Positions 1 through 64,000 of a stretch of 64,000 bases of DNA are shown piece after piece. The first letter of the stretch is position 1. Every line of letters begins with the position of its first letter. The notes beneath the pieces are model-generated. The model was not told the DNA's origin and made no database searches. It saw only the letters and a list, made by a program, of their open reading frames with translations. The position numbers and the translations under genes are program-made. Source of the stretch: Podarcis liolepis (taxonomy: Eukaryota); the NCBI GenBank assembly GCA_965112155.1, contig OZ218099.1. The stretch is one strand, 5' to 3'.

Positions 1-1718
1 TAAAAAGCAAAAAGAACACAAACTAAAGCTCAGATTCTTAGGACCCAGTGGGGAATAAGTACTTTATTCTGCATTAGAAGCTGACCCCTTGCATTAGTTG
101 ACACAGAAATTCCAGAGTCTTTCATTTTACAGTCCTGCTTGTCTGTCAGACGGGTGTCATGGGGCAACAAGGAGTCTGACTGCTGGTCCCATGATCCAGC
201 TAGCTAAAATGCAACCTTTCGTATCTGGGAGTCTGACATAGTTCTGGGCTACAATCCAACACAGCGCTGAATTCTTTGTATTCAGTAGGTTTTGTATTGG
301 TTTGAGGCCCTGATGTTTAGAACTGGCTCCCCGACCCCCCCCCCCCAATGGAAAATGGCTATTTCATTAGAAGGGGCAGTTTCCTGATAAATGTCAGGTT
401 TTAAATTTTCTTTTTTAAAAAATACAAAAACAAAATTCCTCTCAGTTTGAAGATGAATTGTTTTCTTCAATTTTTTATTTATTTATTAAAAAATTAAATC
501 CAACATTTAAGACTATGGTTGAGTCAATAAAATATACAGTATCTGACAATCCTATATCCCTGCTCTCTCCTTCTATTTTCTATGTACACCAATATGTATG
601 TTCAATGTATAACACTTTGCTCTTCTATTTATAATAACTGTATAATGTGCTTTTACAGATATCTTTTAGTTTTTCTAGTATTTAATTTTTATTTTTTTTG
701 CTTTATTTATTATTTCTATGTTGCCTGGTTTTAAGCAGATGCTCTTTTATATAGGTAAAGGCGTAGTATTTTCTTATTTACAGTTTAGTTGGCATTCACT
801 TTCTGCCATTGATGGTCTTTACACTCATCAGCTAGTCAATGTTATTCTGGCTTTTAGCTCTCTAAAGCACAATCATGTATGATGGCTGAAAGCCTTAAAT
901 AGTGTGATTTCATGGGTTCCTCCAGCTTTTTCTCTGATATTATTGTTGCCATTTGTTTCCTTTTCCTTTTTTCTTTTCCACCTGAAGCTGACTGTTGAAA
1001 GACTTGCTGTGCTCTGCTTCCATATGTTTAAAGCAGAAGGTGAACACTATAGCAACTTTACTTTTAGAGAAGCCTAAACATCTTGTAATACGCCAATTAA
1101 TACCATATGCTGTGTTTATAATAACCAGCATTTACAAAGCCTCCTGGCCACTGTTAGGGCTGCCATGCTCCAGCACGTTAGCAGAAGTGGCTGAATAGAG
1201 CAGACTGAATCCAGAAAATAAGACAAGGCTGACGAAGCCCGGTTGGGCAAAACAAGGAATTATCCTGGAATCCTTGTCTTATTTTCTGCATGTGCCATTC
1301 TTCCAAGTTCTTCGTCTGAAACCTGCATATGAGGAACGCTAGAATTCTTAAAAGCATCTTCACACACACACAAAATGCATCTTCACGTGGAACTCTACAA
1401 GATATTAAAATTCCACACCGTAGATATTGCTAATATAAGAACTGAATAGATTGTATTTCCTGGTCAACCTGCTGGACTTTAATTTCTCATAATACGTTTT
1501 GTTTATTTGGTAAGTTGGTCTATAGAACCATATATTTTTTATATGATATGTTGAATCGCATTTGAAAAAGAATTTATACAGTTACATACAGCCTGTTACA
1601 TTGTTTGTGTTGTTGTCGAAACTAGTGGTGCACAAGCAGAGCTGAAGCAGTCAGACATATTGAAGGGAAGAGCGAACCAGGCAACTAACAGAATGAAACC
1701 ACTACACATACTGAATAG

Positions 1719-2285
1719 TGTTATGAGTTTGTGGGTGCTATACCCCTTTAATCCCTGGATCTAGCAAGTGTTGGAAGCTAATCAAAAGCCAGGCTAGCTT
1801 CCTGAACCCCTTGATCTAGCAAGTGTTAAAATATAAGCCAGGCTAGCTTCCTGTTGAGGTGATCGCCTAGGTGATCGGCCATTAAGAGAACGAAGGAAAG
1901 GAGCCTCTTTGCCAAATAACAAATGGATGGTGCTCCTCCTTCAACTCTTAGATAGTTGTAAGGATAATTCCTGAGCTGCAAGCAGAGTTTCCTGTGATGC
2001 AAACTATAAGTAAAGCATCAAGCTGGATAGAGAGTCAGAAAGTTATGTTTGATGCCTGTTTCAATCCACGGCTGTGGCTATGGGAGAAGCAAGACCCTTT
2101 TCGGGGTGTTGATGCAGTGAACGCCTCCATCAGAGGTTCAGATTGTAAATATGTGTAAATAAACCATATATCATAAAGACACCACTGTCTCCGCTGTGCC
2201 TCATTCCCAAAAGGAAACATGAACCTTGGGTAAGCGCCTTAAACCCCAAGAATCTCACACCACTCAGAGATTGGGGTAGTGTACA
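1719..2285 (+). mobile_element. Probable solo LTR (ERV/Gypsy-type)
   Basis: TGTTA...ACA ends. Tandemly duplicated U3-like unit GATCTAGCAAGTGTT...AAGCCAGGCTAGCTTCCTG (1758-1804, 1813-1853). TATAAG at 2005 and AATAAA at 2158. 3' end CTCAGAGATTGGGGT is shared with a second copy at ~29.3 kb. TSD not resolved. Confidence 0.6.
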
Positions 2286-2312
2286 AAAAATGCTAGTCTC
2301 TTTCCAGTACAC

Positions 2313-2508
2313 TGGTGTAGGGGTTGGACTAGGGCCTGGGAGACCAGGGTTCGAATCCTTGCTCAGCCATGAAGCTCACTAGGTGACCTTGGGCCAGTCA
2401 CTGTCAGCGTAATCTACCTCATAGCTTTGTTGTGAGGAGAAAACAGACAAAGGAAGAACCATGTATGCCACCTTGGATTTCCTTGAAGGAAAACTGGGAA
2501 ATAAATGT
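2313..2508 (+). mobile_element. tRNA-derived SINE (MIR/CORE-like, L2-type tail)
   Basis: B box GGTTCGAATCC at 2348-2358, core-like GGTGACCTTGGGCCAGTCAC, tail ending GGGAAATAAATG. Confidence 0.7.
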
Positions 2509-2801
2509 ACGAAATGGAACTAAATGTATAAAAGCACACTGGCCTCTTTACGTTCAAGAAGCCCAGGCTGAAGGCAACTTCTTTGGCTCCACCTGGTTGC
2601 TAAGCAACACTCCCCATCCCAATTGTGAGCCCAGTTTGCAGCCAGGGCTCTCTGGATGCAGCGAGAGCTGTTAATCAGCTCCGCACCCTGTGTGACTCTT
2701 GCTATTACATGTTTAGCACGTGAAAAACAAATTAACCCTTGCGCTTTGGCGTGAGAAATCTTGCCATCTGCGCCAATGCCACAAATTCCCTTTTTAAAAT
2801 A

Positions 2802-3039
2802 CAGTGGTACCTCAGGTTAAGAACTCGTTCCGGAGGTCCATTCTTAACCTGAAACTGTTCTTAACCTGAGGTACCACTTTAGCTAATGGGGCCTCCCGCT
2901 GCCTCTGCTGCCGCCGGAGCCCGAATTCTGTTCTCATCCTGAAGCAAAGTTCTTAACCCGAGGTACTATTTCTGGGTTAGCGGAGTCTGTAACCTGAAGC
3001 ATCTGCAACCTGAAGGGTCTGTAACCCGAGGTACCACTG
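2802..3039. mobile_element. Tc1/mariner (Tigger/pogo-like) MITE
   Basis: TA|CAGTGGTACCTC...GAGGTACCACTG|TA, with internal repeats of TAACCTGA/TAACCCGA. Confidence 0.85.
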
Positions 3040-5035
3040 TAGGCTGATTCAAGGAGACACTGTTTAAATTTCCCATAGTGCTCCTGGCATAGCATCACTA
3101 TGAGGCACTGTGGGAGATGTGAATAACCACCAGGGACAGCATAATGCTACTAGGGCATTAGAGGAGGCAAAAGTTAAGAAAAAATTTCCTTACAGTCAGT
3201 GGAAAGCCCCCCCCCCCCCATCAGCTTCCTATATTCCCCTGGACTCCTGCCACTGAATGTGCCGTGGTGTTGGGCACTGGGCGGAGTTGTGCCTCTTTGT
3301 GATTTGCCTGAGCGCTGCAGGGTAGGGTTGCACCATTTCATTTCCCCAAAACATTTACACCCTGCCTTTTGGGTGGTTGTTGTTGTTAGTAGTAGTAATT
3401 GCTCATGGTTATCATGGCATCATTTGGCCCTTGCCATATCCTGGTTCGTTCCAGGTATCAGCATGTAACACTGTGATTGATGGAGTGGTGTTGCTATACT
3501 GTGTCATTAAAAGTGAGTGGCATAATTTTGCTTGAAAATTTTGTTGCCTGGCTTACATAGCATCTTAAGTTATGTGAATGCAATGCCATCTTTAGCAGCA
3601 TCTGTAATATTTATTCAGGGCACAGTTAAGGACTATTTAGCTATCTTTCTGAGTTTTTAAGTCTCACTGCTGATGGGTTGGTTATTTGTGTTTTCAATGC
3701 TTTGTTTATGATAAATTAACATAGTTTTATTGGTTTTATTATTTTATGTATTTTTAAACATTTTTAACGTTGATTCAGGGGCTTCTCTGTAGGGTATGCA
3801 ATGAATCTACTTCAAAATAAAATAAAGCCAGCACTGGAACATAAGAGAGAATTGTTGTTTTAACATAGCCAGAGTTCCCACCTTGAGCATCAAGCTCCCA
3901 GATTGTCTTGGGTTGACATAAATTCCATGCTGTGGGCAGAATGTCTGGTTTTGAGAAGCGAAATTTAGAATACTCTTCCCTACCAAAAAAAAATATATAT
4001 TGTCTGCCTCAGCCAGACTGTTAAAAGGACAATCGCCAACTGCCCTGGATGTAGCATTCCAGTAAGTACCTGCTACTGATTCCAAAGAGCTTCATTAAAA
4101 GCAGCTCTCATCTGAGGCAGAGAGAACAATAGATAGAATGGAATAGCGAACCATTAAAAATTACTGCATACAAAGGTCCTGTCCTGTATTTTCCATTTTG
4201 TTGCTCTTTTATTCTATTCATTTTGTTGTTAACTGGGAAATTGCCCTTCAATCACTTCTTAAGCTCTCGCATGAAAGCAGAAACAAGCATAGCATCTAAC
4301 TAACTGCTGCCAAATTCCTCTGTGCTTGCTCCTATGAAGCAAGGGCTGTTGATTCTGCTTTCAGCTGTAAGCTTTTCCTCTGGTCTGCTTCCATGCAGGG
4401 AAACTTGCCCCTGAAGATAATCCTCATGACCTTTTCCTTTTGGTAAGACAACCGGCAGGTGGTCTTCTTGATCCACCTCAATGAATCCTGGCACTTGGTT
4501 CAACTTGTACCATACCCCACAACATTTTGGGAGGGCAATTCGGGGCACCATCACCACCACCCTGCTGACCCCGTCCCTTGCCCCCTTCCCTGCTACCAAC
4601 CCCTTGCTCGCTCGCCTGCGCATCCCCCTCCCTCCGTCCACCACCTACCTTTCTCCAGTCGTCCTCCGCAGCACCTGGCCTGTGCCATCTCGGAAGAAGT
4701 AGCACAGGCTGGGCAGACCTTCCAGCAGGGCCAGCTTACCACATTTTGAAGGAAGTGACGTAAATCACATTACCATCTAAAAGGGAGTTTTGTTGTCAAA
4801 CAGTTGAGTCCAGAGTTTAAAACTCTAACCCCTTGGAGATGTTTGTGGTTTTTTTTTATTTTCAGTCGTGAAGTATATAAATATTGTTAAGTAAAAAATA
4901 AAATAAAACCACATGCCGTTTTCGAAGAGGAATCTGAAGTAACCATGTATTTGGTCTCTATACATTGGCCATGCCGGCTGAGTCTCATGCGAACTAAAGT
5001 CCGGCCACAACTGGAGGACTATTCCTGGCTACTCT

Positions 5036-5147
5036 TGGTCTACACTGACTTGCAACCGACCCCAGGGTTTCAGGGTTAGAGAGGGTGGGGACTGAAGCTG
5101 AGACCCTCTGCATGCAAAGAATGTGCTCTACCTCTAAATTTACGGCC
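5036..5147 (-). mobile_element. Degenerate tRNA-derived squamate SINE fragment
   Basis: GTCTACACTGAC...GACCCTCTGCATGCAAAG...GCTCTACC, the same family as the host SINEs at 22.7 and 32.9 kb. Confidence 0.55.
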
Positions 5148-7015
5148 ATTTTCTTTTCTTTTTCTTGTTAAAGATTTGATTGATTTTCCATTTTCAAAAC
5201 AAATATCCAATATCAATACTAAACCTAAGTTTTTCACACACACACACACACACCCGTTGACTTCCCTTGGCTTCCATTTCTGGTTTATTACATCAAATGA
5301 TACATTCTGCTGTTTATATACAATACTATGTTATGTTCTAGCTGTTCTTCACCCTGATAACCTGGAAAATGCTTGCTTATATTCTGGAGAGGAATTTCTG
5401 TGTCTATTAATAGACACCTTAGCCCCACTTCTTGCACTGGCAGTGTCGCCATCGTCGCCTGCTCGCTTTCCTCAACACACAAATCTGCAAATGGCAGCCA
5501 CGTAAAACACTCTTCTAGGATTTTGCACCAAGTGAATGAGTGTACTTATTCCCCACAACCACCTTTGCCCTGGTTCCTCAGCCTCCAGCTTGCTCTAAAC
5601 TATATACCATCTATGAAATTATTTTAACAAGACCATATACGTAAAAGCAAAGTCTCTGTCTGAGTAATGCTTAGGGAGAGTGGGGGGGGGAATTAAACTT
5701 CTCTCTAAACTAATTAAACTGTACTATGTGTCCTTGTGTAGTTCCGGGTGCTTTTCTGGTTCACTCAGTTTCAATAGCTACATAAAAATTGGAGCCAGGG
5801 CTCCTGAATGACTAACTCAGAACAAAAGCAGGTCCCCTGAGTATTCTTGAGCAGCCAGCAAACTGAGAGAAAGTTATTTCGGGTTAATCAATGTACTTCA
5901 GTTACAATCACATTTAACCCTAACGGTAAAGAGGTCTGCAAACAAGGAATTACTGTTCCAGGCTTGGAAGTGTCACTAACCAGACAGCTCTGCTCAGATG
6001 CACTTAGGCTTCGCGCACATATGTAGCACGAGTTTTCAAGGCATTTTCAGGACAAGGGGGAACTGGTGGCTCAAGATCTAAGGGGGGAAATGCCATGGAT
6101 ATTTAGAAAACCTTTAGCAGGCAGGTTTCACTTTCATGTCCAGAGATCCTATCTGATCACAATGTTTGGGATAAATGAATGAAGAATCAGAGTGTTCAGG
6201 AACACGAAGACAATTTAGAAACTATGTAGTACATGTTGATTCAGGACGGGGGAAGGACAGTGTTGCCCCCTTGCCACCAGCTATCCATGGCTCGCTCTGG
6301 CACAATCTGTCAAGTCGGAGAAGTAGAAGACACCTAACTGATGCAATCAATTCCAACTATTTACCAAACTTAATGTTTGATTGTACTATTTGCATTAAAT
6401 ATGCATGGAATGCTTGTTGGAGGGGGTATATGAGATTGTATTTTTAGAAAGTGAAAAGTAAACTTAAGAAGACAAGGAAAAGGTAAGTTATTTACATACT
6501 TGCATATAGATAGACATCTTTTCGGTAACACACCAAGACACCCTGAAGCAAAACCTTGGTTGCTACACCCCCGCCCTGCCAAACCCAGCTAGAGCCAACA
6601 CTTTAAAAATCTTGCTGCACCATTCAAACAGCATTCTTTGCCTTCCTGTATTCTCTTCCTCCGTGATCTAAAGCAGGTTGCTTTTATCCTGCTCCATTGT
6701 ATTTATGCCATTGATATTCTGCCTTTTCTCCAAGGAGCCAACACTGCATATGTCTCACACAGACCCTCAAAATAGATTAGACAGACCTTCAAGTTACCCA
6801 GTGAGTGTTACAGCTGAGGGGGGATGTGAACTTGGGTCTTCCCATTCCAGGTTGAAAACTCTACCATTACATCATGCTCACACAAACACCCCCTTTTTGC
6901 GTCTGGCTCCAAGTGGACTAATAAGCAGGTTTGGCAGCTGCCCTGGATGACGTAGTTCAAAGGGAGCATGTTCTTCTGTGTCAATGCTGCTCCTGGTGTA
7001 GCTTTCTCCCTATTC

Positions 7016-7155
7016 CAGAAGCAGAAAACCTGTGGTCCAGCAGATGTTGTTGGACTCCAGCTCCCACCAGGCCCAGCCAGCAAGGCCAGTGGTCAAGGAA
7101 CGATGGAAGTTTGTAGCCTGGCAACTTGGGACGGTTCACAGTTTCCCCAACTCTG
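7016..7155. mobile_element. Degenerate hAT MITE related to the 136-bp family
   Basis: CAG...CTG ends, internal CAGATGTTGTTGGACTCCAGCTCCCA...CCAGTGGTCAAGG...GATGGAAGTTTGTAG. TSD eroded. Confidence 0.55.
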
Positions 7156-7288
7156 TGCTGTGCCATCTGCCCCAGAATCCTCTGCAATGCAGGCTCCCAG
7201 TTCACAGCAGGAGCTGCCTACTCCAAGAGCGGCCCGTGAGTCTGTGTGTAGCTCCTGAAGGCGCCTTCTCTGTGATGATACAGGGAGT

Positions 7289-7702
7289 GCTCCCAGCATG
7301 TTTCTGAGCACAATTCAAAGTGTTGGTGCTGACCTTTAAAGCCCTAAACGGCCTCAGCCCAGGATACCTGAAGGAGCGTCTCCATCCCCATTGTTCTGCC
7401 CGGACACTGCGGTCCAGCTCCGAGGGCCTTCTGGTGGTTCCCTCCCTGTGAGAAGTGAGGTTACAGGGAACCAGGCAGAGGGCCTTCTCGATAGTGGCAT
7501 CCATCCAGTGGAACACCTTCCCATCAGATGTCAAGGAAATAAACAACTATCTGACATCTGAAGGCAGCCCTGCTTAGGGAAGTTTTTAATGTTTGATGTT
7601 TTATCATGTTTTTAATATTCTGTTGTGAGCTGCCCAGAGTGGCTGGGGAAATCCAATCCAGATGGGCAGGGTATAACTAAATAAATTGTTGTTGTTGTTA
7701 TT
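7289..7702 (+). mobile_element. L2-clade LINE 3' fragment (ORF2 C-terminus, 3'UTR, simple-repeat tail)
   Basis: Translates QFKVLVLTFKALNGLSPGYLKERL...RTLRSS...*...RAFSIVASIQWNTFP, the typical L2 ORF2 end, with an internal stop and a (TTG)n tail. Confidence 0.85.
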
Positions 7703-8613
7703 CTGCTTGCAGAGGAAACCTGCTGCACAGAGAGAGGGGGAAACCAACACTGAGCCACCCCGAGCCGTGAGCTGATAAGTACTGCTAAGGCGTCCTAGGC
7801 TTATGCTCAAAGAGGAGGCTAGTCCATCCAAAGCTGTCTCCAAAGCAATGATTAATCTGCTTTAATAGATACTTTCCTCTCAGTCAGTATCAGGAGACTC
7901 AGTTGTGACTGCAGCTGCTGCTGTTGCAGTGAACCACACCCAACCAAAGGTGCTGAGTCACGACCCTTGAGTCATCAGCAGCTGAACTCTCCCTCACCAG
8001 CCTGGTGTCTGCCTCCACTGCCGCTTCTTGGGAGATGCCCTTCTGCAGACCTGATAACAGCTCTGCTGAATACCAGCTTTGCTGTTGAACTTGTCTCTGC
8101 CAACCTAGCAAGCTAGGCCAGTTCCATGTCCCCACCCGGCCAGCCCACTGTTGCATAGAGTTTCTATCTAGCCATATATTTATTCATTTCTATTCTTGAC
8201 CTCCTCTCCTTAAATGTAGCTTGTAACCATGCCTGGGCAGCTCTCGCAGCCAGGTTGCAGAAGATCTTGGCAAAACATGTGTGTCGTATCTGATAATAAT
8301 AATAAAAAGACTACACCAACCTAGCCAGACATGTGGTATGCTGACATGTGTTTTAATCTCATTTTCTTGCTGCTGATTTTTCATTATCTTTTGAATGTTT
8401 TAAACACCTGTTTTTAGCAGTCTTTTATTGATAATTTTAATGTGGTTTTTGTGTTTTAACTGCTTGGAGGCTGTATTACAATCAAATGGTATATAAATGT
8501 TGTGAAATTAATGAAAATGAATAAACTACAGTTGGTAACACTTTGATTCAAATGTTTGTATGCATGCATGTAGCACACCTCCTCTTTGGATGGGAATTGA
8601 TGATGAAAACATA

Positions 8614-8867
8614 CAGTCATACCTTGGGTTACAGATGCTTCAGGTTGCGTTTTTTGGGGTTATGGACCGCCAAAACTTGGAAGTACCAGAAGAGGTTACT
8701 TTCGGGTTTCAATGGTCATGCATGCGCAGAAGTGCTAAATCGCATTATGCGCAGAAGCGCCAAATCACAACCTGTGTGTGCACAGATGCGCCACTGCAGG
8801 TTGCAGATGCTGCGGGTTGCAAACGTGCATCCTGCACGGATCATGTTCGCAACCCAAGCGTCCACTG
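8614..8867. mobile_element. Tc1/mariner MITE
   Basis: TA|CAGTCATACCTTGGGTT...AACCCAAGCGTCCACTG|TA, imperfect TIRs with TA TSD. Confidence 0.75.
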
Positions 8868-9205
8868 TATTTTAAAAATGAAATGAAATGCACACATTAG
8901 TAGAGCTGAAAACGTCAGAAGCTAGACTGAGTAATATATTGCCTGTTCAGAGAGGGGGAGAGAGGAAGAGAGAAGAAAACTACTGGGAAGGATACAAAAA
9001 GAATGTCTTTCCCATATCTGCTGCCCAAGAGTGCAAGGACCAAGTCAAGCCAAGTGATGGGTGCATTGGAGGTCTTCAAACACAGGTTGGGCGGGCAGCT
9101 GTTGTGTATCTTCTGGCCCCAGATTTCCTGCCCTGAGTGGGAAATTGCACTAGACGGCCAACAAGTTTTTCTCCAGCTCCATCACCCCCTTTAATAGCAA
9201 ACTCA

Positions 9206-9775
9206 GGTGGGGAGGATTCGCTACTGCTTTCACTTCACAATACATTGTGCGTTGCATTTTGGATTCATTGTGGAAATATGAGGAGTTGACAATTGTGTCA
9301 TTAAGGAACTGGCTTCCATGGCTTTTGATTGCACAGCATGCTCCCAGAGATGCTGCAGACATTGCTACATCGTTGTGAGCTGTGCCAGCTGGAGGCTTTT
9401 TTCTGGTTTTCTCATAGTAAGAATCTCCACTGATTATGGCCAGTGGGGGTGGTATTTGCCAGTGGGAGGGTTAGTTTAACGTCACAAAAGCCCATATACA
9501 AGAACACGGCATCCCAGGAAAATATTGGGAGAGAGGGAAATCTGTGGTTGCTGGTCAAGCTCATTGTGTACAAAGCAGGCTTTGTTCCTCTCTCAGTGAG
9601 AATGTTCCTTGGAGGGCAATTCTACACTATAAATGTAACCTAGTTTCAAACATGATCAGTGCTTATGATCCCTGTCCTATGGGAAGCTAGGAACTGTGTT
9701 GATAGTATTACTTGCCAGGAATCCCTATGAAATGTGACAAAAGGCGGAATCCTCAAAGGTGGGTGATTGGAAAGA
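9206..9775 (+). repeat. Copy 1 of a ~550-bp direct duplication (copy 2 at 16671-17197)
   Basis: Identical blocks: 9238-9267=16702-16731 (30 nt), 9289-9321=16740-16772 (33 nt), 9508-9548=16941-16981 (41 nt). Confidence 0.9.
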
Positions 9776-10819
9776 GTTTGTTTAGGGGAGTGCCAAGGTT
9801 TGCAAAAGTTCAATAAGTTATTGGGGGGGGGGTCTTAAGGAAGGCCCACCCACCCAAACAGGGGGCTGTCTGTCAGAGGAGACCTGGAAAACTGGAGTGG
9901 GGAGAGGGAATGAAATGAAGTATCCTAGAGGAATTCCAGATTGGCTGGCTGGCTGGAACACCAAATAGGAGCAGGCTGTAGTGCAATGCTTTGTTGCAAG
10001 CCCCCTTGTGAACCATTTTGAGACAATACTGAGACCACAAAAATATGCAAGGAGCACATTTTCTGTAACCTCGTCTGACCCTACGTGCCATCTTCCTTCT
10101 TTGAAAACCCGTGTCAGAACAGACAACTATCCAAGCAATCTTGGCAATTGCTTTTGGGGAAGCAATGGAAACATGGATGAGCAAGCTCAAATGAAATTTG
10201 ACAGTGGCGAGCCTGGCCCTGTCCTGGTCACATTTAAATGGAGGGGTGGAGATCAAGAATCCATTTTTAGAGCAAAAGGGCGAGAGTGCCAAAAAGGAAA
10301 AGAAAAGTGGTAGAGCACATGATCTGCATACTAAAGCAACCAGAGTTAAATGGACCAGAAGATGGACTTGGTAGCTTGCTCTGTTCCTCCTTATATGTGA
10401 CTTGGTTTGAAATAAGAGGACCTGCTGCTGTCCAATGTCGCTTGAGTCCTGGTTAACATATATGATGAGCATGTATTCACACACATTCTAAAGAGGCCAA
10501 CGGCATTTTCATATTGTTAGCGGTGCATTTCTTTCTTCTCCTGGGCTCCCATGTAACTGAGCTTGATGGTTGTAAGACTAAACCAAAAGGTAATGTTTCA
10601 GTGCAGGGTTCACAAACATAGTAATGGATTAAATTTCTGCTCCAAAGTGCTCTGCATCTCAAGTAGTATCAGTGACCAGACAGACCTGTGCTCCCCTCGC
10701 CCTGCCCACACTCACTGTTGGCGTGGTCTCCACCCCAGACAGTAAAGATCACTGTGGAAAGCTTGAAAAAATATGTGTGTCCATTTGCTTCAGGCTTATG
10801 CCTTTAAAGAACACAGAAA

Positions 10820-11436
10820 CATAGAAGGGTAGAGTTGGAGGGGACCCTGAGGATCATCTATTCCAACTCCCCACAATGCAAGAATATGCAGCTATCCCAT
10901 ACAACAGTGGTTTTTGACCAGGGTGCCCTGGTCAGGTGTGCCGCAGGCAACACTGGCCTCTGTCCCTCTTTCTTTCCCTCCCTCTTCTGATGCCCTCTCA
11001 CATCACTGCCTTCCAAAAGCTTGCACAGCTGTTTGTTGTAGCAGCCCTGGCTAGAAGCTCTGTAGGTAAATGGTCTTCTGAGGCTGGCCAGGGGGTGCTT
11101 CCAGGGGGGCAGTGTGAGGAGGCACATCTCTTTGGGGCAGGGAGGGCACCTCAGAAATTGGGGGGGGGCAGCTGCAGCCACCCAGGAGAGGGGAGAAGAG
11201 AGGAGGCTGAAGAACACTCCCCAAGGGAGGGTGTTCAAAAAGAGGTGAGGGGCCGCTGGCTCTGCAGGCAAATGGTGACATTACTGGGCTGCTGAGCCCC
11301 ACAGGGGTGCCGCAGAAAGAATTTAGTTGGCCAAGGGACCCGTGGACCAATAAAGGTTGAAAACTTCTGCCATCCATACAAGGATCGAACATGCAACCTT
11401 GGCCGTATCAACACCACATGCTAACCTGCTGAGCTA
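10820..11436 (-). mobile_element. tRNA(Ile-like)-headed SINE with CR1-like tail, interrupted by a hAT MITE
   Basis: Minus strand reads TAGCTCAGCAGGTTAGCATGTGGTGTTGATACGGCCAAGGTTGCATGTTCGATCC [insert] ...GTTGGAATAGATGATCCTCAGGGTCCCCTCCAACTCTACCCTTCTATG. Confidence 0.75.
10905..11369. mobile_element. hAT (Charlie-like) non-autonomous element nested in a SINE
   Basis: CAGTGGTTTTTGACC...GGTTGAAAACTTCTG. Target CCATACAA at 10897-10904 recurs at 11374-11381 after a 4-nt CCAT stutter. Confidence 0.7.
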
Positions 11437-13054
11437 TCAATGACAATTTCTATCAACAAAGTCATCAAATATAAATAAATCATAGGCCCCTTGAGAGTAT
11501 GTAAACTCCAGGCGTTGTGCATTTGACCACTGGCTACAGTTCCTGGAGCCCGGCTTGTTTCAATGCATTAAGGATGTGTGAGTAATGCACAGTTTGTCCT
11601 CAGCAATGATGTTGCTGGTAGCAGTATTCAGCTGCTACCTGGACTGGAGGAGAGGAATAGCTGAGCATTTAACAGAATGGCAAATGTTTATCACAGTGCC
11701 ATACAAAATGGTAGGCAGGGTTCAACTGGGTGGTGCAAACTCGAAAGGTCTGAATTTTACTGAATTAAATGAATGCTGAATCATGTTCTTCGTGGAACAG
11801 GAAGCATAAATTCTGCAAACTCTGTAACTGAGAGCCGTTGCGTGTGAAAAACAAGTGTGTGGTATCTGTCAGTGCAAGGATTTTTTCATGCACAATGGGC
11901 CTCCCCCTCTCCCCATGCACACCCTGTGCCCTTCCCAAATCTGCTCCAGAGGTGTTGGGAGAACAGATTTAGGAGCCAGGTGGTGAAAGGGAAGGAGAGA
12001 AGTTCTGCTCTGTAAGTGGAGATTCTTACACTGATGGACAGTTTGAGTTGGCTACCATCCTCTGTGTATATTAATTTGAAAAATATTTCACATTTAAACC
12101 TAACTGAAGTTGCACCAATGTATATTTTAGTGGTAATGTAAGCCGAATGGTTAATGTATATAACAACTGACCATTGTGCATGTTCACCAGGCTTCATGGA
12201 GAATGAGCATATAATCTGTTTAAGAAGGGAAATGGTACACCTTTTCCAGTTAATACACACAATCTCCAACAGGCCTTGGAGAATTTGCATATTGACAGCA
12301 TTTAGTACATTCTCCAGGCAATATGCACATTCCCTGGTTACTTTTTGTTTTTATCACATTTCAAACAGGTCGCTTATGCAATGGTCCGGCAATGGTGATG
12401 CCTCTTTTTGCTGAAGATGAAGATACAATACAAGAATGCTATGAGGTTTATAATTTTTTTAAAATCAAAGTCCACAGCAGTGCTTATTTAAAGAAGCTTC
12501 CAGGGCATTACAAAGTGCATAATAGTAGAATTATCAGGCAACATTTTGGTAATTCAGATCAGGCTTCCCTCTCTTTTTCTTTCTCCCTCTGATTTTTAAA
12601 ACAATGAGCACTTTATCCCATAATAAGCTCTAATTAGATTAATCTGTTTCTGTAGCTGACAGGTCAGATGTCTTCACTGAAATAGATGTCTGCGTTCTTA
12701 TTGTGTCTTCATTATTGGATTAAATTTTGATCCAGGCAGGGAAATTCTTCCCTGGCTCATGTGTGTATGTGTGGGGGGGGGGGGGTTACTGTATGTGAAT
12801 GTGAATTATAGTGCTGGTCCACATTTGAGCATTGTTTAGCTGTTAATACACTTCCTCCACATTTGAATTAGACCACGTTGCACATATCCACAGATATTTG
12901 AATCTGTATATGAGGAGCAACATTGGTCTTTTCCATTGATAGTAGTAGGAATTCCCTTTTGTGTTTGTCCCCACCTTCTAATTTGTTGGTTCTATTATGC
13001 CAGTTAAGTACCAGCTGGGCATGTGAACAGATAGCTTCGTGTGCATCTTGGTTC

Positions 13055-13096
13055 TGTTTGTTTGTTTGTTTGTTTGTTTGTTTGTTTGTTTGTTTG
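13055..13096. repeat. (TTTG)10 microsatellite
   Basis: Read directly from the sequence. Confidence 0.95.
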
Positions 13097-15114
13097 CTTA
13101 ATGAATCCCAGCCCAGGAAGTATGCAAAAGCAAAGAGTCAACTATAAATTCTCAACACACACTTTTGCAGTCTCCCAGTGTGGACAAGCCCATGGAGTCA
13201 CTGGCCACATTTACACAACATGCCAACCCAACCCATGGCTTAGCATGAATGTGTGGACATGCTGGCACCCATGGAGGAGATCACAGCTCCCCCCCCCCGG
13301 GCTTTCTAGGGCAGTGCAGCAAGGGGTGGTTTAGTGTGACATCTCAGTTTGGGATTGTGGTTGAAGTCTCTTCTCTTTAACCATGATCTGTGGCCAAGGT
13401 TTGTCTTATGGTTATTATAGTTCATGGTTTAAGAGGAGAAACCTTAACCTTGATCATGGGTTCAGACAACATGCTAGCCAAATCTTGGTTTAATTGCTAT
13501 CGTGTGCTGACTTGGGGAGGAAGCTAGCACAAAGTGGGTACAAACTCACCAAGAGCCAGCACATCTGCACAGCCACAGCAAGCTATACTCTGGTCAGCAA
13601 GCTAAACCAGGCCAGTGTGGAATAATGGATAGAGCATGGACTTGATCAGTGGGAAGATGGGGGAATAAATTCAGAATGAATGCTTATGGTCCTATAACTG
13701 CCCCACAAACAAACCCAAATGAATGCTCAGACCGGGTGTAATCTAACCTCTGCATAAGCCTTGTGCAAGCAAAGCAGAATGAATGCTCATTAAACAGGTC
13801 AGCTGGAGGCACCCTCAAGAGTGCAGTAGTTGCAGAAAAAGGGGGATATAAATAAATAAAGCTTGACTGACTTATTTAGAGACTGTGATGCGTATTTTTT
13901 GTGTGTGTTTGTGTGTGTGTGTCCTAGTGCAATGTAAGGAATGTTAGAATATGACCCACAAACTAACGTATACCTGCAAGCATAATTGTTAGCAAACAAC
14001 TATAACATCATTGTCTGCCAAAATAAGTGCCAGATAGGGATGATTGCTGATCCATCCCGTACAGCAGTTGGTCTAATGACATGTTATTTCTGATTAGAAT
14101 CCTTAACAAAAAGCCACACTATCTGAACTTTAGCACAACAGAAGGAGAATGAATCACAGCTATTACTGGAAATAAGAGGTTCTATGACTGCAGTCGCAGG
14201 GAGAACGCAAATGTAACTTCTCGGTACAAAACATGAGCAGGAGGCCGATCAGACAGGAGACCTCACTTTTTCCTGCTCATGATTAGAGTTGCCAATGTGC
14301 CAGAAAAAAATAAAAAATACAATCCACAAAAATTGCCTGTTTTTGTTTTTAAATCAGACTAATTTCCAGAAATGCAAGAGGCAAGGCTGTTTAATACCAC
14401 CACCTGCCCCTGCCCACTTCCCTTGCTCAGGAATGGCTGTTGCATTCTCCACTGGCTCTAAGCTCTAGCTTGCTGCTGCAAACCTGGAGTAAAGACCTAC
14501 CAATGAATGCTCAGCACCCAAAATAAGGGCTGGGAGCTCCTTTATAATTTTCCATGGGACAGCCTCTCAAGGAGCTCCTGTGAAAGAAAAGGTCTGCTCT
14601 GCTTCTTCTCAGTCACTGTTGTGGCTCTTTGCTCTCCTCTTCCCTCCATTTGTAGGTTTCCCTCTATTTCTCTGAAGCCTTCTTTTATTTCCTGAATTGG
14701 TTTCAGTACGTATGTGTGTAAGTGTGCAGGACACGTATGAAGAATCTGTGCCCTTCTAGTTGTTGGTGGACTCCAGGTTTTTCAAAGTACATTTTCCAAC
14801 TGCACAAATTTCCCACTGGACACAACACTGCAGCTGAAAGGACACAAAGTGTGCTCTAGTCCATGCTTACCCCCTATATCAGTGGCAGTAACCATTATTT
14901 ATGACTTTGCCTTAGCTCAGTAACTAACAGGGACACAGGTTATTTACAAGGGTATAAATAAGTGTTACCGGAAGAGGAGGTTCCAGGCAAAAGCAAGTAG
15001 GAGTTTTAAAACATATAGCTTGGGCAGTCTACGTACAGAAACTGAGCACATTCTATCTATATATAATTTGGGTGCACACTATCCCTGACATTGCCTGGCA
15101 TTTAAATGCCTAAT

Positions 15115-16325
15115 CAGGGGTCGGCAAACTATGGCCCCCAGGCTGGATCAGGCCCACCATGTCAGGAAATCTTGCCTCAATCAGGAGAAACTGGCCACTC
15201 TCCAGGCACCCGGCTTGATCTCCTGTTGACCTCCCTGTCTGCATTCCCGAGCAGGATCCAGGCTAGGTCACGATCGGCGATCCTCCTCAAACGTGAGAAG
15301 AACACACCCCTCTTCCCTGCCCCCAGGCAGGGGAAAGAGATAGACAGAAATGTATTTACATGCCTTTATTTCTGTCTTTGCAGCGTTACAGAGAAACACC
15401 TCTGCTCTCTTCAAACTCCAACAGCAGAGAGACAAACTCCTCCTCCTGTACTTCCTGTACAGGTTATATTACACTCTGAGCTAATTTCTGTGCTTTGCAC
15501 TGTGAATAGACTGTCCCTCTGTTCCCACGGAACAGTCCCAACATTCCCATTATGTTTTGCTTTCATGCTAGCAGCTGCTCGCGGCCGCATTGCTTCTATA
15601 TCGTAACACACCAGAGCTCTAAATCCAGCCTGCCCAGCCATTTAAGAACCTGCCGCGAAGCCGAGATTCCCAGCGACGGCGACGGAAGGAAGAGGCTGAG
15701 CAGCAGTGGCTCTGCCAATCAAACGCCGTGCCTGGTTTACCTCAGCGCAGTGCGGTGTTTGATTGGCAGAGTCATCCCCACGCTGTTCTGAGGTAAACCA
15801 GGCGCGGCGTTTGATTGGCGGAGCCGCCGCTGCTTGGCCTCTTCCTCCCGCCCCCGCCACCCTAGTGCTCCTGTGGCTGCTGCCGCTCTGCGTCCCCATG
15901 GGGGGGGTGGCAGCGGCATCCCTGGAGGAGGATAGCTGGCCTGGGCTAGGACTCGGCGGGGCTGCCACCGTCGCATTCCCATTGGTGGCCAACGTGACAG
16001 TGGAGGATGATGAGGCTGGTGATGAAGTGGCCCAGGTAGCGGCCTTTACCTCCAGGGAGCAGGAAGGTGAGGGGGGGGGGAAACACCTGCATGGGGCGGC
16101 AGCTGCAAGTGAGGCACCAGCTCATCCTTGTCTCAGTCTCCATGTTCCTTGAAGCGGAGCATCGGACAGTGCGTGTCACTCTTGGTCAGCTCCTGCAGGT
16201 TCCCGGCTTCCGAGGCACCCAGCTCCCACGAGCGCACCAACCCACTCTCCAAAACTTCCCATCAGCCCCCGACAGTGTCTGAGGGACAGTGAACCGGCCC
16301 CGTTTAAAAAGTTTGAATACCCCTG
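15115..16325. mobile_element. 1.2-kb non-autonomous hAT element with GC/CpG-rich interior
   Basis: CAGGGGTCGGCAAACT...AGTTTGAATACCCCTG with subterminal GGCCC motifs. 8-bp near-TSD TGCCTAAT (15107-15114) / TGCTTAAT (16326-16333). No transposase ORF. Confidence 0.75.
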
Positions 16326-16670
16326 TGCTTAATCAACATATGCACCTAATATGTCTAATTCCCATTTTGTTCAAATTAAACAATATCAGCTTTCCAGCTA
16401 CACTCCCCACTTTTCGCGTCCAAGGTTGGTGGATATTGGTGGATTCCAGATCCCATCAGCTCTGCCAGCGTGGCCAAAGGTGAGGGAAAATGAGAGCAGG
16501 AGTGCAACAGCATGTGGAGGGCTTGCCCAGCCCTGGCACAGGCAGTTCTGGATGAATCACAACTGCACAGCCCTTCACAAGTGCTAATATATATTAGCTA
16601 ATATATCTTCATTTCTTTTTAGGTTAAAAGGCTGAGGCTATCTCCAGAAAGCTCTGAAGGCAAAAGGTTT

Positions 16671-17197
16671 GGTGGGAGGAGTTGCTTCTTCTTTCACTTC
16701 CCAATACATTGTGCGTTGCATTTTGGATTCACTGTGGACACAATTGTGTCATTAAGGAACTGGCTTCCATGGATTTTGATTGCATGGCCTGATCCTGGGA
16801 ATGCTGCAGACGTTGCTACATCTTTGTGTGCTGTGCCAACTGGAGGCATTTTTGTGTTGTCATAATAAGGATCACCACTGATTGTGTGTGGGGGGGGGGA
16901 GGGTTAGTTTAACATCACAAAAGCCTATATACGAGAACATGGCATCCCAGGAAAATATTGGGAGAGAGGGAAATCTGTGGTCATGCTCATTGTGTACAAA
17001 ACAGGCTTTGTTCTTCTTTCAATGACAATGTTTCTTGAGTTGGGAGTACAATCTTACACTATAAATGTAAGCTGGTTTCAAACCTGATCAATGCTTATCA
17101 CTGTCTTCTGGAACGCTAGAAACTGTAGTTCGTCAATGGGCTAGAGATTTCTAACAAAGAGCATTTGACAAAACCTCAGAGGTGCTTGATTTGAAGG
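16671..17197 (+). repeat. Copy 2 of the ~550-bp direct duplication
   Basis: Colinear with 9206-9775, with small indels. Confidence 0.9.
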
Positions 17198-18230
17198 ATG
17201 CATAACACTCAAAACTGTTTCTTACTAGTTTTGATTTGTAGTCTAAATGCCATGGTTGTAACTGGATGATGAGCTGGTGTAATTTTACATTTTTTGTTGG
17301 GTACACAATTAAAAAAAAATTGGGGAAGGGAACTCTAGTTTGTATATGTGTGTGTGTGTGTGCGTGCGTGCGTGTGTATAAAATTCACTTATTTTGGAAA
17401 GTTTATAAACTGCCAAACATTACATAAAAAAAGATAAAGCAACAGAAATGCAACAGATAAAAATAGACAAAACATTTCTCAAAAACGAAATCAGATACTT
17501 TCTGTGAGTCAACCCATTCTTCTGGGAAAGCCTGTAAAAATAAGAAATAAAGTGCAGAATAAAGGCTTTAAGCTTCCATTGTGCTCCACAATTTCTGGTC
17601 CATGCTGAGCTCTAGAGAGAAAAATGAAGTTCACTACTTCTGCCTACTGGTTTTCTGAACTGGCCCTGGGTGAGGTAATGTGGGATGTTTTGCTTATAGG
17701 GAAATGTGAGATGCAAGAAAACATGCCACTCTTGGATACAGGCTCTAACATAGGAAATGATACCCTGGTAAAGTTTGCTTTATCTGTAAATAAAATCAAA
17801 GCTACGCTGGTGCTGAAAGGGCCTTCATTACCTCAAATGGCTATTCTAGTTAGTTTGGAGCTAATCAGTGTTTTCCTCAAATGGTGAGCACTGTTGTGAC
17901 TTTGCATAATGATGTCTGGGCCAGTGCTCTGTAATTTTAGCGGCAGCAAAGCAGGATGAGTTCTACCACACCTCAGTCTTTTCCTTGTGTCAACTTGGAT
18001 GGTTTAAAGATAACCTGTGTTTGCTTCCATGCCTGTCCTGCCACTTTCATGAGCATCCGTACAGAGCTGAAAAGCCGTCATAACAGAAACTCAAACACGA
18101 CTTGCCCCCAGCATCCATTCATGTGCCAGCTCCTCTCTCAATGGTTAGAAACCCCCTCATGATTGGGGATTCTGCACAATCAGGGCTGCTGATTAAAGGA
18201 AGGATAACATCTACCAATGAATGGTTAGAA

Positions 18231-18366
18231 CAGGCATAGGCAAACTCAGCTCACCAGATGTTTTGGGACTACAACTCCCATGATCCCTAGCTAACAGGAC
18301 CAGTGGTCAGGGATGATGGGAATTGTAGTCCCAAAATATCTGGCGGGCCGAGTTTGCCTATGCCTG
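18231..18366. mobile_element. 136-bp hAT MITE
   Basis: TIR CAGGCATAGGCAAAC/GTTTGCCTATGCCTG, perfect 8-bp TSD GGTTAGAA, largely palindromic body. Confidence 0.93.
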
Positions 18367-20663
18367 GGTTAGAACCTCTCTATGGATCTTTACACTGGAA
18401 TGCAAAGGTCCAAAGAGGAATGGGTGGGGCACCAGGCACATCTACACTGAGAGTTGGGTGAAGGTGGCATGTATATCTTTGCACCTCTTACCAAGTTTGG
18501 ACCCTCATGGGTCTGTTTGACCACTTGAAGCTTCTTACTGAAGCTAAGCATGTTTGGATCGAGTCAGCATCTGGGTGAGAGATGACTGCAAACCCCACGT
18601 TACCCACCTTAGCTTCTATATTTTTTTTAATGAAGTGGAGAGCCACAGATAGTTTGGGAATATTTTTCGTTAACAGATGCCAACACTACATTTGGTAGAC
18701 AGGTGCTTGAAATCCTAGACTACATTTTTTTGGAAGCAACTTCCACTGACATCAAAAGAAATTATTTCCATCTAAAGGTTTTGGACTGGAATGCTTCTCC
18801 GTAGTGCTCCTGTTCCAAAATTATTACTCTCACATCTCAAAAATGTGTGTCATATGTTTCTTTGACAAGTCTGCATATATGAAATACACAGTTTCTTTTC
18901 AGTTTCTTTTCATGTGTTTCCAGCCATTTGATTAGCACTTTGTCAATCACTTTTGAATGTATCTCTGCATTGATGGAACTTACTGTTGCCTTTGTGGCTT
19001 CCATAACCCATATGTCATCCTTTAAAAGGTAAAGTCCAGAACTATGTCAATATATAAGGCTAAAGGGGGTAGGGTGTTTGCCTCCCACCCCTTTAATTCT
19101 ATTTTTTTACTAAATAAATGTTGTGCCATTGGTAGGAGCAGAATGGGCCTTTTGCTATCCAGGAAATGAGTGTCAGTTGTCAGCTTGAGGAGAAACAAAG
19201 GATCCATTGAAATACTTTGATGGGTCGAAAGAGGTAAAGTATTAGATATGAGGTGTCTGAAGATTTTTTATTAGTTCATTCTGACCCAGCATTTAAAAAA
19301 AACTCCCTGTTTAATTAAATGGTTGCCCACCTTGTGACAGTCGAGGTCTTCTTGGGAGGACAATGTTTGCATTGTTGCTGTTGTGCTGATTGTGTAGCTG
19401 GATTGGCTGTCGTTACGGAAGCCTCCCTTTCTCTAAGACTAAGCAGGTCTTCAAACTGGCTGTGTCCATGGGACTTTTTAAAAGAATGAGAAAACATGCC
19501 TCCTATCGCAAGGGGCTTACAATTTAAAATTCAACAGACGGGGGACAAAATAAGGGAAAAAAAGTAAAGTAAACAGGGGGAGAAGATGCTTTTTTCATCT
19601 TCTTTAACTCAGTAGAGTAGTGGGTATGGAGTCTAGAGGTGAGTTACTCCAAGGGCTTCAACGAAAAGATGGCATTTAAAGGAAATAACAGAGGTAGTGT
19701 CATGCAGTTGTTCCAGGAGACAGCTCCAAGCATAAGGGGAAGCAAGGGAGACAGAGTAGAGTTTTTTTGAGGAATCTGGAGACCTTCAGATGCTTGAGGA
19801 TGGCAGTACTGGAGATGTGCTGGCTCTCACCAGGGGATGCAGTACTCAAAGACTGCTTTAATGCATAGATTACTATGGTACATCGAGGTCTCCATGGCTC
19901 TCAGAACAGAAGGAGGGATGGTCATGGTTGGAATGTATTGGGATTTAAGAGTGGGGTTATTATTTAGCTGTGATTCCTGTAGGGGGTTGGACTTGATGGC
20001 CCTTTCGGTCCTTCCAACTCTACCACTATGACTGGCCTATCCCAAAGTCATCACTCTCTGCCCTTCCAACTTCATGGAGATGGGTGGGGGAATTTGGGCA
20101 CAAGTGTCCTCAGTCCTACTCTGACATTCACCATACCGCCTCACACAAAAGGTGCGCAGTCACAAATTATACCGAGAGTTTAGCTTCCTTTACACACTAT
20201 TCCTAGCTTGGTTGGTTTTAAAAATAGAATTTGCACACATTCACAGAAGAGAAGAGGTCTATTGTATGGGCAGCTTGTTGCCAGAAAAACTGAAGGGACC
20301 ACCCAGCCACAAATTGGGATAACCAGGCAAGTGGGACCTTAGCCTTGCAGAGGTAATAAAAGCCTTTGCTATTCTTTTCATTGCTGGAAAGGATGAGGGA
20401 TAGGGGGAAAGCACTCTATTTAATGTAAATCTGTTACATAACAACAAACCCATTTGTTTGCCTAGCCATTGTCAAGCTCAGTTATACTGGGTGAAGATTT
20501 AGAATACTGTGATTTCTATTTTATCAAAAACTAGCAAAATGCCCTTCTTCATGACGGCTAGTGAGGACAAACAGAAGGGAAGCTGTGTTGCTGCCCTTGC
20601 CTCCTACTGCCTGGCCCCATCCCCTTGACATCCATGCATGGAGAATGAGACAAACCTTTAGAT

Positions 20664-20799
20664 CAGGCATAGGCAAACGTGGCCCTCCAGATGTTTTGGG
20701 ACTACAACTTCCATCATCCCTGACCACTGGTCCTGTTAGCTAGGGATGATGGGAGTTGTAGTCCCAAAACATCTGGAGAGCTGAGTTTGCCTATGCCTG
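20664..20799. mobile_element. 136-bp hAT MITE (same family, opposite orientation)
   Basis: Same TIRs, perfect TSD CTTTAGAT. The central segment is the reverse complement of the 18231 copy. Confidence 0.93.
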
Positions 20800-20946
20800 C
20801 TTTAGATCTTAACACTTAGCATCCCATCAGTACCAAGTAGCTCTACCTCCAGTGGTCATGCAGGCAGCATAAATGCCTGAAGGGAGGAATTGCACCCCAA
20901 GTGATGATAGCTCCATATCACGTGAAAGCTTATGCACACCCTTCAA

Positions 20947-21200
20947 TCAGGGGCGGGGGAAGGGGGGTGCAGTGGGGGTGGACCGCCCTGGGTGTCTTTG
21001 CTGAGGGAGTGACATTTGGTGTGCTGCCCACCCATGACTCCCAAGCCTACTTCAAGCCATTGGGGGAAGGGGGGAGCTGTGCTGCTTTGCCGGTGGTATT
21101 CTCCCTTTGTTTTGATAGCTGAGGGAGGCTTGGGAGTCACGGGCAGGCGGTGTGCTAAATGTCCACCATTGGCGGCAGGGCTCTCCACACCCTGCCCCCC
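20947..21200. mobile_element. GC-rich degenerate DNA-transposon-like repeat with internal inverted repeat
   Basis: Starts CAGGGGCGGGGGAAGGGG. Arms CTGCCCACCCATGACTCCCAAGCC (~21024) and GGCTTGGGAGTCACGGGCAGGCGG (~21127). Right end unresolved. Confidence 0.4.
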
Positions 21201-22769
21201 TCGTGAGCACACTCTGCCATGGGTTATATGCACCATATGCCCTGCCGCTGCCTTCAATACTTGTGCTGTATGCCAGGGTGCCAGGAGAGGAGTTGCTGAC
21301 CAGGAGCAGAATCATCTGATTGGAGCTAAGGCTTGTCAACTATGATGGCCTGGCATGGGCTAATGAAGCCTGGGGGGAAAATTGCAGATTTGTTAGCAGG
21401 CACTTTTCCTCCTGACCTTCCCTTCTTCCTATTCCCACCCCCCACCCCTTTATTTTTAAAAGCATCCTTTAGTTATCGGACTGCGGCTGCAGAAGTTTGA
21501 AATTTTGCAATAAAGGAAGGCTGAAAAACAAAATGAAACAAGGAAAGCCAAAACTGCAAAAGGGGGATTTATAGTTTCTATCTATTTATACTGTTAATGA
21601 CAAAAGAAGGGGAGGGAACTATGGCAGGTGTTTTTGTTTCAAAAGGTGCTTGCTATTATTTAACTGTCAGTCAGAGGACATATGTAAAATAAAGCCTTTC
21701 TTTTTAACTGAAAGCCTGCTAAACCTCCACTGGCCTGTTTCTCCTGCTCTCCCTCCCTCCCCCATTGCAATTGTGCTGAGTCACATCCTGGTTCTTGTTC
21801 TCTTATTTCAGTCTCTGTTTTTTCTCTGTGCCTCTGAGTTAGTCTTCCCGCCTGCTTTCCTGACTCTCATGTTAAGTTCCACTCCTACAGCTACCTTAAT
21901 CAAAATTAAATTAAATTAGAAAGAACTGCCTGCTCAGATAACACAAAGAAAATGTTGCTGCCTGGATTGGGCTCTCTCCTCTGCCATTCATGTGGTCTGA
22001 AGCAGAGGGGAAAGTCACATCCGTGATGGCAGAGTGAGGTTTTGGGTTATGAATTCAACTGGCAAGTCTGAATCACTATTTCTTTTTTCCAGTTTCAGGC
22101 CACTAATTGCCCAAGCCTTGAATTCAGGAGCGAAGGTGCCATTTTGTAGAAAAATATGATTCCCTGTTTTAACTATAGCCCAGAGGGCACGCTATAAATA
22201 TTAACTGGAATACTGCATGTAGATGAGAAACTGAATATAGCCTTTCCTTAATAACCACATTTTGATGGGAGGTCATTACTAGCATCATTATGTTTCACTG
22301 TTATGTACCCTGTAGAATAATTTGCATGTATGCTATTAACAGCCAAACTCGGATATGATCGTAGCAAACGCATGTGTTTATATATGGATCTACCCCAGTC
22401 ATAGGGGCAGGGGTCCATTTTAAGAAGAAAAGTGGGTTCATGGTTTAGGAGTGCTAAACTCTGCATCTTAACAAAGACTTCACAACAAAGACCATTGGTT
22501 TCCCCAAAAAGAATTCTCCTTAACTGAGCCTGGGCTCCAGCTTAGCTGGAAAAAATGCTCTTGAAGAGAGGTGTAAGCTATGAGCAGCAGAAGGGTTCTA
22601 CACTTCTCATCTGCACCCCAATTAAAACCAGTCTCCTCCACTTCCTACATATTTGAGGCAGATACACATTTAAACCTCATATGCTACTATCATGTCTTGC
22701 TTGGCTTCTAAGCAATATGACTTCTGCTCTAAGAGGCTGCCTTATACTGCCTTAATACTGAGTCATATC

Positions 22770-23108
22770 TAAGGCTGGGCCGCTCAGGACCGCAATACCT
22801 CAAGGACCGCCTCTTTCCATATGAACCTACCCAGAACCCGAGATCATCTTCTGAGGTGCTTCTTCATGTGTCTCCTTGAGAGGTCTGGAGGGTGGCAACA
22901 CGAGAACGGGCCTTCTCTGCAGTGGCTCCCCATCTGTGGAATGCTGTACCCAGGGAAGTTCACCTGGCACCTTCATTATACACCTTTAGGCACCAGGCAA
23001 AAATGTTACTTTTTAACCAGGCCTTTGGTTGATCCAATTTACATCCCATGCCCTTTTATAATGTGTGTTTTTTTGGGGGGGGAATGTACCCTGGGTATAG
23101 AGTGGTGT

Positions 23109-23154
<46 letters not shown>

Positions 23155-23415
23155 TCTGGTTTTCAACATTATGATCTATCACCAGCTAAACATCATGATA
23201 TACCAGTATTTCACCATGTCTGAAATAAGGATGGAGCTATGCATAGGCATTGACTGGCTTCACAGTTTTTCCTGTATTGTGATTATTGCATAGCACTCTC
23301 TCTCATGCACATTATGATTCGTGATCCATTGCTAGGTCAAAACTTATGAAACGGATATCGCAGCATGGACTTCAAACCGATTTTGGACTATATATCTATA
23401 TATCGCCCAGCCCTA
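22770..23415. mobile_element. hAT MITE (TAGGGCTGGGCGATAT-type TIR) interrupted by an L2 fragment
   Basis: Left end TAAGGCTGGGC (22770-22780), right end ATATCGCCCAGCCCTA (to 23415). TSD GTCATATC/GTCACATC (7/8). Confidence 0.75.
22781..23153 (+). mobile_element. L2-clade LINE 3' fragment with (TAA)n tail
   Basis: Translates SGPQYLKDRLFPYEP...RSSSE...*...RERAFSAVAPHLWNAVPREV...FRHQAKMLLFNQAFG*, followed by ~14 TAA units (23111-23154). Confidence 0.85.
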
Positions 23416-23953
23416 GTCACATCATTGGTCCATCTAGCTTGTGCCGCTGTTGTCCACACTGTCTTGCAGAGGTTCTCCAGAATTTTCAGGCCTACCTGGA
23501 CATGTTGAGGCTTGAACCCGGGACCTTCTGCATGCAAAACAGGTGCTCCCCCAAGAACCCAGACTACTTTATCTGCCCTTGGTTTCCATTCTTTTTCTCT
23601 GTTCACTTCTATTCCTACTTCCATTTCCAGAAGACCATGCAGAGGTGAGACAGTTGTACAGCAGGGATAGAAGTGGCAGGTAAACAAAGAAATGGGAAGA
23701 TGGAGAACTGGTTGATGGAAAGGCCAACCTAAAGAAGATGTCTGCAGGACACCTTGACACATATGGCTACAAATGGGGAAGTGAGAGTGACGTGGAAGCA
23801 GCAGGCGATCTGGGGGAAAGCTTCATGAAGGTAGAAAAGGTAGGAAGGGGATAAGATACCCCTGCAAAAGGAATAGGGAGTAAGCAGAAATGCAAAGCAG
23901 GAAACAATCAGCAAGTAGTAAGTAGCAGCATTCTAGGTGTATCAAGGAAGGTA

Positions 23954-24122
23954 CCGTATTTTTCGCTCTATAACACGCACCCGACCATAACACACACGTA
24001 GTTTTTAGAGGAGGAAAATCCGTAGGCATGCCACCCGTAGGCATTTCCTCCATAACACGCACAGACATTTCCCCTTACTTTCTAGGAGGAAAAAAGTGAG
24101 TGTTATGGTGCAAAAAATACGG
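23954..24122. mobile_element. Tc1/mariner (Tc2/pogo-like, CCGTA-ended) MITE
   Basis: TA|CCGTATTTTT...AAAAATACGG|TA with internal ATAACAC repeats. Confidence 0.85.
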
Positions 24123-27100
24123 TATTTTATACAGGAAATGAGGTTGCTGCAGACTAGAGCCTGTGAGTGCTTGTTGATGCTTTGCTTTGCTGCAATTAGC
24201 TAGAAGCAGAATTAAAACCTAGGTTTCACATTGCGCTTGATGTAATGCTATAGTATCCAGCAATACCTTCCCCCGTGAGCAAAATCTTTCTGTAATATTT
24301 AGTGTTTTGCTATGAAAAATTAACAGAAAAACAGAGAACGAGTGAGAACAGAAACTGGGACTGGAACAATTGAGTTGCTTTTAATCCCCTGCCCCCCCCT
24401 CCGCCGCCGCCGCCACTTAATCAGCAAGAAAAAAACAAAAGGGCAAGGCTTATAAACAGGAAACTTTTAATTAAAAGCACAGAAACCCTGAAAAGCCTCA
24501 ATAATGTTTTGTCCATCCATGCTGCATGGACTCATGTAATTGGATTCTATTGCCGTTTTTAACAAATTGAAAAACTGTGAGTGGACAACACAGAAAACAC
24601 AGATTGTAGTACTTTCACAACAGTGCCATCTGATTTCTCCATACATAGTGGGTCATCAAAGGATGGGACATCAAGGGAAATGGGTCTGTGTGGCAGCTTC
24701 CTTAGTTTGGGATGTACCCAAGCAAAGTCAATTTCCCTTCTCATAGGCAGTAAATAGCTGAAAACAGAAGCTTGGTTTCAAAATCTTATTAATGCCTATG
24801 AAAAGCTTATCCATAATAGAATCAATCTTGTAAATGGGTACTTATACTGAAATATAATGGTGACTAATTAAATATTAACTCGGTCAATGTGGTTAGGCTC
24901 TGATACTTCCTACAAGTTGGCACATACTTGTGGCCTAATTATAACTTGACACACACAAAAAGAATAAGCACAAACTACAGGATATTTTTTCTTACGGATC
25001 CTTTGTAAGCCACAGAGCAACAAAATAAAACAGTTTGCTAAGGACAGAGTGATTTGGATATACCAAAGCTGAGAGGATTGAAATTGCCTGAAACAAAAAA
25101 ATGTAGGGTATAAAGGCAGCCCGAAGAGGATATTGTAAAAATGCACAAGATATTACAATTGTCAGGCACTCCTAGCAAGACTGAAACAACCTTGCCTCTC
25201 TTTCTGGATCACAGGCAGTAGGAGGACATCAGTATGTGTTCTGGATCTCAGATCCAGATGTGGTTCCTGCCTCAGATCAGTCACTCCTTTAGGAATGAAC
25301 AAATACACCAATATGGCTTCCATATAACCTCTCGTCTCTTGGCTGCATCACTGCACAAGCCTCTGTTTTTGTACTGGCTGCAGAATTTAGGCCACGGCTG
25401 CTTTCATGTGTGGCAGCGCGGAGGCAGGATGCTCTGCAGCAGATGCAGCAGAATCACAGCCTTTGGGCACATGACGCCTGCAGCATAGAGTAATGGCTCC
25501 ACAAAACCTTGTGGAACAGCAGCCTTTCCTGGAACAGCATCATATCAGTCCAGTGCCGCTGCTTGGCTCAGGCTGCAGTGTCTCCTTTCCTGGAAAAGCT
25601 GTTCCATTATTAATCAGGGTCCTACCGCTGTCACCAGTGGACAATGGAAGATTTTGCTTCCTTTTATTTACTCCTCTTATTCAGCAGTTCTCTCTCTCTC
25701 TCCTCTCTTTTTTACAGCTCAGCAGATTCATCAATGCAGAGGCATCAGCTGATAACACAACACGCATGCCACAGAGAGATAAAAGGGAAACATGGCCTCG
25801 CTGCTGTGTGCTGAAATATTGAAGTGAAAATGAGTGCACATTTTACTGCTTTCTTTCCATTCATTCCATCACATCAAGGTTTCCTCTGCTGCTAAAAACA
25901 GATTGGGGATTGGCAAGTAGAGCTGCTGCAAAATGCTGTTCCTCAGTTTGCTACCGTATTTGCAGGAGGGGAATTGGGGGCGGGATTTGCATCAGTTTTC
26001 TGGGGTGGCCAATTGTGTGTGTTTTTCTCTCTCTGTGTGTGTGTTTACATTAGGTGCATATGGTGTGGCAAGTAGTGGCAGCTTTCGACTTCCCCAGTGT
26101 GGTCCAACATTACAGAGGACAGTCCTCTGTTAGAGGGCTGTCCAGTCCAAGTCTGAGTTAATGACAAAGAACCCTAAGTGGCGAGACCAGGGGCCCTGGA
26201 GTTCTCTGTCAGCAGTTAGCACCTGGGCAGCAGACTGAGAAGGCACACGTTATGTAGTGCCTTCCCCACGATGGTGGGATGTACTGTATTTCTGTTTGTA
26301 TTATAGTAAGCACATTTTATGCAAATTGGTGTCCTCTTTTATCCGCTTTGGTAATGCAAATCCTTGCTTTAGGCAATCCATGACTCACCACCCTAATCTG
26401 CCACCCCGGTTCCTTGTCTTGGCAGAGCATGGGGAGGTGGCAAAGTGATGTATCTTAGCCAGACAGGAAGAGGAGCAAGAGCTCTTTTGGATGCCAGCCA
26501 CCATTTCCCATGCCCAGAAAGCCACTCGACATCAGGCTTAAAAGTTGGGACATGGAAACCTCACTCCCTTGCATCTCCTCAGGTGGCATCCTTGTATCAA
26601 AGCAGAACAGAAGCAAATGGCTGAATCGGATGTGATATCAGAAGAACAGCCTTCTGCCACAGAGGCCTATGAAGAAGTCAGAGACTCTAGACTTGGGTCA
26701 AAAGTGGATGCTTGTGTCTTGAAGCTGTGCATTGTACAGGAGGAGATGAATGTCATCCAGTAGTGGCTGGTGCCCATTGGTGGGGAGAAAGGCAGGAAGG
26801 CCACCAGTAGGTGGCACTAGAGCAAATGGCAGGTGGAACCAACTGCAGTATTCTAGTTTTGTCACCATCTTTTTGAGTTCTAAAAAGGCAACATTGAGAC
26901 CGAGGAGGAAGTTGAGAGCCAGGGCCACCCTGTGAACTGGTTGTAAGCAAGAAGGCAGGCAGACATAGGATGCTGGAGGACAAATTGAGGTTTGTGGGGC
27001 AGTGCCCCATTCACCCTTTGCTGCTGCCACCTCCCAATGTCCTCTGTGACCAGCATGCTCTTATCTATTATATTTATATCCTGCCTTCTCTCCAAGGATC

Positions 27101-27964
27101 TCAAGATAGTGCACATGGTCCTTGGAATAGTGGAATAGGAACAACTGAATTCCTTGGAAGAAAGCAAAAGCTTCCGTAGAACAGTGGCAGATCCTTTGGT
27201 ACGTAGCTGTCACCAGCCAGCTGATTCCCAGCCCTAGCAAACATGGTTTCTCCTGCCTTGGACAAATCCGCTGTAGCCTGAACTAGCCAGATAAAAGTCT
27301 TCAGGTGGCTCTTGCTGACAGCCTTCAATGGCTGGCCTCCTGAGCCAAGCCCCACGTGACCAAGGCGCCTAGGCTAGAGTCACGCAAGTGGAAGAATGTG
27401 TGTCTTTAAGGGATTTGTTTACTATTCAAATAGTAAAGAGAAACACTTTCCCCTTAAGCTGTTGCACCTCTTGTAAAGTTGGAGGTAAATAGAAGGTTGC
27501 CATTACTACTGGGGTCACGGATGCATAGGCTGTTGCAGGACATTAATGGCAATTGCATTGTGTCCTGGAAGCAGCAACCCCAGAGTGCTGTCACTTTGCC
27601 TTTTTGCAATTAGCAACAAGCAAGTGCAAACGCAACCAGGGCCAATTACACGCCAAGTGGTTTCGGAGGTTTGTAGGTAGGAACACATTTGTTCTGCTTA
27701 ACGTACTGGCTGTCAAGAAAGATGAGCAGAAATCCTTCTATGTTTATGACACGAACATGGCAAAACCACACTCTACCACCCTCAATGAAACTGCAGATTT
27801 CATAACAAGCAAGCCTGGTTTTCTTTGTCCTGTGATTTCACTCCGTAGTGGCTTGCACATTCTTAATTTGGCTACTACAAAAATCCATTAAAAAGCACAT
27901 CTCCACCCCACCCCAAAAAAGAAATATATAGTAGAGTAGGACACTCTTGGTCCCAGCATGCTCT

Positions 27965-28146
27965 TATCAATTGCATTTATATCCTGCCTTCTCTCCAAGG
28001 ATATCAAGATACTGCACATGGTCCTTCACTGTGACGTATTTTAGATGGAGAGATACTGATCGGTCCATGGTTGCCCCCAGGGAACTTCATGGTCAAATGG
28101 GGATCAAAACATGGGTACCTTCCATCATAGTTTACCATTCTACCAC
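27965..28146 (-). mobile_element. Degenerate MIR/CORE-like SINE
   Basis: The reverse complement has a tRNA-like head and the AAGGCAGGATATAAAT tail type seen in the 2313 element. Confidence 0.5.
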
Positions 28147-29209
28147 CTGCCCATTAGCTTCATGACTGAGCTGAATTTCCACCCTTCCTGGTATTTGACA
28201 CCTCTCCCTTCAGTATTACCCAAGACCACAGAACTCCATATTTTCCCACAAACATTTAGGCTACAATCCTTTGAACACTCATTTGGGAGCTGAACTCAGT
28301 GGGACTTGCTTTTCCGTAAACATGCAATTATCAGATAGGTTAACCCCTTAGTTCATTCCTCTTTTCCACACTGATTTCCATCTCTTGATTCTTCTCTTTA
28401 GTTCTACCTTTTATTCACAGCCTCAGCTATCTCAAGCTGCATTCCTTCTTGACAGTTCTGGATCACTGATAACTCCCTTCTGCCTGCCATATCTTTGGTA
28501 CACAGTTGCTCTATTTCTGGACTTGATGCTCCTGCTGCCTGCTTGCCCTTCTCTTCATGATGACTCCCAGCTATTGTGCCTCGCTGCCCCTGCACCACTC
28601 TCCTCACAAATACACACTCCTCCTCATGCCACTTTGTTTCTTCCCCCAGGTTTTCCCCCTTAGCTGCCACACCCAGACATGACTCAGATGTTTTGCCCAT
28701 TCTCACAAAATCTGTAAAGTCCTTGACGAGTTACCTGCCCCATGAAGAAGGTTAGACTGATACCTATTGGCTCAATTCAGATGCCATAGCCAAGGCTGTC
28801 AGAAATTTGCTCTCAGGCCTTCCTCCACCCCTCAGATGTGCCAATTCCATCCTCTGCTTCTTGGTTACCAAAGTGTGCCTTCGTCATAAAATCCAAAGCC
28901 ATGGTTTTTGAAGTGGATTTCCAATTTGGACAATTTTTGTTATGTTGGGAGGGGGTGTCAGTTTGGATGATGCCCGGAGTCCCTTCCAGTTCCTGGCATC
29001 CTGTGTCTGTGGTATTAGCAAGCTTGCCAAACCAGTTCCTTAATTAAGAAAATGGCTTTGGCTGGCTCATTAAGTACCATGATTAGGATAACCCAAAAAG
29101 TTGCCCTGTGCCATGGAACAAATGGGTGGGCCTTCAACCCTGTTCACCTGCTAGATAGGAGAATAACAGCAGAGATGTGTGCATGTGAATTAGAAGCTGA
29201 AGACACAGA

Positions 29210-29382
29210 CACATGTTTAATCTAAAGCTGTGACTATTGGAGGAGCAAGATATGTTGGGCTGTTAATGCTGTGAGCCCCTCCATCCTATGTTCAGCTTTT
29301 AGGGTGAGGAAACCAGTTTCTGGGTAAGTGCTTGGAACCCCTGGAATCTCTCACTGCTCAGAGATTGGGGTGGCATGTAACA
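29210..29382 (+). mobile_element. 3' part of a diverged LTR related to 1719-2285
   Basis: GGGTAAGTGCTTGGAACCCCTGGAATCTCTCACTGCTCAGAGATTGGGGTGGCATGTAACA matches the 3' end of the 1719-2285 element. The 5' boundary is uncertain. Confidence 0.5.
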
Positions 29383-31437
29383 GTATGGTTAGCAATAACC
29401 ATAGTTTGTGTTTGGATGCCATAGCAGACTATGGTTACAGCAAGCCAGGAAGGGGAGGAGAAATGTAGAGTGGGGAGTCGTGAGTCCATAGCACATCCCA
29501 ACCAACCAAACGGTTGTCCCTATAACCACCCAGTGTGCTTTCATCTGGCTGGTTCAGCCCACAGAGGATTTGTCAGTGATGGCAAGAGCTTCCTTAGAGG
29601 ACAGATATAAATGTCATAATATGCAAAGTAAAAAACAGGGCCACTGATAGACTTACACCTGAAAGCTCTGTGCATTCAGCTGACACTGTAGCTGTAAAGA
29701 GGCATAAGCCAGTACCAACCCCTTTCCCTTGAACTCTGATCTCTCCAGATGTATTGACAGAATCCTTTCTTTTAAAGACCGTAAGAATGGCATGCAGCAT
29801 AGGCATAATTCTGATGAAAGCAATTCCCACCAATAATCATCTATAGGTAGATAAAGTATGCGTGAAGTCATTTAAAAATGGAAAACCTAGCGTGATATGC
29901 TCCAAAGTACGCAGTAATGGCTGCAGGAGAAGACAGCAGATTTAGAGCTCTGCTAAAATAGCCACTTCTGGCATTAGTAGAGGTGGTGCTGCAGATAATT
30001 GCATATGGCATTCATTACAGATGTGTGTTATTGTTTGCCTGTGCTGCTATGTGTGAGAATATAAAACTGAAGGAAGGGCAAACTTATGGGGTTTTTTTTG
30101 TGCAAATACAATCACTCTAACAGATAATTTGTTTTTGCTTTTAAATGAACAGGTTTGGTATTATTGCCCAATATTGCCAAGGAAACTAGATTAATAAACC
30201 CAAGGGCTTCCAGGAGTCTGTTAGCCTTTTACGCTGGAAGATGGCAATTCCCTCACCCTATGTTAGAGCTGTGTAACGTGATACTTCCTTGCAAGTAACT
30301 CCTGTTGTCAAAATTCTCGTTTTTATCATTTTAGTTACCATTACGTTTATAACCCACTTTCCCTCCAGAGCATACATGGGGCTCCCCTCTCCCTTTTCAC
30401 AAGAACTCTGTGAGGTAATGTGCTGCAAAATGTACTTCGGCAAAGGAGAGATGTAAGGTGTCATCCTGAAATGGATACACAGGCTGTGTAGGTTGCATTT
30501 GCACAATGGGAGGGTGGAGCTCATACAGTGTGCATGTACCAACACCACCCCTTCTGCCATCCTCCTCATTTCCCCCTTAGATCGGGGGGGGGGGGTACCC
30601 GGGACCCTTGAAATGTTGCTGGGTGGGTAGGCAGGGGCTGGTGGGAGCTGGAATCCCACAACGAGTTTGTGGAAGGCTGCCCTTTAACAACCGGACAAGT
30701 TTTCCTTATCTAGAATGGTCAAGACAAGACTGAAGGCTGAGATCTGACAAATCTAGAGGGAAGACACTGAAGAGGAACAACCACCATAGGACCTGTGACA
30801 TTCTTTGTTGACACATCATGACAGTCACCAGAAACCTTCCTAGTGTTCCCCCATCTCCCCTCTTTTCTTCATAATGTTTTACAGTAAACCAAGTGTAGAG
30901 AATATTTGTTTTGTCATTTGAGGAAATGCAGAGCCGAGCTGGATGGAAATGGGCAGTTCTAACTCACCTAATGTAATCTGCTCCATCAGAGATTTGGAAG
31001 GCAATGTGTAGGCAGAATCTGAAAGACATAAGGTTGTGGCAAACCAGCAGGGCAAGCTGTGATATATTCAACAGGGAAGCTAACACCTACTTGCTGTTGT
31101 TGTTTCTCCTCACATTGTTTATAGACTCACACCCATAGATATGCACATTATCTTAATCACTGCAGAAGGGCAAGTAAAGCTGCATTCTGATCTAGTGTAG
31201 CAGCTAAGCAACCTCACTGAGTTTGATGTTCAAACAAGCCTTTTCACACCTGGCCCTTTTCATATGCATGTAGGAAAATACGTCTATGAACATGGCCTCC
31301 ATCATGGAAAAATCATGAATGCTGTCATTACGTGTCTGGTCACTGTCTTGTGTGGCTTCAGAATAAATGTAACAACTACAGCACAAATTAAAAATTCCTT
31401 CCAGTAGCACCTTAAAGACCAACTAAGTTAGTTCTTG

Positions 31438-31475
31438 GTATGAGCTTTCGTGTGCATGCACACTTCTTCAGATAC
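31438..31475 (-). ncRNA. Minimal type I hammerhead ribozyme motif (minus strand, identical copy)
   Basis: Exact reverse complement of 31497-31534. Confidence 0.75.
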
Positions 31476-31496
31476 ACAGATACACAGATACAGTGT

Positions 31497-31534
31497 GTAT
31501 CTGAAGAAGTGTGCATGCACACGAAAGCTCATAC
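31497..31534 (+). ncRNA. Minimal type I hammerhead ribozyme motif (plus strand)
   Basis: GUAU [stem I] CUGAAGA A GUGUGC-AU-GCACAC [stem II] GAA AGCU [palindromic mini stem III] C^ AUAC [stem I]. Predicted cleavage after C31530. Confidence 0.75.
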
Positions 31535-32719
31535 CAAGAACTAACTTAGTTGGTCTTTAAGGTGCTACTGGAAGGAATTTTTTATTTTGACTATGGCAGA
31601 CCAACACGGCTACCTATCTACTACTGGAACTACAGCACAATTACCATTTGCACACCCTTTTCATATTCCCATGGGTCTTTCCCCCTTGGCGAGAGGTGCG
31701 TTGCCTCGTTTTTTGTATGGTTAATTTCAAAGGTGGGGTGAGAGATGTGGGAGGAACATTATGGGAATTATATAAAACATCTATTGTTTGCCTCACTAAT
31801 AAAACAGGATCCAAACCAGTTTCCAGCCTCTGGCAACACTGCTGTTGGTGTAACAAATAATGTTGCTTTTCAAGTACATCTGGTCTGGTGATTTCAGCAA
31901 CACTTTGCTTCCCACATCTGACCTGTATACTATTTGCACTTTAAACTGATTTGTTTCTTATACTCATTGAGCATCCGACAGTAGCCTTTTGATCCTTTGA
32001 CCTCCCAAGACACACAGACTCCCTCAGATTTACTCAATTTCAATTTACTTAAGTATTTTATCACTTTCTCTCTCTCCCCCCTTTTAAAGAACTTTGTGTT
32101 CAAGATAATCAAGGGAAGGAAGCAAGGTCTGATTTTAATACATACTAGGCTTGTCTCGTTTAAAACTTTTTTTGTCATCCTCAATGCTTTAGCAATAAAG
32201 CAGTAAAAAATGTAATTGTTATCACTTACATTTATGAAAAATACTTCCAAAGTTGGTGTAGCTTATTACTACTTTTGAAAAAGAAAAGCTAGATAGAAAT
32301 GTTAAAGTAAATGAGGGACCATAGCTCCAGGGCCAGATTAATAGAGGCCCTGGCCTCTATTTAGAGGCCCTAAGCACTGAAAAGTTTATGGTGTCCACTA
32401 TATATAATTCAAAATAAATACAATACTAAATGGTAAAATAAATTTATATTTTCCAAACTTACACGTATGCTGAAATCTACATGCATGTATCTCATGTGCA
32501 ACACATTACAGTACAGGATCTGATTTTCTCAGATTATATTAATCTATGATAGTAGGATCTTTCCTGGTTTAGGTGAGGATAAGAAACAATAAAAGAACAG
32601 AAAAATGGGGGGAATTGTGTAATGGAGTGTAAGGAAGTCTAAGAAAGTTCAGGTTTTCCCCATAATGTCTTCTTGGATGCTTCAGTGCTTTCTCTGAAAT
32701 ATCAAATGTCAAATTCTTT

Positions 32720-32722
<3 letters not shown>

Positions 32723-32762
<40 letters not shown>
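32723..32762. repeat. (TG)20 microsatellite
   Basis: Read directly from the sequence. Confidence 0.95.
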
Positions 32763-32765
<3 letters not shown>

Positions 32766-32937
32766 CACTGCTTTGCTGGTGCCTAATCACATCCTTCATT
32801 TGCCTGCCTCTTGGGTAATCCAGCACTGCATAACTCAATGGTAAACGAGAGCATTTTTCAAGAAAAAGGCCCCAAGTGGGGCCAGGAAACACCTCTCTCT
32901 AAAACCCTGGACAGCTGCTGCCAAGTTCAGTGTAGAC

Positions 32938-33113
32938 CAGTGGTCTTTAACTGGTGGGTTGGGACCAGATAGTAGATTGTGGCATGATCCAAGTTGGGTC
33001 ACAACAGGATCACACCACTTTGCAAATATATGGTAAAAGATGAAGAAAGGGGTCCCCAAATGCCTGTTGGGGATAAAAGTAGGTCCTGAGTATGAAAAGG
33101 TTGAAGATATCTG
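32938..33113. mobile_element. hAT MITE nested in a plus-strand SINE (SINE ~32878-33171)
   Basis: CAGTGGTCTTTAAC...GTTGAAGATATCTG with perfect TSD GTGTAGAC (32930-32937, 33114-33121). Flanks rejoin as SINE body ...CAGTGTAGAC|AATACTGAGCTA...AAGGCAGCTTCCT. Confidence 0.85.
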
Positions 33114-34097
33114 GTGTAGACAATACTGAGCTAAATTATTTAGCCCAGTGGAAGGCAGCTTCCTGTGTTCCTAAATAAACGAATGAAACAATGGAGGTGA
33201 ATGAACGACTTATCATTAAATCCAAAGGCATTGCACCCATGTTACAGGCAAAAGTATCTAAAACCAAGGTGGTGTGCAGGCACACAACCAGGAACTGAGT
33301 AGATCCATACCTACTTAGCTTCAGCAAGGAAGGGGCCTCATGTGTCTCTTCATACCATTCCATGGAATTTTTATATTCCTTATCTGCCTTTCTTGATTTG
33401 AACAATAATTTCCTTACTCGTCTTTTGGACACTGGAAGCAAACTGGAGAGGGCAGTTAGGATAGTTAAAGAACTAAGAAAATGGTGGTGCAGTGGGAAGA
33501 ATATTAAAACTCTCTTTCAAATGCAAGGACTGTAGTTTGCTTCAAAAATGTCTGCATCTAATAATAAGTAGAAAACACAAGTGTTTTGTTTACTTCAGAA
33601 ATTATGCATACAGCCCCTGGAAACTGAGCATGGTGTTCAGGCAAGTATTTGCCGTAGTTATTATTAGATGCAGACATCTCTGAAACAAACCAGATTATAA
33701 ACAGCTTGTATCCTTCCCACCTTCTCCTGTGGGGGAAGACTGGAACTAAGCATCTTGATCTAACTCTATAGGTCCCAAGAAGGGGGTGGAAAATATAATC
33801 TAAGGAGTCGAAGATCTGGCCACATCCTCTAATATCCTGAGAGTTCGCGAATTATGATGCAGTTATTTCTGATACTGAATCAAAGGTTCTCTTAGGACCA
33901 CGCTTCACCACCCAATGAATCAACAGTATCTCCAGAACTGATCCCAGTCATTAAGGGCTGCTGAGAACATGGACCAAATCCTGATTCCTAAAATGATACT
34001 TCATAACTCATGGCACTGTTCCACCACATCTGTACGGTCCCTTTAGACAACTTTAGCTGCCCCCTGAAGCCAAAGTGTCTGCTTAGTTGCACTTATG

Positions 34098-34487
34098 TGT
34101 CATGGGTTAGGAGTCGGCCTTACCTGCTGAACAGCAGTTGGAAGGCGGAGAAGGCAGATTGACTCCACCTTCAGCTGTTCAGCCTTCAAGGACTCAGAGG
34201 AGAAGGCGCTAATGAGAACAAACTGGCTTCATCCTTCTTAAGCAGAACTTCCAGCAGCAGTCAGATGCTGGAAACAGCACATGTAGTTCCTCGTCCGACC
34301 TTCCTGCTTGTCCATTGCTCATTGGATTCCCTGACCCCTGAACCATCTAACCATGTGGATTACTGTTTGCCTGACCCTAGGACTGGATCTGACTTTGGAT
34401 GCTGACTCTGCCCCAGACACTTCTGGTTGGCTGGCCTCCCACTTCACTGAACTCTGCAGGTTGTGGCTCAGCAACGAGACTACAACA
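34098..34487 (+). mobile_element. Probable Gypsy-type solo LTR (390 bp)
   Basis: TGTCATGG...ACAACA termini flanked by a 5-bp near-TSD TTATG (34093-34097) / TCATG (34488-34492). Confidence 0.55.
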
Positions 34488-37400
34488 TCATGCTACTGTT
34501 TAAAAAGACTCTGTTACTGAAAATTCTGTGTGTGCCTGTTTTTCTGTGTCCAAGACAGAGTCCTAGCTTGGGGTGGCGGGGGGCAGGGGGAGGCTAGCCA
34601 GGTTTTCTGCCCCAGGTGAAGCCTCCAGACGGGCCTCACTGAGGCTCCCAGCCCATGTGTGTGTGTGTACGCAAATGTGCATGGGGGTTACCAAACTGGG
34701 TCTTTGACCCGGATAAAATAAAGCCTAGTTTTGCTGCTGTCCAAGGAAGCCTAGTCATTTCTCCAAACATTTAAGAGCTCAAAAGGGTCTGTCCTTCATT
34801 GACACAACTACATTGCTGGCCACCCACTGCCTTAAATTGCTTCTGTTATCCCGGTGGAGCTTCCTTGAGACTGTCAGCCTTAGATAGGATGCCTCTGCTG
34901 TCTTCGTCCTGTGATGCAAGACAGTAACCAAGCCTGATCTAGAAGGGCATTGTCTCACTCCTCCAATCCTTTGCTTCTCACATCTTGTGCCCATTCAGAC
35001 AACATATATCATTCTAGATACCAAGAACCTCCATCTACCAGTTGGCACACAGGATCTACAACCCCTGTGATAGACTTGTGATCAGTCAGCAGCTTCAGAA
35101 GACATGGACAAGACAGAATTGCAGTCATTTCCAAGTTTATTTTCTTATCACAGACACTTCAGCAGTCTTCCAGTTTGACCAACTTACCTGTTGTCAATAG
35201 TGTACTTATTATCAGCAAATTTTGTCTGTTTACCAGGCCTAGAATTACTATTTTAATGCCTGGTTTCACGTTTAGCCAGGCACAACTTTCACTCTGGGGG
35301 GAAAACACACAGAGACATATTTGAACAACCAATTAATGCTGAATTCCTATGCATGTTTACTTGGGTGTAAGCTCCACTGTAAGCAATGGAGCCTACTCTT
35401 CAGTAAGCATGTTCAGGATTGCAGCATATGGCCCAGTGAACTTGGTGATGAAGTAAACCTGATTAGGATCATACTGCAAGAAAATATAACCTTAAGCCCA
35501 TTATTTCATACATTTAGGTAACAATTCTAACCATGGTTCTCTGGGAGTAAGCCCCTTTGGATTCAGTAGGCCTTACTTCTGAATAGATATGGCTAGGATT
35601 GCTCTGTTTCTGAAGTTTAAGCACATGCTTAATTCCCAGTGTTTTGCTGCGAGTTAAGCAAATGTCCTAAATCCATTCATTTATTATGAGAGGCCCTGAA
35701 AAAAATGCAGTGTCAGATGAAGGGGTGGCATCTGCATTACACCTACAGTAAGCAGACTCAGAAGATGATCTCACATATATGCAACCACATGCCACTGACC
35801 ATTACAAGAGGTCAAGGAAACACTTCCAGTGTTGTTAATGTCCTCCCTTCCCCCCTCCACTAGGTAAGTATGCTGCCTTTACTTCTTTGAATTACTACTG
35901 GTGTTGTTTTGCAACTGGTACTTAAGGCCTTGTTTTTGAGGTGGTTGCATTAAATCTGCCATCCAGCAGAGCTGAAATCCTAGTGGTTAAATAGGTACGT
36001 CAAAAGATACAACTGGGTGTAAGGTTTCTTGCAGCAATCAAACTGGGGGTTGATTTTGCAGGTATGAAAGAGTTTACTCATATCTAGAAAAGCTGCTGAA
36101 GCTATGATTTCTTCCTTTCTTCTGAAACCTGTGCTATGTGCTGGCACATCTACACAAATGGCTTACACAACATTCTTGCAATAGTTATATGCTGTTGTGC
36201 TACAGCTAGTCACGCCCAATTCTAAATGTGCATAAACTGGCATAGCAGGTCCTGGGACCAGGCCACAAACCTGATGGTTTATTTGCTAAATAAGGAGGAA
36301 GCAGTAATAGAAAGACCTATTGTCAACCAGCTACCAGTACTGTATTTGATGGGCACATTCCTTTCTCTTTGCTACATTGATATTACATTTTCTCCCTGTC
36401 TTATTCTGTTTCCAAGCATACTGCCATTAGTGTATTTCTGCTATGTTTATATTACCGTATAAAAGGAAGAGGACCTGGCACTATGTAGATCTGCTTCATT
36501 TTACCAGGTTCTAAAAGTAACATTGAATTTAAGCTCCAACAGTAAAGAGGCATGTGGGGAAGGGGAATCCCATGACGCTCTCACTTGTCTCTCTAGATCA
36601 TTTTGATGCTGGTGTGTTCCATTTAAAAGAATAATCGGCAAATGGCTTATTATCAAGAAAAAGTTATTTGTTTGCACTAATCAAGCCTTAAACTTGGAAG
36701 CGTAATGCAGAACTAATTCCTTTTAACTAACTAATCAACATGTTTCATTCATAAGTTGGGATTTATCAATATAGCACATGAAAGGAGAGAACATATTATT
36801 ATTTCAATTTAGATAATATGCAAAAAGCACTGTGTTTGTAATGACCTGCTTTCACTGAATATAATCAAGCTGCAAAGCTCTATTACAGGCTGGAAATAGC
36901 AGCAGCTTACTTTAATGAGATTGCTGGCTCTGGGCCCCAGCTGTTCTGTGCAGGGCTGTCCCCTTGCTCTATGACCTACCAATATGTGCTGTCACCAGTA
37001 ATGAGACAGACCTGGTTCCCTAACATGGGGGGAGAAAACTACTAAGCATGTGCTCTTTCTACCATCCCAGCAGACACCCCAGATTCTTTTTCTCCCCAAT
37101 GAAGGGAAAAGTGGAATATTAAACATGCAACCACTCTCTTCCACAAGCCGGCCTTTGTTGCCTGAAATAAACCCTGCAAGCCAGAAGATCCAGAATCTTA
37201 AGCCTAAGATTTTCATTTTGCTGCTCCAAAGTGCATTTAAGAATTGCTACTTACCGGGTATTATGTGCCGTTATATGCCAATAGGGCACAGTTCAATATG
37301 GCTTTGTCCCCAAAGGCTCCTGAACCCTCTGGCATTTTGCAATGTATGGCAAAACGTGTGATTATACACATTTTAGAGTGGGGTGTGAATTCTATGGATT

Positions 37401-40400
37401 CAAAAGCTGCAATGGAAATGTGCCAGGAGTTGAAAAATCTGCACCTGATCTGCATAAAACACAGCAGACTGCAGATGCTCTGGTTGTTAATACAGAGAAT
37501 ACAGCCTAGAGACTACCAGTCCCATCAAGCAATTATCCATCTTCATCAGAGAAGCTGCCTCAGTATGATCAAGAGAGAATCTAGGATTTTCAGGCATGTA
37601 GCCTCTGAATGCTCCAGCGTTGAAATCTGACATTAGAGACTCTTTAAAGGCTTTGCTGTAAAACATCGAGATAAACAGGCCGTAATGTATATGCAATTCA
37701 CAAAACCTTCATGCCTATGTTACATTGGGGTGCATTCTGAAAAAAACCTAATGCAACACTATTTTAGTTTGCTGTTTCATTTGCTTTGTATCTGCAGAAA
37801 GTTATACCCTCCCACCACACACTTAGCTGCAAGCTTATATCCGCTTACTTGGGAGTAAGTGCCATTCAACTCAACGCAGCTTACCTCTGTGAGTAGACAT
37901 ACAGTGCTGGACATCACTGGTACATAAGATCAAAACAGTATTCTGTAGTTTTATCCCAGATATATTTGCTAAGGCTGATTGGGATGGGATGCTTCCGTGG
38001 AATTAATTGCCAGACTTTATGTACATCGATGTGAGTACCACCACTCTTAAAATGCTACCTATTTCTGGGTCTAAATTATTTATGCATTTGTTATATATTA
38101 CATGAGCTGTTAAACCTGGGGCATTTTTGCCGCGTCAGGCCATTCTCAAGAAGCACATTACATACAATGAATCTCTTCCACTACATTAAAGAACGGGCAA
38201 ATACAACTGCATGTGATACCATTCATTAATATTACATAATTACTACATCTGAAATAGTTCTTTGGGCACTGATGTCTTTAAAAGAGAGAGGGGGGAGGGA
38301 GGGAGGAAGGGAGAGAAAGAGACTGAAAGCTGCAAGGCAGTGAATTCTATTAAACGCTTGTTTAACATATGAGGGTATATAAATACATAGTACCTTAATG
38401 CAATCATAGAAAAATAGCAAAGATGACTTTATTAAATGATGCTATTAGCACATATAATGTGCCCTATGCAGAATTTAAATGGTTTACTGAGCTTATAGAA
38501 CAAGTCTTTGCTGTTGCAGTGGATGATCAGAGACACAACATAATGCAGGAATCCAGATCTGCAATTCCAGTTTGCCTCAGACAAAAGGCTGTGAGTGTTT
38601 AAGAGAGATCACTTATAGCGTTGCTGTGGTCTAAGGCGGCAATCCTACACACCCATTCATAAACACCCACAGACACTTAGCTAGGAGGTAGATCACCATG
38701 AACAAAATGGGATGGCCCCCACCAACCAGCAAGTAAAACATGCCTAGGACTGCACTGGAAAATATGCAATTTGGAAACAAAAGATTTTCCTTAAATTTGG
38801 TCTATTCTATATTAGCTACTGCTTGGTTGCCTGGAGATAACTCAATCAGAGATAGCTGAGGGAGGAGAAAGTGAATGATGCTGAGTCTTTTCTTCTGTCA
38901 GATGTCCTTTCTACCATTGTACACAAAGACTACTTGTCATACGTGGCATATTAGAGATGTCACTCAGAAATATGAAAGATGAACATAGTGGCCTCCCAGC
39001 CCAAGCTGCGCTTGACCACCCAAAAAATGGCTACAGAGTTTCAGCCACCAAATAACGACTACTTCAAACATTGGAAACTTCAACTATAGAAAACTGATTT
39101 GGTCTACAAAAGAAATGGATGCTTAGTTTATCCGAACACATGCCCCCACTCCAATATGGCACTCCTTTATTTCTAGGCTAAGAAGATTGGGTCCTTTCAT
39201 ATTTGTAGAATAGGAGGCTGTATTTTAAAACAAATAAAATGATAAAATCAGCAAAACAAAACACAGTTAAAGAAGCATATGTGGCCACTATCAGCAATTG
39301 AGAAGTCATGTGGTTGTTTTATCTGCACTATGCTGACTGACAAGGCCAAGGGCTCGGCTTTCCTCAAGCCAGATGATACTCTGACAGTTGTAATCCACAA
39401 AGGTAACTCAAGTCGCCTTCCCCCTGGCTTGAAAGGAAAGGCGCCTTTTGAGAGACCATCTTTATTCAAAGAGTCTCCATCTTGAAGGGAGATGATATTG
39501 GAAGTTTATGATGGAAGTGGAATGTCTGTTAACAGAACATTAGCAGTCATGGATATTGTAACAGAGGTCTGAGAAAGGCCTAGGTAGCAAATATATTTGC
39601 AAGGTAGATTTTTGAGGACATACTTTATAATTTTTTTTTTTAACCTTCTGAAGCAACATAGTCATGGCTGTGTTTGCAAGGAAAAACCCTTGTCTTGCAT
39701 TGACAGCAGGTGGCACCTGGCAGTAGCCATGTGTCCTAGCTCCTGAGCCCAAGTCTAGTTTGTCAGGTCAGGGGGTTAAGGTGCTGGGCATTTTTCTGGG
39801 GAAATACATTGAATGGAGTGTGCTATGTAACTTAAGTAAGGAAGGTAGTTGGTGCAACATAAAACAGGATTCTGACAAAACCTGCTGTTGTGCAACATTC
39901 CAAAGAGAACCGAAAAAGGATTTTACTTTAAGAAAACCTGCCAATAGCATGTTAGGCCCAGTCGCGAGGCAACTTCACTGGGCACTTACACAGGTAAGTG
40001 TAGACACAGTCCTGAAGTGTCTTCCTGTGAAGATATCCTGATATGTGGGAGGTGACCCCAGCATGTACACACAGTGAACTATGTGCATTTGTTAACGGCA
40101 AGGGATGGTTATAGCATTTCCTACGTAGAAGTGAATCCCATATAAGAATTTAGTTATATATTATATGAACCTGAGAGTTCTAAGGCAGCATTCTGGCAGG
40201 TAAGAGGAACTTGGGTGGCTGAAACCAGTCCCAAACTTGACCCAGGAGCAGAGGGAGCAGCCTTATACTAAGACAGAAAATTGCTCCATCTAACCTAGTT
40301 TCACTATGTCAACAAGCCATGGCTCTTCGTGGTCTTAGATGGAGGTCTTTCATATTTCCTGCTACCTGGTCAGGTTTTGCAACAATCTCAACCATAAGAG

Positions 40401-43400
40401 ATTTCAGCAGAAATTGATAAATGGACCCTTATTGGCATTCTTCCCATTCACCTTGGAGAACAAGGTGGAAAACTGTACTGTAAAGATCTATCTCAACTCC
40501 AAAGTTCTCTTTAGCCCTTTCTCTCTGTTACTGCCTTGTGTCCACACACAACTTCATTGGACAGGTGTGGATACATCCACTCCCCATTCTCAATAACGCC
40601 TACATCTGTTTTCAAACAGAGACATGTGGAGCAATGCAGAATCAATTGGCAATGAGCTTTTATTTTCGGAATGAAACCACTTGGTCAAGAAGTGATTTTC
40701 AGGGGAGAAAGATACATCTAGTGAACACTGGATGAACACGGCTGCAACAGTGAACATGGAGCATGTGCACAATTTCCTACAAGAAACCGATAGCTATGTA
40801 TGAAATTTGCCATGTATAAAAACGGCACTTAAAGTTTTGCTTGGAGGTTTGCATCAGAGGGGAGAAAATACAAATACAGAAAAGATGTTAACACTGTTAA
40901 ATGAATGTTGAATTACTGAATATTCATAGCGGACACTGCCTTTCCCCAGGTACATGATCCATCTTTTTCACTGCCGTGCTTTAAGAAACATGGAATGTCT
41001 GGTTTGAATAAACATTCAAGAATTGGCTCTAGCATTCCTGGCAAGAAAATGGGGTTTGTGTGCAAGGAATGCATGAACATCTACATGCACACTTTATTTG
41101 TGTGATTTTACTAACAGAATTTTTACAGAATATTTGTGGAATAGTTTGAGGGATTTTGTGATATGTATACAGGTGTTGGTGGGAACAGAGAATAAAAGAA
41201 GGGGAGTTGAAGTGGGCTGGAGCAGATAGGAATGACGAGAAGTGGAACAGGGTAGTACGTCATGGGGGATAAAGATGCATCTGGCACAGTGTCAAGGTAC
41301 AAAGGTTTGCTCCAGCTTTGCAAAGTCACTTTGCATAATAGAACTCTGGTTTACTAATCTTCCTGGCATACTGCAATATGCATCTACACTTGCAAGCTCT
41401 TTGGGATGGGCTGAGAAAAGGCTTTAAGGATTATTGGTTGTGGTTGTGGATTTTTTCCCCCTTTTGCAGTTGTCATGCAAACAGCTTCTCCTCCTAGTAT
41501 TCAAGGGCTACTGATTTCTGCACTAAGCACACGAACACATCAACAATCGAATCTGAAAGCAGAAAATCCAAATGCCCTGTTTTGTGTTACTAAATTTAGT
41601 CTAGTTACAATATCTGGGGATTTGCACAGTACTGCTGCTATATTCTTCCCCAAATGATGAGTGGTTCCAGGGGCAATGCTACAAGGTTTAGCTTCCATTG
41701 GAAACTTATGGCACAATTGTAATATCTGCCTTGTTTATACAGTAGATGCACAAGCACAGTATAAGTGGAGGTGAGCAGGCATTCCAACAGCAGGCAGCAA
41801 ATGCAGTACCCCATGCATCAGATTTCCAGAGAGCAGTTGTTGTATCTTTTTCTCTAAGAGTTTACCACAGTTTAATCAATTTTAGCAAAAGGTTCAGTGA
41901 TCTCGCTTCACCAAATCTGCAGTTCAATCCTACAAGTGCCTAGAAGTAAGGGCCACTGAGTTCAGCCTCAGACACTTTAGCCATAGTGATAGATCAGTCA
42001 AAGTAATCAAAATGCCAAAAATGCATAAGAATGCAAGGTGGTTTTTTTAAAAAAAGCAGTGGCTAAGATGGTGTAACAGAAGTTATGAAATGAGCAAAGG
42101 AGTTGTGAACTTTCCATTTGGATTGGCATGTGAAGGAAGATGGAGAATTGTAGGAGATACAGGTGGCCTTGGGGAGACTAAACACACACTGAGATTCACA
42201 CCCATCCAATATTGCACTTCCCTGCTGTCACTTGTGCCTTATCTTCTGAAAATATGGTGAAAAAGAGATGTAGAAGCCAAATCAAAATATGATTTACTAC
42301 CTATGCGGTGGTATTTAGTAAGGGCACTTCCAGTTTGTCAATCATTTTCGGGTGGGATTCAATCACATACCAGCAAATTCAGGTTGCACTAATAGAGTAG
42401 TGTGCAGTAAATCCTCTTCCTCAAAAGACTGGACTTTTTGCAATAAGGAAAGTGATGGGAAAATGCACTGGATGTGGGATTACATCTGCTTGGACATCAC
42501 TGCGAGCAAATCAGAATGAATGCTCATCAAATAGCCAATGTCACCTAATCGTTCCACAAACAAATCAAGCTGAATGCTCAACAAACGGGTCATCTAGAAG
42601 CACCCTGTACCAAGTCAGGTGAGAACCTTTGAAAACTGAACAGTAATAAATTGCATATTGTTGGTGAAGCAGGGGGGGGGGGGGCAGAAGCAGGTCAAGG
42701 ATTTTAGGGTAAGCAAGTGCTACTGCTAGTGCAAAATGGCTGCTTGTAAAACATGCTATAGATGTGGAATGCTATGAGTGATCAGTATGATGCCTTATAT
42801 TTACTTTTATCTGATGGTTTTAAAGAACCTTTAGAGTTGCTTTTGCTGGACAACAGCAGGCGGGTCCTGCCATTGATGGCAACAATGTACAGCCTAAACC
42901 AGCAAATGTTTTCTTGAAAGTAAATCTCGATGAGGTCAAAGGATCCTTGTAGGAAAAGCAAGAGTGTGCTGCAGTCTGGTTTTACCATTTTTAGAAACCA
43001 GAACATATGAGAATTACTTTCTTACACAAAACTCCTACACAACATACTGCTAGGAACTCGGCTTTCTGCTGCAACAAGAGGATGAAAACTCCATTGTATA
43101 TTTGTTAATTTTTGTGTGCAAGTCTTGTTCCTTTATGTAAGAACTGTTATTTAAATAAATCTGAATGTATTGCCACTTTTTGAATATGGGAATTATTTCT
43201 GGGCGAAAAATACCAGGTCATAAAATGCAGTGAGATGAATAAATTTGGTACCAGAATATTCGGTTTTTGAATCTCCAAAAATGGAAGACTTTTTCAGAAT
43301 TGCTTGAAGATCATGTGTTTAATTTTATCTTTTGCATATACACGTTTAAATTTGCAATTTATATGGGGGGGGGGGAATCCACTGCTCTACTTATTCAGTG

Positions 43401-44189
43401 CAGCTTACATACAAATAACAGCATAGGAAGCTGTAGGTCAGACTATTTGGCCCTGTATTGGCAAGTATTAGCTTTGTAGGTACGATTGCAGGCAGAACTC
43501 TGGACCATCATCGGCTGTTTGGTCCTTTGGAGATAAGAGATTGAACTTGGAACCTACAGCATGCAAAACATAAATTATACCACTTAAAGTCCCTGCTGCC
43601 CTTAGAACTGCAACCTTAAATGCTCCACTTTGTTTATGCAGTGCAAAGAGGAGATCCCTGCTCTCAACGTTTTTATTTTTATCATTATAATCAGGGTGAC
43701 AGCACTGGCATAGCATAGCCAGGATTTAGGGGGGGGGGAGGGAGGATCAATGTTTTGGGGGCAGAACTGAGCTATCTTTGATGTGTTTGGTCAGTTAGTT
43801 AAGCATTTTAATTTATTTACTTTATGGGGGGGCGCTGCCCACCTTGCCCATCTTTCACTACACCCAGGGGTGGCAGCTTCCTTGTGGCCTACTAAATGCT
43901 CATCATTGAAGACGTTTCTAATTTCTCTTAAGGCTAGGATTACTGTCCATGCAGTCAGAGGTAGCGTGTAAAGTCACATTTCTTTGCACTCAACCTCCCT
44001 TGAGTGACAACGACATACTTCGTCCTTGTGATCGGGTCAGGGGGATCCATCCATGCACCTCACTCAACAGAAGCACTGGCTAGCGATGCCTTAGTCAAAT
44101 GTGTTTTTGCCCCCTTTACATTCCCCCGATGGCTTCCCTTGGTGAGCCACCCTCCCCCTCCCGCACCTTAGCTGTCTGCACTAGGAGGG

Positions 44190-45120
44190 GTCCCTACTCT
44201 CTTCTTCCGAGCAGATGGTGCCTTGGCTGAGATCGGTCCCTCACTCCCTGCCCCGGGGGCTGCCAGGAGCCGGCTCCTCCTCTCTCTGGGCTAGCAGGTG
44301 TGTCTCCCGGCAACCCTCGGAGGGGCTTGCCACGGAGGCCATGCTTCCCTGCCACCTCCTCGGTCACACTGGTCTCTTTCGCAAGAGCCAGTAGGTAAGG
44401 CACGAGCTGCCCTTTCAAGGGTCTCTTCCCTCCCCCTCCCCCCTCCTTTCCACTTTCATGCTGCCGTTCCTGCTTCCTCCTTTCTTTCGGGTCAGAAGGA
44501 GGGTTTCTCCCGCTAGCTCTCCTAACGACAAGGTAACATTGCCCTCCAACTCCTCCGAGGGGAGGAGAGGAGCAGAGGCAAGGCTTGTACCCCCAAACAG
44601 ACGGCCCTCGTCTCCTCTTCCTGCCACCTTCAGGCTGCCTCCCCCCTCCCCATCTTGCAACCCCAGCGTAGTGGTGGGCGCTCTCTCCCGGCTCCCTTTT
44701 GCGGATCCCAGCCCCGCCGCCTTCCTGCTTGCATCCGGGGTTGCCGGCGCTGCAGATGCGCTCAGGGCCAGAAGCAGCCTCGGTTTTCTGCCAGATCCGG
44801 CGAGGAGGGCGCAGCCCGGCCCTGCGGTTGGCAAGAGCCACGTATAAGTTTGAAAGTCATGCCGCCCGTCGCCATGGCTAATCTTTGATCACCCTAACGC
44901 ACCGACAAAGGCGTGCTGGCATTTAAAGGAACCCTGGCCCTCGCAAGTTTCAAGCCGTCTGTTCAGCGACAGCACAGAGAGGCGTTAACCCTGGATAGGA
45001 TTCATAAGTAAATTGTTAAGCTGCCAACGGCGATTTCCGTCTTTGGTACGTATGTGCCAAACATGTGCCTTTTCGTGTTGCGGTAATAGATACATGCGGG
45101 GGGCATGAGAGGTCGGTCCA
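44190..45120. promoter_or_regulatory. Second CpG-rich block 1-2 kb upstream of the CPEB4 promoter
   Basis: GC/CpG-rich with no TIRs or TSDs. RFX-like GTCGCCATGGCTAA near 44868. Overlapping ORFs are low-complexity and unrecognisable. Confidence 0.5.
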
Positions 45121-45749
45121 TAAGGGAATGTTTGGTTAGCTGAAAAGTACGGTTATCACCAAATGGGACCAAACACGCCCACACAGCAAAGGAGGTGCCC
45201 TTTGGTTTTCTGTTGATGCAACATCTATAAGGACATAATTGGGTCTGGCCTGTTCTGTGGGTTCACAGAGCGCTCGCTGGTGCTTAGGCAAATCCTTTCT
45301 GTCTCATTTGGTTTGCACCTTCTTGCAGTAAAAATTGGCACCTGGAAGGGATCGACAGTCTCTCCCCGCAACGAGTCTTTTCTTCTTCACCCTTTCTCCA
45401 CTCTCCCCAAAGTCCCCGCAGGAGAGGAAGCTTAGTATTTCCAGCAAAATGACTTTTGTCGAGGTATTCTCAAGATCCTTGCAGTTTAAACTTCCTCATT
45501 GCCTCGAGCAGAGGCCGAAGGAGGAGAAACATGAACTGTCATGGAAGGCGAAACGTACAACATGTTCCTGTGGGGTGGCCTGAAATGAAAACTATTCTTT
45601 AAAAAAGCATTTTAAATAGCATTTTCTACCAATCTCACAACTTAAACTAGGGCCAACCTCTCTCTTAACTTCGATGCAGAGTTCTTCTTCGAATACGTGG
45701 TCGCCTATATATATTTAGGCGACCTATTCGAATAAACACTCTGCATCTA

Positions 45750-45868
45750 TATGTGCTGGAAATTAAACCTGCACCTGTCTCTTTCTCTCTCACACACATA
45801 CTTAATACATATATAAAGATATATAAATGCATATGTGTGTGTGATGCAGCTTTAATTTCCAGCACATA
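45750..45868. repeat. Inverted repeat (24-bp arms, 23/24 match) just upstream of the CPEB4 promoter
   Basis: TATGTGCTGGAAATTAAACCTGCA (45750-45773) versus TGCAGCTTTAATTTCCAGCACATA (45845-45868). Inner CACACACATA/TATGTGTGTG also pair. Confidence 0.85.
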
Positions 45869-45869
45869 A

Positions 45870-46271
45870 AACAAGCCAATCTTCAGTGAGCCCTTTAACC
45901 AATGATAAAACCTTAACATCTGCCATATTCAAAAATGGCTGTTTAAGCGAGGCCAACTATAATTTCACCTGTCACGGGAGTTTCCCCGACCTAAACCAAC
46001 ATGTCCGCCTTGGTTCGCTCTGAGGAAAAGAAAACTGCCCAAAACAAAGATGGCCACCGCGCCGAACAATTTCTGCCCTCATCCAAAAGGGCTGCCGACT
46101 CCCGCAGTCCCTCTTTTGGCTTAGGGAGAGGCGGCCTAGCGGCTGAGGAGAGGGAGGGGCGTGGCCGCTGCCAGGGAAGGGAGAGAGAGGGAGAGACGGG
46201 GGGGGGAGAAGAGGCGTGGCTTCTCTGAACCGGAAGTGCCGCGCTGCCTGTCTCCAGCTGGTTGTCATTTC
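45870..46271 (+). promoter_or_regulatory. CPEB4: Putative TATA-less CPEB4 promoter
   Basis: CCAAT at 45876 and 45899; YY1-like AAAATGGCTG (45932) and AAGATGGCC (46047); Sp/KLF GGGGCGTGGCC (46156) and GAGGCGTGGC (46211); ETS/GABP CCGGAAGTG (46230-46238); Inr match TCATTTC (46265-46271). The TSS is inferred, not observed. Confidence 0.72.
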
Positions 46272-46980
46272 GATCGGAGGCTCGGTCCTGTGGAGACGAC
46301 GACGACGACGGTGGCGGCGGCGGCGGCTGAGGCGGCCGGGCCGGAGTGGCGAACCGGCGGATCGACAGAGTAGCCCAGCGCCTCGTGACTAAACAGGAGC
46401 CCCCCCCGTCCTCCCGCCCGAGAAACAGTTGTGTTACATGAGGGGAAAAGAACGACGCCGGGAGGAGCCGAGGCGGAGGAGAAGCAGCCGCAGCCTCAGC
46501 AGCAGCCGCCGCAGCCCCGGAGCATCAGCAGCGGGAAGAAAGGCAGGACCCCTGGGAGCCGCCACCGCCGCCTCCCTCGCCGCCTCCTCCTCCACCCTCC
46601 GGAGCCAGGCTTGATATCGCCCCTCCCTGCTCTTTCGCCACCCAGCGATCCTCGTGACCCTCCCTCCCTTGAGAAACCGGCTCCCATGGGGGAGAGAGGA
46701 GCCCGGCCCCCCGCCAGCGCCATCCCCTCCCCGCCGGAGACTGCGCCCCTCCTGAGGTAAAAGTCCTTCTGCGGGGGTGGGGGTGAAATCCCTGCTCTCT
46801 TTCATCCCCCCCCCTTCCGAGGGAGCAAGGGCGGCATCAGCCCTATATTTTCCTCCTCACCTTCCCCCACCTTCGAAAGAGGTTCGTCTCTCTTCTCTCC
46901 AACCATCCCCCCCCCTTTCTAAATATTCTCAGTCCAAGGATCTGAGCCCGATCTCTCCCCCGCCCCCGCTGTCGCACAAT
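45970..46980. promoter_or_regulatory. CpG island over CPEB4 promoter and 5' leader
   Basis: Dense CpG and high GC against a CpG-depleted background. Includes (GAC)5-GGT-(GGC)5 at 46295-46327. Confidence 0.85.
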
Positions 46981-48041
46981 AAATTATTCTGCTGATGGCT
47001 TTAAAATGCCTAAACCCTGCTTGCCAGATATACTTATTTCAACCCTCCACCCCGCCCCCCCTCCAAACACTTGACTGCTGATTTTTCTGAGGTGAAAATT
47101 TTCCTCTGCAGGCAGCCAGGATTCATCTGAAGGACACACAAATATCGGATCATAATAGGAAGCGAGCTCGGAAAAGCAGCAACCAGGAACCCACCCAACC
47201 AGCGGCAGCAACAACAAGAATCCACCCTCCTCCTGCACAACTCAGTCCGTACACATACACACAACACGCAGTGAATGCAGATATCTAGAGATTAAAACAG
47301 GAACAAATCCTCGCACCCTCCCCTGCTTTATATGGAAAGGACTTGTCAGAAGGGCATCCGCATAGAGCATATTATACATATAGTCCTACAAGGCAAAGGC
47401 AGTAGCAGCACAGGTTGGGGGGGTGGGGAAAGCTCTCCTGTACAACTTGCTCCACCATTGAAATCTTGAGGTAAAAATTTCAGATTTTTAGCAGCAAAGA
47501 CTGTTAGAATAGAACACAGATATATATTAGATTATATAGAATTTATTAAATTATTCCAGATTTAAATATATTTTTGGAGCTGTGAAGGAGTGAGGAGCAC
47601 CAGATGTCATGGTATTGTTTCCATTAACGTGTACATGGGCAGGTTGAAGCGGCTGTTAAGGCAAAAAAGTTTTTTAAAAATCTTTTTAAAAAAGAATTCC
47701 CAGGAGCTTTCTTTCATCCCCACTTCATTCTTGTGCATTTCCTTTTAGAAAAAAAGGAAACCTCTTATTTTGTTAACCAAAGATTTACTTTCTATTCCTT
47801 CTGGATATTTGAAGGAAGTGAACACAAGTCTATCCATGTCAATATTTTAAGTGATCTCATTAATAAGATTCCCGGAATAATATCCAAATCAGATATCTCA
47901 AGTGGGTAGGTGGGAAAGAAGGGGGAGGTGAAAGATCTGTAGTAATTTTCAATTATCTTGCTTTAGTAGAAGAACAAAAACATTTTAAAGTTTTGTTTTG
48001 TTTTTTCTTTCCAGGCGGAATTAAAATCCTAAATAAAATAA
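46267..48041 (+). other. CPEB4: CPEB4 5' leader with 10 upstream ATGs and candidate 5'UTR intron(s)
   Basis: ATGs at 46438, 46686, 46995, 47006, 47275, 47332, 47604, 47609, 47635, 47836. Strong polypyrimidine tract plus CAG acceptor ending 48014. Donor-like GAG|GTAAAA at 46756/57 and 47470/71. Acceptor-like TTTTCCTCTGCAG ending 47111. Confidence 0.65.
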
Positions 48042-49166
48042 ATGGGGGATTACGGGTTTGGCGTGTTAGTGCAAAACAACACCGGGAATAAGTCAGCTTT
48101 TCCAGTCAGATTTCATCCACATCTGCAGCCTCCGCACCACCATCAAAATGCAACCCCCAGCCCCGCTGCTTTTATAAATAACACAGCTGCCAATGGCAGT
48201 AGTGCTGGGTCAGCTTGGCTCTTTCCTGCTCCAGCTGCCCATAACATTCAGGATGAGATTCTGGGGTCTGAAAAATCTAAAACTCAGCAACAGGAAAAGC
48301 AAGACTCCCTAGAAAAACAGCAACTTTCCCCTAGTCAAAGTCAGGAAGCAGGCATGCTGCCTGAATCAGAGAAATCTAAATCTGAAGAAAACCAGGGGGA
48401 TAATTCTTCCGAGAACGGCAATGGGAAGGAGAAAATAAGAATAGAATCGCCAGTGTTAACAGGATTTGATTATCAAGAGGCTACAGGGCTGGGTACTTCA
48501 AGCCAGCCCTTGACATCTACAGCATCTTCTCTGACTGGTTTCAGTAACTGGTCAGCAGCTATAGCTCCTTCTTCTTCAACAATAATCAATGAAGATGCGA
48601 GTTTCTTCCATCAGGGAGGGGTTCCTCCTGCTTCAGCTAATAATGGTGCTCTGCTGTTTCAGAATTTTCCACATCATGTCAGTCCTGGCTTTGGGGGTAG
48701 TTTTTCCCCTCAGATTGGACCCCTCTCTCAGCACCACCCTCATCACCCCCATTTTCAGCATCATCACAATCAGCATCAACAACAGAGAAGGTCTCCTGCA
48801 AGCCCTCATCCACCTCCATTTACGCATAGAAATGCTGCTTTTAATCAACTGCCTCATCTTGCTAATAATCTTAACAAACCACCTTCTCCATGGAGCAGCT
48901 ACCAAAGCCCATCACCTACACCGTCTTCTTCATGGAGTCCCGGTGGCGGTGGTGGATATGGTGGGTGGGGAGGGTCCCAAGGGCGAGACCATCGCAGGGG
49001 ACTGAATGGAGGAATCACACCCCTGAACTCCATCTCACCCCTGAAGAAGAATTTCCCAAGTAATCATATCCAGTTGCAGAAGTATGCACGGCCCAGCTCC
49101 GCTTTTGCTCCAAAATCTTGGATGGAAGACAGTTTGAACAGAGCTGACAATATCTTTCCTTTTCAG
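48042..49166 (+). CDS. CPEB4: CPEB4 first coding exon (375 codons; N-terminal low-complexity/His-rich domain of cytoplasmic polyadenylation element-binding protein 4)
   Basis: ORF MGDYGFGVLVQNNTGNKSAFPVRFHPHLQPPHHHQ...HHPHHPHFQHHHNQHQQQRRSPASP...SWMEDSLNRADNIFPFQ is recognisably the vertebrate CPEB4 N-terminus. It ends at donor CAG|GTGAGA (GT 49167-49168), 1125 nt, phase 0. Confidence 0.98.
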
Positions 49167-52100
49167 GTGAGATTATTCTACTAATACTAAATAGAATATT
49201 CATAAATGTGTTAAATGGTTGCAGAAATAGCAAGACTCTGTTGTTTTTGCATGGTTTCTATTATTAGAGCTGAGGACTTAATTTTAAAAATACACCTCTT
49301 GTATATAGTTTATCCTTTGACATTTCAGGCTTCATGATTGCTCATCTCTGAATCATGAATGTTCTGTATAGTGTTTGTCAGAGAAGTAACTATAGCCTGA
49401 TAGTGCATCTGTTATATAGGTAGTTTGCTGTCAAGTTAATGCACCTGATCAATAAAACAGTTGCAAGAGTGATTATTGAAATAATTCTTTTGTGGGGTGG
49501 ATAAGTCCTAAAAAAACTGAGCAGCTGAAATGGAATCCCCCCCCCCTTTTACCATATGGCAATAGCATTATGTTTTCAGTACACAAGTATTGGATCCTAA
49601 AACTGGACTATCGGAAAATATGCCTATGGCTTTGTGAAATTTCTCCTTTCAATAGGAATGCATCTGTTAAAAAAAAATAGTCCACTGGGATTTACAGTTT
49701 TCTTACAAAATGTTGAGCTGATCTCCTCCAGCAAGGGCAATAGATTTTGGTAGATTATAAGTCATTACTAAAAATAGATATAGACTCGCTTCAGACATTG
49801 GCCTATGCTGTTCAAATGAGGCCATATGTTATCAGGAAAGAGGCTGTGTGCTTAAAATGTATTGGGAATTTGTCTCCAGTTTCTGAAGGTTAATTACTAT
49901 TAAAAACAGCCAGCCATGTAATCAGTGAAAATCTGGACAATGGCAGTTTTATTTTTTATTTTGTAATTTGTGATTAAGCTTGATGGGTTTAATTTTTTCT
50001 ATAAAGAGGATTTTGAAACCTAAGGAATCATGGGTGGTGTGTGAAAAAGCAAAGATTGCAAAATTTTTGTTGCATTTCTAAGCATTGTATAAGCAAAAAA
50101 CATGGTGTGACCTAGTTTTGTTGTAATTTGGGATAGGAAAACCGGTAGATCAGAAGAAACCTATACTTGACTTAAATACAGTCTTAAAGATCTAAATATA
50201 TTTTATAATCTAGTTATACTGCACAGAGAAGTGGAAGTTCTTGTATTATCTTGCATACAGTTCTCTGGTAAAAGTACTATCATTAATGAGACTTTTTAGT
50301 TCATGCTGTATAGCCAGAAGTCTTGAAATAATTTTTCAGACTGGAAGTGTATAAAAGGCTCGTGTAGAAGACCAAATTTAACCTTGGAAACCATTAGCAC
50401 TAGCACTGTCACTGCAGCAAGCTCTGACTTCCTGTTTAATTCATTCTGTACCGTGACAGCGTAGCTACACTGTGACAGAATAAGACCGTGTCCTTACTCC
50501 TGTAGTTAAGGCCTCAAATCTATGAATGTCAGAGATGGAAATTTTCTGTTGGTGTACTGGCACACCATTTTTGGGTTGCTGCTCTTGGGGCTATGGTCTG
50601 TATCGTGACACATGCTTTTCTTATATTGTATTGTGGTCGAAAATAATTTGTGGCAGTAGGTTGTTGTCTGTTTACTTAAGCAGTAAACAGAAGGCCATGG
50701 CAAGACCAAGTCTGATGTTTTCTTGTGCCTAGCAAAAGAAAGGTATTTTAATGAATTGGTTTCCAGTTTGTCACTGGTTGAGTTCTGTGATGAGCAAGAC
50801 AAGAGCAGGACTTCAAAAGAAGAACCTAGCACTCAAGCAAACCCTCTTATGAATTTTAAAATAATCTTGGACATTTACCTTTTCTAGTATAAAATCCATA
50901 ATGCTTTTTTTCTTTGCACAAATAACTAAAAAATAAATGAGTTGGCCCTCATTGTTCAAGCAAGCATGCAAGGTATATGCAATTCAAAACAAAATGTGCA
51001 ATATAAAGTGTGTTTGCAAAGCTTTACATAAATGAAAGGCCCTAAATGCATCAAATCAGGGCTGTCTCTGGACCTATAATTGCCAGAATCTTCTTGGGCC
51101 CATGTTTAGTATCACTACACACAAACTATCTTGGCAGCTGTAACAAAATGGCTTAAATAGATGGCAGTGTTACTTGATCGTGACTAACCCATTCACCGGG
51201 TGACCTCTTGCTATTTTAACATATCCATACACAAGTAGCTTCCTAATATAAGTCGGCTCTTCTATAAAGAGGGGTTTTGCAATGTTTATATAAATATAAT
51301 AAGTGCAGAAGCTCTTTTTAGTCTCATCTGAATGCCTTTTGAAATACAAAATTCATATCCTTGAGGGATTTTCTCTTATAGCGAAAGATCCTCTGTTAGA
51401 AGTACAGAGCTGGCTTTCTTTCTGAAGGATGTTGGCTTTAATGTTTATGTAGATATTTTACAAGAATATAGTTTAATTATATATAGTCACCTATGCTGCA
51501 GTTCATTATGACATTATGTATAAATCTAGGGTACTGTAAACAGGAGGATGGTAACTGGCTGTTAACATGCACTCTGGATAATAGTCCAGTGGTCAGAGTG
51601 TTAGACTCGGGTCTCTTCATTATAAGCACATAGGCCTAAATTCTTCTGTCACAAATTAGAAATAAGGATCTGATGCTTTAAGGGCACTTGAGAACAAAAC
51701 AAATTCTACCCACCTTGAACCAGTATAGCAGTACATAAGGACCAAGTGCTTGACTGTTGATATTAATGTGATGCCAAAATGTATGTCCGGTGACATAATC
51801 CAGTCCTGCCCCTAGTAACAGCTGTTGGCACTGCTGCATCACTGTTTTCCTGGATGGGATGCTGCATTGCTGTATGAGAGTACTGTGCTGCTGGGGAGGA
51901 GATCGAAACACAACCAGTTCCACAATGCAGCATTTTTTAACTTTGGAGGGATTCCTGGAAGTGTGAAAGCTCATACAATGTATGCAACTAATTATGATTC
52001 TTGGGGATATCCCTGGTTGGATATCAAGGATATCCCTAGTGCCATCTTATTAGGGTAGGACGCCATTATGCCTGCAGCAGTGTAAAGCAGCGTTTGGTCT

Positions 52101-55100
52101 GCTTCAGCTGAAGCGGACCTATAGACTCGGGTTGCAAATAAATGTGCCCAGACACTTTAAAGCAGATATGCAGGTTATTTCTCAGCTATAGCCAGTACCA
52201 ATTCTGCCCTAATGAATAGATACGCAGGCCGGGGCGGGGGAGGGGGAGGGCGGGTAGCAGCTGGACGTGGATGGGCTGGCTTTCCTGCTTGTCTATCTGC
52301 CCACATGGTGGTGGTTAAAGGTCTGTAAAATAGTGTGAATTGTCTTTCTGTGGTTTCTCAACCAAAAAATACAACATAGAGCAATATGAGCTGTGCTTGT
52401 GGCTCACTGTTATCTTAGTTCTGGTCTCTAAAGACACAAAGGGAGAAGAAAGCTGCACACAGAGCCAGTGTAACCTGCAGTGCAGTTTGAATCCAGAAAT
52501 GCAGCACAGAGCAATAGAGTGAGTACATGTGGCTCTCTCCCTTTTGCCAGCAGTCTTTTAAACTATAAAGGGTATGCATGCATTTGACATGCCAGTGCAT
52601 AGTATTTCTGGCCTGGTAGAATGGGAGATTACTTGTGGCAATGGGAGATTACTTACGTTGTTAGGCCTGCTGAAAATGCTGGAGCTTGGTCTTGCAAAAA
52701 CACAGTGGTGGATAATAGACAGAAAGGGAAGTGATCGCTCCGTATTTGTTTGTAAGCATGCTGTAAAAGCAAAAACATCATTATGGTTGTAGAAATAACG
52801 TCCTGGCTAGAATAATGTTGACTAGATTCTGTAATATGACCTGCTTGTAATTCTCAAAATACAATGCAGCTGTCAATGCAATATACTTTTACTGAGAAAA
52901 TGTATGCAAAGCACTTTGAACATTTGAAAATGCTAGATAAACCATGTGAGAAAGCAGGATATTATTAATAATATAATACTACATGCCATCTCTTTGAGAT
53001 ATTTCCTTTTTTAAGAAAGGCACAAAAGATCATACCATTTAGCAGAAAATGGAGGCTGAGTGATTCAACTAAAGATTAATTTTCACATTGATTTAAAAAC
53101 TTTTTAAAATCCTGTGAGTGTAGTGTTAGCTTATTATTCATTGAAGAATAATAAGTTATTCTTAAATAGAACTTTATCTTGCATAATAAGGCAACTATTT
53201 GGACATCTGAGGAAAAAGTTGGCAATGATGCGTTATTTTTTTGGATGTTCCACTGAACTAAGTGGAGCTTATTTCTGAGTATAAGATTGCACTCCTGGTG
53301 TCTTATTGTCTTTTAAAGATCTCATTGTCTTATTTTCCATTGTGTCACTGTTTGAAGTCAGCAGTATAATAGACTTGGTCATAGCAACTGCTTTTTGCTG
53401 ATGCTCTGCCCTCATGTTTACAAAGATTTTCTTCTGTATACTTCTTCATAAAAGTGGGACACCTTGCCTGTTTAGCAATAAAGGTTAAGGTTGAGATAGA
53501 AAGATATATTATTGATGACAGAAAGAATGCAATTCTATATACTTAGCTTACATTAGAGCAGACTATTGAAATACCTTGAATCTATTAACTGAAAATACAT
53601 CTGTTAAACATACTCACAGACTTCTTGCTGTTAAGACATTTGAAACAAAAGTTCAGATTCTGATCTTTTCCCTGGGTAACTCCACTGAAATCTGTAGGGC
53701 TGCTTTCACACAAGTAGTTTCTCAACAGCTAGCAAAGTGTTGATGGTTATCTCCTGCTGTGGCTATTTATGATAAAATCTCATAATTTGAATCAAGAGTT
53801 GTGAAAACAGATTTAGAATTTTTATCTCATTTGGTCTTAATTTCCCTATCCTTGAATCACTTCCTGGCATCAGGGTTTTCAAGTGGCCTTTATAAGGAAG
53901 TTTTGGAATGATTCTCATATTCATGTAAATAAACCAGTTACTCTGATGGACAGCAAGGAGCTAGGAGGACAACAGGGGACAGCATTTGTTTTATACACTT
54001 CCCAAACAGGCCCAAATTGGATTCAGTGCATTTCACAAACAAAAAACAACTGGCTATACATGTGGAAGATTTACCTAGAACCAGACTGGGAGAACATGAA
54101 CAAGTCACTCCAACTCGTAAAACTCAAAAGTTGTTCAGCAAGAGTTAGATGATTTTTGCTTAAGCAATAAAGGCTGTTGCAATATTTTCCCTCCCTCTTC
54201 TTTAATATAGCCAAAACTTCAGTGCATTTAAGAACCTCTATTTAAAATCATGTCATTGAAAGAGCTGTAGAAGGAAGGTAGAACACAATGGTAGAGACAA
54301 GGTACCAACCATGGCGAGAGGGGCTGAAGCAATCTTTCTGCTCTGCAAAACGAAATATTTATATTCCTTTTGCTCCTCTCCTTGTCCTGCATTTTTCCGA
54401 GTGGTAGACATGAGTGAGGAAGAACCACTTATCTAGGATACCCCTTAGGTGATAAGGATTATTTAAATAATAGTTTTTAGATAAGTTTCAGAAATCCAAG
54501 ACTTGTTTTTAAATTCAGGTGTGTTTATATGCACAGGAGCAGTGCATAAAATATGATGAGTTAACATATGCTTATTCTTTAAACAATGCTTCAATTAAAT
54601 TGCTTACATCATCAGCAAACATTGTTACTGAAGCCTTAATCTTCAAAGAACTCTCACTTTAAAAGGCACACCACAGCCTTTGCTACAAGCAAGTTTGTCA
54701 CACCCAGACAGGCTTTTGATTCTACAGTGTTTGGCATTCATGTTGGCAATTTATGGATTAGATTGCCTCACCCTGGGAAACACAATATAGAAACATTCAG
54801 CAGTAACTCTCAGGTGATATGGGTGCAAACTGTGATACATTGTGACCCTTAGTCTGTGTGTATGCATGTTCTACCTAGTAAGAGTAGAATGAAATCGTAC
54901 AAGCATAGGGACGCCATATGGTGCAAGGGGTTACACAAAAAGTAGATGTCATAATTTTATGTTCTTCTTGCACCACTGAATTTTTATGCAACTGCAGAAC
55001 CTAGTGCCACTGCTTGAATTACAGGGGTCCAGAATCCTTACTGTATGTGACATCCTAATAGTGACTATTTAAAAAAAACTTTTGGAGACATTATTTGTCT

Positions 55101-58100
55101 ATTTGGCTAAAAGTGGAGTGGATTTCATTAAGGGCCGCCCAACCCTCCCATCAAATGAGCACTGGAAGGGATCTCCCATTTTAAGTATTGCTGTGCTTGT
55201 GGAACACAGATGATGACAGGTTTAGTTTTGAAAGTGCATGCACTCTGCCTGAATCCAGAACAAGATTTCACTGCCTACTGCAGGAAAAATTGCTGAAGTT
55301 CTAAAGTTGTGTTTGCACCAAAGCTTCTTGAAAGCAGAGATGTGCCATAATTATTTGTGACTCTTATTTCTAATATGTTCAAGAGTATCACAATGCATGC
55401 TCTGTATGCAGCAAACCTCAAGAGTATGAAGTCTTTAATAGTGCTTTCAGGTTTTTTCTCTTTTAAAGAGAGCCTTTCTGTCGTCTGAAGTATGATTCAA
55501 GCTGGTGTGTGTGTCTGTATACGCATGCGTGCGCACACCCACCCAATTTTATAATGGAAATTATGGATTGGTACCAGTGTGTGGAGCAAGAACTCCTGCA
55601 AATTTGGCTCAGTTGTGCAATCTCTGCATTAAAATATGTCCCCTTGTCCTTTTGGAGGCTGATAAGCAATGGCACATGTTTCAAAATGATTTCAACCTTG
55701 AGGAAAGACACCAACCATTTTTTTCTCTTTCAAATGAAGTTATAGCACAGTGCAGAATATTAACTGACATCCTTTAGTGTATATTAAGCAAATATCTGAT
55801 GATTACTACCATCAGTGTTTACTTTTACAAAAATCTTTTTTAAACCGTGAGGTTTAATTAATTACTTAGATGTGTCTTGCATCTTGACTAAATGTACAAA
55901 ATGCATGATGATACTGGTATGTCTCTGAGAAACAGCTGCTATTTCCTTATCAGTTGACAGCCTTCTATTCTTTAGTGGTAGAAAGCAGTTATTTAGTAAT
56001 GTAATCTTTATTAGTCAGGCTCTTATTAACACAATTACTTGCTTGTTCTTTGTAGACTTTCCAATTCAATATCCTCTGAACCACCTGTTAAAGCAAAACT
56101 ACAGATACATTATAGCAAACTGCAGTAAATAAACACAAGTGCTCATGCTTTATTGTGCTGCTGGTCACCTGTTTACTTATTTATTATGCCCATATAGTCA
56201 TCAGATTTGATTAAATCATTCATATAGGTATTTTGAGGTTAGCACAGTGACTTGATGTGGTGTCCAATGGGATATTGGCAGAGGGCAATGGCTGTTGTTT
56301 TCATTCCCCCCAATAGAGCCAATTTGTGTTTATTTTAAAGGGAAGCTATGCAACCACTCCCCATATTTGACAAACATTGCATCTGTTTTTGTACTTCCCC
56401 ATCCACACCAGAATACAAGCAACCCCAGAAGAAATGGTCCTTTGGCTGGAGAAAACTGGCTCAGTTTCCAGGGGACATGGGCAAGAGCACACTGTTCCTA
56501 TTATATAGAAAAAGAAGTAAGAGCCATGTTGTATGGTAGCCCTCTTGGACTGTACCACTTCAGAATGAACACGCGAAGCTCTGCATTGGCATATTAAGCC
56601 CTGTCTACTCCAGCTAGCAGCAGCTCTCCTAGGGTTAAAAAAAATTGGTGCCCTACCCCTGAGCACCCCTCCCGCAATGAAGCAAACATTTGCTTCACAG
56701 AGATAAATGGATTTTGTTTTTGAGTGTTAAAACGTGAGACAGAAAGTAGAATTTCAACTGACTTGCACATCTCCTTTTAACTGCATGTTGCAGTGGGGGA
56801 AACCACTCTTAAGGTTACTCCTGGACACCCAAGTTTTTAAGAGAACAATGCTTAACAAACACAAGGGAAAATATCCCAAAATGAAAACCTACTTCTATTT
56901 AAGAGTTGGGGTTGATTCTTTGTTTCTTCTTTGTACCCTTAGTGGTTGATTTTGTTTTTTATTTTTATTTTGGGGTTTTTTTATTCCTTAGTTGTAACTC
57001 TAGTGAAACTGCTTGATAGCCTGTTAACATGATTAAGCATGGTTTTGCCAAAGCACAAATCATTTTCTGAGCTAGGCATGGGACAATTGGAAGTATGGAC
57101 AAGCTTTAGGCTCCTAGTTGCATGCTTATCAGTTGTCTTCAGACATACTCCTTCTGAACTAGCAGAAAGTATGACCACCCACTCTGCGTATGGATGGACC
57201 CATCCTTTGCAAGTGTGAAGCAACTTTTCTTGAATTGGGTAGCAGGGACATACTATATTCTATTTCTTCTTGGCCATAAGGCATGTTTTATTTCAGAACT
57301 GTGCATATGGCAGCGTAATGCATTTTTCCTATAAAGCTATCCTGTCTTAAATTTCAAGATATTGATTAAATATGAAGAATCCTCCTGGAAAGATGTGAAG
57401 TGATCTGTCTATACAGAATGTTAAGAAATTGTTATGGAAGAATACCAGTAACTATAGACATGTCAGCCTCCCTTTGACAAGAAAAGAAAATAGGTTGAGA
57501 TCTTCCTAGAGGTGGGAGGTGGCAGAATAGTTCAGAATATGATGAGATTATGTGCTTTAAATTAAATAAGAAGGAACTGTGTGAAGTCAAAAGTCTTTAA
57601 AAATAGACAGTGCCCTATTAGTTCCTGTAAGTCATGTAGAGGGTACCTGCACAGCACCTATCTTCCTACCCAGTCATTGTATCCATATGTAAGTTAGGTT
57701 TGGTGAAAGGCTGCTGAGTTCATCTCATAGGAATTTCTTGTATCTCCTAAGAATGGTCAGCCTCTCATTGGTTTTTAAGTATATGTCTGCTGAAACAGGA
57801 TGTAAAAAATGCTCACTTGTCAAAGCTATGCTTTCCTGGATCTCCCTGTGTTTTTACACAGTGACTTGAATGTCTTTATAACTTTTCTTGATACATGAAT
57901 GCAGATACTGTTGCAAGATGTGGCAGGTCTAAAACTGGCATCACACCTACTTGATGCTCACAACTCATTAATTATGACAACTGGATGACTAATTCCAAAG
58001 AGTTTCAAACCTTTCCTTAATGTTCTGTTCTAATGCTTGATGTTCAAAATTAAATAGGTATTTTTTTACACAGTCACATGAGTTTTGGCTGGTGCAGAAA

Positions 58101-61100
58101 CTTGCAAGTGCTGTCAGTTTGAATAGTATTGTCAGTACCCTGCTTATATTAAATGGGAGGATAATGTCTGTCTCAGCCATGAGCTCTGCTGACCCATAGC
58201 AGAACCCATGAGTGCTCCACCGTACTTAGCATAAATGATAAGAGTAAGTAGCGTTCTAACTAAAATGGAAAATGAACATTTAAAAAATGTTCTTAAAAAT
58301 TATGCATTGCCTTGGAATGTGGACCATGCTTTTATAGTCTCCCTTTGTTGTTTTGTGAGATAACTTGTTGCCTTTTTTTTTTACCATGGGTGAACTAAGG
58401 TTATCTTTCCTGGTTGAGAAGATGGAACCTGTGTAGGCTCCTCCATTTGAGTGACAGGTATTAGGGATCAGTAGAGCTCTCCTCTATTTTCCTCAAGTTT
58501 TTGACTTCTTTCTGTTCCTTCTTTCTGACTTTAGAACATGCTGATCACAATCTAGCCAAAGTCCAAAATTGTACACTAAGCCACATTACCTTCTCTAATG
58601 GGAATATAAGCGTTGATGTTCCATTGGCTTGCTTTCCAGCTTTGAATTCACTTTTAAGTATGAACAGATCTAAAGGAAATGACCTCCTTGTAGGTCTGTT
58701 AGGATCCTGTAATGCTAAAAATATGTTTAGCTCCATTCACCATTGGACTTTCCCAAAACTTTCCTTATACGCTATTGCAATATATTGTCCTGTGTGCATG
58801 TTTCTTCTATGGCTTTAAAAAAAACTTTGGCATCATTGAACTTGCCCATAAAGGGCCCAGTGATTAACTTGCAAAACACAAGTTAATCTCTCTAGATAAC
58901 CTGAAATGTTGTATTACTTCTGGAAGCTGTTTCTATGAGATGAGAGCAAAAGAATGTGCGTATAAAATAAGATAAATTCTTATTACTTTAAGGTAAGCTA
59001 TTTCAATCTGGGGTTACAGCCTGCTTTGGGACTGGAAACAGCCTTTATCACTTTTGTGGATTATTTACATCAGAAGATGGAAGATGGACTGGGTTCCTGT
59101 TGGTTCCTCTGGACTTTTCAGTCACAATCAGTACCATTGACCAAGGGGGTAGGGCTTGGGTGCACTGTTAAGTAGGCTCTGCTTATTCCTTCTGAGACAG
59201 GGCTCAGAAAATGATGCTGGGGCAGCTACTGTTCCTCCCCATGGCGAGTTGCCTGCAGGGTTCTTTCCTTGTTCTGCTTAAGCATCTACATAAAAGCTCT
59301 GGGTGATCGGACACAGTTGAAGTTGAAGCTGGAAATCTCCAGTTTTGAGATCTGGGCTATATAGTCATCAGTGTGCAGATACATAGACCTTTCTCATTTT
59401 CATCTGATCCTAGGGAGACAGTAAGGAAATAAGGTGGTAAGAAATTGAGAAGGATACACATTTTAAACTCGAAAACTGTGTATACTAGCAAAGCTCAGCA
59501 TCAACAAGGTCTGTTGCTTCAAGCATTGACTTAACAATTTACTTTTCATCTTTTCCCTTGTTGGGGAGTAAAGCAAGTTTTGATGGAGAATTATATTTAA
59601 AAAATATAATTCTACTATTGGATTGCTGTGCTTTTATTACTTACCTGGCCTCTTGAACATGGGTGTAAGAGATGAGCTGGTATATAACTTGGCATGTCTC
59701 TACTGACTTTGGAAAATTACAGCTTGACCTCAAGGTTAGGGAGCAAAGAACTGCAAGCAGGGCTCGTGTGCATAGTTAAACAAAGCCTTGTTGCTAATCC
59801 CATGTCCAGAGTAAGTTCACAATACTTTCCTTTAGGGCAGAAACATTTTTTATTTTATTTTTTTAGGTAGGTGAGTTTAAGTAGACTACCTGGGACTAAT
59901 GTTATACCCATTAAAACAACAATGAGAAATTTGAAATATAAAACAGTGGGCACATCTTAGCAGGAATGCCAACTCGGGGGGGGGGGAGGTGTCTTCACCC
60001 CTCTGAATATTTGTTGGATATTGTTGAGGAGGCCTGGTGCATGTCGCATGCATGTGACGTACGTCATGCATGCTGCACTTTGCAGCATCAGCGGCTGGCT
60101 CCTCCAGAGTGCTCTACCTCCTCCAGATGACACAACGTTGAACTTTCTGTTTAGTTGGGTATTTGTTGTTTCGGTCAAGAGTGAACTGTGAAAGTACGTT
60201 CTAAGTTTTGGCTATTGTATGTGAGAAATACTTGGGAAGTGTGTTACAGATGACAACATGGTAATGTCTTCACTGCAAGTCATTGTGCCTCAGTTAAATA
60301 TCTATGTAAATTCCAATGTTGGTCTCACAACACTAAATGGAATTTCAACATATGCAGTGTACTCTTGTTATCTGGAACACTAGGTAATGTGGAATACCAA
60401 TATTTGAAGTAAGTAGAATTCCAAGACTTGCAGTTTTTATTGAACTGCATCTGACCAGAAACTACTGATAACTGTATAGCACAGAGCAAATGACATTATG
60501 TACTGCACTGCTGCATTTCAAGTAAATAGATGAGCTCTTTGGGCTTTAAATGCTAAGAGGATGGTTTTGAGATTATGGTCATAAAAAGTTGTTTGTAATA
60601 CTGTAATGCTTCAGATTTTAAAAGAATGATTTATACCTTTGTATAACGTGAGGGGGGGGGGATACAAGCCTCAATATATCCTATCAGTAGAGTAAAAAAA
60701 TAAAAGAAAAAGATAAGAAATGTAGGAGAATAAAATTTTAGCTCAATGAGAATTTTTCCCACTTGGACTATTTCATCACTTCGTTTATATCAATATGAGT
60801 GTTTGGAAATGCATAACTAGTTATGTTTTACTCTAATTGCATAAAGAACTAAATATAATTGTTTTATGAAACTACTTTTGCTGAGGCTTGAAGTCTGTGG
60901 TTTTAAATCAGCATTTGACGTGTCAAGCTGATGAAATTTGGCAAACATGGCCTTGCATCAGATAGGGTTATATTTTTATTATTTTGTTTATTATTCACAT
61001 ATTGTGATTCTACTTTCCAAACAGGACTGGTGGTAGCTCTTGACTGTTTTAAATTTGCTTCAATATATTTTGGATATTTAAACTGCATTTCCATCCCGAA

Positions 61101-62121
61101 TGTGCTTAAGGTAGTTTACAACAACCTAACAAAACACACAGCAAAAAATCAATGCAAGATATCAATATAATTACTTACAGTGACAGCAAAACTATCCATG
61201 TTGAGACTTGAGAACTAAAATGTATTCTAAAATAAGTAAGTGTTCAGTTGACAGTTAACACCGTATGATGTAGCCTTGGAGGCCTCCCAAAAAAAGTATT
61301 CCAGAGCTGCCATACTACACTGGAAAATCCCCATTTTGGGTACACGTATCTAATTATCCATGGAAAGGTAGCCTATTGGAGATCCCTAAAAGTAGTGGGA
61401 TTTTATATGAGAGAAAGTGTTGTCTAAAACACACAGCATATTTAAGGTCATCATTTAGTGACAGTGAATTCTGAAATGCTTTTCACTAGGTCTTGATTTG
61501 CCATAAATACTGGAAAAAAATCTTTTTGGATTTTTTTTTTTAATATGAGGTTGTTTTGAACTGCATTATTTGTAAAACTGATTTTGCCTTACTTATTGTG
61601 TACTTGATATGAGTGTATAAATCAAAATGCTGTTCACTTGTTTTTAATACTTTGTTATTGTGAGTCATTTTGAGCTCAACTTTGTTGCAAAAGTGGCATT
61701 CAAATATTAAATCAAACTAAATTGGGTTAAAGCAATCTTTATGCTACAAATGAAAAATATTTACTCAAATGATGCAGACATTATATATTCTGTATCTTGT
61801 TTCTTGGTAGGAGTACCTCTGAATTAGGTTCAGATAACCTTGACTTCCTAACTTGAAGTTACAGTACTTTTGTTTCAAAATTATTGTGCTCCAAGGGACT
61901 GATCCGGTCGGTGTATTCCCACATAACTTCAGTAAATGCTTGAGCCTCCAGTGCTTACAAACTGTTCTCCAAACCATTAATAGTTTGCTTTACTCTAATC
62001 AATATAAGCTGATTCGGAGTATGTTATTAAATTGCTGCTTTAAAAAAATCTGTTTTGAAAAGGTTTCTGGGTAGTTCTTAGTAGCATTCTCTTTAAACTG
62101 GTATTTGTGTTTTACTTGCAG
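49167..62121 (+). other. CPEB4: CPEB4 intron between first coding exon and exon 2 (12,955 bp, GT-AG)
   Basis: Bounded by the donor and acceptor above. No other CPEB-like coding sequence seen inside. Confidence 0.92.
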
Positions 62122-62203
62122 GATCGCACGAGAACTTTTGACATGCATTCACTGGAGAACTCGCTAATTGACATAATGAGAGCTGAAAGTGATTCACTGA
62201 AAG
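62122..62203 (+). CDS. CPEB4: CPEB4 coding exon 2 (82 nt, DRTRTFDMHSLENSLIDIMRAESDSLK-G)
   Basis: Acceptor TTTTACTTGCAG|GAT (AG 62120-62121) and donor AAG|GTAAAC. In frame with exon 1. Encodes the CPEB2/3/4 motif FDMHSLE.SLIDIMRAE. Too short for the ORF track. Confidence 0.96.
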
Positions 62204-63531
62204 GTAAACTTGGATTACTCTTTTCCTGCAATAAATAATTAGGCTGACATACTTGCACAAAGTATGAAGTTCAAGTATTTATAGAATAGCTAAAGCAGTT
62301 ACTTCCCCCTCCTATTTGTTAGTTTCTCCAGACTCTGGACCTCCTTTTTCTTTTGCTTCAAGTGGAAGCCGTCAGTAAAACATTTGTGTGTGCTTAATGG
62401 CCTTGGCATAATACCACTTAAAAACACAGGCCATGTTTTCCAGCATTGCTTTCTGAAGTGGCTTCAGATTAGTAACACTTTTAAAATGTGATTTAAAATT
62501 GAAGCCTTATCTGAAGATATGTAAAATGCACCTACCCTGTTTGCCTATTTTCCTCAGTATGATATTTTACAGTCTTGGGCAATCCTGTTATACCATAGAT
62601 ATAATGTACAAGAGTCCTTTGAATATTAGGGGTTTTGTTGGAGTACAAGGTAACCAACTGACCTAGCCCTAGAGCTGTGTATGTACTGTCTGTCTGGTAA
62701 ACTGGTAGAAAATGTGAGCTAAGCATATAAGTTACAGAAGTGATTAATTTTGGTTTGGATGAAGATGCCACTCAGTGTTGTTTCATTGTGGTTCCTCTAT
62801 ATTGTAATACACCTACAGAACAAGATGGTGCAGAATTTGCCCCTGAACTGAAGTTTAAGGTCCATTTAACTTGGGACAGGCCAAATGCACTGGTTCCACT
62901 CCATAATTAACTTCTTTTCAATGACTCTTGGAATTATGGGAAAGGTCGTTCCCATGTTCCATCTCTGCTCCTAGGCCTGGTGATATGGGTAGCCTCTTTG
63001 ACTGTGGTAACTATATTTCCCATTATATGGATTGGCTCAAGCGTTCCTAGGAACAACCAGTCCCAAGAGCAGGCTGAGGCCTCAACAATGGTAATTAGTA
63101 ATTAGGGATATAGAAGTGGCCTGACTCCCCAGTGTTCAGACTTGGAGCTGATTTGAAATCTTTTAAACTCTGGCATATGTGATGACAAAATTATCTGTTG
63201 TCATTGAGCATTTTGTGTTCCTGCAGACTCCAGTTAATCTGTGCATTATGCAGAATGGATGATACTCCTAGTCCAAATTCACTGCTGAAATCTTGTAAAT
63301 TCTGACAATGACACTTTGACATTGAAAACTTTGTCAGAAACATCTTAGTGGGTACACATACTACCTACTCGGGATGTAGAGAATAAATTAATAAATGTCT
63401 GCTGTCTGACAAAATGAACAATGCTTCTATCAGCTGAAAATGGTACAGCTTGAGGAATTGATGAAGTCACATAAATAACCATTCTTCTGTTCTGAAAATG
63501 GTTTGAATCAAAACATACCTGAAATATATTA

Positions 63532-63845
63532 CAGTGGTACCTCGCAAGACGAATGCCTCGCAAGACGAAAAACGCGCAAGACAAAAGAGTTTTCCGTTTT
63601 TTGAGTCGTTCCGCAAGACGAATTTCCCTATGGGCTTGCTTCGCAAGACGAAACGTCTTGCGAGTTCTTGCGAGTTTGTTTCCTTTTTCTTAAAGCCGCT
63701 AAGCCGTTAATAGCCGCTAAGCCGTTAATAGCCGCTAAGCTGCTAATAGCCGCTAAGCCGCTAATAGCCGTGCTTTGCAAGACGAAAAACCGCAAGACAA
63801 AGAGACTCGCGGAACGGATTAATTTCGTCTTGCGAGGTACCACTG
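63532..63845. mobile_element. Young Tc1/mariner (Tigger/pogo-like) MITE in the CPEB4 intron after exon 2
   Basis: Perfect 22-bp TIR CAGTGGTACCTCGCAAGACGAA and TA TSD. Many internal GCAAGAC units, about four 18-bp AGCCGCTAAGCCGTTAAT repeats, CpGs intact. Confidence 0.93.
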
Positions 63846-64000
63846 TAATGTACAGCCTCCTAGAAGCAGCATGCTAAGCAATACATTTGTCTTGTTTAGG
63901 GTCAGTGCTTAAGCAATAATCTTAACTTACATGTCTTGGGGTTTTATGTGTCAGACTCCCTTATTTATTTACTTTGTCCAAGGCTTTTGCTCTAGTTCAT

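Follow-up and report, generated by a model that had tools for sequence, protein, structure and literature searches.

The upstream-ORF-rich leader of a lizard CPEB4 gene holds a fixed intron and an intron-like segment retained in RNA

The window, a 64,000-nucleotide stretch of Podarcis liolepis DNA, carries the 5′ end of a CPEB gene on its plus strand. In the frame that opens at 48042, residues 1–120 are 93–96% identical to reptile and bird CPEB4 proteins among the best matches, and the same start motif, without extension, is present in 118 of the 120 homologs listed (the best 120 of 204). The N-terminus and the start site agree with vertebrate CPEB4 and are distinct from CPEB1–3 of the same genome; judged by this homology, the frame is the start of CPEB4 and the gene is the CPEB4 ortholog. 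The genome contains four CEBP_ZZ (CPEB) loci, one of them downstream of the window on C2 and the paralogs at C9 74.5 Mb, C5 40.7 Mb and C15 44.3 Mb, and a genome search found no CPEB4 retrocopy that includes the leader. The gene is laid out as follows:

46157–46237, plus strand: two GC-box-like sites (46157 and 46212) and an ETS-like CCGGAAGT (46230), matched by motif pattern; putative promoter elements
46265–46271, plus strand: initiator-like element with +1 near 46267, the single YYANWYY match in 46000–46400
46267–46756, plus strand: exon 1, non-coding, GC 0.70, covered 13–30x in both raw RNA runs and ending at the used donor
46757–47111, plus strand: intron, 355 nt, GT..AG, spliced in four of four RNA runs
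47112–49166, plus strand: exon 2 in its observed form, with 930 nt of leader and the first 1,125 coding nucleotides, continuously covered over 47112–48090
48042–49166, plus strand: start of the CPEB4 coding region and its first segment, 375 codons, by homology
62122–62203, plus strand: predicted next CPEB4 coding exon, 82 nt, by motif match with AG and GT flanks, outside the read-aligned range

The end of exon 2 is placed from sequence only, at a predicted donor CAG/GTGAGA (49166/67).

RNA evidence came from four of 24 runs, aligned to 45700–48090: two raw stranded RNA-seq runs from one study (X23 and X24; 224 and 236 reads) and two contig sets (X1, 14.8x; X14, 44.1x); the single-cell runs X21 and X22 and 18 others were left out. 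Direct evidence is confined to these four, of which the raw runs were included on the strength of their species label. The raw reads represent two bulk samples, tissue not stated, in which nuclear and cytoplasmic RNA are not separable, and the organism they come from differs from the window at several sites. Reads resembling human DNA had been filtered out, which likely affects reads reaching deep into the coding sequence, and joints and loose ends were listed at a threshold of three reads per run.

The RNA is plus-strand and starts near 46260–46270: read depth climbs in the bin 46260–46339 and contig X1 begins at 46269. The surrounding DNA (46100–46800) is a CpG island, with a GC content of 0.69 and a CpG o/e of 0.75, and a few reads of one run lie upstream of the main start, at 46020–46179. 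A second GC-rich patch at 44001–45000 (GC 0.61, CpG o/e 0.56) contains donor-like sites at 44297/98, 44394/95 and 44532/33; this patch is possibly an alternative first exon or the promoter of another transcript.

Between 46267 and 48041 the DNA contains 10 upstream ATGs (uATGs), and the five upstream ORFs (uORFs) placed there by the original prediction (46438–46614, 46686–46760, 46995–47081, 47006–47074 and 47332–47469) have exactly those coordinates. Ten is a depletion: dinucleotide shuffles gave a mean of 20.0 (sd 3.4), and none of 1,000 had 10 or fewer. Counted in silico, the unspliced leader has 10 uATGs, the leader without 46757–47111 has eight, the leader without both this intron and 47471–48014 has four, and a leader with a long skip from 46756 to 48015 has two. 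With the first intron removed, the uORFs are:

46438–46614, plus strand: uORF of 58 aa in weak Kozak context, starting MRGK (ORF scan)
46686–47130, plus strand: intron-split uORF of 29 aa once spliced, starting MGER (sequence and RNA joint)
47275–47295, plus strand: uORF of 6 aa in weak context (ORF scan)
47332–47469, plus strand: uORF of 45 aa, its stop directly before the second donor (ORF scan)
47604–47627, 47609–47647, 47635–47748 and 47836–47850, plus strand: four uORFs in 47471–48014 (ORF scan)

The second of these runs to 47130 because splicing takes out its genomic stop at 46758–46760. The single strong-context uATG of the leader is at 47609; four adequate or weak uATGs lie downstream and upstream of it, and the main ATG itself has only adequate context. 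Of 25 read variants tested, none creates or destroys an ATG. In a GCC-rich run inside the first uORF (46558–46577), the reads carry a 6-base insertion and a 3-base deletion, with the frame kept. Three copies of the motif TGAGGT(A/G)AAA lie in the leader (46753, 47088 and 47467), and the rest of the window has none; every copy starts at or adjoining a uORF end or a splice site, and one stands 20 nt ahead of the used acceptor. Rfam returned three matches, all far below gathering scores.

The single joint listed in 45700–48090 connects 46756 to 47112 (28 reads in X23, 20 reads in X24, and contigs X1 and X14), and depth is 0 at 46820–47059 in all four runs (three 80-nt bins in the raw runs). On these 48 junction reads, retention of 46757–47111 has an upper bound of about 6%; in the samples read, this is a constitutive 5′ UTR intron and not one under regulated retention. 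From the joint and the zero inner depth it follows that the ATGs at 46995 and 47006 lie within the intron and are absent from the mRNA, and, with the intron not retained, the 10-uATG leader was not seen. The splice sites that had been predicted, namely donors at 46756/57 and 47470/71, an acceptor at 47111 and another 27 nt before the start codon, are all present. The two donors share the 9-mer GAG/GTAAAA, which is found in the window at these two sites only and is of middling quality, with 254 of 3,456 plus-strand GT sites fitting the donor consensus equally well or better. The used acceptor has pyrimidines at just 10 of 20 positions, yet it has two YTNAY branch-like motifs.

The original prediction had combined these sites into a possible three-state switch, in which unspliced (10 uATGs), cassette (four) and long-skip (two) forms toggle CPEB4 between inducible and constitutive translation. 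All four sites exist and two of them, donor 46756/57 and acceptor 47111, are used, so leader splicing itself holds; retention of the first intron, however, does not in the samples read, given the bound above. Removal of 46757–48014 does delete eight of the 10 uATGs in silico, but neither raw run lists the 46756–48015 joint, against 28 and 20 reads of 46756–47112. The modeled visibility of this long skip is at least 0.8, such that it would escape listing with a probability of at most 0.02 at 20% of donor use and of 0.25–0.41 at 10%, and contigs X1 and X14 both pass the first donor unbroken into 47112. In the two samples the skip probably accounts for less than about 20% of donor use and is minor or absent, and we consider the three-state switch highly improbable.

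The DNA at 46968–47175, comprising the end of this intron and the start of exon 2, has two diverged copies away from the CPEB loci, one on C6 (L002 1501–1696; 75% over 212) and one on C9 (L003 1501–1586; 77% over 87). Because they cross the splice site, these copies derive from DNA or from unspliced RNA. In the C6 copy, the exon part matches at 58 of 64 positions and the intron part at 102 of 128 (p = 0.065). The idea that the two matches are conserved elements of CPEB2 or CPEB3 was rejected, with the paralogs located at the positions given above.

The remaining two predicted splice sites enclose an intron-like segment directly upstream of the coding region:

47413–47428, plus strand: G-rich tract at the center of a coverage dip (depth 6 and 2 at 47412)
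47468–47476, plus strand: second donor (47470/71), sharing the 9-mer of the used donor; no use observed
47471–48014, plus strand: intron-like segment, 544 nt, GC 0.32, covered 6–20x throughout in both raw runs
47992–48014, plus strand: strong acceptor-like site (47991–48014 in the original prediction), ending 27 nt before ATG 48042; use not observed

Because 47471–48014 is covered throughout, the observed form of the leader is one of two exons and 1,420 nt, with eight uATGs. Contig X14 reads unbroken through 47470 to 47519 at 44x. Word shares, which like contigs tell presence and not level, are 0.60–0.69 in 13 of 14 RNA-like runs (12 of the 14 taken as RNA by guess only), above the ceiling of 0.52 for absence of both segments; the share of X14 (0.54) exceeds its own ceiling of 0.39, and that of X1 (0.69) is near the 0.72–0.73 expected if only the first intron is lost. 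The retained form of 47471–48014 is present in much of the RNA.

The acceptor at 48014 has pyrimidines at 18 of 20 positions, a level reached by 11 of 4,367 YAG sites on both strands, corresponding to a chance of about 0.3% per given 30 nt. However, it has no YTNAY branch motif within 60 nt, and because this acceptor is without a consensus branch motif we read the segment as a weak or vestigial intron. We therefore think it probable, with appreciable room for doubt, that the leader has a fixed 355-nt intron, that 47471–48014 is mostly left in and that the uORF load is largely fixed.

The coverage data also bear on a two-state leader, in which 47471–48014 is a partly retained intron and the spliced form is a substantial isoform in some tissue. 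Splicing would shorten the leader from 1,420 to 876 nt, reduce the uATGs from eight to four with loss of the strong-context one, and bring the 45-aa uORF's stop to 28 nt upstream of the main ATG. The AT-rich 544-nt segment is bordered by a top-ranked acceptor and by a donor identical to the used one, a pairing unlikely to arise by chance, and depth within the segment (47540–47779) is 0.44 and 0.45 of that in the upstream exon part (47140–47299) in the two raw runs, which come from one study. This ratio fits splicing in about half of the transcripts, but it also fits a bias in which AT-rich sequence depresses depth (GC 0.33 versus 0.47).

Neither raw run lists a joint or a loose end at 48015, at the threshold of three reads per run, although the junction test is weak here: the modeled visible share of a 47470–48015 joint ranges from 0.16 (151-nt reads) up to 0.72 (90-nt reads), under inferred models of loss to the G-tract and the filter. 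If 50% of transcripts were spliced, the joint would go unlisted with a probability of 0.48 at worst and of 0.004 at a visibility of 0.5. An assembler's unbroken contig through a donor suggests a minor spliced share, and the course of X14 across the second donor points to such a share in that sample. The missing branch motif likewise speaks against use of the acceptor. Of the three junctions that had been predicted, 46756–47112 is thus in all four runs and the other two are unlisted; the proposed cassette exon 47112–47470 keeps its intermediate load in silico (four uATGs), but its joint to 48015 was not seen. We regard a substantial spliced isoform in some tissue as somewhat unlikely, and one that is also regulated with an effect on translation as distinctly more so.

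In reads of organism A, a G at 47412 extends the G-tract to 47412–47428. A quadruplex at the leader G-tract is possible; the strict four-tract G3 motif does not occur in the window's own leader.

Splicing into 48015 might be expected to leave a trace in N-terminally extended CPEB4 models, and none was found among the 120 homologs listed (of 204); this says nothing about the leader, because two in-frame stops precede the ATG. The acceptor could also be unrelated to the 47470 donor, serving a tissue-specific upstream first exon (for example, in 44001–45000) or being a chance U-rich tract followed by AG. The three donor-like sites in the GC 0.61 patch would suit such an exon, and the layout exists in the family, with the CPEB3 paralog having an acceptor 11 nt before its ATG. 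On the other hand, neither raw run shows loose ends before 48015, with reads aligned from 45700 on, and the CPEB3 acceptor aligns to 48234, in the CPEB4 coding sequence, and not to 48014. We judge this explanation very unlikely.

The alignment of the CPEB3 acceptor (L009 6693–6717, G000:C5) to the acceptor-like site at 48234 covers 21 of 25 bases (window 48232–48256) and places the CPEB3 start at about CPEB4 residue 69; homology between the 48014 acceptor and the CPEB3 acceptor was rejected on this alignment. DNA upstream of the CPEB3 acceptor is weakly like CPEB4 47904–48150 (a score as high in 4 of 500 shuffles), and may be left over from an N-terminal coding stretch that was lost. The 5′ region of CPEB2 (L010, G000:C9 74570900–74577000, minus strand) likewise contains several acceptor-like sites within a long leader-like stretch. 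This region gave low-complexity matches only, and no frame with the start motif GDYGFG/DFGFG was found in it.

Returning to the leader that we favor, with its fixed intron and retained 47471–48014, eight of the 10 uATGs lie in RNA-covered sequence, and these eight uORFs would likely thin out scanning ribosomes and dampen CPEB4 translation. Because the main ATG lies at least 191 nt beyond the end of every one of the eight, it would be reached through leaky scanning and reinitiation and not by way of an ATF4-like overlapping uORF. In ATF4-type delayed reinitiation, the inhibitory uORF overlaps the main ORF. That type needs an out-of-frame uORF of this kind, whereas in all four forms of the CPEB4 leader the uORFs end at least 17 nt before the main ATG and none overlaps the main ORF. 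What the control inferred for CPEB4 shares with ATF4 (compare PMC5062967) is uORF control tied to eIF2 phosphorylation. The original prediction took mammalian CPEB4 to be gated by 5′ uORFs; this is stated for mouse, where Cpeb4 translation is triggered via 5′ uORFs on eIF2α phosphorylation (Maillo 2017, as cited in PMC11874964, PMC10152139 and PMC13048267). The gene is the same, and as far as these citing papers describe it both leaders are long and have several uORFs. By analogy, eIF2α phosphorylation would likely relieve the uORF restraint in the lizard as in mouse.

The original prediction took mammalian CPEB4 to be usually annotated with one long first exon. For human CPEB4, the supplement of PMC10032668 has three Ribo-seq ORFs, two of which begin MREK (c5riboseqorf123) and MGER (c5riboseqorf124). 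The human starts MREK and MGER are 179 nt apart; the lizard uORFs begin MRGK and then MGER, in the same order by eye, 248 nt apart. Based on this comparison with the supplement entries, the first two lizard uORF starts are likely equivalent to the human ones. In contrast, the human second ORF is a contiguous 162 bases in that supplement, whereas the lizard second uORF is broken by the 355-nt intron after 71 nt, and beyond their first residues the peptides are, by eye, unlike. Both human ORFs are labeled primate-young and have negative coding scores in the same supplement, which fits a case in which start positions are kept and peptides are unconstrained.

ATF5 has alternative leaders, in which one protein is served by two leaders that differ in uORF load. 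Regulated retention of a 5′ UTR intron in Arabidopsis ZIF2 (bioRxiv 10.64898/2026.02.12.705568) is a case that the two-state leader would resemble, with one protein and two uORF loads. In both ZIF2 and ATF5, both isoforms have been shown, whereas here only the retained form of 47471–48014 has been seen. Ordinary leader introns are GT-AG introns upstream of the start codon that alter leader length and uORF content (PMC5961209 and PMC13631847). Compared with these, 46757–47111 shows no essential difference, and 47471–48014 is unusual only in that it remains in the RNA and yet has strong sites. In these sources, introns in leaders, and leader isoforms with shifted uORF content, are well-known kinds. 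A search by title and the start of the abstract, with most subscription journals outside its reach, found no literature on CPEB4 leader splicing.

Overall, the locus presents an ordinary leader intron, at which splicing is observed, together with a modest two-state possibility. CPEB4 drives adaptation to chronic ER stress. A uORF load set by splicing would, if true, add a layer of control upstream of the uORF gate on CPEB4 synthesis reported for mouse. In the most far-reaching version, 47471–48014 would be a regulated rheostat: its removal from about half of the transcripts would take the uATGs from eight to four, the strong-context one among those lost, and would determine how strongly CPEB4 relies on the integrated stress response, and the positions of the first uATGs would have persisted since the amniote ancestor; this we regard as unlikely. 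For one reptile, the exon structure of the CPEB4 leader is now fixed, with two of its 10 ATGs intronic and one uORF split by an intron. In addition, sequence comparison with the catalog entries in the PMC10032668 supplement suggests that a reptile has counterparts of two uATG positions that are listed as primate-young in human.
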